Under the pieces are notes generated by a model. That model saw nothing but the letters and a program-made list of their open reading frames with translations, was not told where the DNA came from and did no database searches. A program made the translations under genes and the position numbers. Source: an uncultured Verrucomicrobiae bacterium (GTDB lineage Bacteria > Verrucomicrobiota > Verrucomicrobiia > Chthoniobacterales > UBA10450). From it: a stretch of DNA of 64,000 nucleotides. The stretch covers positions 928,001-992,000 of the forward strand of contig CAVYXA010000001.1 in the NCBI GenBank assembly GCA_963772365.1, given 5' to 3'. How positions within the stretch are numbered: the stretch's first letter is position 1; each line of letters opens with the position of its first letter. Shown here in pieces: positions 1 through 64,000 of the stretch.

Positions 1-1027
1 CGGCGTGGTGACGATGGCAAACCAGAATCGCATCTGGAGTTCGCACTACGATCAAATCCTGGACTCCCAGGAGAGCGATCGTTACGCCGTCCTGATCGAA
101 CACGATATTGTTTGACGAATCGAGCGCTGTAATCGCGCAATTGGCGGCGTTCTCATGTTCATCCTTCTTGAAATAGTTTGCCACCGCGCGCCAGCTTCCG
201 ATGTCGTCCCAGTCGAACCCTGCTTCGACGACCAAAACACGCTCGGCTTTTTCCATGATCGCATAATCGAACGAAATTCGCGGCAGGTGAGCGAATTTCT
301 CGTGTAGCACCTTGTCGAACTTTCCCGCAGCGCGGAGTTGGGAAATGAAGTGCCCGAGTTCGGGAGCGTGCCGGTTGAACTCGCTGAGCACGGTCGGTAC
401 GGACCAGACGAACATCCCGGCGTTCCACCGAAAATTGCCTTTGCGCAAAAATGATTCGGCAAGATCGACATTCGGTTTTTCACGAAATCGCAGCACGCGA
501 TGAACTGCAGTTTCGTTCGGCTGACTTTTCAACTGGACCGCCTTACCTTGCTCGATGTAGCCGTAACCAGGGCAAGCCCAGGTCGGTTTGATACCAATCG
601 TGACTAGCTCCCCCGTTTCTTCTGCAGCATCTGCCGCGAGGGACAAAGTCTTCCGAAACGCGACACCGTCTTTGATGAGATGATCGGCAGGCAGAACCAG
701 CATGGTTGCGGCCCGATCGCGTGATGCGATCCAACCGGTGCCTAGTGCCACCGCCGCCGCCGTGTCGCGCTTATCCGGCTCGGCGATGATGTTTTCATGG
801 GGAAGCGAGGCCAGCAATTTCCGAACGGGCGCTTCCTGCTCCACGTTTGTGAGAACGAGAATTCGCTCCGGCGAGATGAGGTCTTCTAACCGCTCCACAG
901 TTTCTTCGAGCAGAGTTTTTTCTGAGACCAGTCGCAGCAGTTGCTTGGGACGAGATCGTCGACTCACCGGCCAAAACCGTTCACCGCTTCCACCGGCGAG
1001 AATCAGCGCATAAATCGGATTGGACAT
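1..1027 (-). CDS. manC: Mannose-1-phosphate guanylyltransferase (3' end runs off the window)
   Basis: Manual translation, not in the ORF track: MSNPIYALILAGGSGERFWPVSRRSRPKQLL...GIKPTWACPGYGYIE...FREKP...WNAGMF...ISFDYAIMEKA...WDDIGSW. Confidence 0.92.
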   Translation of the reverse strand, partial: MSNPIYALILAGGSGERFWPVSRRSRPKQLLRLVSEKTLLEETVERLEDLISPERILVLTNVEQEAPVRKLLASLPHENIIAEPDKRDTAAAVALGTGWIASRDRAATMLVLPADHLIKDGVAFRKTLSLAADAAEETGELVTIGIKPTWACPGYGYIEQGKAVQLKSQPNETAVHRVLRFREKPNVDLAESFLRKGNFRWNAGMFVWSVPTVLSEFNRHAPELGHFISQLRAAGKFDKVLHEKFAHLPRISFDYAIMEKAERVLVVEAGFDWDDIGSWRAVANYFKKDEHENAANCAITALDSSNNIVFDQDGVTIALLGVQDLIVVRTPDAILVCHRHHA

Positions 1028-1109
1028 CTAAAACAAGCATCGCGTGGATTCTTTCGCCGCATGGGATTTTCCCATTTCTTTTTCGAAAACGCGACGTATA
1101 AGGTAGGCG

Positions 1110-1412
1110 ATGTCCCTTCCGTTATCCATCGCAAAAAGCTCTGAGCAACTCCCGCTCGACAGCTTGTTAATCCTGACGCGAACGGCGTTTGGGCTCGGCA
1201 TGGGAATCTTGATGGCGGATCGAATCAAGCAGCCCGTCCGGCAAGCGGCGGGGATTGCGCTGGTTTCCATCGGCGCACTGGCGGCGGTTCCGCTGCTGGT
1301 AAGAGCTGCATTGGAACGAATCAATCGACCAGAAACAGATCGCGGCAGTCGTGCCCGGCTCCGATCCATTCGCGGCGATTCCGGCTACCGTTCGGAATTC
1401 GACGTTTATTAG
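1110..1412 (+). CDS. Small hypothetical membrane protein
   Basis: 100-aa ORF with two hydrophobic segments; fills the gap between manC and the carbamoyltransferase. Confidence 0.65.
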   Translation: MSLPLSIAKSSEQLPLDSLLILTRTAFGLGMGILMADRIKQPVRQAAGIALVSIGALAAVPLLVRAALERINRPETDRGSRARLRSIRGDSGYRSEFDVY

Positions 1413-1443
1413 AACGGTGGTTTTGCCCTGGGCATCTCGGCGC

Positions 1444-3195
1444 CTATCGGCCGCGAGTGAGAAGGTAATTTCCCAAAACCAGCACATCCATCTTAGTGCG
1501 GAGAAAACAGGCGAGCGCTTCCTCTGGATAACAGATCATCGGCTCGTTTGCGTTGAGTGATGTATTCAGAAGCATCGGAACTTCTGCTATGTCCTGGAAA
1601 TACTCGATTAGGCGGTGAAACCGAGGGCTGGTTTCCTTGTCCACAGTCTGCAAGCGGCCGCTGCCATCCAGGTGCGTGACGGCAGGGATTAGCGCGCGAT
1701 GTTTTGAACGAATGGAAAGAGCTTCCGTCATAAAAGGCACATCGGCTTCCTGGTCGAACCATTCCGAAACCGCCTCACGGAGGATCGACAATGCGAATGG
1801 TCGAAACGCTTCGTGGCGTTTGATTTTCGCGTTCACAATTTCTTTCATGTCCGACCGGCGCGGATCCGCCAGGATTGATCGATGACCCAGGGCCGACGGC
1901 CCCCACTCCGCCCGATCTTGGAACCAACCCACCACTTTACCATCGGCGATTTCATGGGCCGTATGTCGCAACAGCGCCTCCTCGTCTGCGAATATCGTGA
2001 CTAGACACCCTTCCGCGGCGATCTCATTGCGCTTCCAATCGATCACCGCGTAAATCTCTACTTGAGGCGATTGAGGACCAAAATACGCAGTGGTTAGCGG
2101 CCGCAAATCGGAGCTGAGTTGGGCATTCAATGTCGAGTGAACATAAACCGCGGCGCCCAGCGCGCCGCCGGCATCGCCCGCTGCTGGCGGCAAATATATT
2201 TTCTTAAACGGGGTCCGCCGGCAAATCTTGCCATTCGCAACTGAATTCAGTGCGCAACTGCCGGCTAGCGCAAGATTTTCGGAGGGATGTTGTTTGTGGA
2301 GTGCCTGTAGCAGTTCGAAAAGCGCTTTTTCATAAATCGTCTGAACCGAACGAGCAATGTCCTTATGTTTCTGTTCGATTGGCTCACCCTCTTTTCGCGG
2401 AGGCCCCAGGAGATCCACAAGCGTCTGCTGGTAAAGCGTTCCCATCCCTGGCGCGCAATTTTTCCAGCTGAACGAAATGTTACCTGTGTGATGTCGAAAG
2501 TATCTCAGATTGAGAAGAAAGGTCCCGTCTGGCTGGATTAACAAGACTTCGCGAAGCTGCTGCACAAAGCTCGGCTCGCCATGCGCAGCCAGGGCCATGA
2601 CCTTGTATTCGTCGCCATAATTCGGAAAGCCGACAAACTGGGTCAGGGCCGAATAAAAAACCCCTAACGAATGCGGAAAATAAATCCGATCGTCGATTTT
2701 GATTGTGTCGTCCTTGCCAAACCCCAGCGCGGTGCTGGTGAAATCGCCGAATCCATCTACCGAAAGACAGGCAGCTTCGGTAAATCCCGAAACTAAAAAA
2801 GCCGAAGCCAGGTGCGCGAGATGATGTTCGACATGATGCAGGTCGGCCTTGAGCGACAGGTTGTATTGTTTTTCGAGCGTCTCTTTGATCGAAGCGGCAC
2901 TTCGAATGTTTTTAATTTTCTCCCACATCAATTTCGGATGCGATTGATGAGTGAGAAGGAACTCGAACCGCCGCCAGTTGTGCGCACTCGGCTGGCGATT
3001 GATCGCAATATGATCGACATCGCCGAAATTCAGTCGCGCCTCCCGCAAACAATAATCGATGGCCTGGGTCGGCAGCCCCGCCCAATGTTTGATCCGCCGG
3101 AACCGTTCTTCCTCGGCAGCCACCACCAGTTTTCCATCGACAAGCAGACATGCCGCCGAATCCGCAAGATAAGCGTTTAGGCCCAGAATGATCAT
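1444..3195 (-). CDS. Carbamoyltransferase, NodU/CmcH/TobZ family (several motif substitutions)
   Basis: EEERFRRIKH, HHLAHLASAF, DGFGD, EYKVMALA, GDAGGALGA, HLDGSGRLQTV motifs. Confidence 0.9.
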   Translation of the reverse strand: MIILGLNAYLADSAACLLVDGKLVVAAEEERFRRIKHWAGLPTQAIDYCLREARLNFGDVDHIAINRQPSAHNWRRFEFLLTHQSHPKLMWEKIKNIRSAASIKETLEKQYNLSLKADLHHVEHHLAHLASAFLVSGFTEAACLSVDGFGDFTSTALGFGKDDTIKIDDRIYFPHSLGVFYSALTQFVGFPNYGDEYKVMALAAHGEPSFVQQLREVLLIQPDGTFLLNLRYFRHHTGNISFSWKNCAPGMGTLYQQTLVDLLGPPRKEGEPIEQKHKDIARSVQTIYEKALFELLQALHKQHPSENLALAGSCALNSVANGKICRRTPFKKIYLPPAAGDAGGALGAAVYVHSTLNAQLSSDLRPLTTAYFGPQSPQVEIYAVIDWKRNEIAAEGCLVTIFADEEALLRHTAHEIADGKVVGWFQDRAEWGPSALGHRSILADPRRSDMKEIVNAKIKRHEAFRPFALSILREAVSEWFDQEADVPFMTEALSIRSKHRALIPAVTHLDGSGRLQTVDKETSPRFHRLIEYFQDIAEVPMLLNTSLNANEPMICYPEEALACFLRTKMDVLVLGNYLLTRGR

Positions 3196-3390
3196 GGCAA
3201 GGGGAGAGGAAGAGTGGAGGGAACAGGAATCAGAGCAATTCCGATGCGTGGCATCAGATCAAATTGCAGGACAAGAATGCAGCCAGTAGCAACCGCTGGC
3301 CACCGAAGACATAATTATCTTCTCTGCGAAAAAAATTATTGCCAAGTCCGCCACTGGCATGATAGGTGCACCCAAAAAACGCAGAGCTCT

Positions 3391-3570
3391 ATGAAAGTTG
3401 TGGCAATCACTCTCCTTGTTTCCCTCGTTCTTTCATCTCAACTCTTGGCCGTCTTGCGCCCTCGTTTTCCCGAAAAGGCAGACCCGCCAAGTCGCGGCAA
3501 CGTCATCGTGATCGGTGACGATTCACATCGGCACCCGTCGAAACACGACCCGCGCACCGCCGATAAGTAA
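3391..3570 (+). CDS. Small secreted hypothetical peptide
   Basis: MKVVAITLLVSLVLSSQLLA is signal-peptide-like; 59 aa. Confidence 0.45.
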   Translation: MKVVAITLLVSLVLSSQLLAVLRPRFPEKADPPSRGNVIVIGDDSHRHPSKHDPRTADK

Positions 3571-3608
3571 AAGACCACCCATCCAGCGCGGGGGCGTTGG
3601 CGCTCTGA

Positions 3609-4004
3609 TCACCGTTTCGCCAATACGCTAAGCTCCCAGCGATAACCATCGCGGTCACGAAACCATAATCCCATATTCAGCGAATCCGGTGCTTCCGGCC
3701 CGATCTCGTCACCAGGGTCCTCAAGATCGACGCCTTCTTTTTTCAAATGAGCCAATGCTTTTCGCAGCATAGTCATGCTCGGCAAGTGAAATGACATGTG
3801 ATCAATCGTTTGCGGGGACGGCTTTCCTTTTGAGAGCGCAATCGTGACATTCTGATTGCCCACGGCAATTCCGCCATCGAACTCGAACTCTTTTTTCAGT
3901 CCCAGAGCGCGTTCAAACCACTTCGCACTCTGCTTCGGATTGCGCACAGCCAATCCAAAGTGACCCACTTCACCGACAGTAAATGGAACTTTTTTGGCTG
4001 CCAT
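3609..4004 (-). CDS. VOC/glyoxalase family protein
   Basis: VGHFGLAV, IDHMSF, WFRDRDGYRWEL; start placed at MAAKKVPF. Confidence 0.85.
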   Translation of the reverse strand: MAAKKVPFTVGEVGHFGLAVRNPKQSAKWFERALGLKKEFEFDGGIAVGNQNVTIALSKGKPSPQTIDHMSFHLPSMTMLRKALAHLKKEGVDLEDPGDEIGPEAPDSLNMGLWFRDRDGYRWELSVLAKR

Positions 4005-4153
4005 TCCGTAGAGAAATCGCGCGCCGGAAGGTATCTGAGGGGTCACTTTGTTCTGCCAGAGTTCCGATGGTGGCTGGAGACAATGACTCCGGCTGACGCG
4101 GGCTACGATTGACGATTCACGAGTCACGCATTCTCGATTAAGATAATCGGCCA

Positions 4154-5989
4154 ATGTCCGAATCGGGTTCAATAGAGACGATGCCGATCGCCCCGAACCG
4201 TGTCGATCTTCTGATTATGCTCGGGCTCGTTGTCAGTACCATGGCGATTTACGGGCAAGTGGTCACTCATCACTTCATCAATCTTGATGATCCCAGCTAC
4301 ATCGTTAACAACCCGGCGGTGAATCATGGCGTAACGCTGCCCGGAATGTTGTGGGCCTTGATCGCTTTTCACGCCGCTAACTGGCATCCGCTTACCTGGA
4401 TCTCCCACATGATCGACGCTCAGTTGTTCGGATTGAACGCGGGCGGCCATTTGTTCGTTAACGCACTAATCCATTCCGCCAACGCCGCGCTCGTTTTTTG
4501 GTTCTTGCGACGCGCGACGACTAAAATCTGGCCGAGCGCAATCGTGGCCGCTCTTTTCGCACTGCACCCGCTGCATGTGGAATCGGTTGCCTGGGCCGCG
4601 GAACGTAAGGACACGCTGTCAACATTGTTCGGACTGCTCTCGCTGATCGCGTATGTCCGTTACGCAGAGTCGCCTTCAACAAGGCGTTACCTGCTCGTTG
4701 CCCTCGCACTCATACTCGGACTTATGGCCAAATCGATGCTGGTGACCTGGCCATTCGTCATGCTGTTGCTGGACTACTGGCCGCTGGGTAGATGGCACAG
4801 TGGAACTGGGAAGGCGCAAACTGCCAGAAGACTGCTCGTCGAGAAAATTCCGCTGTTTGTTATCGTCGGCCTCTCGTCTCTGATCACTTATGTTGCGCAA
4901 TCTCACGGTGGGGCGACACGAGCGTTTGTCGCCACCGCGATCGATGTGCGTCTGTGCAATGCACTCATCGCCTACACGAAATATGTGTGGCTCACATTGT
5001 GGCCGCACAACCTGGTCCTCTATTACCCATATCGAAACGTCGTGATCTGGGATGCGCTTATCGCCGCCTTCCCGCTGATTGTTATTACCGGGTTCTGCTT
5101 CTCGGAACGAGAACAGCGCCCATATCTGATTGTCGGCTGGCTTTGGTTTGTCGGCACTCTCGTGCCTGTGATTGGGCTCATTCAGGTCGGCGGACAAGCG
5201 ATGGCAGATCGCTATCACTACGTTCCGTCAATTGGACTATTCACCGCGCTGGTCTTCGGCGTCGCCGATTTTGTACCTCGCGGCCGAACTTCTTGTGCAG
5301 TTGTGTCGGGCGTAACTGCTGTCGTGCTGGTGGTCTTTTCCATTCTGACCTTCCGGCAAATTCAACTGTGGCGCGACACGTTCACACTTTTCGAGCACAC
5401 ACTGCGGATCGCACCGCGGGGGAATTTGCCTATCGAATACAATCTTGGGCTCGCCTATGCCGACATCGGCAAAGATGATGAGGCGATGGTGCACTTCGAA
5501 AATACGCTCAAAATCAATCCACATTTTCCGCTCGCGCTCGTCAGCATGGGTACGATTCGTCACCAGCAAGGCCGCATTTCTGAAGCGAGGGCGCTTTTCG
5601 AACGCGCCGCTCAAGCGGAACCGAACCTGCCGCAGGCCCACATCGGGCTCGGTCTTTGTTTTGCCGCGCAAAACGAAACTGAATCGGCGATAGCGGAATT
5701 GCGCGAAGCCGCGCGTCTCGATCCCACCGGCGCAGCCCGAGCCAATTTGGGTTTGATCCTGGCGCAATCAGGCAAAATTACCGAAGGCATCGATACATTG
5801 CACGAGGCGCTGCGGTTAGATCCAAACAACGCGGAAGCGCACAACAATTTGGGCGCTGTCCTCTTCGCCATCGGCAAAACGCGCGAAAGCATCCCAGAAT
5901 TTCAGGCGGCACTCCGGTTGAATCCATCCCTCAACTCCGCCAGCAAAAATCTCGACCGGGCCTGGCTCAAACTGGCTTCCGAGCCGTAA
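4154..5989 (+). CDS. TMTC-like membrane glycosyltransferase with C-terminal TPRs
   Basis: LDDPSYI, NWHPLTW, ALHPLHVESVAWAAERKD, ADRYHY; TPR repeats (AEAHNNLG). Confidence 0.88.
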   Translation: MSESGSIETMPIAPNRVDLLIMLGLVVSTMAIYGQVVTHHFINLDDPSYIVNNPAVNHGVTLPGMLWALIAFHAANWHPLTWISHMIDAQLFGLNAGGHLFVNALIHSANAALVFWFLRRATTKIWPSAIVAALFALHPLHVESVAWAAERKDTLSTLFGLLSLIAYVRYAESPSTRRYLLVALALILGLMAKSMLVTWPFVMLLLDYWPLGRWHSGTGKAQTARRLLVEKIPLFVIVGLSSLITYVAQSHGGATRAFVATAIDVRLCNALIAYTKYVWLTLWPHNLVLYYPYRNVVIWDALIAAFPLIVITGFCFSEREQRPYLIVGWLWFVGTLVPVIGLIQVGGQAMADRYHYVPSIGLFTALVFGVADFVPRGRTSCAVVSGVTAVVLVVFSILTFRQIQLWRDTFTLFEHTLRIAPRGNLPIEYNLGLAYADIGKDDEAMVHFENTLKINPHFPLALVSMGTIRHQQGRISEARALFERAAQAEPNLPQAHIGLGLCFAAQNETESAIAELREAARLDPTGAARANLGLILAQSGKITEGIDTLHEALRLDPNNAEAHNNLGAVLFAIGKTRESIPEFQAALRLNPSLNSASKNLDRAWLKLASEP

Positions 5990-6010
5990 TATTTCTTTCG
6001 CGCGAAGAAC

Positions 6011-7453
6011 TCAGGACAATGTGCTTTCGATCATCCTTCGAATGATCTCCCACGCCTTGGCCACATGTTCTTCAGTCGTAAGGATGTTTCCAAGGCCTAT
6101 TCGCATAACGGTACTACCGCGAAGTTTGGTTTGAGTCAGATAAGCGCGTCCTGACGCGTTGACCTTTTCCACGATGTCGCCATTGATCTTGTCGAGCTTG
6201 TTCGGACCGGCTCCGATGAATCGGAAACAGACCACGCCCATGTTTACCGGGGCTGCGAGTTCGAATCGACTGTCGATCCTCACCCAATCCGCGAACAACG
6301 CCGCCAGGCGCGCCGCTTCGCGCAATCGCGCCGCGATTCCTTCGCGCCCGAAGCTGCGAAAAATAACCCAGGCTTTGAGCGCGCGAAATCGTCGGCCTAA
6401 CTGAATGCCATAATCCATGTAGTTCTTCTGCGCTTCGACTGTGTCGCCACGCAAATACTCTGGCACGAGTGTAAAGACGCGCCGCAGGCGTTCCAAATCA
6501 CGCACGTAGAGGACGCTGAAATCGAGCGGGACAAAGAGGGATTTATGGGGATTAACGACAATGGAGTCTGCTTCGTTCCAACTCGCGGTGATCCATTTGT
6601 ATTCCTGCGTGATGGCGAATCCCGCGCCGTATGCGCCATCGATGTGGAGCCAGACTCTTTCATCGCGGCAAATCTGCGCAATTTCCGAGACAGGATCGAC
6701 ACTTGCGGTGGATGTTGTGCCGACGGTAGCGATCACCGCTAGCGGACGAAATTTGGATTGTCGATCCTGGGCAATCATTTCGCCTAACGCTGCCGGATCC
6801 ATTCTAAATTCTGCATCGACCGGCACGCGCCGGACGTTTTCTTCACCCAATCCAAGCGCAATTGCCGCTTTCTCGGCCGAGCTGTGCGCCTGCTCGGATG
6901 CATAAATCCGCAGCACCGGCGCGCCTGTTGCCACAAGCCCTCGTTTGCGGGTGGAAGGCGCCGCTTCCTCGCGCGCAACCGCGAGCGCGTGCATTACGCC
7001 GACTGATGCCGTGTCAAACACGACACCGCCAAACTCGTTTGGCAATTGCATCCATTGCCGGATCCAATCGACTACGACCGTCTCCAGCTCCGTGGCTGCT
7101 GGGCATGTTCGCCAAGTCATCGCGTTCACGTTCAAGGGCGCGCTGATGATCTCGCCGAGAATTCCCGGCCCGGTTGTCGTCCAGCCGAAATAACCCAGAA
7201 ACATCGGATGCGCCCAATGCGTCATACCGGGCACGATCAGATGATCGACATCGGCCAAGATTCTCTCGAAGGCTTCACCTTTTTCAGGCGGCTCCATGGA
7301 TAACTCTGCCTGAATCGCGCCAGGCTTATCGTTCGGAGAGACGCGGAGCCGTTCGATCTTCTCGCGATGATCGGCGATCCAATCCGCGAGCCCGTGTAAC
7401 TGCCGCCGAAATTCGCCCGGAGGAGTGTCACCCAAGTCTGTCTGATCGTTCAT
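6011..7453 (-). CDS. PLP-dependent group II (aromatic-L-amino-acid type) decarboxylase
   Basis: THWAHPMFLGYF, AHSSAEKAA, HIDGAYGA, NPHK (PLP lysine), QLGRRFRALK. Confidence 0.92.
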   Translation of the reverse strand: MNDQTDLGDTPPGEFRRQLHGLADWIADHREKIERLRVSPNDKPGAIQAELSMEPPEKGEAFERILADVDHLIVPGMTHWAHPMFLGYFGWTTTGPGILGEIISAPLNVNAMTWRTCPAATELETVVVDWIRQWMQLPNEFGGVVFDTASVGVMHALAVAREEAAPSTRKRGLVATGAPVLRIYASEQAHSSAEKAAIALGLGEENVRRVPVDAEFRMDPAALGEMIAQDRQSKFRPLAVIATVGTTSTASVDPVSEIAQICRDERVWLHIDGAYGAGFAITQEYKWITASWNEADSIVVNPHKSLFVPLDFSVLYVRDLERLRRVFTLVPEYLRGDTVEAQKNYMDYGIQLGRRFRALKAWVIFRSFGREGIAARLREAARLAALFADWVRIDSRFELAAPVNMGVVCFRFIGAGPNKLDKINGDIVEKVNASGRAYLTQTKLRGSTVMRIGLGNILTTEEHVAKAWEIIRRMIESTLS

Positions 7454-7468
7454 CGTTCACGACCCTAC

Positions 7469-7640
7469 TGTCATGTTGAGCGAAGCGAAACATCTCTGAC
7501 CATTGTTCCCGGCGCTGCAAAAAGAAAAGAAATGAAATTGAACTCGTTCGTCTCCCGACTTACTCGCCGCTACCCTTGCGGCCCTACGGTCCATGTCGCT
7601 CATCCCATTCGCTCCATTCTTCGCTTCGATCAGAATGACA
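7469..7640. repeat. Intergenic palindromic REP-like doublet (TGTCAT...ATGACA family)
   Basis: 7469-7495 TGTCATGTTGAGCGAAGCGAAACATCT is the exact reverse complement of 45951-45977; right arm ends CTTCGCTTCGATCAGAATGACA. Confidence 0.85.
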
Positions 7641-7658
7641 TTTCTTAAAAGGATGGCA

Positions 7659-9920
7659 TCAAAACGCGAACCCGAAGCTGAAATGGAACGCACCAAAATC
7701 TTCGCCACGGTGGCGATCGGGATTGACCCCGTAATCGAGACGAATCGGGCCAATGGGCAACTTGTAGCGCAAACCCACGCCGATGGCGTAACGCATGTTG
7801 TCGAGGCTGGGATGTTCCGAGCTGGGCAAAAGATTACCGGCATCCCCAAAGATTGCCCCTTCCAATTCGCCCAGAATCGGAAACGTGTATTCCACATTGA
7901 AGACTGTAAGAAATTCGCCGCCGATTGGATTTCCCTTGGGATCGTGAGGACCAAGGTCGCGCTCGGTGAAACTGCGCACGGTGTTTGCGCCGCCGTTAAA
8001 GAACCGCTCGTCGATCGGGATCTCGGTGATTTCACCGCGGCCACTCTCAGTGAGCGAATGAATCGCTCCGACCCGAGCACCAAAGGCAATGGAGGACCCG
8101 TGGAACCAGCGCTGGAAAGGAGTATCGGCCGGCGTGGCTACGCCGATCAACGCAGCCTCGGGCGGTTTCGGACCGAGCGGAAGATAATAACCAACTCGCA
8201 TGGTACCGCGGACAAATTCCACCTCACTTCCAAATGCATTGGTGGCTAGATCGAATGTGTTGTTGATGAGAAAGCCGCGCGGCGTGACGAGCGGATTCTC
8301 GCGCAGATCGAGCGTGTTAGTTAGGCCAAGTGTGTTTACGAAATACGAAGTGTCGCCCAGGAACATCTTGTTGATGGTCGAACTGGTAATATCGACATGG
8401 CGAACCGAAAAAATCACGCCCGCTTCATCCTCTTTGATGATCTTTCGTGTGAGCTGAAGCTGGCCACCGATCTCAAATTTTGAATAGCCATCAAAATCAA
8501 AGGTGAGGGCCGCGAGCCGGGATTGAAACGCAAAGCCGCTGTCGAAAAAAAAGGGATCATCGTAAATGATCTCGCCTTTGTAACCGCGCTGAGAAAGTTC
8601 GACAGATGTGGTCAGCGGCCGGCCATAACCAAACAGATTCCGGTCACGATATTGAACCCCCACAATCGCTCCAGGATAAGTGCCGTATCCGACAGAAAGA
8701 CCCAGCTCCTTGGCTTTGGCTTCCTCCACTGAGATATCCAGGCGCAACAAATTTCCATCCACCGGCACCGGATTGACCTGGAGCACGTTAAATAATCCGG
8801 TTTTCATCAGGAGCCGGAACTTCTCATCAAGAACATCCGGGCTGTAGGTCTTGCCACTGAGACTGGTGAACCGTTCTCTCACAAATCCCGGCCGAAGACG
8901 CTCCAGACCGCTGACTCTTACGTCGCCGTCAAAATGATAGACCGGTCCCGCAGCGACTGTAATTTCAACCGGCACGCTTCCATTTTCTGCTTGTTCGGGA
9001 AAACCAGTGGCGGCCACTTTCACATCGTAATAGCCGCGCGTTTTGAAATAGGTCTGAAGCCGGCGCCGGATATCTTCCAATCGAGCATTAGTGTACGGTT
9101 TCTTCAGAAGATCGAAGACTTGACCGCGCAACGTCTCGGCGTCGTATGCGGTCTGGCCGGTGAATTGGGCGTTCCCGAAAAAATATTGCTGTCCCTCGTG
9201 GATCGGGATCGTGACGTTAACGGTGTCACCTTGATAATCGTACTGGGGAGGATCGACAACCGCATCCAGGAAACCTTGCGCGACATAGAACCGGTACATG
9301 AGATCCTCGCCTTCCCGAATGTCGGACGCGACGAACGGCAATGTTTCCTGGAGCCGCGAGTAGCGCTCTCGAGTTGGTCCGACGATATAATCAAACAGTT
9401 GTTCGGTCGGAATGTGCGTATTTCCCTCGAAACGAATCGTGCCGAGCGTCATTATCGGCCCCTCGTGAATGTCCAGAAGGAGCCGATTGCCCGATTCAAT
9501 GGTGTAATGCACGTCCACTTTGGAATAGCCGTGCTTCCGATAAAAGAGCTCAACAAAGAACGCGAGATCGTCCGCCTGCGCAGCGCTCAGGCCGCGCTGC
9601 TCGATTGCGGTAATCTGCTCCTTAACCTGTGATCGCAATTCCTTTTCGGAAAATGCCTGTTGCCCGCGAAATTGCATACTCGCCGCACGCTGAGCGATTT
9701 TTTCTTGTTTCTCTTTTACCGCGTGCTCCGCTTTTTTCTCTTCTTCCGGTTTGGGGACATCGCCAGCCGACTGGGCGATTAGATTTGCTGCGCTAATAAA
9801 CGATGCAAGAGCCGTCATTCCGAACAAAGCGCAGCGAAAGCGAGAAATCTCGCGCAATAATAACCAGGCATTATCACGGGATGGCTCGGCTTCGCTCGAC
9901 ATGATGGCTTTCCGGTTCAT
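7659..9920 (-). CDS. Omp85 family (BamA/TamA-like) outer-membrane protein
   Basis: POTRA-like repeats, ERFFNGGANTVRSF, GPIRLDYG, C-terminal FSFGFAF. Confidence 0.92.
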   Translation of the reverse strand: MNRKAIMSSEAEPSRDNAWLLLREISRFRCALFGMTALASFISAANLIAQSAGDVPKPEEEKKAEHAVKEKQEKIAQRAASMQFRGQQAFSEKELRSQVKEQITAIEQRGLSAAQADDLAFFVELFYRKHGYSKVDVHYTIESGNRLLLDIHEGPIMTLGTIRFEGNTHIPTEQLFDYIVGPTRERYSRLQETLPFVASDIREGEDLMYRFYVAQGFLDAVVDPPQYDYQGDTVNVTIPIHEGQQYFFGNAQFTGQTAYDAETLRGQVFDLLKKPYTNARLEDIRRRLQTYFKTRGYYDVKVAATGFPEQAENGSVPVEITVAAGPVYHFDGDVRVSGLERLRPGFVRERFTSLSGKTYSPDVLDEKFRLLMKTGLFNVLQVNPVPVDGNLLRLDISVEEAKAKELGLSVGYGTYPGAIVGVQYRDRNLFGYGRPLTTSVELSQRGYKGEIIYDDPFFFDSGFAFQSRLAALTFDFDGYSKFEIGGQLQLTRKIIKEDEAGVIFSVRHVDITSSTINKMFLGDTSYFVNTLGLTNTLDLRENPLVTPRGFLINNTFDLATNAFGSEVEFVRGTMRVGYYLPLGPKPPEAALIGVATPADTPFQRWFHGSSIAFGARVGAIHSLTESGRGEITEIPIDERFFNGGANTVRSFTERDLGPHDPKGNPIGGEFLTVFNVEYTFPILGELEGAIFGDAGNLLPSSEHPSLDNMRYAIGVGLRYKLPIGPIRLDYGVNPDRHRGEDFGAFHFSFGFAF

Positions 9921-9921
9921 C

Positions 9922-12900
9922 TCAATGAAATCGAAGCAGGTATCTCACCTTTAATCGGAAATCGCCTCCCACCTCAAGATCGCCCACGATTAGAAATTCA
10001 TCGTTAACCCTGAACCGCGCGGTGGCCTGGCGCTGGCCGGTGCGAGGATCGACCTGGCCGAAGCTCAGATCCAATCGACTGAAAATCGTGTTACTCTGAG
10101 TTGATTCTCCTTTCTTGAAAATCTTGCGATAAAGCTGCTGGATGAGCAACATCGCAGCGCGCCCAGCCAGCACATCATTGCCGCTGAGCAATTGCTCTCG
10201 CGTGGCGCCGGTGGCAAGCAAGGAAATAATTTCCTCCTGAGGCAGCGGCGGTTCGCTCGTGAACACGGCTTCGGGCGAGAGCACAGTTCCGTAAACGTAA
10301 ACCCGCACGGTGTAATCCTGAATGATCGAAGTCCCGCGCAAATCGAGCTTGGGATTGAACGGATCACCGCTCGGATCGAAATAGAGAAAGCCCTGGGAAA
10401 CCGAGAGCCGGCTGAACGGCAAAGTAGCATCGACATTATTCAGCCTCACAACTCCGTCCAAACCCGGGTGCAACCCGGTGCCGGTCAATTTCAAATCGAC
10501 GACTGCCTTGCCGGTTGCAAGATTGCCGCGGATCAGCACCGGATCTTTTGTCTTGATCGCCACATCGAACTTCCAATCTCGAAACGGTGGCGTCGTAAAC
10601 GCAAATTCCGGTTCCGCCGGAGGCGGCTGGGGCGGTGGCCGGCCGGGGAGCCCGATCGGAATCAGGTCGATGTTCTTGAGAAACCGGCTGTTCGTTAGGG
10701 CAACGGTCCCGGTCACGTTTGCACTCGTTAATGGCCCCGTAACCCCGACGTCCGCATCGGTTCGGATCGTCATTGTGTCGTTCCGCGCAACCAGAATACT
10801 GTCCGCTTTTAAATGCAGATCGAGCTGGACCGAAGTTAACGATTGAAACTTGATGTTGCCTCCGGCATTGAAATGTCCGCCAGCCAGCTCGCCATTGAAA
10901 CGCTCCAGCGTGAGATTGTCATTAGTGAAAGTCAGGCGAGCCTTGAAGTCGCGTAACGCAGGCAGTGTGGCATTCGCAAATCTCGCCAGAGTAATTGTCG
11001 TATCCGCGTTTCCGCTCAGGTTCGGCTGCGCGACCGTCCCGCCTACATCGACATCCATGGCCAGATCGCCATCGAGCACTTCGAGATCGGGAACAATGCC
11101 GCGAAGAAAATTTACCGAACTTCGCGGCAAATTGATTTTTGCCGTGACAGGGGTATCGCCAGAGATCTTCCGCTCGCGAATCGCTTTCGACAGATTGATC
11201 GGCAGATTTGCCGTCAACGTGAGAGGCTGAATCTGTTTCTGCTCAAGTTTTCCGGCCACATTGAGCTGATTGTTTTGAAGTTGAGCAGTCAGATCAAAAC
11301 TGGCCGGTTCGAGTTTCGGCGCCTTCTGGCTCTGGAGACCGCGCATCTGAAGATCGAAACGAGCGTTCAAATCGGATAATGTTCCGCCGGCATTGAGTTT
11401 TAAATTTAATTCACCGGAACAGGGCGCTTCTGCTCCGAAATCCTGGAATAGCTTTTTGATATCGAGATTCTCTGTTTGAAAGGTGGCCGTGACCTTCCCA
11501 TTGACTGGCGTGACCGGCTTGCTCGTCCCGAGATTTTTCCAAATGAACGGAATCGAGATGTAACCGCTCGCGTATTTCGATTGGGCCTGATTCAATTCAA
11601 TCTTCGAAATCTCCAGCGTCTGGCCTTTCGCTTCCGCGATCAGTTGGAAGTTCATCTGGCTCGTTGAGAGAAAGAAGAGCGGAGCATTGAAGCCTTCGGG
11701 CGAATAGGTCGCGTCAACTTTCGCTTCCACATTTTCCAGATCGCCGTAGCGCCCGTTTTCCAAACGCAATCGCAACGTCCCGGCATCCTGGAATTTTGTG
11801 GCCAGTCCGCTTCCATCCCAGTTCACGGCGAGCGATCCAGCGATTTCGGTGTCGATACCGAGTGCTTGCAACAATGGTTCCAGCTTCGATAAATCCGCGA
11901 TATTCGCCGACAACTTCCCACTATAACGAAACGGCGATTCCAGATCGACAGTCGCATTCGCGGCGATGAAATCGTTTTCATCGATCCGCGCGCTCAACTC
12001 CTTTACACGAAGCTGATTGTTCAAAACCGAGATTTGCCCGGTGAGTTGATTGAACGTCAGATCGCGGACCGCGAGGTTCGAGCCCGAGATCGACAACTCG
12101 CCATCGGCCACTTTGTTTTTCCGATCGATCCGGCCGTTCATCTGCAAGGAACCTGTGATCCGATTTGGAGAATCCTCGGCCCAGTATTCGCCTACGTCTC
12201 TTGCATTGAGATCGATATTCAGATTCACCGCAGTCGCGGTGAGGTTTGCGAAATTCTTTGGCAACTCATATTGCCCGGTCACCGCCAGCTTGTTGTCCGT
12301 TCGATCCAGCGCGAGCCGGTTGATTGTCAAAACGTCATCCGCTGCGCTCAGTGATGCGCTGATCGAATCGAAAACATAGTCGCGGTAATGGATGTCCGCT
12401 GCGTCTGCATTCACGACCGCGCGGAAATCGGCAAACCACGGTTTCTGTTCCTCAGGCGGCGGCATGATCTTGGACGCGCGAATGGCTGCGGTGACTTTGC
12501 CGACGCTTCCCTGTTTGAATCCGACTGAGTCTGCCGAAGCGGTAAGATTTACATGCAGCGTTCCGTTGGTGATTGAAAGTTTCCCGTTAAGCTGGGCTGA
12601 TCCAGTTAACGAATTTGGCGTCCGGGCGGTCAACTGGCCAAGATCGACATGATCGGCCGAAAGTTCGAGCTCCGCGGGCGTGCGACCCAGCTCTTCCATT
12701 TTAGAAGGCAATTGCGCCCAGCCGTGAAGTTCAATGTGATTGCCCGCCTCGATAATTTCGGCTGGTTCGAGAACCAGCTTTCCGTCTTTCACGCGGCCCT
12801 GGATTTCACCCTTGTCGAAACGGAGCGCGCCCAGCTGAAAATCCCGCAGGTTTGCGCTGATCGTGCCATCCCATGTGCTCGGCGAATCCAGTTTGCCGGT

Positions 12901-13809
12901 AAGGTCGATGTCGATGTTCCCAATGTCGCCAGCCAGAAAATTTTCCGGCAACCCTGCATACTTGTTCAGCGCAGAGACGGAAACGTTATGCGCATGCAGT
13001 TCGACCTTGTTCGAAAGAGAGGAAGCTTTCCTAAACCATTTCATCGAGCCAGAGATTTTTCCGCCGCCGATCTCCGTGTCGATGTTGACGTCGAGATTCT
13101 TATTCGCGATCTGTGACGCATCGATGTTCAAGCGAGTGATTCGATCTTGCTCGTTGAGCTGAAGATTTCGAATAACGAGATTCTTGTTCGCGTAGGATGT
13201 CCCGCCGGACAGATCGGTCCAGGTTTGGCCGTTCGGCAGTTGCAACCGCCCAATGTGCACCTTTCCAGGAAGCCGCGGGTCCAAATCCAGATTCACATTT
13301 TGGAGAAACAAATCGTGAGGCTCATCTCGCATGACCACACTCACATCCGATAGCATCAGACGATCGGGAAAGATTGTGAGCGGCACTGTCGCCTTCTTTG
13401 GTTTTTTCTTCGGCGCCGGTGGCGCGTTGGCCGGATTCAAAACGATCCGGGCTGATCGGATCTGAAGATTCTTAAGGAAATCTGAGACTCCATGCCGGAC
13501 CAGATCCCAAAGATTGTAATCGAGATGGATCAAATCGGCATCGATCGATTCCACCTCCGTCGGGCCCGTGGGAGTAACATGCAGATTCCGAAGAGTCAGG
13601 CCGGTGAGGACGTTTCCTTCGATATCGAAGGTCATCTTTAGGTTCTGCGCCGAGGCGGAATGCTGGACGACTTTCTTGACGACGAACTGCAAAAGCGGGC
13701 GGTGAAAAATCACCACTAATCCAAGACACACCAAAAGTGAAATCCCGACGGTGCGAAGCCATTTTCGTCGTCGATGCGGTCCCGTGCTTGCCTGATCCTG
13801 TTTAACCAC
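9922..13809 (-). CDS. TamB/AsmA-like translocation and assembly module protein
   Basis: N-terminal TM anchor, long beta-rich body, DUF490-like C-terminus (SEPPLPQEEIISLLATG); directly upstream of the Omp85 gene. Confidence 0.88.
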   Translation of the reverse strand: MVKQDQASTGPHRRRKWLRTVGISLLVCLGLVVIFHRPLLQFVVKKVVQHSASAQNLKMTFDIEGNVLTGLTLRNLHVTPTGPTEVESIDADLIHLDYNLWDLVRHGVSDFLKNLQIRSARIVLNPANAPPAPKKKPKKATVPLTIFPDRLMLSDVSVVMRDEPHDLFLQNVNLDLDPRLPGKVHIGRLQLPNGQTWTDLSGGTSYANKNLVIRNLQLNEQDRITRLNIDASQIANKNLDVNIDTEIGGGKISGSMKWFRKASSLSNKVELHAHNVSVSALNKYAGLPENFLAGDIGNIDIDLTGKLDSPSTWDGTISANLRDFQLGALRFDKGEIQGRVKDGKLVLEPAEIIEAGNHIELHGWAQLPSKMEELGRTPAELELSADHVDLGQLTARTPNSLTGSAQLNGKLSITNGTLHVNLTASADSVGFKQGSVGKVTAAIRASKIMPPPEEQKPWFADFRAVVNADAADIHYRDYVFDSISASLSAADDVLTINRLALDRTDNKLAVTGQYELPKNFANLTATAVNLNIDLNARDVGEYWAEDSPNRITGSLQMNGRIDRKNKVADGELSISGSNLAVRDLTFNQLTGQISVLNNQLRVKELSARIDENDFIAANATVDLESPFRYSGKLSANIADLSKLEPLLQALGIDTEIAGSLAVNWDGSGLATKFQDAGTLRLRLENGRYGDLENVEAKVDATYSPEGFNAPLFFLSTSQMNFQLIAEAKGQTLEISKIELNQAQSKYASGYISIPFIWKNLGTSKPVTPVNGKVTATFQTENLDIKKLFQDFGAEAPCSGELNLKLNAGGTLSDLNARFDLQMRGLQSQKAPKLEPASFDLTAQLQNNQLNVAGKLEQKQIQPLTLTANLPINLSKAIRERKISGDTPVTAKINLPRSSVNFLRGIVPDLEVLDGDLAMDVDVGGTVAQPNLSGNADTTITLARFANATLPALRDFKARLTFTNDNLTLERFNGELAGGHFNAGGNIKFQSLTSVQLDLHLKADSILVARNDTMTIRTDADVGVTGPLTSANVTGTVALTNSRFLKNIDLIPIGLPGRPPPQPPPAEPEFAFTTPPFRDWKFDVAIKTKDPVLIRGNLATGKAVVDLKLTGTGLHPGLDGVVRLNNVDATLPFSRLSVSQGFLYFDPSGDPFNPKLDLRGTSIIQDYTVRVYVYGTVLSPEAVFTSEPPLPQEEIISLLATGATREQLLSGNDVLAGRAAMLLIQQLYRKIFKKGESTQSNTIFSRLDLSFGQVDPRTGQRQATARFRVNDEFLIVGDLEVGGDFRLKVRYLLRFH

Positions 13810-14011
13810 GAATCCGTTACCCTATGATGCGAAGACGCGGGAGCAACCATCGGCGAGTTCGACTCCACCGCCCGCGCTTCTTGTCTCGCTTAGTATTCGC
13901 AACACCCGCGATATAAAGCGGTAATGCATTGCCAAAACGCTCCGCTCAGCAGCGGTAGGCCAATTCCTCATTGCGCGGCGAGGCCTCTCGCGGCACGCTT
14001 TATTTCACAAC

Positions 14012-14695
14012 ATGAGTCCCGATAGACTTTTCGATTATCTGGATGGCAAACTTTCCGCCCGTGAACGCAGCGAGATCGAGGACCGCCTCGTTTCGGATCC
14101 GCAGTTACAGCGCGAGCTGGCAGTCGCGCGCCGCATTCATGCCAGCATGCGTGGAGATTCGCGTGAAGTTGTGCTCGAAGAAAACCCGAACGCCGAGCGC
14201 AGTCGAACGCTCGCCCTGCGGATTGGCGTCGCCTTTCTGATCCTTACCGGACTCAATGTCGGAATCGGGCTTTGGTTGATCGCCCGACATGAAAGCAAGA
14301 ATCCAAACCGGCCTCTGCTTGAGAAACAAGCGCGCGAGCAAATCACAAAATCGCTGGAAGCCGCGGCAGCGTCGCTTACGCCACTGCCTTCGTTAGGTGT
14401 GAGTGAAATTACTCTCTCGGCTGCGTCAGGAAGATTGAATGCTGTGGCGGACGATGTCGCGGGAGCAGCACGCCGGCTGGGCGGCACGGCAACGAAAGGA
14501 CTTCCGGACAAACATCGAATGACCGTCCTTGTCGATCTTCCGGCCAATCGCGAAACGGAATTTCGACACACGCTTGCTGCAATCACAGGAGGGTCCATCA
14601 TCACGCCTTTCCCGACAGAAATGCCAGCCCCAGGATCGGGAAAAGAGAGTTTCATCATTCAAATCATCGAACTTGCTGCGGCGTCGCAAAAGTGA
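14012..14695 (+). CDS. Anti-sigma-factor-like membrane protein
   Basis: LFDYLDGKLSARERSEIEDRL N-terminus followed by one TM helix. Confidence 0.6.
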   Translation: MSPDRLFDYLDGKLSARERSEIEDRLVSDPQLQRELAVARRIHASMRGDSREVVLEENPNAERSRTLALRIGVAFLILTGLNVGIGLWLIARHESKNPNRPLLEKQAREQITKSLEAAAASLTPLPSLGVSEITLSAASGRLNAVADDVAGAARRLGGTATKGLPDKHRMTVLVDLPANRETEFRHTLAAITGGSIITPFPTEMPAPGSGKESFIIQIIELAAASQK

Positions 14696-15403
14696 TCGCT
14701 ATCACCTTTGCCTTGCCCGCCGAGAGTTCCTGCTTCCTGCGCTATTTGGGCCAGAAAGAGGGCCGAAATGAAAACGGTGTATCGACAGTGCGCGGCAGGA
14801 TCGACAACGCCATCATCGAAGTCGTTCATACCGGCGTCGGCGAAACCATCTGCCGCGAGCGAACCGCGCGTTTTCTGCAGGATCGACAACCGCAGTATTT
14901 GATCAGCTCCGGTTTCTCCGGCGCACTCACGAACCAGCTTCACGCCTGCGAGGTTTTCATTGCGCAAAATTTCTCAACGTTGCCGCTCGATTTCGCCCGA
15001 ACAGCGCTGCCGAGATCTTCCGGTCCGTTTTGTCGATCTTTACACGGCGCAGTCGTTAATCGGCTCGGCTGAGGAGCGCAGGCAAATCGCAGAACGGACC
15101 GGAGCTGTGGCTGTCGATATGGAAACCAAATTCATTGCTCGCGCATGCGCCGAACACGCCGTTCCGATGTTATCGCTGCGTGCTATCAGCGATTCAATTA
15201 TCCAGCCATTTCCAGCGCCGCCGGAAGTCTTGTTCGATTTGGCGCGACAGCGGACCGATCACGCAAAGCTCGCGATGTTCTTCCTGACGCATCCCCATCG
15301 CCTTCCTGCTCTTATTTTCTTCGCCAGAAGAATTTCCCGCGCCCGCAAAAACCTGACAAACGCGCTTGTTAAAGTATGTCGCGCTTTGTCTCAATTGGGA
15401 TGA
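14692..15403 (+). CDS. Nucleoside phosphorylase (MTA/SAH nucleosidase-like) family, frameshifted near 15020
   Basis: HTGVG and ISSGFSGAL in ORF 14692; GAVAVDMET and LRAISD in ORF 14960. Confidence 0.8.
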
Positions 15404-15493
15404 AATCACGAAATTCGCCGAGCAATCCGCCATTAAAAAAACGCAATCCACCGGCAGCAAGCGATATAGCTATATGGTAGGATTTGAGTCGAA

Positions 15494-16516
15494 ATGAAGG
15501 CTGCTTTGCGCATCGGCATCGTGATAGCTGCTCTGGCGGTGGCGGCGATATTGGTTTGGCAAGGCACGACAGCGCACGGAGCGCCTGATCCGCTGCGACC
15601 AAATACCAGCCCGACGGTCGCCTTTCTCGATATCGGAATTCTGGTTTTTCGCGAAGGACTGGAATGCATTTTGGTGCTAGCAGCCGTCACCGCGAGCATG
15701 ATCGGCGCGAAACGTAGCTATCGGCGGCCAATTGTTCTCGGGGCCAGCCTGGCATTTCTGGCTACATTAATTACCTGGTTCATTGCTGTGGGGATCGTCG
15801 ATTCCCTAGGCGAAAACATGCCAGCTCTCGATCTTCAGGCTGCCACTGGTCTGTTGGCGGTGATCGTTCTGTTGGTGATCATGAACTGGTTCTTCCATAA
15901 AATTTACTGGGGTGGCTGGATTCGCGCGCACAATCGACGGCGCAAGTCACTCCTGGAAAACGCCAATGCGGTAGAGATTTCTCAACTGCACCTTTGGTGG
16001 GGATTAGTGCTGCTCGGCTTCACATCGCTTTACCGTGAGGGATTCGAGGTAGTCCTGTTTCTGCAAAGTTACAATCTCCGTTTGGGCAGCGAAGTCGTAT
16101 TCAAGGGTGCGCTCCTCGGGATTGTTTTGTCGGCGATTGTGGCGGTTTTGACATTCGTTCTGCAACAGCGTCTGCCGTATCGAAAAATGTTGATCACGAC
16201 CGGCATCCTCCTCGGCGTGGTTTTGCTGGTCATGGTCGGCGAACAAGCACAGGAAATGCAGCTCGCCCACTGGATACCGACCACCCCGCTCGGACGTCTG
16301 AGCAGCCTGATTCCGCCGTGGATGGGCATGTGGTTCGCCGTGTTCCCGACAGTCGAAACTCTGGCCGCGCAGCTGATTGCCGCAGTTTTAGTAATCGGTT
16401 CTTACTACGCCGCGCGCCGTTTCGGCGGCAGCGTGCTGCCGCAGAGCACGGAAGCGACCGAAAAAGCGCGAACCGAAGCCAGCGCGCCAGTCGGGAAGCA
16501 ATTGGAAGCCGTGTGA
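15494..16516 (+). CDS. FTR1 family iron permease
   Basis: Two REGxE motifs (REGLE, REGFE); multiple TM helices. Confidence 0.88.
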   Translation: MKAALRIGIVIAALAVAAILVWQGTTAHGAPDPLRPNTSPTVAFLDIGILVFREGLECILVLAAVTASMIGAKRSYRRPIVLGASLAFLATLITWFIAVGIVDSLGENMPALDLQAATGLLAVIVLLVIMNWFFHKIYWGGWIRAHNRRRKSLLENANAVEISQLHLWWGLVLLGFTSLYREGFEVVLFLQSYNLRLGSEVVFKGALLGIVLSAIVAVLTFVLQQRLPYRKMLITTGILLGVVLLVMVGEQAQEMQLAHWIPTTPLGRLSSLIPPWMGMWFAVFPTVETLAAQLIAAVLVIGSYYAARRFGGSVLPQSTEATEKARTEASAPVGKQLEAV

Positions 16517-16593
16517 CGGTGTTCGGTTGTCGAGCTTAACCCATGCTCGACCCAGGTCGGCGGCATGATCCTAGCTGATTTGGATCGACGACA

Positions 16594-17808
16594 ATGACCA
16601 CGGAAACGATCGATGCATTGTTTACTGCGATGCTGAAAATGGGGGAAGGCGTATCAGACCTCCTCTTCGTCCCCGGAAAATCACCCCTGGCCGAGGTCCA
16701 CGGGAGATTGCACGAATTTCCCATTGATTCCGGGGTTCTCAGTTGGGACCAAGTCAAAACCCTGGCCAACCACATCATGAATGGAAACGCGCGTCTAACC
16801 CGGGAATTTGATCTTCTGGGCTCCTGTGATTGCAGCTACTCAATCGATGAGGTCGCCCGCTTCCGCGTTAACATTTTCCGGCAAGATGGCCGCCCGGGAA
16901 TCGTGATGCGCACTCTGCCGGCGGAAGTGCCGACTTTGAATCAACTGGGGCTGCCGCCGGTGTTCCAGGAGATTGTGAAGGAAAGGAACGGAATCGTGTT
17001 GATCACCGGAAGCGCTGGCAGCGGCAAAACTACAACTCTCGCGGCAGTGGTGGACGCGCTTAATCAGACGGAACAGATCCACATCGTTACGCTTGAAGAC
17101 CCGGTAGAATTTCAACACACCCACAAAAGAGCCGTCATCAATCAGCGCGAATTAGGCAAAGATTTTCCCACGTTTGCCGACGGGCTTCGGGCGGCCCTGC
17201 GGCAGGCGCCAAAGGTGATCTTGGTCGGCGAAATTCGCGACCGCGAATCGATGGAGATTGCCATGACAGCCAGTGAAACAGGTCATCTGGTTTTTAGCAC
17301 GCTTCACACTGTAAACGCCGGCCAGACAATCAATCGAATCATCGGGATGTTTCCTCGGGAGGAAGAGCAGCAACTTCGACAGCGCCTTTCCGAGACGATT
17401 CGCTACGTCGTGAGTCAGCGTCTAGTGAGCAAGGTCAATGGCGGTCGATTGCTGATCACCGAAGTAATGGGCAGCAGCTTGCGAACACGCGAGACCATTG
17501 TTTACGGCGAGTCGGAAACAAAAACTTTCGTGGAAATGATGGAATCTGGCTCGACGCTCGGCTGGCACACATTTGATCAATCTCTTCTCAAAGCGTACGA
17601 GGCAGATCTGATCGCTGAAGAAACCGCTATGACCTACTGCACGAACAAGAACCGGATGCGACGCGACCTGGACCAAGCCAAGAAGCGTCTCGGTGCGGCT
17701 GTGCCAGAAGCCCCTTCAGGGCTCAAATTGAACATTCCCAAGTCGATCTCGGCCATTCTCGAGGAGCAGCAGCATGCGCAGGCGATGACACCTGGCAGCC
17801 GCCCTTGA
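16594..17808 (+). CDS. pilT: PilT/PilU family type IV pilus ATPase
   Basis: GSAGSGKTT, TLEDPVE, ALRQAPKVILVGEIRD, TGHLVFSTLHT. Confidence 0.9.
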   Translation: MTTETIDALFTAMLKMGEGVSDLLFVPGKSPLAEVHGRLHEFPIDSGVLSWDQVKTLANHIMNGNARLTREFDLLGSCDCSYSIDEVARFRVNIFRQDGRPGIVMRTLPAEVPTLNQLGLPPVFQEIVKERNGIVLITGSAGSGKTTTLAAVVDALNQTEQIHIVTLEDPVEFQHTHKRAVINQRELGKDFPTFADGLRAALRQAPKVILVGEIRDRESMEIAMTASETGHLVFSTLHTVNAGQTINRIIGMFPREEEQQLRQRLSETIRYVVSQRLVSKVNGGRLLITEVMGSSLRTRETIVYGESETKTFVEMMESGSTLGWHTFDQSLLKAYEADLIAEETAMTYCTNKNRMRRDLDQAKKRLGAAVPEAPSGLKLNIPKSISAILEEQQHAQAMTPGSRP

Positions 17809-17838
17809 TCCGTTTCGTTGATTCGACGGCGTCCAGAT

Positions 17839-17867
17839 TTGACGATTCGATACAGCCCGAGTAGGCT
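17839..17867 (+). promoter_or_regulatory. Putative sigma70 promoter of rpsU
   Basis: TTGACG-17 bp-TAGGCT; AGGAG Shine-Dalgarno upstream of ATG 17912. Confidence 0.6.
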
Positions 17868-17911
17868 CCGCTTCGCCAGTCAGCAAATTTACCAAGTCAG
17901 GAGTGATTTAG

Positions 17912-18106
17912 ATGCCAGAAGTGATCGTTCGCAAAGGTGAACCCGTCGATCGCGCGTTGAAGCGGCTGAAGAACAAGCTGGATGCAGAAGGGATTCTCGA
18001 GGAGGTCCGCCGTTTGCGCGCCTTCGAGACGCCTTCTCAGAAGCATCGCCGCAAGGCCAAAGCCAACGCCAAACGCGGTCGAACGAAGTTCCGTTTCAAT
18101 CCGTAA
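17912..18106 (+). CDS. rpsU: 30S ribosomal protein S21
   Basis: MPEVIVRKGEPVDRALKRLK...EVRRLRAFETPS. Confidence 0.95.
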   Translation: MPEVIVRKGEPVDRALKRLKNKLDAEGILEEVRRLRAFETPSQKHRRKAKANAKRGRTKFRFNP

Positions 18107-18113
18107 GACCGGT

Positions 18114-18170
18114 AAACAATTGAAAGTTAAAAGGTTAAAGGTTTACCATTAACTATTTAACTTACTGTTT
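18114..18170. terminator. AT-rich imperfect hairpin between convergent genes (possible bidirectional terminator or repeat)
   Basis: Arms AAACA..AAGTTAAA..GTTAA.GG and CC.TTAAC..TTTAACTT..TGTTT. Confidence 0.45.
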
Positions 18171-18179
18171 AGCTCCGCC

Positions 18180-19778
18180 TCACTCGCACTCGCATACGAT
18201 CCGAAATCCCAAATCGTTGCAGGAATAATTTGGAGCGTTTGAGCTTCGCACCGTAGTTCGCAGGCTGTGAAAACGTGATTTCCAGCTTCCGCCCCGATAG
18301 ACTCGGCGAGATCCGCTGGTGGGTCCGTGTGGATTGATCTTGGGGGTTCCCTGATAAGCGGCGTAATAATCGAGGCACCACTCCCAGACATTCCCGGCCA
18401 TGTCTTCGATCCCAAATGGGCTCGCTCCGATCGGGAAAGCGCCTACAGGCGAAGTCTCGGCATATCCGTCGTCGATCTCTCGGTCGCTCCAGGCGAATAC
18501 GGTGTTCTTGTCTGCGAAATTGGCCAAATCGCCGCGTCCCTCATAGTTTCCCCATGGAAAACGGCGGCCATCAGTTCCGCGGGCCGCGTACTCCCACTCC
18601 GCTTCCGTGGGCAAACGGTATCTTTTATGTTCCCGGGCACTCAACCATTGGCAGAATTTAATCGCATCCAAGCTGCTAACGTAAACAACCGGATGGCGAT
18701 CGCCTGCTCCCGGCATTCGCTTTTGGGCGTGGCCTGAATCGAAGTTTTCGTAATCTGCATTCGTCACTAGTTGCCGGGACAAATAGAAACCACTGATTGT
18801 GACCTTGGTCACCGGCCGCTCGTTCGGCGGAGAATCAACATCATCACTCCCCATCGCAAACTCTCCCGAGGGAACAAACAGCATCTCAGCGCCCAACGAC
18901 GATTGAAAATTAGAATGGCGCGCCCGCTCCACGTCGGGATTGAATTGAATTTTCCGAATCGGTTTTTCTTCTTCCACCTTGCCTGGAGCGATGTTGGATA
19001 TCTGCGGTCGCGATGCAGCAGCTGGTCGCGAAATGGAGGCCAGAGCTTTCTCGTCAGCCTCTTCGAGGTAAAGATCGACCAAATCCTCGGCTTCGCCGGC
19101 ATCCATGCCGAGGTTCTCAGCCATGTTGATAAGCGCGTCCCGCTGATCGTCAGTCATGGAGTCGCTGTCCAAACCGCTCAGACGCAGCAGTCGAAGAAAT
19201 TCCTCCGAGGAGTTGGAAGGCGGTGCTCCGTTCGAGGTTGCAACTTCCATCTTCGGCTCGGCCGGCTTTGTCCGCTGGATCTTGTGCTCGCTCATTTCAC
19301 CCTCGATGAGCGCCTTCATCTGCTGCTCGCTTAGTCCCCGACTACCCCCAAAATGCAGAAGATTTTTTTCTTCCTGGTCGGAAAGAGAGCCGTGGCCGGT
19401 TGCGAATTTGAAGTATTTTTTAAACTCATCTATCGCCTCTTCCTGTTGTTCTGCCGCAATCTGCTCGTCCAATTTGCGGCGCCGCTCAGGATCGAGAAGT
19501 TCGACCCGCGCCTCAGTTAGATATCGGGATGACTCATCCAAGCCGGCACGGAGCAACTGAGCGAGCGGGTTGCTCGGTTGATTTTTTAGCGGCAGTTTCT
19601 TTTGCCACCAGCGGAGTAATTCTCGACAATGCTCTTCGATCCGTTCGTTGCTCGGATTCGACTTCGGATCGAGGCAAAGACGCTCGTAAAAGTTCGGAGA
19701 GTTATATTTGTTCCAGCCGTCCCATTTCTTAGGATCGTCTGGTAAGGGAATTGGAAAGGTGACCTCGCATTTGGCCAT
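18180..19778 (-). CDS. J-domain-like N-terminus, two helical repeats, C-terminal FGE-sulfatase (SUMF1) domain
   Basis: RLPTEAEWEYAARG, DMAGNVWEWC, RGGSW, LGFRIV; N-terminal NFYERLCL...LTEARVELLDPERRRKLD. Confidence 0.85.
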   Translation of the reverse strand: MAKCEVTFPIPLPDDPKKWDGWNKYNSPNFYERLCLDPKSNPSNERIEEHCRELLRWWQKKLPLKNQPSNPLAQLLRAGLDESSRYLTEARVELLDPERRRKLDEQIAAEQQEEAIDEFKKYFKFATGHGSLSDQEEKNLLHFGGSRGLSEQQMKALIEGEMSEHKIQRTKPAEPKMEVATSNGAPPSNSSEEFLRLLRLSGLDSDSMTDDQRDALINMAENLGMDAGEAEDLVDLYLEEADEKALASISRPAAASRPQISNIAPGKVEEEKPIRKIQFNPDVERARHSNFQSSLGAEMLFVPSGEFAMGSDDVDSPPNERPVTKVTISGFYLSRQLVTNADYENFDSGHAQKRMPGAGDRHPVVYVSSLDAIKFCQWLSAREHKRYRLPTEAEWEYAARGTDGRRFPWGNYEGRGDLANFADKNTVFAWSDREIDDGYAETSPVGAFPIGASPFGIEDMAGNVWEWCLDYYAAYQGTPKINPHGPTSGSRRVYRGGSWKSRFHSLRTTVRSSNAPNYSCNDLGFRIVCECE

Positions 19779-19779
19779 T

Positions 19780-21342
19780 TTAGTGTACGCTCAGCTCATC
19801 GAGATTAGAGGCAGCCCTGCTTACCTCTTCCGGCGACAGTCCAGTGTTACGCTCGATCGCAACGTGGGCATAATTCCCGCAAGCTTCCACTGAGACTTCA
19901 AGCACTTGATTTGCGTTGTACTGATATGTGAGATCGACGGGCGACCCTTTCGGCAAAAAGGCCGGAAGTTGAATGTGACACACACCTAGTGGCGTGCATT
20001 CTGCCGGCATCGTGCTTTCCCCTTCTACTACACGAACAACCGCGCGCGGCATGTTGGAAGTAGCGGTTCCAAATGAGTTTTTCGCGCTCGCGGGAATGGC
20101 CGTGCGTTTCCTGATCATCGGGAAGACGTACTCTTCGAGGTGTTTTTCATCCCAAAGAACGACGCCAAGTGTATGCGAAGTAATATCGGAAACCTGAATC
20201 AGATGCCCGTCTCGGGAAGAGAACTGCTGCCGAGTGTCATCGGCCAAGACTTTCTCGCCCGATTTCTCTTCTTCTTGCAGCAGGGCAAGGGTCGCCTGAA
20301 TGGCGGCGCCCATTGCCACCGCTTCGTCGGGGTTCACTTCGTCGATAAGCGGCGCGGGACCGAGCTTCGCCACCATTTCGCGCACCATCGGCATACGGGT
20401 CATGCCGCCGACCATTAAAACTTTGTCGATCTGTTCCCATTTCATCTTGGCTTCCTGCATCACGATCTCGCAGATCGTCTTGCATTTCTCCACCAGATGG
20501 CGGCTCAGCTTTTCAAAATCTTTGCGGGTCAAATCCAGTTTCAGGCTCTTCCCGTGATGATGTAGAACAAGCGCGGTGTTGTTTCGGCTCGAAAGCTGAA
20601 TCTTCCCAGCTACGGCGCGAGTCTGCAGATCCTGGTAACTTTGCGGATCCAGGAGCGGGTTTTCGCCATTCTGCCGATCGAATTCTTCCGCCAGGTAATT
20701 GACGATGACGTCATCCCAATCTTTTCCTCCTAATCGATGATCTCCGTTCGTCGCGATGATCTCGAGTTTATGGCCTTCGATCCGCATGATCGTCACGTCG
20801 AAAGTCCCGCCGCCGAGATCGAACACAAAAACGGTTTGGTTCTGATCGATCTTGTCCAAGCCGTAGGCCAGGGCCGCCGCCGTCGGCTCATTCACAAGTT
20901 GGAGAACGTTTAGACCTGCAAGTTGCCCGGCTGTGATTGTCGCCATCCGCTCCGCATCATTGAAATACGCCGGCACGGTGATCACGGCATCAGTCACAGT
21001 TGTTTTGAGATATTTCTCCGCGTCCGCCTTCAGCTTTCTCAAAATCAGCGCAGAGAGTTCCTCGGCTGAATAAATGTTCCCGCCGATTTCGCGATTGAAT
21101 TGCTCCTTCGGTTTGCCCATCTCGCGCTTGACGAAGTCGACGATTCGTTCTGCCTCGGCCACGGAATTGTTTTTGGCCAGAGTGCCCACGATCACGCTGG
21201 TCCCATCAAACAGAATGACCGAGGGCGTAATTCGTTCATTTTCAGAGTTTGGGATAATCTGCGGCTTGCCATAGGGATCAATGTGTGAGACCGCGCAGAA
21301 CGTTGTCCCTAGGTCGATTCCGATTGCTTTGCGTTGAGTCAT
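19780..21342 (-). CDS. Hsp70 family protein (DnaK paralogue without the helical lid)
   Basis: GIDLGTT, TVPAYF, NEPTAAA, DLGGGTFD, VGGMTRMP, NPDEAVAMGAA; 520 aa from MTQRK. Confidence 0.92.
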   Translation of the reverse strand: MTQRKAIGIDLGTTFCAVSHIDPYGKPQIIPNSENERITPSVILFDGTSVIVGTLAKNNSVAEAERIVDFVKREMGKPKEQFNREIGGNIYSAEELSALILRKLKADAEKYLKTTVTDAVITVPAYFNDAERMATITAGQLAGLNVLQLVNEPTAAALAYGLDKIDQNQTVFVFDLGGGTFDVTIMRIEGHKLEIIATNGDHRLGGKDWDDVIVNYLAEEFDRQNGENPLLDPQSYQDLQTRAVAGKIQLSSRNNTALVLHHHGKSLKLDLTRKDFEKLSRHLVEKCKTICEIVMQEAKMKWEQIDKVLMVGGMTRMPMVREMVAKLGPAPLIDEVNPDEAVAMGAAIQATLALLQEEEKSGEKVLADDTRQQFSSRDGHLIQVSDITSHTLGVVLWDEKHLEEYVFPMIRKRTAIPASAKNSFGTATSNMPRAVVRVVEGESTMPAECTPLGVCHIQLPAFLPKGSPVDLTYQYNANQVLEVSVEACGNYAHVAIERNTGLSPEEVSRAASNLDELSVH

Positions 21343-21511
21343 AAGTGGAGAAAAAAAGATGTCGATCTTAGGCGTGCGCCTCGCATGCTTAGGTGCAACT
21401 TTCGTGCCGTTTGCTCCCGCCATTTCATGCGGAGCATAGCGGAATTTGCCCGGCCGTAGCTGTAAGCGAGTGCTGGAGAAATTCAGCTTTGCCGGTCGGC
21501 AATTTCCAGCG

Positions 21512-22234
21512 CTATCCTGTTTTCTTTGCGATCACTTCTTCGGGGCGAATTACCTTGCCGCGCCAGACAAATCCACGCCTGACCCGCATCACGATGCGCC
21601 CATCATCTTCCGCAAAATCGGCCGGTTCATAACTCATCACGCGATGAACCGCTCGATCGACAAATTCCTTCGGTTCTACTTCTTTGACCCCGAACCGGTG
21701 CAGAATTTCAACCAGCGAATGAATGGCGTTTTGCAGATTGTCTCGCCACCGGCCGACGTTGCCGCGGGTCTTCTTCTCTTCTGCTGCGATTCGCAGTTGC
21801 TCGGCCAGACCGCTCAAGTCGTCAAAGAGCAAGACCAAATCGTGAATGAATGGCTTTTGAAGAGATTCATGAACAAAATTGTCTCGATAACTCAGCAGCT
21901 CCTCATGCAGCGTATCGAAAAGCTTCTGGTTCACCCGCTCGGAACTGCGAATCGCGTTCAATTGCTGCTGCATCTTTTGCAATCCGTCCGACAAATCGGC
22001 CGGCAGTTCCAACGGTCTGCTGGCGGCAAGATTCTCGATCTTTTTAATCAACGTCTGTTCCAAACCCTCCAGCCGCGTGTTTAGGGCCTGGATTTCGTGT
22101 GTCACATGCGAGAAAGCCCGTTCGTCGGTCAGCAACTCCTGGGATTCCATCAAGCTAAGCTTTTGCTCCGCCTCGGCGCTCAATTGTTGCATCGCCGAGG
22201 TGAACTCGTCTGGGGCTGCAATCGGCTTATTCAT
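21512..22234 (-). CDS. grpE: GrpE-like nucleotide exchange factor
   Basis: Coiled-coil N-terminus; C-terminal DRAVHRVM...RVRRGFVWRGKVIRPEEV; start overlaps the cobA stop. Confidence 0.8.
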   Translation of the reverse strand: MNKPIAAPDEFTSAMQQLSAEAEQKLSLMESQELLTDERAFSHVTHEIQALNTRLEGLEQTLIKKIENLAASRPLELPADLSDGLQKMQQQLNAIRSSERVNQKLFDTLHEELLSYRDNFVHESLQKPFIHDLVLLFDDLSGLAEQLRIAAEEKKTRGNVGRWRDNLQNAIHSLVEILHRFGVKEVEPKEFVDRAVHRVMSYEPADFAEDDGRIVMRVRRGFVWRGKVIRPEEVIAKKTG

Positions 22235-23759
22235 TCGCCAATTTCCCGACGAGCAGATCACGAATTGCTTCCACCAGTCCGTCGATGTCGTGCCGGCGCG
22301 CCTCCGTGTCCACTTTCAAGCCGTGTTCCCGAGCTGTCTTTGATGTGATCGGCCCAATGCTGGCAACCTGCATCCCTTTCGGCCAGGGCAACCCGAGCCC
22401 GAGAAAATTTTCGACAGTTGAGGAACTCGTGAATGTGATGAGGTCTGCGCCTTCCTCCAATAGACGGCGGCGCGCGCCAGTGATGTCGCGCGTCTCAGGA
22501 ACGGTCCGATAAGCAAAACCTTCGTCCACGATTGCTCCCAAAGCCGAGAGTTCCTTAGAAAGCACGTCCCGCGCCTTTTCCGCGCGCACCAGTAGTATCC
22601 GCAGGTTTTCGATGCTTCCCTCCTTCCGAAACGTCCGCACAACAGCCTCGGCTACAAACTCCTCCGGCTGAAGATCGACATGGAAATGAAAATCCTTCAC
22701 ACGCTGGGCGGTCGCCGGCCCGATCGTGGCAATGCGCGCACTACCGATCTCGCGCGCGTCATCGTAGAGCTTGAAGAAAATTTCGAAAAATGCCTCTACG
22801 CCATTAACGCTGGTAAAAATGATCCAGTCATAGAGATGCGCGTCCTGCACGAGTTCGGCAAACCCGCGCAGATCGCTCGGCTGCTCAATCCGGATTGTGG
22901 GCAATTCAAACACATGCGCGCCCAGAGCGCGCAGTTTGTTGCTCAATACGCCGGCTTGTTTCCGGGTGCGGGTAACCACGATTCGCTTTCCCGAGAGTGG
23001 CCGTTTCTCGTACCAACTTAAGTCTTTCCGCAGCGACACAACTTCGCCGAACACTGCGACGGCCGGTGCTTCGAAACCAAGATCGAGTGCAAGCTGCGAA
23101 ATATTCTCCAGCTTCCCAACAAGTGTCTGCTGCAGTCCGGTCGTGGCCCAACGAACCAGCGCTACAGGCAAATCCGATCGGACGCCATGTTTGAGCATTT
23201 CGTGCGTAATCGCTCCCAGACGCTCCACGCCCATTAACATCACTTGCGTTCCGCCAAGCTTCGACAACGCCGCATAATCAATCGCGCTCTCGCCTTTTGC
23301 GGGATCTTCGTGACCGGTGAAAAACGTCAGGTGTGAGGTGTCCAACCGGTGCGTAACCGGGATTCCCGCATAAGCCGGGCCCGCGATTGCCGATGTAATT
23401 CCCGGAACAATTTCGAATTCAATTCCAGCATCAACAATCGCCTTCGCTTCTTCCGCCCCGCGCCCAAACACAAATGGATCGCCACCTTTCAGGCGCACGA
23501 CATCTTTGCCCGCGCGCGCCTTTTCAACCAGCAAGGCGTTGATCTCATCCTGTTTGAGCGAATGTTCTCCGGCCCGTTTACCCGCGTAAATAATCTCCGC
23601 ATCATCCCGCGTCCAGCCGAGCATCTCCGGGTTCGCCAGTGAGTCGTAAACGATCACGTCTGCCTGTTCGATGTATTCTTTCGCCCGCAATGTGACGAGT
23701 CCCAAGTCTCCAGGCCCGGCGCCGACCAGGAAAACTTTTCCCTTCTTGTTCGTGCTCAT
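22227..23759 (-). CDS. cobA: Uroporphyrinogen-III C-methyltransferase / synthase fusion (CobA-HemD)
   Basis: VGAGPGD, RLKGGDPFVFGRG; HemD part IVVTR, FTSVNGV, FTSSSTV, IGPIT. Confidence 0.95.
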   Translation of the reverse strand: MSTNKKGKVFLVGAGPGDLGLVTLRAKEYIEQADVIVYDSLANPEMLGWTRDDAEIIYAGKRAGEHSLKQDEINALLVEKARAGKDVVRLKGGDPFVFGRGAEEAKAIVDAGIEFEIVPGITSAIAGPAYAGIPVTHRLDTSHLTFFTGHEDPAKGESAIDYAALSKLGGTQVMLMGVERLGAITHEMLKHGVRSDLPVALVRWATTGLQQTLVGKLENISQLALDLGFEAPAVAVFGEVVSLRKDLSWYEKRPLSGKRIVVTRTRKQAGVLSNKLRALGAHVFELPTIRIEQPSDLRGFAELVQDAHLYDWIIFTSVNGVEAFFEIFFKLYDDAREIGSARIATIGPATAQRVKDFHFHVDLQPEEFVAEAVVRTFRKEGSIENLRILLVRAEKARDVLSKELSALGAIVDEGFAYRTVPETRDITGARRRLLEEGADLITFTSSSTVENFLGLGLPWPKGMQVASIGPITSKTAREHGLKVDTEARRHDIDGLVEAIRDLLVGKLANE

Positions 23760-24649
23760 GCTCGTAATCGATCTGATAATTGCGTAGCCAAAACCTCGCC
23801 CTGATCGCTGCCGCCTTCCACTTCCGCTTCACGCGGAGCGGCTGATCCATCTGAGAAAAATTGACCGCGAACATTCATGATCCCCTTGTCGATCCGCGCC
23901 AGAACGCCAACTGGCGCATTGCAATCCACATTCAATAATCGCAGGAACTCGCGCTCTGCTCGCAAGCAAAACATCGTCTGGCTGTCATTCACAGGATCGA
24001 CAGCCCGTGTCGCATCTTCATCGTCGGACCTGATTTGAATGGCAATGATCCCCTGCCCGCCCGCCGGCAGAAAAACTTCCTCCGGCAGAATTTCTACCGA
24101 AAAGCCCCCCGGCGAAACGCCAAGTCGCTTCAAGCCAGCTCGGGCAAGGACAATCGCAGCCCAGTCATTCTCCGCCAGCTTGCGCAAACGAGTCGGCACG
24201 TTGCCACGGAGATCAATGACGTCCAAGTCGGGCCGTTTCCAGAGCAGTTGATGTTTGCGACGCACACTGCTCGTCGCGACGGTGGCGCCCCGTGGAACTC
24301 CGGTAAGACCGCCCGGATGTTTCGAGATCAACACATCATTGATCGGTCCACGCGGAAGAACGGCCGCGACCTTTACCTTCTCGCTCGGTTGGCTCGGCAA
24401 ATCTTTGGCACTGTGCACGGCAAGATCGACATCGCCAGCGACCAGCGCCCGTTCGATTTCGGCGGTAAAAAGTCCCTTCCAACCTGCTTTACCATCGACA
24501 ATTTTCGTTCGGTCACCCGTTGTCGCGATGATTTTTCTTTCGATGCGTAGTTCCGGCCGCACCGCTCGGAGCGCCTTCTCAACGAGCTGTGTTTGTGCTA
24601 GAGCCAGCTCGCTTCCGCGCGTTCCGAGGACAATTCGCGGCTGTGTCAT
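23756..24649 (-). CDS. hemC: Hydroxymethylbilane synthase
   Basis: GTRGSELALAQ, AVHSAKDLP, TSSVRR, RGNVPTRL, DCNAPVG. Confidence 0.95.
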   Translation of the reverse strand: MTQPRIVLGTRGSELALAQTQLVEKALRAVRPELRIERKIIATTGDRTKIVDGKAGWKGLFTAEIERALVAGDVDLAVHSAKDLPSQPSEKVKVAAVLPRGPINDVLISKHPGGLTGVPRGATVATSSVRRKHQLLWKRPDLDVIDLRGNVPTRLRKLAENDWAAIVLARAGLKRLGVSPGGFSVEILPEEVFLPAGGQGIIAIQIRSDDEDATRAVDPVNDSQTMFCLRAEREFLRLLNVDCNAPVGVLARIDKGIMNVRGQFFSDGSAAPREAEVEGGSDQGEVLATQLSDRLRA

Positions 24650-24660
24650 AGGTTAGCTTC

Positions 24661-24730
24661 TGTAGCGGCGGTCTGTGACCGTCGCAACCATTCCGCCGAC
24701 GTGTCGCGCGACGCTCGCAGAGCGCCTACA
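24661..24730. repeat. GTAG-type REP doublet between hemA and hemC
   Basis: TGTAGCGGCGGTCTGTGACCGTCGC...GCGACGCTCGCAGAGCGCCTACA; the hemA TAG stop lies in its terminal GTAG. Confidence 0.7.
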
Positions 24731-25793
24731 ATTCGGACGCGCGCAGCGGATTTTCACCAATCGACGGATGCTCTTCAGCCAACGCGCGTTTCAATCCGAG
24801 CAAAAGTCTTTCGCCAAAATCTTCGACATGCTCCGCGATGATGGCCTCGGCCGCGGCAATCTGCTGCCGTCGCAGAGCGAGCGATTGCTCGGCTACCGAT
24901 TGCAATGAATCGATGTCGTAAAGATAGACGCCATCCATCTCGTTCACTTCTGGATCGACATCCCGAGGCACAGCGATGTCGATAATGAACAACGGGCGGT
25001 CGACCCGATCGCGCAACATTGGACCCAGATTTTCCGATTTGAGCAACGGCGTCTCGGATGATGTCGAGGCAATCAGAATGTCGATCTCGCGGCATTGCGA
25101 TTCCCATCGGTCGAACGGAATCGATCGTCCTCCGACCGCGCGAACCAGTTCCTCAGCACGTTCCCCGGATCGGTTACTAATTCGGAGGTCGCTCACGCCG
25201 CGCGAAACCAGCGTCCGCGCGGTGCGCTCGCTCATCTCGCCCGCTCCGAGGAGCAGCACCTTGCATTGGCTGAGCCTGCCGAAAATCCGTTGGGCCAGAT
25301 CGACAGCGACCGATCCGACCGAGACCAGACCGCGATTGATATCGGTGTGAGTACGAACTTGTTTGGCTACGCGGAACGCACGCTGAAATAAACGATGCAG
25401 ATAAGGGCCGACAGCGCCCGAAAGCCTCGCCGATTCGTAAGCTTTTTTGGTCTGGCCAAGGATCTCGCTTTCCCCGACCACCATCGAATCGAGCCCCGAC
25501 GCAACCCGAAACAGATGCTGGATGCATTTGTCATCTTCGTAGCGATAAAAGGCCGGCGAATACTTGTGCGGATCTAGCTCGATCTCGGAAGCGAGACAAC
25601 GGGCGATATCGTCCGTCGAGACCCGCTTTTCCGCCGCACCATAAACTTCGACTCGGTTACAGGTCGCAAGTACTAACACTTCTGCGCAACCGGTGTTGCG
25701 CAGGACACATTCGGTCTCTGTGCGACTCGAGAACAGCTCGCGCGTTTCGACGTTGGCGGTATGATGGCTCAATCCGACGCAAAAAATATTCAT
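24726..25793 (-). CDS. hemA: Glutamyl-tRNA reductase
   Basis: TCNRVE, GLDSMVVGESEILGQ, LGAGEM, DIAVPRDV; start MNIFCVG overlaps the upstream stop (ATGA). Confidence 0.95.
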   Translation of the reverse strand: MNIFCVGLSHHTANVETRELFSSRTETECVLRNTGCAEVLVLATCNRVEVYGAAEKRVSTDDIARCLASEIELDPHKYSPAFYRYEDDKCIQHLFRVASGLDSMVVGESEILGQTKKAYESARLSGAVGPYLHRLFQRAFRVAKQVRTHTDINRGLVSVGSVAVDLAQRIFGRLSQCKVLLLGAGEMSERTARTLVSRGVSDLRISNRSGERAEELVRAVGGRSIPFDRWESQCREIDILIASTSSETPLLKSENLGPMLRDRVDRPLFIIDIAVPRDVDPEVNEMDGVYLYDIDSLQSVAEQSLALRRQQIAAAEAIIAEHVEDFGERLLLGLKRALAEEHPSIGENPLRASEL

Positions 25794-26584
25794 GGCATCG
25801 GATGTGTTTGGGCGGAGAAGGAAATGCCCCACAGGAGAGTGAGCGCCAAACCAAATCCCAGGATACATAGCGTAGCCACGCGGGTCGGCGCGAACTGTCG
25901 CAAATGTCTGCCTTGCAGAATCAAGGCGTAAAGCAACCAAACGCCGATCGCAGCCCACACTTGCACACCTGGCAGAGGCCGCCCCGTAAAAAAACCGGTC
26001 ACGATTCCGAGAGTGTAGAGCGCGAAACCAAGCCAGAGCAGCCGGGTAATCGCGGCGTAAAGATCCGCCAGGGGCGGCAAGTGATAAAACAGAGAATGCA
26101 GGTGGTGAGTTTTAAGCTGACGTTCCTGGACGAGATACATCACTCCGGCGATGCAGGCCAGACCAAACGCGCCGTAGGCGATGATCGAAATGGATGCATG
26201 AAGTTCCAGCCACGAACTCGGTTTCACGGTTACCGTTTGGGGCACGTCGATTGGCGCGATGAGCGCGAAACCTTGCAGCAAAAAAACAAGCGGAGCCGTA
26301 AATGCACCCATCAGCGAAAGGCGGTAGGTCGGTCCGACGAGCATGTAAATGAGCGCAATCGACCACGCCAGAAAAATGAATACCTCAAACAGATTTGTTA
26401 GCGGGCAACGCCCGACCGCATGACCACGGACAGTGAGGAATGCCGTTTGAAAAATGAATCCCAGACCCACGGCGAAAAAACTAAATCGCCCCGGCCGAAA
26501 TACACTGTCCCGCAACGAGAATGCCGTTCGAATAACAGCCGCGAGAAAACAGACTGTCGAGACGATGAGAAGATTTCGATCCAC
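25790..26584 (-). CDS. Cytochrome c biogenesis CcsA-like membrane protein
   Basis: Multi-TM; CPLTNLFE, WLELHAS, YLVQERQLK; usual position upstream of hemA. Confidence 0.8.
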   Translation of the reverse strand: MDRNLLIVSTVCFLAAVIRTAFSLRDSVFRPGRFSFFAVGLGFIFQTAFLTVRGHAVGRCPLTNLFEVFIFLAWSIALIYMLVGPTYRLSLMGAFTAPLVFLLQGFALIAPIDVPQTVTVKPSSWLELHASISIIAYGAFGLACIAGVMYLVQERQLKTHHLHSLFYHLPPLADLYAAITRLLWLGFALYTLGIVTGFFTGRPLPGVQVWAAIGVWLLYALILQGRHLRQFAPTRVATLCILGFGLALTLLWGISFSAQTHPMP

Positions 26585-26715
26585 CGGAAGCTGAGTCTAA
26601 ATTCCCGAAGGACAGTTGGCAATCCTCTGCGCGAAAAGACGAACTCTGGCTGGCGAACTTTAAGGCTCGCTTCCGGGCGTTGACCTTTCTAAACCGCGCG
26701 ATAGCATCGCGCTGA

Positions 26716-27243
26716 ATGAGCTACGATTTGGAAAGATTACGGGCGGGAGTTCGCGATGTGCCCGATTTTCCGAAAAAGGGAATCGTCTTCAAAGATATCA
26801 CCCCGATCCTGAGCGACGGCGCATTGTTTAAAGCCTCGATCGATGTTTTTGTCGAGAGTTGCCGGGGAAAGAAGATCGACAAAATTGTCGGAATTGATGC
26901 TCGGGGATTTTTGTTCGGATCGGCTGTGGCCTATCAACTCGGCGTCGGTTTTGTCCCGATCCGTAAGCGCGGCAAACTCCCGTTCAAAACTGAGATAGCG
27001 AAATATTCACTGGAATATGGCGAGGCCGAAATGGAAATGCATATCGACGCCATGATTCCCGGCGAACAGATTGTGCTGGTCGATGACTTGCTCGCCACGG
27101 GCGGGACTTCGGCCGCGGCGGCTGCGCTCATCAAAAAAGTGGGCGGCGAATTAATCGAAGCGCAGTTTCTGATCGAATTGGAATTTCTGCACGGCCGAAA
27201 GCGGCTTGGCGCTACGCCTGTGGTTTCTTTCCTGAAGTACTGA
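26716..27243 (+). CDS. apt: Adenine phosphoribosyltransferase
   Basis: DFPKKGIVFKDITP, RKRGKLP, LVDDLLATGGT. Confidence 0.96.
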   Translation: MSYDLERLRAGVRDVPDFPKKGIVFKDITPILSDGALFKASIDVFVESCRGKKIDKIVGIDARGFLFGSAVAYQLGVGFVPIRKRGKLPFKTEIAKYSLEYGEAEMEMHIDAMIPGEQIVLVDDLLATGGTSAAAAALIKKVGGELIEAQFLIELEFLHGRKRLGATPVVSFLKY

Positions 27244-27309
27244 TTGCCTGCGATTAACGAAACCAGCAGACTGCTCGAATCCGATTCCAAAGGGAAGGAG
27301 TATGTCATC

Positions 27310-27516
27310 ATGGCCAAAATCGTAAAAGTCATCGAGATCATGTCGGAATCGCCCAACAGTTGGGAGGAAGCCGTTCAAAATGTCGTATCCGAAGCGTCCA
27401 AAACGCTCCGCAATATTCGATCCGTCTGGGTCAAAGAGTTCACCGTCTCGGTCGAGAACGAGAAAGTGACCAGTTATCGAGTCGCCGCAAAAGTGACCTT
27501 CGAGATGGAACGCTAA
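27310..27516 (+). CDS. Dodecin family protein
   Basis: KVIEIMSESPNSWEEAV...SKTLRNI...YRVAAKVTF; AAGGAG RBS. Confidence 0.88.
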   Translation: MAKIVKVIEIMSESPNSWEEAVQNVVSEASKTLRNIRSVWVKEFTVSVENEKVTSYRVAAKVTFEMER

Positions 27517-27549
27517 GGTCTCCTCTCCCTCCTCACCCTGATTCGCGCC

Positions 27550-28014
27550 TCAACGGTGGATTGCGGGGACTTTTCGCAAAGGCCTGCTCTTCTTACCTAG
27601 CAACACGTGTATCACTAGCAGGATCGGCAAGGCCAGACCGACCGCCAGATGGATCCAGCTCGTCCAGGTACGCAGTTTTTCGCCGCCAGCATAATAAAGG
27701 GCATTGCCGGTCACGGTAAGAATGCCGAAGACGCCGAGGAACAGAGCGCCATTTCCGCGATTCCGGCCCGCGCGCCATGCTGCTTTCACGTGCCCGCTCA
27801 GCAATGTCCCGATGAACACTAGAATCGCCATTGCCGCGGCGCCGTGAATCTTCATTGCCCACGCTTCCGCAGTCATCACCCGATCCGACGACACCAAGAA
27901 ATAATTCCACCAGGCCCAGACGGCGCCGCTGAAAAAAAGAAGCGCGACCACAGCGTAAAGAAGAAATCTGTGGACAGGTCTCAATTGAATCGGGTCCGGT
28001 CCTTGACGTCGCAT
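27550..28014 (-). CDS. Four-TM membrane protein with conserved histidines (DUF4405/cytochrome b-like partner of flavinylation clusters)
   Basis: KIHGAAA, SGHVKAAW, WIHLAVG, VIHVLLG; coupled to apbE. Confidence 0.7.
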   Translation of the reverse strand: MRRQGPDPIQLRPVHRFLLYAVVALLFFSGAVWAWWNYFLVSSDRVMTAEAWAMKIHGAAAMAILVFIGTLLSGHVKAAWRAGRNRGNGALFLGVFGILTVTGNALYYAGGEKLRTWTSWIHLAVGLALPILLVIHVLLGKKSRPLRKVPAIHR

Positions 28015-28865
28015 GATGATTGGAAGATCCAGCTCGGGGAACCGTCACGTTCGATTAATACTGCATCCGCGTGATGACGGACTAGAAGAGCCGCAGCTTT
28101 TTCCCGCAAGGCAAAAACGATTTTAGTCAACGCATCGGCTGTGATGCAATCGCCGGCGGCAACCGTTACACTGAAATGACTGAGAAGAGCGCGTCGTGTT
28201 CGCCCGTGAACGAGATGGGTTTGCCCATCTCGCCTCGAAAAATAATTCGCGGAAGTGGCGATGGCTTTGTTAGTCGCCCGGATCAATCCCGAGGCAGTCC
28301 CGGGACTTTTCGGATTGCGCAGATGAATCACACGCGATGTCGGTCCGAAAACGCGCACATCACCACCGGCATTGACAATTCCTTCCGAAACCCCGCGACG
28401 CCGCAGCACTTCGACCGCGCGATCTACCGCGAAACCCTTCGCGATTCCGCCAAGATCGACAATCAGTCGTCGGCGAAAGGATACTTCGCAGTTTCTCCGC
28501 AAAAAAATATCGCGCCACGAACCGCGGGCAATCGAGGGAAAGCCGTGATCGGGAAGATAATTCCATTTCACCAGCTGCGATGCGACGGTGACGTCGAACA
28601 CGCCATCAGTTTCTCGAGCAAACCGCTGCGCTGTCGTCATCACCTGCCATGTCCACGGATCGACTTTGACGCCTCTTGGAAAGGCCTCGCGATTCATACG
28701 CGTCACATCGCTGCCCGGATCGTGAAAGCTCATGAGTCGATGCACCTTTTCGATTGCAGCGAATGCAACATCGACATCGTCCGATGAACCATTGCAGGCG
28801 ATGTCTACAATCGTTCCCAACAACGGCCGAGCGCGGCGGATTTCAGCCTTTGAGCGCCACTTCAT
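27981..28865 (-). CDS. apbE: FAD:protein FMN transferase
   Basis: LLGTIV, FDVTV, DLGGIAKGFAVD, NAGGD, ATSANY, ADALTK. Confidence 0.92.
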   Translation of the reverse strand: MKWRSKAEIRRARPLLGTIVDIACNGSSDDVDVAFAAIEKVHRLMSFHDPGSDVTRMNREAFPRGVKVDPWTWQVMTTAQRFARETDGVFDVTVASQLVKWNYLPDHGFPSIARGSWRDIFLRRNCEVSFRRRLIVDLGGIAKGFAVDRAVEVLRRRGVSEGIVNAGGDVRVFGPTSRVIHLRNPKSPGTASGLIRATNKAIATSANYFSRRDGQTHLVHGRTRRALLSHFSVTVAAGDCITADALTKIVFALREKAAALLVRHHADAVLIERDGSPSWIFQSSCDVKDRTRFN

Positions 28866-29367
28866 AAAATGCCAGCAATCGCTTCACGCCGTCGGTGACG
28901 TGGCGGCAGCTCAACGTAGCGCCGCCGATGTTCTTGATGTCGTTATCCAGTTTCAACGTGGAATTGCTTGTCTTGCCCACGAATTGGGACCGCCATTTTT
29001 CGTCCCGGATTTGATAGCCGTAAGTCTCGCGGTAATCCATGATCTCGATTTGCTTCACCGAGCCGTCCTTGTTCAGTCCGACCGCGTAAGTGATGAACTC
29101 GTGTTTGCCGATGACTTCATCGACAATGAACCAGCCGCCACCACTGACTCGCCAGACCGGTTCCTCATCGCGCAGTACCCGTACACCGCTTGCCCGCTCG
29201 ATCGCCTTTTTCTGCGCACTGGTGAGCTTCACCGGGGCGGCCGTAAAGGTTTTCCCCGGAAAAATTGCGTGCTGCGCCTGGTCGACAGTGAGATATTGCA
29301 CAGCGAACGCGGAAGGCGCCACCAGAGCTGAGATCGGCGCGGCAATGAAAATAAATTCCGATTTCAT
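28843..29367 (-). CDS. Secreted FMN-binding (flavinylation substrate) protein
   Basis: Signal peptide; YRETYG; IKNIGGATLSC, a variant of the [S/T]GA[S/T] flavinylation motif. Confidence 0.85.
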   Translation of the reverse strand: MKSEFIFIAAPISALVAPSAFAVQYLTVDQAQHAIFPGKTFTAAPVKLTSAQKKAIERASGVRVLRDEEPVWRVSGGGWFIVDEVIGKHEFITYAVGLNKDGSVKQIEIMDYRETYGYQIRDEKWRSQFVGKTSNSTLKLDNDIKNIGGATLSCRHVTDGVKRLLAFYEVALKG

Positions 29368-29379
29368 GCGAAGCTTCGC

Positions 29380-30227
29380 TCAGAAGTTGATCCCGATTTT
29401 CAGCCGCACGACTTGGCGGGTTTCTTCGGCAAAAGTCTGACCGTCGTCAGGCTCATCCACTCCCTTGCCATAAACCTGATAATTCCAGCTCAGCGTGGCC
29501 CACCAGCGCTGTTGTGAGTAATGGATACTCGGGCCGACATAGAAAACACGATGCTCGAAATTGTAAAGATCGAACTGTGGATATTCCCATCGTGTATGAA
29601 TCTCCGCTCCCGCGAACCAGTTTGGCGCAAATCGATAGGCAACCCCGGCCGCCCCTTCAAACGAAACCTCCTTTGGATATTGTTCGGCTGGTTGCTTACC
29701 CCAGGCCCATTCCACTCCAAGATCGAAAACGCAAGTCAGCGTGTCATCGAAGAAATCTTTTTGAAAATCGATCTCTGGTTTCACGTACCGTTCGTGCTGC
29801 TTCAATCCATCGACTTCGTCGCGCAGCAAATAACCGGCTTCGAGTCGCAACGCGATTCCGACCGGATCCTTGAACGGGCTCAATACTCGGTACTTGCCTG
29901 ACGCGGCGACCCCACCAAACCGAAAGTAGTTTCTGTCTACCAGCGCGTCTCGATCGCCAGTAACTTCATGATTATAAAAGTAATGTTGGTCCAGCGAGAT
30001 GCTCGCCTGAAAACAATCGATAAAACCGTACTCGTGTACTCGCTCTCGAAATGCCACCCCAGATACGTGCCCTGGCTCTTGCCTTCGTTTAGCGTAACAA
30101 ATTGGTAAATCTCGGACCGCTGAGCGGGAAGAGTTTCCGCGCCGCGCGCAAATCCGAACAGTTGCTCGTCCGCTTGCGCAATTGAGATGAAAAGAAAAAG
30201 CGGGAGCGCAAATCGCAAAATCTTCAT
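29380..30227 (-). CDS. Outer-membrane beta-barrel protein (DUF6662-like), 2-bp insertion near 30035
   Basis: Signal MKILRFALPLFLFISIAQA, GAETLP; EYEYG is disrupted by an extra AC; C-terminal RLKIGINF barrel signature. Confidence 0.75.
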
Positions 30228-30352
30228 CCATCTATCTTAAACATGCCGCTGCCGTTCCCGCTGCCGGACGGTTGCCATTTTTTAGCGCGGAATTGCAGAG
30301 CAACCGACCGCGCAAAGGACAACGCGCCATCAATGAGAGTGGCGCAACGCGA

Positions 30353-31813
30353 TCAGGCTTGTTTCGGTTTGAGCAAGGGAAACAAAATCACGTCCCGGAT
30401 AGATTCTGCCCCGGTGAGCAGCATCGTCAATCGATCGACGCCGATGCCGACCCCGCCAGCCGGCGGCATCCCGTGCTCGAGCGCGAGCAGAAATTCTTCG
30501 TCGATCTTTTGAGTCTCTTCACCGGCTTGCTCGAGCAAACGCTGACGCTGCACACCTGGGTCGTTCAATTCGCTATAGCCGGGCGCGATTTCCTGTCCGT
30601 TGATGATCAGCTCGAAAACATCGACAAGCGAATCGTCGTCGGCATTCTGTTTGGCCAGCGGCACCAGTTCTTTCGGAGTGTGAGTAACGAAAAGCGGATC
30701 AAACGTTTTCTCTTCAATCAGTTTCTCAAAAACATGCTGGGTGACTTCGAAATCGGCCAGTTGCGGCAGGATTTCTAATTTGAATTGCTCGGATGCGCGT
30801 TGACGCCGTTGCTCACTCGTAATTTCAAACCAATCATTACCCGCGACTTCACGGACAAGATCGCCGTAGCGGCCGCGTCGCCAGGGTCGCTTCAAATCAA
30901 TCGTGCGAACGACATTGCCATCGGCGTCTCGATGCTCGATTTGCAACGAGCCGCAAATCTTCTCGGCCAGATGACAGATCAATTCCTCGACGAGGTCGGC
31001 GATTTTTTCGAAATCGGCATAAGCCCAGTAGGCTTCGAGCATGGTGAACTCGGGATTGTGTTTCCGGGAGATCCCTTCGTTTCGAAAATTGCGATTGATC
31101 TCGAACACCTTGTTGAACCCGCCCACGAGCAAACGTTTCAAGTAAAGCTCCGGCGCAATCCGCATATACAGATCGATCCCGAGCGCTTTGTGATGGGTCT
31201 TGAACGGTTCGGCCGCGGCGCCTCCGGCAATTGTTTGGAGCATCGGCGTTTCCACTTCCAGAAAACCGCGATCTTCGAAAAAGCGGCGGGCCTCCCGCAC
31301 CATTGCGATCCGCTTTAAAAAGATCTCGCGCGATTGCTCGTTGGAAATAAGATCGAGATAGCGTTGCCGGTAACGCGCCTCGACGTCCTGCAAGCCATGC
31401 CATTTTTCGGGCAATGGCCGCACGGCTTTCGCCAATACCTGAAGCTTTTTCACCTTCAATGTCGGCTCGCCGGTTTTGGTCAAAAAACATTCACCCTCGA
31501 TGCCGATGAAATCGCCCAGATCGAGCAGTTGAAACAGTTCCATAGTTTCGGCGCCAATCTCTTTTGGGTGCAGGTAAATCTGGATTCGCCCCGTCACGTC
31601 CCGAAGATCGACAAAGTGACTCTTGCCCATGTCCCGATGCGCGGTGATCCGGCCTGCCACGCGCAAAATTTCGCCTTCTTGAAATTTCTCTCGCATCTGC
31701 GCGATCGATCCGCCCGGCTCGATAGCGCTGGCGCCGAACGGTGCGACCCCTCGTTCCCTTAAAGCGTCGATTTTCCTGCGACGCAGCGCGATCAATTCAT
31801 TTTCGTCGTCCAT
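30353..31813 (-). CDS. lysS: Lysine--tRNA ligase (class II)
   Basis: YRQRYLDL, GGAAAEPF, RIAPELYLKRL, FRNEG, HNPEFTMLE, GIGVDRL; start at MDDENEL. Confidence 0.97.
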   Translation of the reverse strand: MDDENELIALRRRKIDALRERGVAPFGASAIEPGGSIAQMREKFQEGEILRVAGRITAHRDMGKSHFVDLRDVTGRIQIYLHPKEIGAETMELFQLLDLGDFIGIEGECFLTKTGEPTLKVKKLQVLAKAVRPLPEKWHGLQDVEARYRQRYLDLISNEQSREIFLKRIAMVREARRFFEDRGFLEVETPMLQTIAGGAAAEPFKTHHKALGIDLYMRIAPELYLKRLLVGGFNKVFEINRNFRNEGISRKHNPEFTMLEAYWAYADFEKIADLVEELICHLAEKICGSLQIEHRDADGNVVRTIDLKRPWRRGRYGDLVREVAGNDWFEITSEQRRQRASEQFKLEILPQLADFEVTQHVFEKLIEEKTFDPLFVTHTPKELVPLAKQNADDDSLVDVFELIINGQEIAPGYSELNDPGVQRQRLLEQAGEETQKIDEEFLLALEHGMPPAGGVGIGVDRLTMLLTGAESIRDVILFPLLKPKQA

Positions 31814-31939
31814 CTTTAGCGAGCGAATGTAAAAGCGGAGCGCGAAAATGAACAGCCCGAACGCCGAAGAAACTTTGTCGCTGCGATTCCAGCAGAAATC
31901 GAGGATCGACAATTGCGCTACCGACAAATCGGCTTGCGC

Positions 31940-32443
31940 CGCTGAAACGATCACTGATTCATTCCGCATGCCTCGGATTCATCGGCTGGATCTTCTTAGG
32001 CCAATTCTGTGCCGTACGTGCGCAGCTGGTGGAAACACCGACGACCGAGGACCGTATTTGGCTGGGGATCAAACGAAGCGCGCATTGAGTCAGGGTTGCT
32101 CCGGGGCGCCAGGCAAATCAAAACTTTCCCAGTGGCAATTGGCCGGCCCGGCGGGGAGACACCGCTTGGTACGTTTCACATTCTCCAAATGCAAAAGGAT
32201 CCGACGTGGAAGCATCCATTGACCAGCGAGATTTTCCGCCCGGGCGATGACAGCAATGAGCTTGGGCGTTATTGGATTGGCTTCTCAACGACCAGAAAGG
32301 GTGCGATTGGATTTCACGACACGCCACATCCTGAAACAGTCGGCAAACCGGTGACGCACGGCTGCGTCTGAATGTTCGAGCCTGATATCGCGGAATTATT
32401 TCGACAAGTCCACATCGGCACGCTCGTCACTGTCACTCCGTAA
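31940..32443 (+). pseudogene. L,D-transpeptidase (YkuD family) pseudogene
   Basis: FPVAIG..ETPLG..GFHDT..THGCV[TGA]MFEPDIAELF..GTLVTVTP; a second TGA in IKRSAH* plus a frameshift; 5' end approximate. Confidence 0.75.
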
Positions 32444-32510
32444 TTCCCGCCGCGAATGCACAGGACATGATTGTCGATCTTGCGTGATGAGCGCGTTGTC
32501 GATTTTCAGC

Positions 32511-34502
32511 TCACCGCAACGCCTCCACCGGGTCGGGCGGATGAACCAGCTCGGGCGGCGGCGGATTCGATTTCAGATAATCATCCACCGCGTCTTTCGT
32601 TGCCTGGTCGATGTTTTTGCTGGCATCTCTTTCGGTAGCGTGCGCCTCATCGGCAGCTTTCTCGGCTTTGTAGAGATCAGTCATCGCCTGCTTGCCGTCA
32701 TCGGTCTTATTGAAGTCCTGTTTGAAATTGTTTTCCAGTTTCTTCAACTCGTTGTCGAGTTTGTTGAACGCGTCCTTGTCCGCGTCGGTCGCGCCGGCAG
32801 CCTTGGCCTTTTTCTCAGCGTCATCGCGCTGTGTTTTCAAGTCGTTGTAGCTCTTCTTCCCGCTCAGGAAATCCTGAAACTTTTTGTTGTAATCGTCGTT
32901 GGCGTCGGCCTTCGCGTCATCGGCCCAGCCGGCCTTGAATTTTTTCTGCAGCCAATCAGCAAACGGATATTCCTTAACGAACTCGTCCCACCAATCGAAT
33001 CGATAAACGTAACCCTTTTTCTTTTTGTCTTTCTTGTCTTTTTTTTTCTTCTTCTCCTGCGTTTGCGGCCCAGGCGTCGGCGTATCGTTTGAAATGTTGA
33101 CGCTGTTCCCCGCGATCATTTCCTCTTCTTCCGGCTCCTCCAGTTCCTTGGCTTTGGAGCTGGTCAACTCCACTTTTTCGAAAATCGTGTCGATCCCCTG
33201 ATCGACCTTCTTTTTGGTTGCCCGGCTCATTGGCCCCTGTTTTTCAACCTGTTTATAAACAACCTGTTTGAGCTCATCTTTTGTGGCCGGTTTTGCGCCG
33301 GTGATGCCGCAAATCTCCGGGTCGCCCCACACGCTCCACTGGATCACGATGTCTTTTTGCTTTTGCTTGTCGCGATAAGGCATGTCCTTCAGCTTGCCTT
33401 CTTTCTGCAATTCATCGGCGGCATCGTATTTCGAACTGGCCAGGGTCAGCATCGTGTTCGCGTCCTGGGCCGGCAGATGCGAGCCGGGCATCTGCAGTTG
33501 CGGATTGCCTTCGTTGATAACCAAATCGCCGGTGACTCCATTGCCCACCGGCGGTTTGCTTCGGTCGAGACATACGCCTTCAATTGGCACCGTGAAGCTT
33601 TGTTTCGGGCCGAGCACCATTGGTTGCTCGCTTGGGCAGGCGTAATGCTGATTTTTTCCGCTGCTCGACTCCAGAACCATCGGCGGAATCATAAAACTCA
33701 CCGGCTGCGCAGTTTGATTTTGGATCAGGCAATTAGCTACGGGACCGATGGTTTGCCCAGTGCCGGCAATCTCGACCGCCAGTTTGTTCCGCAGAATGAG
33801 AGAGGAGATCGTATTCCCAGGCTCTCCGTCTGATGGTGTCGAGGTCGCGCTTGGAAAAGCCTGCAGTTTTGATCCCCATTTGGTTTGCAAATCGTCCAAC
33901 GTGGGGCCGAGCTTTGGGTACCTCGTTGGGTCGGCGCCTAAAGAATGGTCCGTCCACTCCACTTTTTTGGGATCCCAAACGTGATTTTTCCAGTTATCTC
34001 TCTTGCCGTCTTCCCACCCGTCGTAGCCGTAGATTATTCCGCCCAAGATATCTTTCCCGTTCGGGCCGTAGCTTTCGACACGCTGATGAAGCAGGGCGCC
34101 ATCTTCCGTCGAATAGGTAGCTTCAGTCTTTGAGCTGAGCGTTCCGTTCTTTCGGTAAGTATAGGTGCTGACGGTCGTCCGCTTCGTGTTGGGATTGCGT
34201 TCGACGAACACAACCCTCGCGGGTCTTTCGCCTTTCTTCGTGAATCGGACCCACTCGACTTTTGTGATGTTGCCGTCCTTGTCTCGAGTCGTGCGTTTCT
34301 CACCGTCGCCGTTAAACGGGCCCTCGAAAATTTTGTAGAAGGAAACTTTCTCGGTCGTGATTGTGCCGCCATCCGGATTTTTTTTGACGATTGGAGCGTC
34401 GGCATGAATTGGCGGCGCAACGCAAAACCAAACCAGAACTGCAAAGGCTGGCACGGCCTTGCACGACATCCGCAGTCGAAAGCGATTTCTCAGGTGGCGC
34501 AT
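32511..34502 (-). CDS. Secreted hypothetical protein: YD/MORN-like beta repeats, shared Cys/QWSVW domain, Lys-rich helical tail
   Basis: 663-aa ORF; signal-like AVLVWFCVAPPIHA-D; central domain paralogous to the C-terminal half of 34537..36036. Confidence 0.8.
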   Translation of the reverse strand: MRHLRNRFRLRMSCKAVPAFAVLVWFCVAPPIHADAPIVKKNPDGGTITTEKVSFYKIFEGPFNGDGEKRTTRDKDGNITKVEWVRFTKKGERPARVVFVERNPNTKRTTVSTYTYRKNGTLSSKTEATYSTEDGALLHQRVESYGPNGKDILGGIIYGYDGWEDGKRDNWKNHVWDPKKVEWTDHSLGADPTRYPKLGPTLDDLQTKWGSKLQAFPSATSTPSDGEPGNTISSLILRNKLAVEIAGTGQTIGPVANCLIQNQTAQPVSFMIPPMVLESSSGKNQHYACPSEQPMVLGPKQSFTVPIEGVCLDRSKPPVGNGVTGDLVINEGNPQLQMPGSHLPAQDANTMLTLASSKYDAADELQKEGKLKDMPYRDKQKQKDIVIQWSVWGDPEICGITGAKPATKDELKQVVYKQVEKQGPMSRATKKKVDQGIDTIFEKVELTSSKAKELEEPEEEEMIAGNSVNISNDTPTPGPQTQEKKKKKDKKDKKKKGYVYRFDWWDEFVKEYPFADWLQKKFKAGWADDAKADANDDYNKKFQDFLSGKKSYNDLKTQRDDAEKKAKAAGATDADKDAFNKLDNELKKLENNFKQDFNKTDDGKQAMTDLYKAEKAADEAHATERDASKNIDQATKDAVDDYLKSNPPPPELVHPPDPVEALR

Positions 34503-34536
34503 CTGTTGTTTTACTTTTTAGGAGAATGAAACGGTC

Positions 34537-36036
34537 TCACGGCGACGGAGTCGGGCTGGGACTTTCTTCCGGCGGCGATTGTTCGGCTTTGGCTTTCTCG
34601 CCGGTCAACTCGACGCTGGCAAACGGATCGGGTTTTTCCAATTCTTTCGCTTTTGCCGAAGTGAGCTCGATCTTGTCCCAAATCGTATCGATTCCATTGT
34701 CGATCTTCTTTTTCGTCTGCGACTTCATCTTGCCCTTTTCTTCCTTCTGCCGATAAACCACCTGCTTCAGATCATCCTTTTTTGCTGGAGGATCACCGGT
34801 GATTTCGGAAATTTTTGGATCGCTCCAAACGCTCCATTGCACCGCAATTTCGATCTGTTTCTTTTTATTGGGATACGGGAAACCCTTGAACTCGCGATCC
34901 TTCACCAGCGTTTCGGCCGCTCGATATTTCGAGTCGGTAATCTGAAGCAAATCTCTGGCTTGTTTCGGCGAGAAGCGGGCTTCCGGATATTTCGGGATAG
35001 TACTGTCACCCGTATTGATAAAAAGCTCTCCGGCAACATGGTCGCCGGCGGGTGGCTTCCCTCGTTCCAAGCAGACGCCCGTCACTGGTATACTCAGGGT
35101 TTCCTGTGGCCCTAACGAAACCTCCTGCTGCCTGGGAGAGGCATAATCCTGCGTTTTACCATTTGCCGACTCAAGGATGAATGGGGGCACGAGAAACTTC
35201 AGCGGCTCATTGGTCAGATTTTGGAAATTAAAATCTGCGATGTGTTCTATTGTGTCGCCTGTGCCCGTGATCTCAGTTTTGATCTTTTCCGGGCGCCCGC
35301 CAGTGCCCGAAAGAACATCGACCGGCCGGCTGGTAATAAAAAGGATCAGGTTCTGCTTTGGCTTGTTGCGCGGAGAAAACAATCCACTCAACACCGGAAT
35401 CTGACCAAGCGCTGGAACAGTGCTCGTCTCGTTGCCTTCAACTGTTTTCAATGGCTGCGGAAACACCGAGCCGTTCTCGGACCGAATTTTGGGATCGATC
35501 TTGATGAGGATGTCGCCGTTCGGCGCGAGAGTTGGTGTGGTTGTCAGGATCAAATTGCCTTGTGGAAATACAACCGAAGGATCGAGGTAAAAATTCGTCT
35601 CCTGCTCGCTCGGAGCCAGTATCGCAGGTTGCTCGAAAATCTTGGCGCCTTTTTCGCGATCCAGAACATGCAGAATCGCCTTGAATTGCTGATCGGTGAT
35701 GAGTCCGGACAGGTTGATGCTACCGGGAATCTGATCCGGCGGGAAGAGTCGTTGCCTAACTGTTTCAGCCGACGGAGAGGGTCCAAGACCCAAGATGCCG
35801 TCTTCCGGCGACGGCAATTTCGCCGCATCGGCTGGCAACTTCGACAGAACATCGGCAATGCGATTGTCGATGCCTAATTCGCGAGACAGGGTTCGGCTTA
35901 CCTCGGCGACCTTTACTTCAATTAAAACTTGGCGGGTCAAAACTTCCGCCCGAACCAATCCACCAGCCGAAATGGCGCAGAGACCCGCAGTCAGGAATGC
36001 CCAACTTCTCCGCTTCGAACCAATCAATCCAGCCAT
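34537..36036 (-). CDS. Secreted protein: reduced secretin-like domain fused to the shared Cys/QWSVW domain
   Basis: QVLIEVKVAEVSR..RELGI, LITDQQFKAIL, LTTTPTL..GDILIKIDP, VPALGQIPVLSGLF, NLILFITSRPV. Confidence 0.78.
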   Translation of the reverse strand: MAGLIGSKRRSWAFLTAGLCAISAGGLVRAEVLTRQVLIEVKVAEVSRTLSRELGIDNRIADVLSKLPADAAKLPSPEDGILGLGPSPSAETVRQRLFPPDQIPGSINLSGLITDQQFKAILHVLDREKGAKIFEQPAILAPSEQETNFYLDPSVVFPQGNLILTTTPTLAPNGDILIKIDPKIRSENGSVFPQPLKTVEGNETSTVPALGQIPVLSGLFSPRNKPKQNLILFITSRPVDVLSGTGGRPEKIKTEITGTGDTIEHIADFNFQNLTNEPLKFLVPPFILESANGKTQDYASPRQQEVSLGPQETLSIPVTGVCLERGKPPAGDHVAGELFINTGDSTIPKYPEARFSPKQARDLLQITDSKYRAAETLVKDREFKGFPYPNKKKQIEIAVQWSVWSDPKISEITGDPPAKKDDLKQVVYRQKEEKGKMKSQTKKKIDNGIDTIWDKIELTSAKAKELEKPDPFASVELTGEKAKAEQSPPEESPSPTPSP

Positions 36037-36053
36037 CGCAAGACTTAAGGGAA

Positions 36054-36491
36054 TTACGGGTTCGACGCCGCTTTAGCCGGTTTTTCCTCTTTCGCATCGC
36101 TTCCAGTCAAGCGTACGTCACTGAACAGGCTGGTCGTTGAAATCTCTTCCTTCGGTTTCGAAAATTTCGCCTTCTCCTGCGTGTGCGCAACCGGCTCGTC
36201 ATTGGCGACGGCAAACGGATCGGCCTCACGTTTGCGGTGGCCGATACCGCCAAGATCGACATTCACGCCTACCCCTACGCTGGTGTGACCCTCATGATGT
36301 TCCCCTCGCTTTCCACTGTGATGCGATTCATTTCTTTCGCCCTTTTCGCCCTTGAAGCTCTTGCCGCCTCCACCGCCGCCGCACGTGCAGGGCGAACATC
36401 TACAGGGATTGCAAGGACAGGCTGAGGCCGTGATGACAGTGGAAATTGAGACCAGCCCGATCAGTGCGAAGAAAAGAATGGGAGTTTTCAT
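36054..36491 (-). CDS. Small secreted Cys- and His-rich protein
   Basis: Signal MKTPILFFALIGLVSISTVITASA, then CPCNPCRCSPCTC, poly-Gly and SHHSGKRGEHHEGH; ATGA overlap with upstream gene. Confidence 0.75.
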   Translation of the reverse strand: MKTPILFFALIGLVSISTVITASACPCNPCRCSPCTCGGGGGGKSFKGEKGERNESHHSGKRGEHHEGHTSVGVGVNVDLGGIGHRKREADPFAVANDEPVAHTQEKAKFSKPKEEISTTSLFSDVRLTGSDAKEEKPAKAASNP

Positions 36492-37018
36492 TTTGCAATA
36501 GAAGTAAGTCGGAGAACGAACACCTGACCGCTCGGAAGCGTGATCTGAAGGCGCTTATCGGATGTGAAAATCTCCTTCGGCCAATCGGCCTTGGTATACG
36601 CGTAATTTCCATGCGGGCCGAAAATCTTGTTCAAATTGATGCCCACGCCCGATGCATGCACTCCGGACGAATCGCCGTAGCCACCTACCGAAATCGGCAG
36701 GCCGGTGTTTTCTTCGTGCCCAACTTTTCGATCTTCGCGAAACACTGGTTTGATTGCGGCGCCGGTCGCATCGATTAAAGCAATCGCCCGCGGCTTGATT
36801 AGCTTCAGGTTTGCGTCCGAGACGCGAATGATCAGACGCGTATTTTGCGGTTTAGCCTGATGCAGCGTGTCGCCAATCGTCTCAATGGTGTAAGCGCCGC
36901 TTTTTGTCGTCTGATGCATAGGCGTGAGCGGGCCGCTCTTCCGCGGTCCCGCTTCGACCTGAAAGTCGACGACCAGACCAAGAAGCGGCAGTGCAATGGC
37001 AATGATTACTTTTTTCAT
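36488..37018 (-). CDS. Secreted hypothetical protein
   Basis: Signal MKKVIIAIALPLLGLVVDFQVEA; AGGAG RBS. Confidence 0.75.
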   Translation of the reverse strand: MKKVIIAIALPLLGLVVDFQVEAGPRKSGPLTPMHQTTKSGAYTIETIGDTLHQAKPQNTRLIIRVSDANLKLIKPRAIALIDATGAAIKPVFREDRKVGHEENTGLPISVGGYGDSSGVHASGVGINLNKIFGPHGNYAYTKADWPKEIFTSDKRLQITLPSGQVFVLRLTSIAK

Positions 37019-37169
37019 AAACATTTCTCCTGAACCAGCCATGTTGGTCAACGCACTGATCCCAGTCGCCCCTGTTGGATAGGTGGCAGGTCGTGAAACT
37101 CAGGTTAGCGAAAGCCTCGCTAACTTGTAAAGCCCGAAAAACTTAAGCGCTCTTTCCTCGCTTGCTGCG

Positions 37170-37856
37170 ATGTCATGGATAATGGAGCCCAAAGCGGATG
37201 CACCATTTGAGCCGCGCAGTGATGAGCTGGACGATCTCCTGATTTTTGGCGGCCCGGAAACGCGCCGGCAGTTTATCAAGCAAGTCGCGGGAACCGGTGT
37301 GGCGATCACGATCGGGCCGGCTTTATTGAACGCCGCAACTCTAATGGTCGACGAAACTTCTGTTGCATCAGGCCCGGGATCGAGCACCGATTCCATTAAG
37401 GTGAAGCTGAACATCAACGGTAAAGAACACCAGGTCGATGTCGATCCTAGGACGACATTGCTCGACACCCTGCGCGAACGACTGCAACTGACGGGCTCGA
37501 AAAAGGGATGCGATCACGGACAGTGCGGCGCCTGCACGGTGTTGATTAACGGCCGACGAGTGAATTCGTGTCTGACATTCGCGGTGATGCACGAAGGCGA
37601 CGAGATCACCACGATCGAAGGTCTGGCCAATGGTAACGACCTGCATCCGATGCAGGCGGCATTTGTCAAGCACGACGGATTTCAGTGCGGTTACTGCACC
37701 CCCGGCCAGATTTGTTCGGCCGTTGCCTGCGTGAAAGAAGGGCACGCGAACAGCGACGAGGAAATTCGCGAATGGATGAGCGGCAACATCTGCCGGTGCG
37801 GCGCGTACACAAACATTCTGGCCGCGATTAAAGAAGCGAAGTCAAAAATCATCTGA
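37170..37856 (+). CDS. paoA: Aldehyde oxidoreductase 2Fe-2S subunit (PaoA/YagT-like) with Tat motif
   Basis: TRRQFIK; GCDHGQCGACT; QCGYCTPG; NICRCG. Confidence 0.88.
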   Translation: MSWIMEPKADAPFEPRSDELDDLLIFGGPETRRQFIKQVAGTGVAITIGPALLNAATLMVDETSVASGPGSSTDSIKVKLNINGKEHQVDVDPRTTLLDTLRERLQLTGSKKGCDHGQCGACTVLINGRRVNSCLTFAVMHEGDEITTIEGLANGNDLHPMQAAFVKHDGFQCGYCTPGQICSAVACVKEGHANSDEEIREWMSGNICRCGAYTNILAAIKEAKSKII

Positions 37857-37896
37857 CAGAATGATCAACAGCAAGCGATCGAGAAGCCATGTCCAC

Positions 37897-38006
37897 AAAG
37901 CGACACGAGGACGCGCCGCACTCCTAAAGCTTCGCGAAAGGAATGGAAGACGTGTGGTGTTTCGGGCGAAGCCCTTTCGGAGTGCGATGCGTCCTCGCAT
38001 CGCTTT
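37897..38006. repeat. Intergenic palindromic REP-like doublet (AAAGCG..GCACTCC / GGAGTGC..CGCTTT family)
   Basis: Inverted arms; the 18-mer GCGTCCTCGCATCGCTTT recurs inside the mocA-like gene, ending at 42729. Confidence 0.8.
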
Positions 38007-38021
38007 TGCATCCTTGCTCGC

Positions 38022-39020
38022 ATGAATCCGTTTACTTATTCGCGCGTTGTCGATTCTAACGAGGCAATCAGCGGGATCGGTTCGAAACCACACGCTAAAT
38101 TCATCGGCGGCGGCTCCAATCTGATCGACTTGATGAAAATGGGTGTGGAGACACCCGATGCGTTAATCGACATCAACCATCTGCCTCTGGCGAAAATCGA
38201 GGAGCTTCCCAACGGAAAAGGCGTGCGCATTGGCGCGATGGTCCGCAATTCCGATTTGGCCGAGAATTCATTGATCAAATCTCGCTACCCGGTTCTAAGC
38301 GAAGCCATCCTCGCCGGGGCCAGCCCACAACTGCGCAATGTCGCCACCACTGGCGGCAATCTTTTGCAGCGCACACGCTGCTATTATTTTTACGACCCGG
38401 CATTTCCGGCCTGCAATAAACGCAATCCCGGGAGCGGTTGCGGCGCGATCGACGGTTACAACCGCATCCATGCGATTCTGGGCCAGAGCGACAAGTGCAT
38501 CGCCACGCATCCGAGCGACATGTGCGTGGCCCTGGCCGCGCTCGATGCTGTCGTGCGCGTTCGCGGCCCGAAAGGTGAACGCGAAATTCCATTCGCCGAT
38601 TTTCATCGGTTACCCGGCGACACGCCCGAACGCGAAACGAATCTCGGGCCGGACGAGTTGATCGTGGCTGTCGATCTTCCCCCGATTCCGTTCACCACCC
38701 GTTCGCACTATTTGAAGGTGCGCGACCGGGCCAGCTATGCGTTTGCGCTGGTGAGCGTGGCTGCCGCGCTCGATGTCGAGCCCAACAAAGAAATCAAAGC
38801 AGCGCGGCTCGCTCTCGGCGGGGTGGCTCATAAACCATGGCGGGCGCATACAGCGGAAGAAAAGTTGATAGGCGCAAAAGCCGACGAGAAAACATTTCGC
38901 GCAGCCGCGGAAGCTGAACTCGCCGCCGCCAAGGGGTACAAATACAATTCGTTCAAGATCGAACTGGCGAAGAATGCGATCATCCGCGTGCTCAGCACGG
39001 TCGCCGCAATGACAACATGA
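38022..39020 (+). CDS. paoB: Aldehyde oxidoreductase FAD subunit (PaoB/YagS-like)
   Basis: [48 protein letters not shown]. Confidence 0.9.
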
Positions 39021-41207
39021 GCGCACCCAAACCAATCACAGCGAAATCGATGAGCACGCCGATGAGCCGTGTCGATGGCCCGTTGAAGGTCACGGGCGCA
39101 GCCAGGTATCCCGCGGAGTTTAATCCACCAGATGTCGCGCATGCATTTGTTGTGATGAGCCCGATATCAAAGGGGGAGATCACGGCGATTGATTCGGCTG
39201 CGGCAGAAAAGGCGCCTGAGGTTCTCGCAGTTCTCACTCCTTTCAACGCGCCAAAATTATCCGAGCCGCCGAATGCGCAAAAACGGGAAGGAATCCGGAT
39301 CGAGAAACGCGAGCCGTTGGCGGACAAGAAGATTTATTATGGTGGTCAAGTACGTTGCTGCGGTCATCGCAGAAACGCTCGAAGCTGCACGATATGCGGC
39401 ATCGCTGCTGAAAATATCCTACAAAAGCGAGTCGCCATTGCTAAATAGAGAAACAGCAATCAAGAAAACGGAGCCGAAGGAACACTTCGGCGACGAGCTG
39501 CGACAGAAAAAGGGCGACGTCGCGGCCGTGTTTGAGAAAGACGATCTGGTCAAGATCGAGAACACCTATTCGAGCCCGACCGAGACCCATAATCCGATGG
39601 AATGCTCGGCGACCGTGGCGCATTGGGAAGAGGCCGATCGGCTGACGATCTATGATGCGACGCAATTTGTGAAAGGCTCGCAAGGAATCGTTGCTCACGC
39701 ATTTGGGATTCCGCGAGAAAATGTGCACGTGATCTGTCCATTCGTCGGCGGAGCGTTTGGCTGCAAAGGACCAACCTGGCCACACACGATTCTCGCGGCA
39801 ATGGCAGCGAAAGTTGTGAAACGTCCCGTAAAACTCGAGCTGACGCGACAGCAGATGTTCAGTGGAACCGGCCATCGGCCGCCGACTTATCAGACCATCG
39901 CGCTGGCGGCGGATCACGACGGAAAGCTTCAGGCGATCCGTCACAAAAGCGAAATGCTCACATCACCGGTCGGCGACTGGGTCGAAGCGTGCGGGATTGG
40001 TTCGACGAATGTTCTTTACGATGCGCCCGCTATCGAGTTCAGTCACACCGTTTACACCGTCAATGTTGCTCAGCCGTCGTTTATGCGCGCGCCGGGTGAA
40101 TGTCCGGGCACTTATGCGTTGGAATGCGCCATGGATGAATTGGCTTATGCGCTCAAGATGGATCCGCTGAAATTGCGGCAGGTTAACAATTCGCCCGGTC
40201 ATCCGATCAAAGGCATTCCATGGTCCACGAAACATCTGGCGGAAGCTTATCAATTGGGCGCTGAGAAATTTGGTTGGTCGAAACGCAAACACGAGCCGCG
40301 CTCCATGCTCGCCACGGCGAGTCCGTCCGGTGGCGGAAAAGATCGACATTTGCTCGTAGGCTGGGGCGTAGCCACTGCGACTTATCCCGCGCACGCCGGT
40401 CGCTCTGAAGTGAGAATTCAATTTCGCGCCGACGGAACAGCATTGGTGAAATGCGCCGCCCATGATCTTGGAACGGGTCAATGGACGTCACTTACTCAAA
40501 TCAGCGCCGACGCTATTGGATTACCGGTCGAAAAAGTGAAGTTCGAGCTTGGCGATTCCGATTATCCGTTCGGGCCGGTCGCGGGCGGATCGCAAACCAC
40601 GGCGACCGTCGGATCCGGAATTGCCCTCGCGGCGCAGGATTTGAAAAAGAAACTTGTCGATCTTGGCGCCAGTGAAAACAAACCGGCAACATTCGCCGAC
40701 GCGTTGAAGCGGAAGGGAACCGACTCAGTGGAAGGTTACGGCAAATATGAATTCGAGGAGAGCGACAAATTCGGATTCCAAAGTTTCGGCGCACAATTCT
40801 GCGAGGTGAAAATCGATCCCGATTTGCCGCTGGTCCACGTGACGCGCTGGGTGAGCGTGATGGACTGCGGGCGCGTCGTGAATTTGAAGACCGGCGCGAG
40901 TCAGATTCTCGGCGGCGTAGTGATGGGCATTGGAATGGCACTGGAAGAAGAAACCGTTTACGATCCGGCCACTGGACTGCCGGTGAACCGGAATCTCGCC
41001 GAATATCATGTGCCGGTGCACGCTGATATTGAAAACATCGATGTGCATTTTGTCGGAGAGCCCGATTACAAGTTCAATCCGGTCGGCGCGCGCGGCATGG
41101 GCGAGATCGGAATCACCGGCGCCGCGGCAGCCGTGGCGAATGCCGTTTATCACGCAACTGGAAAGCGCGTGCGCGACCTGCCGATCACGCTGGATAAATT
41201 GCTGTGA
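39017..41207 (+). CDS. paoC: Aldehyde oxidoreductase molybdopterin subunit (PaoC/YagR-like), frameshift near 39350
   Basis: [44 protein letters not shown]. Confidence 0.88.
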
Positions 41208-42223
41208 AAGAAATCTACGACATCCTGCGCGAGGTAGGGCGCGACCGCCGGGCGCGCCGTGGTTTTGCCCTCGCGACGCTGGTTCGCGCGGAAGGATCGA
41301 GCTTTCGCCGACCCGGCGCGCGAATGTTAATTTGCCAGGATGGAAAAACAGTCGGCTCGCTCAGTGCCGGCTGCCTGGAGGACGAAATTGCATCGCGAGC
41401 TCGCGAAGTCTTGAAAACGGGAAAACCGTCGATGATGAGTTTCGACACACGGCGACGATTCGGCTGCAGCGGCAGGATCGACATCTTCATTGAGCGCGCA
41501 TTGGAAAAGTTTTTTGTCGATCTTGCCAGGAATCTAGACTCGCGCAGGAGTTGTCTTGCGATTACTGCGCGCGAAGGAACATCTGTAGGGGAAGCTGACA
41601 GCTTCCCCGGTTTCACCGCGAACCATTTTTGTGGTGGGGAAGCTGTCAGCTTCCCCTACAGCCAGAACCGTGACGTGTTGCTCGTTCAGCAGATTCATCC
41701 ATCCATTCGGCTTTTGATTGTTGGCGATGGACCGGACAATGCGCCGATTTGTAAATTGGCGAGCCTCATTGGCTGGGAGACGGTTGAATTTGTCGATCCG
41801 GGCGAAATCGTGATCGAGCCGGACGAATGGACCGCGGCGATTGTGAAATCGCACAATTACGGACGCGATTTTGTGGCGCTGCAAAAATTGCTGCCGATGA
41901 ATCTGCGGTATGTCGGCCTGATCGGGCCGCGGAAACGACGGGATCAATTGCTTAATGCTCTCCTCGATGAAGATGTCACGATCAATGCCGGATTTTTCGC
42001 ACCGGCGGGGCTCGATCTTCACTCGGAAACCCCGGAGGAGATTGCTCTTGCCGTTGTCTCGGAAATTCAGCGCGTGTTTGCTGGTGGCTCCGCCTTGTCG
42101 TTGCGGGAACGGAAGATGTCGATCCACGCGTCGTTTCACAGTTCCTCGACGGATTCCGTGGCGCCATCGAAAGGAAATGTCGCGGGATCCTTCGACCCCG
42201 AAAGCGTTCGGGGCTCAGGATGA
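41204..42223 (+). CDS. XdhC/PaoD family molybdenum cofactor chaperone
   Basis: EGSSFRRPGARM, SAGCLE, GCSG, YVGLIGPRKR, APAGLDL..ETPEEIA. Confidence 0.9.
   Translation: MKEIYDILREVGRDRRARRGFALATLVRAEGSSFRRPGARMLICQDGKTVGSLSAGCLEDEIASRAREVLKTGKPSMMSFDTRRRFGCSGRIDIFIERALEKFFVDLARNLDSRRSCLAITAREGTSVGEADSFPGFTANHFCGGEAVSFPYSQNRDVLLVQQIHPSIRLLIVGDGPDNAPICKLASLIGWETVEFVDPGEIVIEPDEWTAAIVKSHNYGRDFVALQKLLPMNLRYVGLIGPRKRRDQLLNALLDEDVTINAGFFAPAGLDLHSETPEEIALAVVSEIQRVFAGGSALSLRERKMSIHASFHSSSTDSVAPSKGNVAGSFDPESVRGSG
41583..41661. repeat. GTAG REP doublet, perfect 26-bp inverted repeat inside the xdhC-like gene
   Basis: CTGTAGGGGAAGCTGACAGCTTCCCC (41583-41608) and GGGGAAGCTGTCAGCTTCCCCTACAG (41636-41661). 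Confidence 0.9.
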
Positions 42224-43074
42224 CAGGCGCGGTAATTCTGGCGGCGGGCCAATCGTCGCGATTTGGGCAGCCCAAGCAACTCGCGAGATTTTGCGGAGAG
42301 AGTCTCCTGCGCCGAACTGTCGATGCTGCGAATGCCGCCGGTTGTTCGCCGATTATCGTCGTGGCCGGCTCTGATAGCGAAGAGTTGGTTCCCGAATTGC
42401 GCGATCTCGATGTTGTAATCGTTGAAAATCCGGGGTGGCGGCGCGGGATTGGAACTTCAATCCGAGCTGGTTTGAAGGTGTTCATCAAGGACAGGCGTTT
42501 TGTTAAGCGCCCTGCGGCGATTGGAAAACCGCCGTTCATTGGAGGAATCATCGGCGATCGAAAGCGCTTGTCGCAGCGCGCAAGTAGTGCCGACGACTGT
42601 GCTCCGTCATCGGGCAAAGCAACGCGAGAACGCGCGCGCACTCCGAAAGCTGACGCGAAATGGAATTTGGCGTCTGGAAAGATTTCGCACGAAGTGCTTT
42701 CGAAGTGCGAAGCGTCCTCGCATCGCTTTCAGCGAATTGCTCGCGACGCCCATAAAGGCGTAATTTTAATGGTGTGCGACCAGCCGTTTGTGGATGCGGG
42801 TGTAATCAAGAAGCTCATCGCGCTGCGGGAGCAAACCGGGAAAGCAATCGTCGCGTCTCGCTATGCGGATACTCTCGGCGTGCCGGCGCTTTTCGATCGT
42901 TCCTGTTTTGAAGAACTCCTTGCACTGGACGACGCCGATGGTGCAAAGCCAATTATTCTGCGCGATCGATCACGAGTGGCCACGCTGCCATTTCCGAACG
43001 GCGAGATCGACATCGATACTGCAAAAGATTTGGAAAAGCTCGCATTGGTGGAACGCGATCTCCGAGCGCGTTAG
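42220..43074 (+). CDS. Molybdenum cofactor cytidylyltransferase (MocA-like) with an in-frame repeat-derived insertion
   Basis: ILAAGQSSRFGQPKQL, GIGTSIRAG, CDQP, GVPALF, DIDT. Confidence 0.88.
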   Translation: MTGAVILAAGQSSRFGQPKQLARFCGESLLRRTVDAANAAGCSPIIVVAGSDSEELVPELRDLDVVIVENPGWRRGIGTSIRAGLKVFIKDRRFVKRPAAIGKPPFIGGIIGDRKRLSQRASSADDCAPSSGKATRERARTPKADAKWNLASGKISHEVLSKCEASSHRFQRIARDAHKGVILMVCDQPFVDAGVIKKLIALREQTGKAIVASRYADTLGVPALFDRSCFEELLALDDADGAKPIILRDRSRVATLPFPNGEIDIDTAKDLEKLALVERDLRAR

Positions 43075-43179
43075 TAATTCAATCGCACAAGATTGAGTCG
43101 CTTCGCGGCTTCGTTCTTATCATCGTCTTTCGCCACGGCGAATCTTCGATCGGAGAAGCCGATCCACCCTCAAATTAGA

Positions 43180-45347
43180 TCATTTCCCGCCGCCAAAGAA
43201 TCGCCGGAGTGTTTGAAGAATTCGATTGGGAAACTGGGTCGCTTTGCGCCCCGTATCCTCCAGTTTTCCAGCGAACATTTCCTCGCCGCCATGAACTTCG
43301 CACGGCATGGTGGGAATTTTATCCACTGGGAGATCGATTTCGTAGGCGGTGCCGGCAGCCTGACAACCAGTGGTGGCGAGGTGATTCGAGATCGAGCAAA
43401 CCATTGCCCGCTGAATCGGCATGGTGGGCTGCAAATCCTGCGGCGGATAGCGTTGCGCCGCCTTGTTCATTACCTGAACCCAAATTGGCAGAGCCAGGGC
43501 AGAACCATAACCGTGCGGGATGATCGCGACCGGCTGATCGAAGCCGACCCAGACGCCGCACGTGATCGTGCTGGTGAAACCGACAAACCAGGCATCCTTG
43601 TAATCGTTCGTCGTGCCGGTCTTGCCTGCGGCGGCAATTTGAAGCCTAACGATCGAGCGGAAGCGGCTGTCCCTTCGGTGAGCACGTCTTCCATGATCTG
43701 CGATGTCATCCAGGCGGCGCTGGAGTCAAGCGCAGGGGCGGAAATGTGAGCTGCGCGATAAATGGGATTATGATTCTGATCGTCGATCCGTTCGATAATG
43801 TAGGCTTGCTTGCGGACTCCGGCGTTCGGGAACACGGAATACGCTGCGGTGAGGTCACGCAGATCTGTTTCGAACGAACCGATGTAGATGGCCGGCCCGT
43901 GCGGAACATTCTGGCTGAGATTGAGCGTATTAGCGACCTTCTGGACAGAATCGAGTCCAGCGAATTGGCCGACACGTACACTCATCGTATTGCGCGAGTG
44001 GATCAGACCATAAGAGCACGGCTCGATCCCGCCGAAGGTGCCATCCGAATTTGCAGGCGACCAGTTTCCCGCACCCCGAATTTCACCGGGCTGAATCGGT
44101 CCATCGCTGATCGCGGCGCCCGGCAAAAGTCCTTCGGTAAAAGCAACGGTATAAACAAACGGCTTGAAAGCAGATCCGATCTGCCGGTTTGCCGGCGCGA
44201 GTGCGCGATTGAATTTGCTTTGCGAATAATCGCGGCCGCCGACCAGCGCGCGAATGCCGCCACTGGCGTTATCGATCGCCACTAATGCACCTTCGAGATA
44301 AGGCATTGCGCCTTCGTCCCCGTTTTCGGGCGGCTGGTAGTTGGCCTTAATCGGATGATGAAAATTCGACTGGTGCTCGATTTTCGTCAGCTGAGTTTCC
44401 AGCGCGGCTTGAGCAGCGTTTTGCACGGCTGGATCGAGAGTCGTGTAAATGAAGAGACCGCCATTATCGATCTGATCCTGGGTCAGGAGAAGATTCAGAT
44501 CGCGCTGAACGGCGTCCATCGCATAATTCTCCTGGATTTGCAGCATCCGTTTGGGATGCGTGTTCACTCGCGAGCGGCGGGCCTGCGCAGCTTGCGCAGC
44601 CGAAATCTTTTTCAACTCGACCATGCGCTTCAGAACCGCGTCTCGTTGGGCAGCCGCGCCCTCGGGATTTTTTAAAGGCGAAAATCGGTTTGGGCTCCGA
44701 ATCAATCCGGCCAGGAGCGCTGCTTCCGAGAGAGTCAGATCCGAAGCGTGCTTGCCAAAGTATGCTTGGGAAGCGGTCTCCACACCGTAGCAACCGGCAC
44801 CGAAATAGATGCGGTTAATGTAGAGCTCGAGAATTTGTTGTTTGGTGAACTCGCGCTCGATCCGCAGAGCGACCATCGCCTCCAGTAACTTCCGGTTCAA
44901 AGTGCGCCCCCCGAGCGGGAGACTGTTCCGGGCGAGCTGCTGCGTGATGCTGCTTGCGCCTTCCTTGGCGGAACCGCTGAGGATATCGCGAATCAAAGCA
45001 CGCAAAATTCCGCGATAATCGATTCCGTCATGCTGATAGAAACGCGTGTCCTCGCGAGCGAGCAGAGCATCGATAAAATAAGGCGAGACTTCGCTCAGTG
45101 AAACCTTGAGCCGGTTCGCTCCGGCCAGACGACTGTAGATTTTTCCATCGACATCGAACACCGTATTACGCTCCGGCATTTGGCCGACCTTTTTCATGTC
45201 GAAGGTCTCTGCCCATACGCCGTAAAAAACGATTACGCCAAGCCCGCCAGCGACGACCAGACCGAGCAGGGTCAGCTTCCAGCCGAAACGGAGAAAACCT
45301 TTGCCTGTTCTCTTCTTCCTTTTTCGGAAGCGGGCGAAGAGTTTCAT
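43180..45347 (-). CDS. Class A penicillin-binding protein (PBP1A family), frameshift near 43630
   Basis: EDTRFYQHDG, GASSITQQL, RKLLE; SAFK, SRN; the KTGT region is frameshifted. Confidence 0.9.
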
Positions 45348-45473
45348 GGACTAGAAATAATCTAGCCGCACATGGGATTCAGCGAAAGGAAACCAAGTCG
45401 GTCGCTGATTGGGAAGAGATTTCAGGGCGTCCGTGCCCGACGCCGAGGCGTTTCACAGAAACGCTCTACAACA

Positions 45474-45811
45474 TCACAGATTGAGCTTCACCACGCCTTC
45501 GTGCACTTCATTTGCGCACGGGGCATTGGTGGGGACATCGGTGGCAGCGTCGCTCGGCTGAACAATCCCTTTGTCGATCAGATATTTCTCGACTTCTTCG
45601 CCGCTAATATCGGCCAGCATTTGACCGTTAATTTCGACGCAGGGCGAAAGCGGCTGACCACTCTTCGTTTCCATCTCCCAGCGAAAAGCCGGATTCTGGA
45701 TGATGTCCTTTTCCGTGTAGGCGAGATTGTATTTGGCCAGAACGGCGCGAACACGCCGCCGCTCCAACCGCAATAGGTCTTGAGATAGGCAGTGATTTGG
45801 GGTGTGTCCAT
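45474..45811 (-). CDS. Glutaredoxin-like protein (CGWS), frameshift near 45770
   Basis: AYLKTYCGWS joins VRAVLAKY..SGQPLSPCVEING. Confidence 0.8.
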
Positions 45812-45903
45812 TGTGAGAAATGTAACATCAAACCACCAGGTGAAAACCCTAAAATCAAAACCAAAGGATCATTCAAGCTGGCATACCAAAACTCCAGCCG
45901 ACT

Positions 45904-45977
45904 TGTCATCCTGAGCGGAAGCGAAGGATCTCAATTTATTGAAAAAATGAAGATGTTTCGCTTCGCTCAACATGACA
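45904..45977. repeat. Intergenic palindromic REP-like doublet (TGTCAT...ATGACA family)
   Basis: TGTCATCCTGAGCGGAAGCGAAGGATCT...AGATGTTTCGCTTCGCTCAACATGACA. Confidence 0.85.
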
Positions 45978-45996
45978 CAAAAGGGAAACGGCAGAT

Positions 45997-46595
45997 TTAA
46001 ATTTTATGTCGAAGCGGCCGGATCGATTGGGTCAGCTTTTGCAAACCCAATTCGAGCCGTGTCTTCACCGTACCCAATGGCGCCTGGGTGGCATTGGCAA
46101 TCTCGCGATGGCTCAGTCCATTAAAAAAGCCAGCTCGATCGCCTCCCGTTGAAACCGGGGCAGATTTCGCATTCGCTGTTTAAGAAAACGACGCAAATCT
46201 GAAAGAACAAACGAGCGCTCCGCATCGCGTCTTGGTCGTTGCGGCTGGCGCTCAAGCTGTTCGCGATAGCGTTCCGTTGCGCGGTAGTACGCTTGTCGCC
46301 GGCGAAGTCGATCAATGGCGCGGCGGCGGGCGATAGTGACAATCCAGCCCAAAGGTTTGCCCGCCTTTGGCGAGTAGTTGTTCGCTTCCTTCCAGATCTG
46401 AAGAAAAATTTCCTGCAACACGTCGTCGGCTTCGGCGTTTTCGTGAACGAGGCTGTCGATCACGCTGCGCAGCATGTGGCCATAACGATCGTAGAGTTCA
46501 TCCAGGGCGGATTGGTTCCGTCGGGAGATTTTCTGCAGAAGCGCTTCATCCGGTACAGTGGAGAGTACGTTGGGGTCGAGTGTTGGTTTAAGCAT
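45997..46595 (-). CDS. ECF sigma-70 factor (SigK-like), frameshift near 46115
   Basis: ALDELYDRY, DDVLQEIF, IARRRAIDRLR; second frame LSHREIA..PLGTVKTRLELGL. Confidence 0.88.
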
Positions 46596-46625
46596 GGCGA
46601 AGGTTCAGGGTTGTGCCGCTCCCGT

Positions 46626-46931
46626 TCAGAGAAGCAGGGCGGTGTTTTCTTTTATGCCCAGCGCCATCGACCAATCTTGATAGGCTTTGCGGGAGATCAG
46701 TGGATTTCCCGGGTAGACCCAGTGTCGCGGCGTGGATTTACAAGTTTCGGTTGGGCAATGGAGCATCCATCTGCCACGGCCTGCTCTTATGATGTCCACC
46801 TGGCGACCAGTGAATGTCCTGTCGCACAAGATGCAAAACCGCTGGTCATCCAACGAATCCCAATCGCGGAACCGATCTTGCCTTTTCAAGATCGACAACC
46901 GCTCCTCAATCAGAATGCGTGCCTTTGACAT
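46626..46931 (-). CDS. Small CxxC...CxxxxC zinc-ribbon-like protein (paralogue 1)
   Basis: DRFRDWDSLDDQRFCILC...HCPTETCKSTPRHWV. Confidence 0.7.
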   Translation of the reverse strand: MSKARILIEERLSILKRQDRFRDWDSLDDQRFCILCDRTFTGRQVDIIRAGRGRWMLHCPTETCKSTPRHWVYPGNPLISRKAYQDWSMALGIKENTALLL

Positions 46932-47074
46932 GGTAAAACGCTTTCCTGTTCTTCGAAGATCAACAATCGGGATGGAGGCTGATCATTGGCTAAGAGAAAC
47001 TCTGACCAAGGTTTAGCGTCGGATCAGCAAACGAGTCTAGGAGCGTCGAGGAAATGAACGTGGCGCTGATCGAA

Positions 47075-47431
47075 TTATTGAACAGCCCTGGCGTTCCCGA
47101 TTCGTTCCAGAACCTCTTCTGGAGGCCGCACCCAATCCATCGGAATGGACTGACAATTTTCAGTCGGACAAATGATGCGCAGAGGCCCGTGAGAACGATT
47201 CCCGCCGACCACCTGGATTTCGTGGCCATTGATAAGCTTGCTGCAGCCCAGGCAATACCGTTTGTCTTCGAGCGAATGCCAGGTCCGATATTTATCCAGA
47301 CGCTGCAGAACTTGCAACTTATCTTTATCCACAATTTGATAGGTGAAAGAAACTGGCCACAACAGGCCAGAATGCCTAAGAAACGAAACTGCGACACAAT
47401 CAGCCGGACGGCGTAACGAAGTATCGGTCAA
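47075..47431 (-). CDS. Small CxxC...CxxxxC zinc-ribbon-like protein (paralogue 2; start uncertain)
   Basis: DKYRTWHSLEDKRYCLGC...ICPTENCQSIPMDWV. Confidence 0.7.
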   Translation of the reverse strand: MTDTSLRRPADCVAVSFLRHSGLLWPVSFTYQIVDKDKLQVLQRLDKYRTWHSLEDKRYCLGCSKLINGHEIQVVGGNRSHGPLRIICPTENCQSIPMDWVRPPEEVLERIGNARAVQ

Positions 47432-47647
47432 AAACCTATCCTCACCGAAAGGCTGATTGACAGAAATTAGTCGTCCGCGAAAAAATGTCGATGCGAGCGG
47501 GAAAGCTGAGAACGAAATTTCGCGATTTACGGCATGCGTTTTTCATGAAATCGAAGAGCGATTATCGATGAACCTTCCGCCGAAACAAATGCTCCCGAGC
47601 GAGAGACATCTTGGAGTCGCGCAAAAAAAGCACTCGGGCCGATCGGT

Positions 47648-48427
47648 GTGGTTCTTGTCGTTATCGTGAAGTTTTTTGCGAAGCTCAAGTTCGCCCTTTT
47701 GCCGGCATTGAAGTTTCTGCCGGTGATTCTGAAATCCGGCGGCACCATGCTGCTGATGCTCTGGGTCTATACCCAGCTCTGGGGTTGGAGATTCGCCGTT
47801 GGGTTCGTCATCCTTTTGCTTGTGCACGAGTGCGGGCATTTGCTCGTTGCCAGAAAATTCGGGCTAAAAGTCGGCGCGCCGATTTTTATTCCATTCATGG
47901 GCGCGTTCATTGCGTTCAAAGAGGCCCCACGCAATGCCTGGATGGAAGCCTGCGTCGGAATCGGCGGCCCGATGCTGGGCACATTCGGAGCGCTGGTTTG
48001 CAATGTGACCGGCGAGTTCACGGATATGCCAATTTTCTTCGCTCTCGCCTGGTTTGGTTACTTTCTGAACCTGTTCAATCTCACTCCCGTGGGAATGCTG
48101 GATGGCGGACGCATCGTCACCGCTCTGTCACGCTGGCTCTGGTTGCCTGGATTTGCGCTGCTCCTGTGGTTCGGGTGGAAATATCCGAATTTCATCGTCT
48201 GGCTCATGGTGATCCTTTCCATCCCGCGCATTTACTCTCTCTTCCGGAAACGGACCGAGGAGGAGCAACGCTACTTCGAGGTAACGCCCGCCCAGCGTTG
48301 GACGATGTCGATCCTATATTTCGGGCTCATCGCCGTCTTAATTTTCGGCATGCAGCTTGCCCAGGAGGATCTGCACAAGCGCGGGGTGCGCGCACACAAC
48401 AAAGGGCGCGATATTTTAGTCCAGTAG
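47648..48427 (+). CDS. Site-2 protease (M50) family; true start probably near 47568
   Basis: HECGH, GGP, NLFNLTPVGMLDGG. Confidence 0.9.
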   Translation: MVLVVIVKFFAKLKFALLPALKFLPVILKSGGTMLLMLWVYTQLWGWRFAVGFVILLLVHECGHLLVARKFGLKVGAPIFIPFMGAFIAFKEAPRNAWMEACVGIGGPMLGTFGALVCNVTGEFTDMPIFFALAWFGYFLNLFNLTPVGMLDGGRIVTALSRWLWLPGFALLLWFGWKYPNFIVWLMVILSIPRIYSLFRKRTEEEQRYFEVTPAQRWTMSILYFGLIAVLIFGMQLAQEDLHKRGVRAHNKGRDILVQ

Positions 48428-48448
48428 TACTTCCGCCGCCTTGATTCG

Positions 48449-50171
48449 TTAGATCATATACATCGGCCGGCTTCGCGGTTTGAGAGATTGGCGCATTAAC
48501 CGCAAATACTTTTTCCGGGTCGAGTCCGATTTTCCGCAAGATGGACAGGAACCGTTTATCAGAGCGCAACGGTATGAATTCGGGTGCGATCCCGACCATA
48601 TGCAGGGATGAGGAGCGCTGCTCGCAGGCCCGTTCCAGTTCTTGAATGGCATTGTCATGCGTCGCCCAATGCCACATGAACATGGGCTGACGCGTCGCCG
48701 GGCAGTGTAGCGATCGATTCGCGCGATGGCAGTTTGGAGAGTCTCGAGCGCGCTTCCTCGCGGCCGATTCATCCGCGCAAAGGTAATGGCCAGACCAAAT
48801 GCCGGTCTGCCGGCGACGCCTGCGCCTTTTTATACAGCGCGATCGCTTCGTCGAATCGCCCCGTCTCGCGATATAGCGCGCCAAGCCGGCTCGCCATAAG
48901 CCACAAATATCGGATCAAGTTGCAATGCCCGTTCACCCGCCGCGACTGCTTCGTCGTACAGACCAAAATAGCGGTAGAGCTCACAGGCAGAGTTGTTGAC
49001 CCAGAGCGATGCCGGATCCATCTTTGAGGTGCGCTTCAGGAAAGCCAGCGCTTTGTCGCGATCGCCTCGCGCGCCATAAAACGCCGCGATGAAATAATTG
49101 GACGAGGTCGAGCTCGGATCGATGGCGAAAGCGCGTTTGTATTCACTCTCCGCATCATCAAGGTCCCAATCGAGAATGCGTTTTGTCTCGGCAAGATAAA
49201 CATGCGCTTCTGCTTCGTTATTGTCGATCTTAAGTGCATTGAGTGCGGCATCACGGACTTTCGGATACCCTCCAACGGCGAAACGATAAATATCCGCCAG
49301 CCAGAGCCATGCTTTGCAATACCCGTCCAGGCCCGGGCAAATTGCGGATCTTTCTCCAGCGCGCGTTGGAAAAATTCCAGACTCTGCCGAAGCGCCTCCT
49401 CGTGCTCTTGTCGGAATAGAGAAGTCCTCGCAGATAAATCTTCATAAGCATCTGTGCTGGGCACGAGTCGCGAAACCGAGCGGCACTGCGTGAATATCGA
49501 GCTTTAATTTCAAGACATCGACAATTGCGCGCGTAATTTCATCCTCCAGCGCGAAAATTCCCTGCAACTCGCGATCGAATGTTTCCGACCAGAGAGTAAA
49601 ACCGTCATGCAGCATCGATCAGCTCCGCCGTGATTCGAACACGATTGCCATCGCGGCGCACGGTGCCTTCGAACACATGCTCGACATTTAGCTTCTCGCG
49701 ATTTCCTTCACCGTCGCTTTTTTGTCCTTTGAACCAAAACGAGGAGCGGCGCGCGGCAACGCGCAGCCCGTCGATCTTGGCCAGCGCCGTTAGGATTTCC
49801 TCAGCGATACCTTCACTGAAATAATCATGATCTTTTTGCGGGCTGAGATCGGCGAACGGCAAAACCGCGATCGATTTTTCGAAACAGATCGGGCGTTTGG
49901 GCGATACCGATCTTGACTTCAGACGATTTCAATCCGGCGTGCGGACGATTCCATATCGGGTGAGATCGAAAAACCAAGCGAGCACGAACGCAAGCGGAAA
50001 ACCGGCAATGATCAGGACGACGATAGACGCACAACCCAGTTTGGAGCATCGAACACCGGAAGAAGTTGCGCGATGCCCTGGGCCAGTGCCCACGCGCCAA
50101 CGGCATAAGCAATCGCGACGGTATAAACTTTTCTGCCGTTTCAGTTCGCCGAAAAAATCTTTCGGATTCAC
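48449..50171 (-). pseudogene. TolB-like/TPR protein of the adenylate-cyclase-associated family, many frameshifts
   Basis: MNPKDFFGELKR.., IAVLPFADLS..DYFSEGIAEEIL..LRVAARRSSF.., TPR fragments, PEFIPLRSDKRF; disruptions may be sequencing errors. Confidence 0.7.
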
Positions 50172-52565
50172 GGATTTGTTGCGACAATCAGTTTTTGAAA
50201 TTCCGGATCATTGCGAAGCGGGTCCCATTCCCAGCGAGATTTCAGGTCGTTAATGGTAATGCTGTAGTCGGCGCTATCCACCGCGCCGGGAATGGCCAGC
50301 AGATGGCGAAGCAACTCGATGGCTCTGTGCTTTTTCGCCAGTCCGGGCATAAATCAAGGCGAGGACAGCCTTTCAGGAGCGTGCCATCCAGCGCATCCTG
50401 TGATTCGGGACAGCAATTCGACGGCGCGCTTGCCTTCTCGAATGGCGCGTTCCTTGTCGCCAGCAAGTGCGCAGGCCAGACCGAAAAAGGCGTGTCGCTC
50501 AGGGCCGTCAGGCGCTTCTTCAACGGCGGTCAGCGAAAAATCGCGAGCCTGAGCGAAATTGTTGTCGAGCCGCCGCAGTTATCCCCGCGCATAAGCGCAA
50601 TTTCACCGGCAAAGAGACTGCGCGGGAGCATCAACAGCGTTGAAATAGGAAAAGGTTTCACGTGGCGAGCTGAGCAGAGCCCCTCAGCTGCGGCAGGATC
50701 GCGATCGATCAGGTTCGCGTCGATCCGGGAACCAGTGATAAAGCCATCGGGATCTTCCCCGGCGGGAATCGTCGCCATTTCGCTTTTCAAGCGCGCCGTC
50801 GATGCCTTTTTTCCAAAACTCGACGTAGCCTATTTGCGTTTTGCATTCAATGAATTTGGCGTTAGCGCAAGAAGACGTTGTGCGGTCGCTTCCGTGTTCG
50901 GCCAATCGCGCATGCCGCAGTAAACATAGAGGAGATCCCGCAGGATATTGGCATTCTGGGGATCGAGTAGCAGAATCCGCCGATAATCTTGGGCCGCTTC
51001 CTGCCACTTGCCCTGCCGGCGCTTGATCGCGGCGATATGCCAGGCAATCTCCGCTGTCGTTAGGCAGAAGCGATTGAGCAATGGCGAATTGTCGCAAAGC
51101 GCTCTCGTAATCGCGATCGAACCAGTAATAGCACAGACCCAACGCGTGATGGCCTTCGCCCAAATTCGGCTCCAGTTCCAGTGATTTTTCTGCTTGGTCC
51201 CGGGCCTGTTTTCTCCACACTCAGTCGGTTCATAAAAGTGATAAATGCGGGCGCAAGTAGTCGATAGACCGACATGGGCAAGGGCAAACTGGGGATCAAG
51301 CGTGATTGCCTGCAGATAAAGCTGTTCCGCGGTCCGATAGATCCTGGAGAAAAGTGTCTGGGCTTAAACTCATAATGCCGCGCCTGAAGATAAAGATCGT
51401 AAGCCTGAGGATTGTTTGTTGGCTTGCGTTGAAATTGCGCTTTTTCTTCCGGCGTCAGCGTTGCTCGCAGAGGCGTCGGCGACTTCATGGGCGAGCTGGC
51501 CTTGCATGCTCAGCGAACTGTTCAGTGTCATGTCATAGCGATTAGCCCAAAATGTCGATCCTGGCGGGCATCGATCAACTGAACATTGATCGCCACACGG
51601 TCGCCTTGCCGGCCGAACACTTCCCTCGAGCACATTGGCCGCCCCCAGCTCCTGGCCGATTTCGCGGACACTGGCTTTTTGGTGGCCCGCGGTAATTTTC
51701 CACCGATGTGCGGCTGATTACTCGCAGATCGTGAACCTTGGCCAGGCTCGTCAGGATATCGTCCTCGAATCCCATCGCCAAAAAACACAATCGATTTGTC
51801 ATCACTGAAGCTTTCGAAAGGAAGAACAGCGATCGACTTGTCTGGTAATGGGGTTTGATCGGTGGACCGGTTTTTCCAAAACCACCCAGCTGCGCTAAAA
51901 GGATTAGCGGACTTATGCCTCCCGCCGCATTATCTGCAACAGAAACGCAACCGGCGCGCTCTGGCCAGCCCTGGCGGTTGCCGCCGCAACTTTTCGGCGG
52001 AGCCGCGATTGCCAAAATCCGGCCCATGCAAGACTAAACAGATGAACTGTGACATCGTGCTTCACGCCACATTCGCCGACTATCATGTAAATACTGCTCC
52101 CATTCGCGGAATTGGCCGATATCGTCTGCGACACGCTGGGAAAGAAGAATGTGCCCCGCGTCACCACAATCCATTACCCGCTGGGCGAGGTTGATCCCTG
52201 AGCCGGCAACATTGGTTCCAAGATCGACATCCTCCACCTGCGTAATCGGTCCGCTATTGATTCCCATGCGAATTGCAAGTGCTGATATCCGAACGAAGCC
52301 GCCGCGCAATTTCCACCGCACAACGCACCGGTGCTTCCGGCGTCGTAAAAAAAATAAGGGCGGTGCCATCGCCTGTGGGAAGTCGAATGACTTTTCCTCT
52401 AGCTTCGGCCCATTGGAATTCCTTGCTGCTCGCGCACTGACCGCGTTCAAATTCTGCACCCTGGAATGTTGATCATCAATGAGCAGCTTCGAATAGCCGA
52501 CGATATCGATGAGCAGAACGTGCGCGATTTCCAGTTTGGCACCCGCTGAGGGTCTCGTTGGTCAT
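50168..52565 (-). pseudogene. Class III nucleotide-cyclase-like plus TolB-like plus TPR protein, many frameshifts
   Basis: AHVLLIDIVGYSK, RMGINSGP..GINLAQRVMDCGDAGHILLS, DLRVISRTSV, WDPLRNDPEFQKL. Confidence 0.7.
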
Positions 52566-52651
52566 TTGGATCAAACCTGGCTGTAAGGCTAATTAAGGCG
52601 GCGAGTCGCCCTTTCACAAGCGGAAGCTCGCCGGTGATGCTATTTTGTCGG

Positions 52652-54927
52652 ATGGCTTTCGAGCTGGAATCGAATTACAAACCGCGCGGTGATCAGGGCC
52701 AGGCGATTGCAAAGCTGATCAAGTCAGTGGAGGCGGGGAATCGGCATCAGACGTTGCTCGGCGTTACCGGTTCGGGGAAAACGTTTACGATCGCCAATGT
52801 CATTCGGGAAATCGAGCGGCCCACGCTGGTCATTTCGCATAATAAGACGCTGGCGGCGCAGCTTTACTCGGAGTTCAAACAATTTTTCCGCACAAAACGC
52901 GTCGAATATTTCGTCAGTTACTTCGATTATTATCAGCCGGAAGCTTACATTCCGCGCTCAGATACCTACATCGAGAAAGATTCGTCCATTAACGAAGAGA
53001 TCGAGCGGTTACGGCTTTCCACGGCGAGCGCGTTGCTTTCCCGGCGCGACGTGATCGTCGTAGCGAGCGTGTCGTGCATTTACGGCGTCACCTCGCCAGA
53101 GGACTACGAGCGAATGCTCCTCACCGTAAAACGCGGCCAGCAGATCAGTCGCGAAGCGGTGCTCAGCCGTTTGATCGACATGTTATACGAACGTAACGAC
53201 GTGAATTTCTCGCGCGAGGCCGATTTCGCGTCCGCGGCGACGTGGTGGAAGATTTATCCAGCTACTGCCGACGAAGAAGGAATTCGCCTGGAGTTTTTCG
53301 GGGACGAGATCGACGCCATCACTCGTTTCGATCCCCTCACCGGTCATGCCCATGAATCGCTCAGCGTCATCACATTTTTCCCGGCCAAACAATTCGTCAC
53401 CCCGGCGGACAAACTGAACCGCGCGCTTTCCTCGATCCGGAACGAACTGGAGCACCGGATTATCGAGTTCGAATCGAACAACAAGCTATTGGAATCGCAA
53501 CGACTCCGAATGCGCACCGAATACGATCTGGAAATGTTGCAGGAGATGGGATTCTGCAACGGAATCGAGAATTATTCGCGCCATCTCTCCGGCCGCGCCC
53601 CCGGGTCAAAGCCCTACACCATCATCGATTTTTTCCCGAAAGATTTTCTGGTCGCGGTTGATGAATCGCACGCCACGATTCCGCAAATCGGCGGGATGTA
53701 CGAAGGGGACCGCTCGCGCAAAACTGTCTTGGTCGAATATGGCTTTCGATCTGCCGAGCGCGCTCGACAATCGCCCGCTCAATTTCGACGAGTTCATGAA
53801 GATGACTAATCAGATCATTTACGTCAGCGCAACTCCAGCCGAGTTCGAGATTCAAAACAGCATAGTCGGCAATGCGAAATATTTCCCGCACAAACGGCAG
53901 CGGATCGGTCAGGACGAACCGGTGCCGTTATGTTACTGCCGGTGCAACCCAAAGATTGTAGGGCAAGCGCTCTACCGCTTGCAGCATACGACGGCGTTCG
54001 GCAGGCGGCGCGCCTGCAGAAACCGGATGCGAAAATTTCGCAAGACGGATGAGGCGCCGGAGAAATTCGATGCTCATACGCCCGGCGTCGCCGTTAGTGA
54101 TCGAGCAGATCATCCGACCGACCGGGCTTCTCGATCCTAAAGATCACGATCAAGCCGCTCAAACATCAGATCGACGACACCATCGAGCTGTGTCGTCAGC
54201 GAGTGGAAAAAGGCGAGCGCATCCTGATTACCACCCTCACCAAACGGACCGCCGAAGATCTCGCCGATTACTTGCGCGATGTTGGATTAAAGGTGCGCTA
54301 CTTGCATAGCGATATTGATACGATTGAGCGGGTGGAAATTCTCCGCGGTTTGCGCGCTGCCGATTTCGATATCCTGGTCGGCATCAATTTGCTCCGGGAA
54401 GGTCTCGATCTTCCCGAAGTCTCGCTCGTCTGCATTCTCGATGCGGACAAGGAAGGTTTTCTGCGCAGCCAAACGTCGCTCATTCAGACTGCCGGACGGG
54501 CTGCGCGTCACGTGAACGGCGAAGTTGTGCTTTTTGCCGATCAGGTGACCCAAAGCATGGAAGCATTGATCTCGATCTCGGAATATCGCCGCGCCAAACA
54601 AATGGAATACAACGAAAAGCACGGGATCACGCCGCAAACAGTTCGCCGAGCCGTGCAGGAAAGTCTGCACACCATTCTGCGCGGGTCGGGAGATCGCCGC
54701 GTCAGTGATCAGCGAAGTCGGCGGCGATTTCAATGTGACCGAGCTGTCTGCGCGAATTGGAAGAAGAAATGCAGCGCGCCTCCGCGAATTTGGAATTCGA
54801 GCGGGCGGCTCTTCTTCGCGATCAAATCATGGAAGTAAAAAGCGGCGCCGGCATTGCCAAAATCGAACCGAAACGCCGCCCAATAAAATACACCCGGAAA
54901 GCGGGCCGGCGCCGTTCCCGCGTTTGA
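52652..54927 (+). CDS. uvrB: Excinuclease ABC subunit B (several frameshifts)
   Basis: [55 protein letters not shown]-terminal UVR motif. Confidence 0.93.
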
Positions 54928-55029
54928 TTGGAACTAATCGCAGCGGCTTCGCCGATTGGTTTACAATCGCGCGCTGAGATCGCGATCCACCACCCACGCT
55001 GCCCCCAAGGCAATTATATCTGCGTTGGC

Positions 55030-55396
55030 TCAGTGCAACGTCTATCCCCACGATCGCGACGGCCACCGCCGCCGTAACCGCCACCTCCACCAACCGCCAC
55101 CACCGTAACCGCGACCGCCTCCGCCGCCGCCGCCACTTGGACCGGGACTCGCGTGGACGCGCCTCATTAACCGTTAAAGGCCGACCGTCCATAGCCTTGC
55201 CATTTAGCTGGCTGATGGCGTTCTGGGCATCCTGTTCGGAGCCCATAGTGACAAAGGCAAATCCTCGCGATTTGCCAGTGAATTTATCCTGCATGAGGGT
55301 CACTTCCTGGACCGCGCCAGCCTGTGAGAAGAGCTCCTGCAGTTCGTTTTCGGTTGTGCTGAAAGGCAGATTGCCGACGTATAATTTTGTACCCAT
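55030..55396 (-). CDS. RRM RNA-binding protein with Gly-rich tail (tail frameshifted, end approximate)
   Basis: KLYVGNL, SRGFAFVTM, LTVNEARP. Confidence 0.9.
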
Positions 55397-55575
55397 TGAG
55401 TTTATTCTTAGAAACGCAGCAAGGTCACTGTTCCCGCTTATCGGATTTCAAATCGCCGCTGAATAAACTCAACTGACAATCCACCAACTGCCAAGCTACT
55501 GTTTCTCTGGCTGGATTTGTAAAATGCTTCACTTGAGAAAGCAACAGGAATCGCGAATGAATTTGGGGGGTTCAA

Positions 55576-56824
55576 ATGGCTAAATCTGACGCTATCGACG
55601 TGAAAAATAATCGCGTTGCCGTAGTCGCGGCTGGCGTGGTCAGCCCGCTCGGATTTGGTCTGCAGGAAACGCTCGATTCACTCCGGACCGGACGCGATTG
55701 CGTCACTCTCGTAACTCGCTTTTCCGTTGCGAACTCTCGCTGCAAAACTGCTGGCCAAATCCCGGATGAACGTTTGCTCGAGGGCAACGGAAACGGCAGA
55801 CAAACGAAACGTTTGCATCGCGCGTCGCATATGATGATTCGCGCTTTGGAGGAAGCGCTGACCCAGAATCGATTCGCTCCGGAACTCGCCGTGATCGGAA
55901 CCACCAGCGGCGGCATGTCGTATGGCGAAGATTATTACCGGGCATTACATCGACATGGATCACTGCGGCATTCGCCGTCCTGGATCGCAAACTATCCGGG
56001 ACAAAAACCAGTCATCGACGCGCTCGAAGCTTTCGAGATTTCCGCGCCGTGTCAGGTAATCGCAAATGCGTGCGCTTCCGGCACAAACGCAATCGGTCAT
56101 GCTTTCGAGTCCATTCGTTCCGGTCGATATGAACGCATTCTGGCCGGCGGTTACGATGCAATCTCGGAGCTCGTTTTTGCCGGATTCGATTCGCTTCAAG
56201 CGGCGACACCGGAAAAATGCCGGCCGTTCGATCGCGCACGCACCGGCATGGTTCTGGGCGAAGGAGCGGCCGTTCTCGCTCTGGAAAATTTTGACACAGC
56301 GATTTCGCGCGGTGCGCCGATCCTGGCGGAAATAACCGGCTACGGGATTTCGACGGATAACTACCACATGACGCAACCCAATCCCTCCGGCAGCGGACCG
56401 CTTCAGGCGATGGAGCAGGCGCTACAAAGTGCGAGGATTTCCGCCGATGCGATTGATTACATCAACGCCCATGGCACCGCCACGATCTTCAACGACGCAA
56501 CCGAAGGCAAGGCCATCTCACAACTGTTCGGGCGCGTCCCAGTCAGCTCGACCAAGAGCATGATGGGTCATTCGTCTGGGCGCGGCCGGCGCGATCGAAG
56601 CAATTTTTTGTCTTCTCGCTTTGCAGCACCAGTTTCTCCCGCCAAATACCAATTTCCAATCGCCCGATGAGAATGTCGATCTTGATATTGTGGCAAACCA
56701 AAGCCGGCCCTCATCGTTCCGCACGGCGCTTTCAAACTCATTCGGGTTCGGCGGCACGAATGCTTCCATCGTGATACAGAAATCCAGCCTTCGCCAAGGC
56801 TACGGCGGACAAGGTTCGGCATGA
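55576..56824 (+). CDS. Beta-ketoacyl-ACP synthase (FabF-like), frameshift near 56578
   Basis: ANACASG, RPFD, GEGA, NAHGT, KSMMGH, SNSFGFGG. Confidence 0.9.
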
Positions 56825-57951
56825 GTCTGGGAATTGCCGGCATGGGCTGGGTCACCCCGCAGGGCAGTGGTATCGATCCTGTCTGGCAACATTTGCTCGA
56901 AGGTCACGAAGCGACTCCCGAACAGGTCGCCGATCAGTTTGGCGATCATACCTACAGCGTTTTCAAAGTGCCGCAGACAGCGCTGACCAATCTGCCTGCA
57001 CATCCGCGATTGCGCCGAGTCAGTCCAATTTCACGATTCGCCGTAGCCGCCGGATTACAAGCCCTGGAGAACGCGGGGCTGAAACTTGATTCCGAAACGG
57101 CGAAACGCATCGCGCTCGTCTTCGCCATCTCGAACGGCGGTGTAATTTACACCAAGCGTTTTTATCAGGACATCGTCGAATCCGGCGCGCAAGCCGCCAG
57201 CCCGCTTCTTTTTCCCGAGACGGTATTCAACGCGCCGGCCAGTCATCTCGCCGCGATTCTCGGGATCACCGGTGCGACCTACACGTTGATCGGCGACGGC
57301 GCAGTTGGCCTTTTGGCAATCGGAATGGCCGAAGATCTGATGACCAATCACGATCTCGACTACTGCCTTGTCGTCGGCACCGAAGAAATTGATTGGCTGC
57401 TGTGCGATGCCTATCGCAAATGGCGGTTGCTCCGGTTACAGCCACCGATCGAGCCGTTTCGCAATGTTTCCCGCGGGACGATCCTGAGCGAAGGCGGCGG
57501 CGCAATTCTTCTCAGTCGCGACGCCCCAATCCAGATCGAGAAAACCAATCCGGGCGGCTACTATCGGAAACGCTCGGAAGCGGAAAAAGTTCTGAACCGG
57601 GTCCTGACCGATCTCGCTGATGGCAAGATCGACATCGCAATTGGCAGCGCCAACGGCACGTTCATCGACAAAGCGGAGAGCGCCGCATTTTCTCGAACAA
57701 TTCCAGACGCCGTCATTTACACCGCGAAACCCGCCATGGGCGAAAGCGTAGGCGCATCCGGATTATGGCAAGTCATCATCGCAGCCAAAGCTTTGCTGGA
57801 AGCCAGACTACCTCCCCTGCTCCACTGCGCTTCGAATCTTCCCATGTCGATTTCGGGAATGACCACCAAACTTTCCACTCCGGCCAAAGCAATCGTCGCA
57901 ACCTGCGGCATGAACGAACAAATCGCGGGCTTGCGTCTCGGGAAAATCTAA
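56821..57951 (+). CDS. Ketosynthase-like protein without catalytic residues (chain-length-factor-like)
   Basis: SPLLFPETVFNAPASHL; TLIGDG, SANGT and MGES at the Cys/His/His positions. Confidence 0.8.
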   Translation: MSLGIAGMGWVTPQGSGIDPVWQHLLEGHEATPEQVADQFGDHTYSVFKVPQTALTNLPAHPRLRRVSPISRFAVAAGLQALENAGLKLDSETAKRIALVFAISNGGVIYTKRFYQDIVESGAQAASPLLFPETVFNAPASHLAAILGITGATYTLIGDGAVGLLAIGMAEDLMTNHDLDYCLVVGTEEIDWLLCDAYRKWRLLRLQPPIEPFRNVSRGTILSEGGGAILLSRDAPIQIEKTNPGGYYRKRSEAEKVLNRVLTDLADGKIDIAIGSANGTFIDKAESAAFSRTIPDAVIYTAKPAMGESVGASGLWQVIIAAKALLEARLPPLLHCASNLPMSISGMTTKLSTPAKAIVATCGMNEQIAGLRLGKI

Positions 57952-57965
57952 GCCGCTCCCAAAAA

Positions 57966-58949
57966 TCACTTCCGCGAATCCTGTACGATCTGGTCCAGCC
58001 GGTAGCCGTCGATGTCCGTGTTGACCTGAATCCAGATCGGCAAATGATCGGACATTTGATAGGTGAATTTCTCCCGGCTGTAATTCTTGCCGGGAAAAAG
58101 GGCGTTAATGCTCGCGTTGTTGATGAAAAAATCGAGCGCGCCGCCGTTGTTGGTGAAGTTGTCCGGCATCGTGGCGCGATGGAGAATCTGGTCGTAGCGG
58201 GCGTTAAAACCGAGGTTCGAACCTTTGATGAGCCGGTCGCCGACCTTTAGCTGCACGAGCGGCCGCGGGATTTTCAGTTTATAACTGAGCAAGACGTCGA
58301 AGACCGGGTCGGTGATGTTCGGAGTATTGAAGTCGCCCATGAGAAGGAGATCATGGTCCTCGGCGAACTTGTTTTTAAAACGCGTATCGATCCACTCAGC
58401 AAGCAACTCGAGCTCAGCCACGCGGGCCTCGATGCTATCGCCCCATCGAATATGGGTCGCGATGACAATGAAATCGAAGTTGCCGGCGCGAAAGGAACAC
58501 ATGTACGGCGCACGCCAGAAGGATTGAGTGGCGAGATATTCCCTGGCAGCTTTGGCGCGGGGAGCGTCGATCTCGGCGGCGAGTCCGTTATGAATAACGG
58601 CGCGGCGATCGAACAGAAAGGCGATTCGTTCCTTGTTCCCGCCGCTGTCCGCAATCCAATCGGAGAAAACGACGCGCCACTCCGGCCCGAGATATTCCAG
58701 AACGCGGCCGAGGTCGGTGAGATCGTCGCGCAGCTCGACCATGGCGATTACATCGAATTGTCCCAGGATTTCCGCGATGTAATGAATGGCCGGCTCGGTT
58801 CGATGGACCCGGCCGAATTCACGAATGTTCCAGACCGCGACGTTGATCGATTCATCCAGTTTGGAAGGCGGAATCTTCGCAGCCTTGATCCGGTCGCGCA
58901 GAACAAGGAGCCCAGCCGCGATTTCGGGAGTAACGTCGCCGTGGTGCAT
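57966..58949 (-). CDS. Endonuclease/exonuclease/phosphatase (DNase I-like) family protein
   Basis: WNIREF, VIAMVE, MGDFN, YDQI, SDHLP. Confidence 0.88.
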   Translation of the reverse strand: MHHGDVTPEIAAGLLVLRDRIKAAKIPPSKLDESINVAVWNIREFGRVHRTEPAIHYIAEILGQFDVIAMVELRDDLTDLGRVLEYLGPEWRVVFSDWIADSGGNKERIAFLFDRRAVIHNGLAAEIDAPRAKAAREYLATQSFWRAPYMCSFRAGNFDFIVIATHIRWGDSIEARVAELELLAEWIDTRFKNKFAEDHDLLLMGDFNTPNITDPVFDVLLSYKLKIPRPLVQLKVGDRLIKGSNLGFNARYDQILHRATMPDNFTNNGGALDFFINNASINALFPGKNYSREKFTYQMSDHLPIWIQVNTDIDGYRLDQIVQDSRK

Positions 58950-59016
58950 GCCTCGACGCAGGTTAAATCAAATCAGCGAGAATATGGCAAGCGGGCTCTG
59001 TGGGACTGCCTTATGG

Positions 59017-59450
59017 GTCGCGCTTGATAAGTCGTCATAGGTGAAACTTCGAAATCGCTCACTTTCCTTTCTCTGAAAACGATTCGCCCCGAATTTGTCG
59101 GGGTTGAAACGCTCGGATTCGACTCGATCGAAACGCCTGTAGCGTCGGCTGTCCCCAGCCGATTTCTTCATCCCTTCCGCTGAGACAGCGGACTCTACAA
59201 CGCACCGAGACTTTGAGTGTGTCTAGGGAAGCCGGGCAGTTCGAGCAGGTAAATGAACGTTGTCGCGCTTGATTAGTTCTTCGTAGCTGGAACTTCGAAA
59301 TCGCTCACTTTCCTTTCTCTCTGAAAACGATTCGCCCCGGATTTGTCGGGGTTGAAACGCTTGGATTCGACTCGATCGAAACGGCTGTAGCGTCGGCTGT
59401 CCCCAGCCGATTTCTCTTCCCTTCCGCTGAGACAGCGGACTCTACAACGC
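59017..59450. repeat. Direct duplication (~160-bp core: 59045-59203 and 59291-59450), each copy with a GTAG REP doublet
   Basis: Near-identical copies; TGTAGCGTCGGCTGTCCCCAGCCGA...TCCGCTGAGACAGCGGACTCTACA in both. Confidence 0.92.
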
Positions 59451-59490
59451 CCTGCGGACGTCCGAACCAACAACTGACGAAGTCGTCTGA
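59017..59490 (-). pseudogene. Degenerate fragments resembling the C-terminus of a type I R-M HsdM
   Basis: Translations DDFVSCW, ERFRSSSYEELIKRDNVHL and ESERFRSFTYDD(L/I)KRD resemble the HsdM-type DDFVxCY...ERFRxFSYEELxKRDKxNLDI as recalled, not searched. Confidence 0.5.
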
Positions 59491-59663
59491 TCGGACAGAA
59501 TGGAGCGTGCTGGGTAGCCGCGACATGGATGGGAGAACCCGAGAGGGTGAGCCGGCGGGCAACCGGCGAATCAATGCTGATGTCGGGTTGCTTAAGTCCC
59601 GCGGCTTGGAAAACGTCGATGATCTCACCTTCGGGCGCGATCGCCTTTGACCCGGCGGCCGTT

Positions 59664-62600
59664 TCAATGATGCGCGTTCCAAATTTGGCACAAGCCTGCC
59701 GCCCATTCTTTCAGAGCCGCGCGTGCCTGCTCGACATCTTCAAGCGGCTGCTCCTGATGCGCGACGTATGTGTTTCGGAAGCCGTTGATCTTCTCAATTT
59801 TTTTCACGAATTCTTTGGAAGCAATTGGCGCGAAGTGCGTCTTCAGCGACTCGAAAATTCCGCCGAACGACGGACGGGACGACTTTGCATAAGCAAGAGA
59901 CCAGCGCAAAACACCAATGGGCATAGTCCCTTTTCGATCGACAATTGTTCCTTTGAGGTTACGTGCGTTCCACTTAACCGTATCTCCTTCTTTCGTGGGA
60001 AGCGACGAGATATCTGGCGTAAAGAATTGTTCCAATTGCTCAGGATTTTCCGGAACGTCTGGCCCGAGAAGATCAATCATTAGCCCGCGAGCTGCCTCAT
60101 CCAGTGCGCCGAGCAATGCAGTAAAAGGAGGAGCGAAAGACACGCCTGTTTTTCGTTCGAGATGACGGAACAGACTAACAGCCTGCTCCATGCCTTTTTG
60201 ATATCGTGGCGGAAGTGCTGCGAAGCATTCCGCGCTGATAAACTCGTTTAGATTTACGTCGGCGACACTGGCTTCACCAAGCGCCAATGTGAATTGTGGG
60301 TCGACGCGCTCTGAGAGCAGGTCCGTCAGATGCGTAGCGCAGACAGTTTGTAGCTCACCTAATGCATCGCCAGAGAATCTTTGGAAAACGCCTTCAGGAA
60401 CGTAAAGAAATTTCCAAGGCGTTTTCTTGGACGTTGCTTTGCACCACGCGACCGCCGCTCCAACTTTCAGCGGTACATCTTTATCAACACGCCCTTTGGT
60501 CTCGACCAGTAAGTATTGACCATCTGTTGTGCGTACCAAGAAATCAGGCGTGTAGAACGCGAGACGGCTCGCATCTGTGACGTAGTCTAGCCGCAACGCT
60601 TGGGGGCCAGCATTCTTGCAGAACGCAGCGACATCTGTTGCCTTGTCGAGAAAGTTCGCCATCGCGACTTCGAGTTCACGATTGCATGGCACTAAGTTGA
60701 ACAGTGTTCGTTTGGCTGGAATCGCCGGCTGATTTTGGGAATGTGTAACCTGAAATGGTTTCCAGTTACTAACTCTCGCGGGTTCGCGCTGCGGCAGGCG
60801 CTTACCTTCGATCGTTGTTCGCTTCTGAATTAGAGGAACGAACGTCGCGCGGACGTATTCCCTGACATCTTGTGCCGAGAGCCGCGATAACAAACGCGGG
60901 TCAAACAAATCGAGCTTCTCTGCAAAGAGCATCTCGGTCAGAAACGTTTCGAGTAGAGGAGCGAGAATGGGATGCGTCCCTTTCACGCCCGTCATCGTTT
61001 CGAGTTCATCGCGAAAGAATGCAATAGCTCCAACAGGATTCTGTAACAGCGGAAGCTTAATCTCCATTTGCTCGACGATTTCGTTCGTAAACAAATGACG
61101 GCCTTCGTATCTGATTTCCTCGGTTCGCGGCTCGCCTAGCTTTAGCGGCGGGTATCGCGAAAAGGCCTTGCGAACATCGTCAATTGTTAAGTCGAGTTTC
61201 GGGACACGCAGGAATCCAGCTGTGAGACTCGGTAATTCTAAATCGAGCGAAGCAGGATCCTTCTTTTCCTTGTCGACGTAAATCGTGACGGTGGTCGTCG
61301 GAACGTCATCGACTTCCGCTTCTTCGATTTGTAATCCCTCTTGGCTGAGTTGCTCGCGATAAAGACTCGCAAATGCCGGATGCTCCACGACGGTCACAAC
61401 TTCCGCGACGGCGACATTGCTTCCCGGAGGCGTCATGCGGCGAAGACCACGCCCCAATGTTTGCTCCGGCAAAATATTTGCCTTCGACGTATAAGGCCGA
61501 AGCGGAACGATGGTGGTTACGTTCCGAACGTCCCAACCTTCGCGAAGCATCAGCACCGAAACGATGCATGCGTATGGGTTATCGCCAGAGTCGATCTTGC
61601 GGGACAATTCACGAAGTGCTTTTAGATCATCATCGCTGATGTCTTTTTCATCGGGCTCGAAGACCGTATATCCGCGCTGCTTGGTCGCCTTCTTGTCCAT
61701 CTTCACCTTCAAGTTCGTATGCAAATTTACTGTCTTTCCATTGAGCTCGGAAAACAGCCCAGCGTCGGCATTCAAGCGATGAGCAATTTCATCGGCGGCC
61801 TTGGTATCCTCCGTCATCACAAACAAGAGCGGTTTCTTTCCGCTTTTCTGCCATTCCTCTTTCGATTTCAGCCATCGTTTGTAACCGATGATTAATTGCT
61901 CCTGAAAGCGATCTGACGCATCCGTGGCAGCCCGCGGCTCCCATTTTCTTCCTCTCCCGATGACAGGCGTCTTTACGATTCCGCCGTCCACTGCCTCACC
62001 AAGAGGAGTGTCGCACACGACATGTTGAAAGATGCGTCCGCTGTTATCTTTTGGCGTGGCCGAGAAATCCAGTTGGGCGACGAGTCCTTCGCCTCGTTTC
62101 GCGGCGATCGTTTCATGCAGATATGCGATCGCGTCATTCGCCGCCGAACCTGGATCCCATAAGTGATGTGCTTCGTCATTCATCACCATCACGCGATCAT
62201 GCTCGGTGATGCGCTTGCGCAATTCTGCGCCCGTATCGAGCGCCTTCGCTCGCGATACTGCTGGCCCGACCCAATTGTACGTTTCCGTTTCCTTTTTCCG
62301 GCGCTCACTCGTGTCGTACAGCCGGTGGATGTTCGTTAAATAAAGTGTCCCGCCCGTCGCTGCACCAGTGGCCTCATCTTGTAAGACGACAGACAAATTC
62401 CAATCGCCGCGCCATGCCACTGGAATGAGAGGATCGTTGTCGAAAATGTCTTTGCCTCCTTGCGCCGGCTTGAAATCCATTTTCAGCCGCTCAAAGACAG
62501 TGAGGTTCGGCGCGATGACGACAAAATGTTTTGCCATCGATGAATCGCTCTCGCGTAGCGCGTGAAAGTAACTCCACACCATGGCGAGACTCATCACTTT

Positions 62601-63080
62601 TGTTTTGCCCGCTCCGGTTGCGACCTTGAATGCGTACTTGGGCCATCGATCCTGGTCGGGATTCACTCCAAGTGCTGCCGTCTCGGCGTCTTCGCCGGTG
62701 AATTCCGCTACAACGCCAGATAAAGAAGTAATCGCGCGTACTTCGTAGATGTAGATCAAGGTCTCTATCGCTTCGCGCTGGCAGAAATAATACCTGAACG
62801 GAACCTGCTGATCGCCGACTTGAGTCAGATGCCCCTGTTGAAACCAATGATGGAGCAATTCGCGTGTCGTATCGGACGCTCCCGGATAATCATTGTCTCG
62901 CCAAGCTTTGAGGAGCGGCCGCAAATTTTGGGCAATCGCGATCGGTGTTCTGCGTCGGCCAGTGACTACCCGGGCCGGTTGCCCTTCTGCTTCCGCGCGG
63001 ACGCGATGTCGGTTTGGCTCTTCGTGCGGCGCGAATAGCGGTTCCAGGGCCGAGATGTTGACGTATGGTTCTTCGTTCAC
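59664..63080 (-). CDS. Type III restriction enzyme Res subunit (SF2 helicase plus PD-(D/E)xK) with an extra C-terminal domain
   Basis: YFCQREAIET, ATGAGKT, DEAHH, SATP, LREGWDV, EQTLGRGLRR, YTPDFLV..VETKG. Confidence 0.88.
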   Translation of the reverse strand: MNEEPYVNISALEPLFAPHEEPNRHRVRAEAEGQPARVVTGRRRTPIAIAQNLRPLLKAWRDNDYPGASDTTRELLHHWFQQGHLTQVGDQQVPFRYYFCQREAIETLIYIYEVRAITSLSGVVAEFTGEDAETAALGVNPDQDRWPKYAFKVATGAGKTKVMSLAMVWSYFHALRESDSSMAKHFVVIAPNLTVFERLKMDFKPAQGGKDIFDNDPLIPVAWRGDWNLSVVLQDEATGAATGGTLYLTNIHRLYDTSERRKKETETYNWVGPAVSRAKALDTGAELRKRITEHDRVMVMNDEAHHLWDPGSAANDAIAYLHETIAAKRGEGLVAQLDFSATPKDNSGRIFQHVVCDTPLGEAVDGGIVKTPVIGRGRKWEPRAATDASDRFQEQLIIGYKRWLKSKEEWQKSGKKPLLFVMTEDTKAADEIAHRLNADAGLFSELNGKTVNLHTNLKVKMDKKATKQRGYTVFEPDEKDISDDDLKALRELSRKIDSGDNPYACIVSVLMLREGWDVRNVTTIVPLRPYTSKANILPEQTLGRGLRRMTPPGSNVAVAEVVTVVEHPAFASLYREQLSQEGLQIEEAEVDDVPTTTVTIYVDKEKKDPASLDLELPSLTAGFLRVPKLDLTIDDVRKAFSRYPPLKLGEPRTEEIRYEGRHLFTNEIVEQMEIKLPLLQNPVGAIAFFRDELETMTGVKGTHPILAPLLETFLTEMLFAEKLDLFDPRLLSRLSAQDVREYVRATFVPLIQKRTTIEGKRLPQREPARVSNWKPFQVTHSQNQPAIPAKRTLFNLVPCNRELEVAMANFLDKATDVAAFCKNAGPQALRLDYVTDASRLAFYTPDFLVRTTDGQYLLVETKGRVDKDVPLKVGAAVAWCKATSKKTPWKFLYVPEGVFQRFSGDALGELQTVCATHLTDLLSERVDPQFTLALGEASVADVNLNEFISAECFAALPPRYQKGMEQAVSLFRHLERKTGVSFAPPFTALLGALDEAARGLMIDLLGPDVPENPEQLEQFFTPDISSLPTKEGDTVKWNARNLKGTIVDRKGTMPIGVLRWSLAYAKSSRPSFGGIFESLKTHFAPIASKEFVKKIEKINGFRNTYVAHQEQPLEDVEQARAALKEWAAGLCQIWNAHH

Positions 63081-63472
63081 GTTCGCTCGGCCGTAACCAG
63101 TTTGAGACCGGCAACATTCTCGAAATGCTTTGGATTATGCGTCACGAGCGGCAGACCGTGACGCAATGCAGTCGCAGCTATCCATGAGTCTTCCATCGAC
63201 ATCGTCCGCCCTGCCTTGCGGCAGTTGGCCGACAACTCCGCCCACGTCCAGGCTAGTCTGTCGTCGTATGGGATGGGAATATGCTCCGCGATGTAATCAA
63301 GAAAACGCTTCCGTTTTGCGTCTGAAAATGGTCGCACATAAAGCCATTGGTAAAGTTCTGCGACGGTTACGAAGGCAACGTATCGCGGTTGACCCAGCAG
63401 ATACCGTTCGTAAAGAGCCGCGCGGGTGTCCCGGCGGAAAAAGTAAGAGACGATGTTGGTGTCGAGAAGCAT
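63077..63472 (-). CDS. vapC: PIN-domain (VapC-like) toxin
   Basis: LLDTNIVS, TVAEL, DSWIAATA, LVTHNPKHF. Confidence 0.9.
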   Translation of the reverse strand: MLLDTNIVSYFFRRDTRAALYERYLLGQPRYVAFVTVAELYQWLYVRPFSDAKRKRFLDYIAEHIPIPYDDRLAWTWAELSANCRKAGRTMSMEDSWIAATALRHGLPLVTHNPKHFENVAGLKLVTAERT

Positions 63473-63482
63473 TGGCGACGGC

Positions 63483-63785
63483 TTAAGTCAGTGGATGCTC
63501 CGCTCGCCACTGCTCCAGCGCTTCGTCAAATCCTTCCCAATCCGCCGGGTCGCCGTCACCGTATAAGTCTTCCACTCGTTTCGCCGGCTTGACGCCCTGC
63601 CGCCGAGCCAACTCTTCCGCGCTCAAGTTATCCCAAAAACTTCCGTAGCGCGGGTCAGGCGCGATGGTTGTTCCGCCGTTGGAGATCAGTTCCTCGCGCA
63701 ACTTCATAAATTCAGACAAGGGCAGCACGACAAACTCCGGCTTTCCGTTCTTACTCAATATTTCTGGATGCAATTCCATCGTCAT
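63483..63785 (-). CDS. Antitoxin (Phd/YefM-like N-terminus, acidic C-terminus)
   Basis: ILSKNGKPEFVVLPLSEF; directly upstream of the PIN gene. Confidence 0.7.
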   Translation of the reverse strand: MTMELHPEILSKNGKPEFVVLPLSEFMKLREELISNGGTTIAPDPRYGSFWDNLSAEELARRQGVKPAKRVEDLYGDGDPADWEGFDEALEQWRAEHPLT

Positions 63786-63847
63786 TCACCTCGTTTCTTT
63801 GCTTGCCCGCCGTAGCCCTGGCGAAGGCGGGTCGATCTTATATTCTA

Positions 63848-64000
63848 TCATACTTTCACTTCCACCGTGATACTGGTGTCACAACCGAAGACATCGACCA
63901 CCTTCACACACGCGGTGTATTTTCCCGCCTTCGGGTATTTCTTGAATCCCGCATCGCTGGTCGTCTTCAGGCTCCGATCTTTGCGCGTGCGATAATCCTG
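63848..64000 (-). CDS. C-terminus of a type III R-M DNA methyltransferase (Mod), partial
   Basis: Manual translation QDYRTRKDRSLKTTSDAGFKKYPKAGKYTACVKVVDVFGCDTSITVEVKV*; VKVVDxFG is typical of Mod C-termini. Confidence 0.75.
   Translation of the reverse strand, partial: QDYRTRKDRSLKTTSDAGFKKYPKAGKYTACVKVVDVFGCDTSITVEVKV

Follow-up and report, generated by a model that had tools for sequence, protein, structure and literature searches.

The window analysed here, a stretch of DNA of 64,000 nucleotides, contains two adjacent genes whose products share a domain. This module of diderm bacteria has no annotation. Judged from alignments and structure models, this domain looks like a rearranged relative of the Gram-positive Cys-Gln thioester domain (TED). 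By sequence comparison, a free copy of its last helix is present on unrelated neighbour proteins, which is new here. These features suggest that neighbouring secreted proteins bond covalently to one another, and not to a host. In its specific form, to which we give slightly less than an even chance, the idea is that a thioester "catcher", the domain, becomes coupled to a lysine "tag" carried by its own partners.

All features described below lie on the minus strand. Gene A (34537..36036) encodes P0001 (499 aa), composed of a presumed signal peptide, a reduced secretin-like domain, domain copy A (residues about 250-466; 34639..35289) and a tail with a free lysine tag. Gene B (32511..34502) encodes P0002 (663 aa), in which a presumed signal peptide is followed by a beta-rich N-terminal region with no known family in Pfam or NCBIfam, domain copy B (residues about 239-455; 33138..33788) and a charged C-terminal tail that is common to 39 other members of the domain family. 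Two further secreted partners are encoded in the cassette, and the family of each occurs in 13 loci. One is a largely low-complexity protein of 145 aa (36054..36491), which carries the tag and no copy of the domain. The other, encoded by the first gene of the cassette (36488..37051), has 187 aa (178 aa from the second ATG) and no tag. It is highly conserved and without a Pfam or NCBIfam match, and its family was present in two of 61 genomes, both of which also have the domain. Rfam gave no match between positions 31000 and 38500, and promoter and terminator counts at the locus were at chance level.

An earlier note on this DNA had described a duplicated domain, based on the near-gapless alignment of two regions. 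The duplication is real, and it is found in two adjacent genes, not as a repeat within one protein. Positions 34627-35295 and 33129-33791 translate to 223 and 221 residues, whose alignment of 220 columns contains one gap and 109 identical positions (50%; E 9e-82); at the DNA level 383 of 663 positions are identical. Every motif quoted in that note was found in the translations. Copies A and B were the only two domain matches in their own genome. In the tree each of them groups with genes of the same architecture from other genomes, and the duplication therefore predates these genomes. The cysteine of the GVCL motif, Cys322 of P0001 (35071..35073), is indeed the sole cysteine common to both copies and the sole one of the 499-aa protein past Cys20, which itself lies within the presumed signal peptide; copy B has three further cysteines (258, 289 and 398).

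Conservation was counted over 331 non-redundant domain copies, from homologues gathered with this domain as query. The proposed thioester residues Cys322 (Cys75 in domain numbering) and Gln296 (Gln49; 35149..35151) are present in 330 and in all 331 copies, respectively. This lone unpaired Cys and this Gln are the best conserved residues among members down to about 20-30% identity. Of the two glutamines put forward earlier as thioester partner, the one in GKxQxY is the invariant Gln296, while Gln430 in KQVVYxQ is conserved in 314 of 331 copies and lies on a helix; it was rejected as first choice. The suggestion that (I/V)QWSVW is the counterpart of the TQxx(hydrophobic)W motif of TEDs was borne out: Gln400-x-x-x-Trp404 (34825..34839; domain Gln153 and Trp157) has the same spacing, lies on the central helix 144-157 and is conserved in 323 (Gln) and 330 (Trp) of 331 copies, the position of the TED threonine being mostly Ile or Val. 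Gln400 was discarded as thioester glutamine, as its TED counterpart, the Gln of TQxxW, is not the residue that forms the bond (PMC4450167). A Cna-type lysine-asparagine isopeptide was considered for the conserved Asn26 (326/331) and set aside because there is no conserved acid. Class I and II TEDs have their Cys in a strand motif [YFL]C-hydrophobic-hydrophilic; here the residue before the Cys is Tyr or Phe in 164 copies and Val in 128, the latter including both window copies, which have Val and not Tyr, Phe or Leu. Domain Lys217 (Lys464 in P0001) is a lysine in 310 of 316 ungapped rows. The first two strands are joined by a GTGxTxGH loop that shows almost no variation; its His is kept in 281 of 331 copies and is Pro in copy B, where the other key residues are Gln285, Cys311, Gln388/Trp392 and Lys452.

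In the domain model (pLDDT 96) a beta subdomain precedes a helical one. The proposed thioester Cys ends strand 66-75, and no strand follows the last helix (192-219), a few residues beyond which several members end. The earlier note had suggested that the domain may be a divergent TED and proposed a structural check. Foldseek against the PDB and viral models found no match for the domain at E 0.001, and there was no TED among the 50 matches listed from its top 1000. Comparison with the beta-barrel and three-helix fold of TED structures gave scores of Z 5.3-6.0, in a range (Z 5-6) that the tool itself counts as noise: 5a0g (Z 6.0, rmsd 3.6, 127 aligned), 5dcq (Z 5.4, rmsd 3.9, 129 aligned), 2xi9 (Z 5.3, rmsd 4.2, 131 aligned) and 6fwv (Z 5.3, rmsd 3.7, 112 aligned). 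None of the fold scores was as high as Z 8. Ig-like sandwiches score as high as TEDs. These four structures were the only ones among the 50 fold matches listed to span both subdomains, and five adhesin matches spanning both recurred with a second model. The match to 5a0g (CpTIE-TED) covers 101-253 and stops at the start of the C-terminal beta part that contains Gln267 (251-276).

In a weak profile alignment with pLS20 TIE, in swapped order, Cys75 fell on its Cys68 and Gln49 on its Gln256; the TED profile holds nine related sequences, and Gln256 is a modelled assignment. Both pairings at once were obtained in 0 of 120 column shuffles; HH probabilities for the TED pieces were just 1.4% and 0.6%. 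PF08341 and related TED models gave no match for four window queries, 52 homologues and 11 more, nor did Pfam and NCBIfam for the domain. Alignment A1, used to search the sequences of solved structures, returned chance helical matches only, and TED and ARPP-1 models gave no match in the own genome, where controls likewise had none. What stands of the divergent TED is an apparently TED-like fold, at weak scores, over both subdomains, the near-invariant Cys, the Q-x-x-x-W helix and the invariant Gln. The domain is no plain divergent TED, given that its Gln comes ahead of the Cys, the last helix has no strands after it and no TED model matches.

The weakness of all fold and profile scores, and the use of this domain as the query for its homologues, would also fit an Ig-like and helical scaffold that performs no covalent chemistry, with a structural or ligand-binding Cys and Gln and a chance likeness to TEDs. 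We consider this very improbable, given that the Cys and Gln are so well conserved at low identity and that three weak tests converge on these same two residues.

The tag comprises 12 residues, aromatic-x-x-hydrophobic-x-L-T-G-x-x-A-K. A built-in copy forms the end of the domain's last helix (Trp453-Lys464 of P0001; 34645..34680). Free copies are found in the tail of P0001 (Phe472-Lys483; 34588..34623), undocked in the model with pLDDT 54-57, and in the 145-aa partner (Phe123-Lys134; 36090..36125), where the tag scores below the 12-bit cut and Phe123, Leu128, Thr129, Gly130 and Lys134 are invariant in 12 of 12 aligned rows. Neither the tag nor the ARPP-1 link described below appears in the earlier note. 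With the Lys left unscored, it was present in 30 of 35 matches outside domains at the 12-bit cut, compared to none of three off-locus matches in the own genome, and several free tags have the Ala replaced while the Lys stays. Among ORFs directly downstream of a domain gene, 13 of 62 have the tag near the N-terminus, all 13 with the Lys, compared to none of 339 control ORFs. In the Bacteroidota, outer-membrane barrels and Ig-stalk proteins carry the tag at the mature N-terminus; it was present in 7 of 7 complete barrel homologues. No free tag was found at locus L010, which has two domain genes, or at the Acidobacteriota and Proteobacteria loci. Since the tag-bearing loci include close relatives, these counts are not independent events.

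In all 11 two-domain proteins, the first copy keeps the Gln, the Cys and QxxxW and has lost the Lys. Together with the free tags, this means that putative catchers without tag and tags without catcher both exist. Covariation, which is blind to invariant residues and gave no Gln49-Cys75 register, placed the tag segment next to the strands of the Gln and the Cys (7 pairs versus 1.8 expected, p about 0.03), with no significant signal from the Bacteroidota-like half (p 0.066); it is weak overall and also links Lys217 to Gln183 (rank 152). The position of the Lys217 helix and the conservation of this lysine would agree with a thioester that is an intermediate only, Gln49 passing on to Lys217 of the same domain to form a stabilising intramolecular isopeptide, which like a stored thioester would give a loss of 17 Da. 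The free tags on domain-less proteins and the 11 first copies with Cys and Gln but no Lys are left unexplained by such self-locking, which we regard as improbable.

A further possibility is that the thioester forms but is aimed at foreign targets (substrate, other cells or amines), and that the tag serves non-covalent helix swapping or export with a structural Lys. In six Saprospiraceae proteins the domain sits N-terminally on an Ig-like stalk (Big_9, HYR_4C), which is the classic adhesin layout, and residues covarying with the domain core are retained in the free tags, in keeping with plain helix exchange. However, the tag Lys persists at unscored positions and outlasts the Ala, and the domain is located mid-protein in both window genes and in many members. 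Moreover, the GTGxTxGH loop is almost invariant, whereas the TED loop that we infer to be its equivalent is variable and has been proposed to set target specificity. Foreign targets appear unlikely, if still the most serious of the alternatives.

For coupling between partners we propose the following steps. The exported domain would probably form a thioester between Cys322 and Gln296 unaided. TEDs have their Gln hairpin at the C-terminal end; here it lies N-terminal of the Cys strand, inside what is modelled as an Ig-like sandwich. Once a thioester is present, the acyl group would, somewhat less surely, pass to the lysine of the 12-residue tag; candidate carriers are the 145-aa protein and the P0001 tail in this cassette, and barrels and Ig-stalk proteins in Bacteroidota. 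The product would be an intermolecular isopeptide bond, so that the cassette would link secreted proteins covalently into chains or a net. The anchors to the envelope would be tagged barrels or the secretin-like protein, and very variable cargo domains would flank the couplings on either side. The full picture, a natural, enzyme-free catcher-and-tag system of diderms that makes branched covalent assemblies tied to tagged outer-membrane proteins, is offered a shade more tentatively than the coupling as such.

The nearest named Atlas cluster for two different queries was ARPP-1 (0.86 and 0.85; family on 44% of members). A profile match with ARPP-1 spans 66 columns with Asn, Gln and Cys in register (P 0.0055; 0/120 shuffles), while PF20208, a 297-position model, gave no Pfam match either way, and no QxxxW helix or tag was noticed in five aligned ARPP sequences. 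ARPP, a beta domain with absolutely conserved Cys and Gln, is known from contexts of ADP-ribose conflict and has been proposed to cross-link sugars via its Cys, a function that is a prediction (PMC9503650). The Cys and Gln could be a catalytic site and not a stored thioester, of an ARPP-like sugar cross-linker or of a transglutaminase-like enzyme or peptidase with the tag as recognition site, and the His of the GTGxTxGH loop would suit an enzyme. This His is Pro in copy B, though, the ARPP match does not extend beyond the beta subdomain, and both QxxxW and the helical part are as in TEDs. One to four domain genes per cassette with changing cargo are also more like a coupling module, and we judge a catalytic site rather improbable.

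The secretin-like half of P0001 (residues about 34-243; 35308..35937) lacks the N domains of full secretins. PF00263 scored 30.2 bits over a 40-residue stretch (cut-off 27.5), and full-length NCBIfam secretin models stayed far under their cut-offs (GspD 45 bits versus 351). Foldseek matched P0001 to GspD at E 3.5e-4. In the fold comparison the five best matches all lie at residues 25-249 (Z 6.2-6.6, rmsd 5.3-6.4), and four of them are titled as secretin or secretion-system pores. Fusions of secretin-like and thioester-like parts were found in 19 of 188 proteins.

If true, the coupling of catcher and tag would add a third thioester-domain topology and extend such domains to at least five diderm phyla, and the likely target of a thioester domain would be evident from the genome itself. 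SpyTag and SpyCatcher achieve covalent assembly by intermolecular isopeptides. The domain with its 12-residue peptide could give a new means of protein ligation, perhaps reversible and tuned by pH, as has been reported for SfbI-TED. TEDs and ARPP-1 would fall into one superfamily with a thioester predicted in ARPP-1, which offers a chemical hypothesis for its conserved Cys and Gln. A literature search, with most subscription journals outside its coverage, found no description of the domain family, of a permuted TED or of the tag.

[quoted passage not shown] The domain resembles TEDs (CpTIE-TED 5A0G, Cpa 2XI9, BaTIE 6FWV, EfmTIE86 6FWY, pLS20 TIE; PF08341) in its beta and then helical subdomain, strand-terminal Cys, QxxxW on the central helix and secretion, some members sitting on Ig stalks; the hairpin of Bacteroidota members is of the hydrophobic-Y-x-P-x4-Y-Q type, as in pLS20 TIE. 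It differs in that the Gln comes before the Cys, whereas in TEDs it is on strand Q after the helical subdomain; its extra strands form an Ig-like sandwich, with none past the last helix. Among the 75 loci listed, titles name diderm groups with one exception labelled Bifidobacteriaceae; the domain is often mid-protein, no LPXTG anchor was seen in the two window proteins, the loop is almost invariant and the lysine tag is on co-encoded partners. With ARPP-1 (PF20208; PMC9503650) it shares Asn, Gln and Cys in the beta domain in the same order and register. This likeness is confined to about 75 residues, and ARPP-1 is described as having a duplicated beta-meander core, whereas the domain is helical after the Cys. 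The N-terminal half of P0001 has the core fold and motifs of secretins (GspD, RcpA, pIV; PF00263) but, at about 210 residues, follows directly on the presumed signal peptide and is joined to domain copy A. Sortase-built pili, phage capsid cross-links and transglutaminases (PMC12617251) likewise yield covalent polymers from a lysine in a short motif and an acyl donor, whereas here a single self-contained Cys-Gln module would act as donor, catalyst and tag, with no separate enzyme.

Two minus-strand stretches of the window, described in the earlier note as aligning almost without gaps, indeed do so: their translations, of 223 and 221 residues, share 109 identities in a pairwise alignment of 220 columns with one gap. 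One copy lies in P0001 (34537-36036, minus strand, 499 aa) and the other in P0002, encoded by the adjoining gene (32511-34502, minus strand, 663 aa). Both sit behind two small same-strand partner genes of the cassette, encoding 145 aa (36054-36491, minus strand) and 187 aa (36488-37051, minus strand). A genome search found no third copy, and in the tree each copy groups with genes of the same architecture from other genomes; among named loci, the closest come from Verrucomicrobiota, in many cases from Chthoniobacterales. The N-terminal half of P0001 is a reduced secretin core, as in 19 of 188 proteins.

The two partners share a G-V-G-(V/I)-(N/D)-(V/L)-x-L-type stretch. In addition, the 145-aa family carries a CPCxPCxCxPCTC motif and a His-rich stretch, with EPDPF as a second conserved motif. 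Converging on the cassette, an L,D-transpeptidase (YkuD) gene (32000-32445, plus strand) is interrupted by a frameshift and by a stop immediately past the catalytic HGC motif, which may reflect decay or an assembly error. An intact L,D-transpeptidase flanks the cassette in locus L009, where one of four tandem domain genes (9859-11357) is frameshifted and split in its N-terminal part. At 37170-43074 (plus strand), the translations read as a xanthine-dehydrogenase-like gene set, with the large subunit apparently split at about 39190-39450.

Neither window copy matched Pfam or NCBIfam, nor did the domain in 52 plus 11 homologues. Homologue searches gave 46 close proteins and 150 listed of 298 representatives, and a Bacteroidota-type query 120 listed of 171 matches; source names among the matches listed were all 'hypothetical protein' or DUF4157. 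The best 80 of 115 confirmed matches fall in 75 genome loci, with titles that point to Verrucomicrobiota, Bacteroidota (mostly Saprospiraceae), Acidobacteriota groups and Gammaproteobacteria, as well as a planctomycete, Chondromyces, a deltaproteobacterium and one Bifidobacteriaceae. The cassette of the latter (L081) groups with Bacteroidota ones, and we suspect a binning error. In the family to which the window's genome belongs, the domain has a patchy distribution, with 11 of 201 genomes carrying it. Its flanks are variable, with 125 N-terminal extensions in 39 clusters and 107 C-terminal ones in 43, and the cargo includes a reprolysin-like peptidase stretch, an eCIS core, Ig stalks and, below cut-off, C39-like and C13-like peptidase stretches. 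On these sequences, the domain is a plug-in module. A crude hydrophobicity test, run without a control, flagged 236 of 266 proteins as having a hydrophobic run at the N-terminus. In P0180, P0182, P0189, P0255, P0259 and P0264, all homologues, the domain is joined to a stretch of eCIS core (DUF4157).

Conservation was scored on 331 of 447 segments, after removal of those with >30% gaps or >90% identity. Gln49 is present in all 331, Cys75 and Trp157 in 330 each, Gly73 in 329, Gln153 in 323 and Gln183 in 314, while Lys217 is kept in 310 of 316 ungapped rows (adding 247 gives P0001 numbering). The cysteine, whose conservation the earlier note had left to be checked, is thus retained in homologues. 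A Cys322-Gln296 thioester probably forms in the domain. The same two residues could instead belong to a catalytic Cys/Gln site, which we consider unlikely, and a domain devoid of covalent chemistry is the least probable reading. Each of the 11 two-domain proteins lacks the Lys in its first copy, which retains Gln49, Cys75, Gln153 and Trp157, and has it in the second; an isopeptide by which the domain locks itself seems hardly more probable than no covalent chemistry.

Outside the domain, the final part of the last helix reappears as a 12-residue lysine-bearing tag. A strict pattern occurred twice among 6178 genome ORFs, both times in the cassette (P0001 tail and 145-aa gene). We then scanned 539,395 ORF positions outside domains in the fetched loci (L012 and L023 excluded as duplicates) with a matrix built from domain residues 206-218 alone, leaving the Lys217 column unscored. 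In total, 35 matches reached 12 bits, 30 of them with Lys at the unscored position: 21 in domain-free proteins, 8 in tails of domain proteins and 1 probably in a domain truncated at a contig end. The five without Lys were four copies of one housekeeping motif, presumably that of seryl-tRNA ligase, and one other ORF. Elsewhere in the window's own genome, three matrix matches were found, none with Lys. The tag of the window's 145-aa protein falls below the 12-bit cut; in its family, Phe, Leu-Thr-Gly and Lys are invariant (12/12 rows). Directly downstream of domain genes, 13 of 62 ORFs, some of which are not real genes, had the tag in their first 70 residues, Lys included in every case, compared to 0 of 339 control ORFs; a looser post hoc pattern gave 22/37 versus 5/463. 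The tag-bearing loci are related to one another, and no free tag was found in L010 or in the Acidobacteriota and Proteobacteria loci.

The tag is carried by unrelated proteins, some barrel-like (weak PF13505) and others with an Ig stalk and a hydrophobic, Gly-rich stretch. All seven complete barrel homologues have the tag, two of them already counted elsewhere. The secretin core of P0001, if it formed an outer-membrane ring, would be an anchor comparable to these barrels. Strong matches to the 145-aa family occur in 10 of 201 genomes, all within the 11 carrying the domain, a co-occurrence that is partly circular on the positive side because the rows came from domain-bearing loci; four other genomes gave weak matches in low-complexity parts. 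An unnamed barrel-like family of Saprospiraceae (10 loci, among them L036 6723-7604, L055 1612-2601 and L080 7306-8100) has a conserved L-F-E-x-L-G-G-E-F insertion and an N-terminal tag. In L030 (4993-7236) and L031 (1609-3852), an insertion sets the tag-bearing last helix, which is the protein end, about 180 residues apart, and the upstream 252-aa gene likewise ends in a tag.

The most likely reading, held at somewhat less than even confidence, is that the thioester forms and its acyl is then handed to the tag lysine of another subunit. In the P0001 model the free tag is undocked, and covariation lends this reading modest support (p 0.03 overall; 0.027 and 0.066 for the two halves), with a hint also for Gln183-Lys217. 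An adhesin directed at foreign targets, in which the tag acts non-covalently, is the next possibility, a distinctly less probable one.

In the domain model (123 sequences, pLDDT 96), eight strands are followed by five helices, with which the fold ends; Gln49 immediately precedes strand 51-53 and Cys75 ends strand 66-75. Foldseek returned no match to it, and an exhaustive structural aligner none at Z 8. In most of the aligner's 50 rows the match was a helix bundle or an Ig-like sandwich aligned to residues 1-95. Only four covered both halves: CpTIE-TED 5a0g (Z 6.0, rmsd 3.6, 127 aligned), FNE 5dcq (Z 5.4), which we take to be a TED, Cpa 2xi9 (Z 5.3) and BaTIE 6fwv (Z 5.3), at scores the aligner calls common. 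A model of full P0001 returned the same four plus 6fwy. The match covers 5a0g residues 101-253; passages of PMC4450167 place its beta part at 100-162 plus 251-276 and its thioester at Cys138-Gln267, so the matched part is a TED minus the C-terminal Gln hairpin. As the match begins at model residue 7, we tentatively favour a hairpin relocated between earlier strands over true circular permutation.

In HHalign, the family profile (229 sequences) matched nine aligned plasmid-borne TEDs of the pLS20 TIE family in two short local segments, pairing Cys75 with Cys68 (P 0.037) and Gln49 with Gln256 (P 0.091), in swapped order and with HH probabilities of about 1%. According to passages of PMC8092201, Cys68 is functionally required, and its partner in the model is Gln256. 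Among 120 column shuffles, a lenient null since strand periodicity is destroyed, Cys paired in 14, Gln in 3 and both in 0, and one reached the best score. TED motifs, as given in parts of PMC4450167 and PMC6194298, fit partly: the central helix bears QxxxW, and [YF]C occurs in 164/331. Of the divergent TED proposed in the earlier note, a TED-like working is probable, and weak structural rows span both halves, but Gln position, sequence match and host range do not fit.

For two queries, Atlas gave ARPP-1 as the nearest family, both below 0.9. Our profile and five ARPP-1 sequences align over 66 columns, in which Asn, Gln and Cys are in register (P 0.0055; 0 of 120 shuffles). Passages of PMC9503650 report that a Cys and a Gln are absolutely conserved in a beta-barrel and put forward cross-linking of sugars. 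ARPP-1 proteins of Verrucomicrobiota (L087-L091; 5 of 251 genomes) have Gln before Cys, as in the domain, and may also hold a thioester. The family belongs to neither TED nor ARPP-1, and it may be a bridge between them.

A literature search of listings and abstract openings found no description of the family, nor do the passages of PMC9210967 and PMC12617251 mention one. If coupling to the tag were demonstrated, it would represent a system of a new kind. The proposed transfer parallels SfbI-TED, which couples to a fibrinogen lysine (passages of PMC4450167), reversibly so according to part of PMC13685950.
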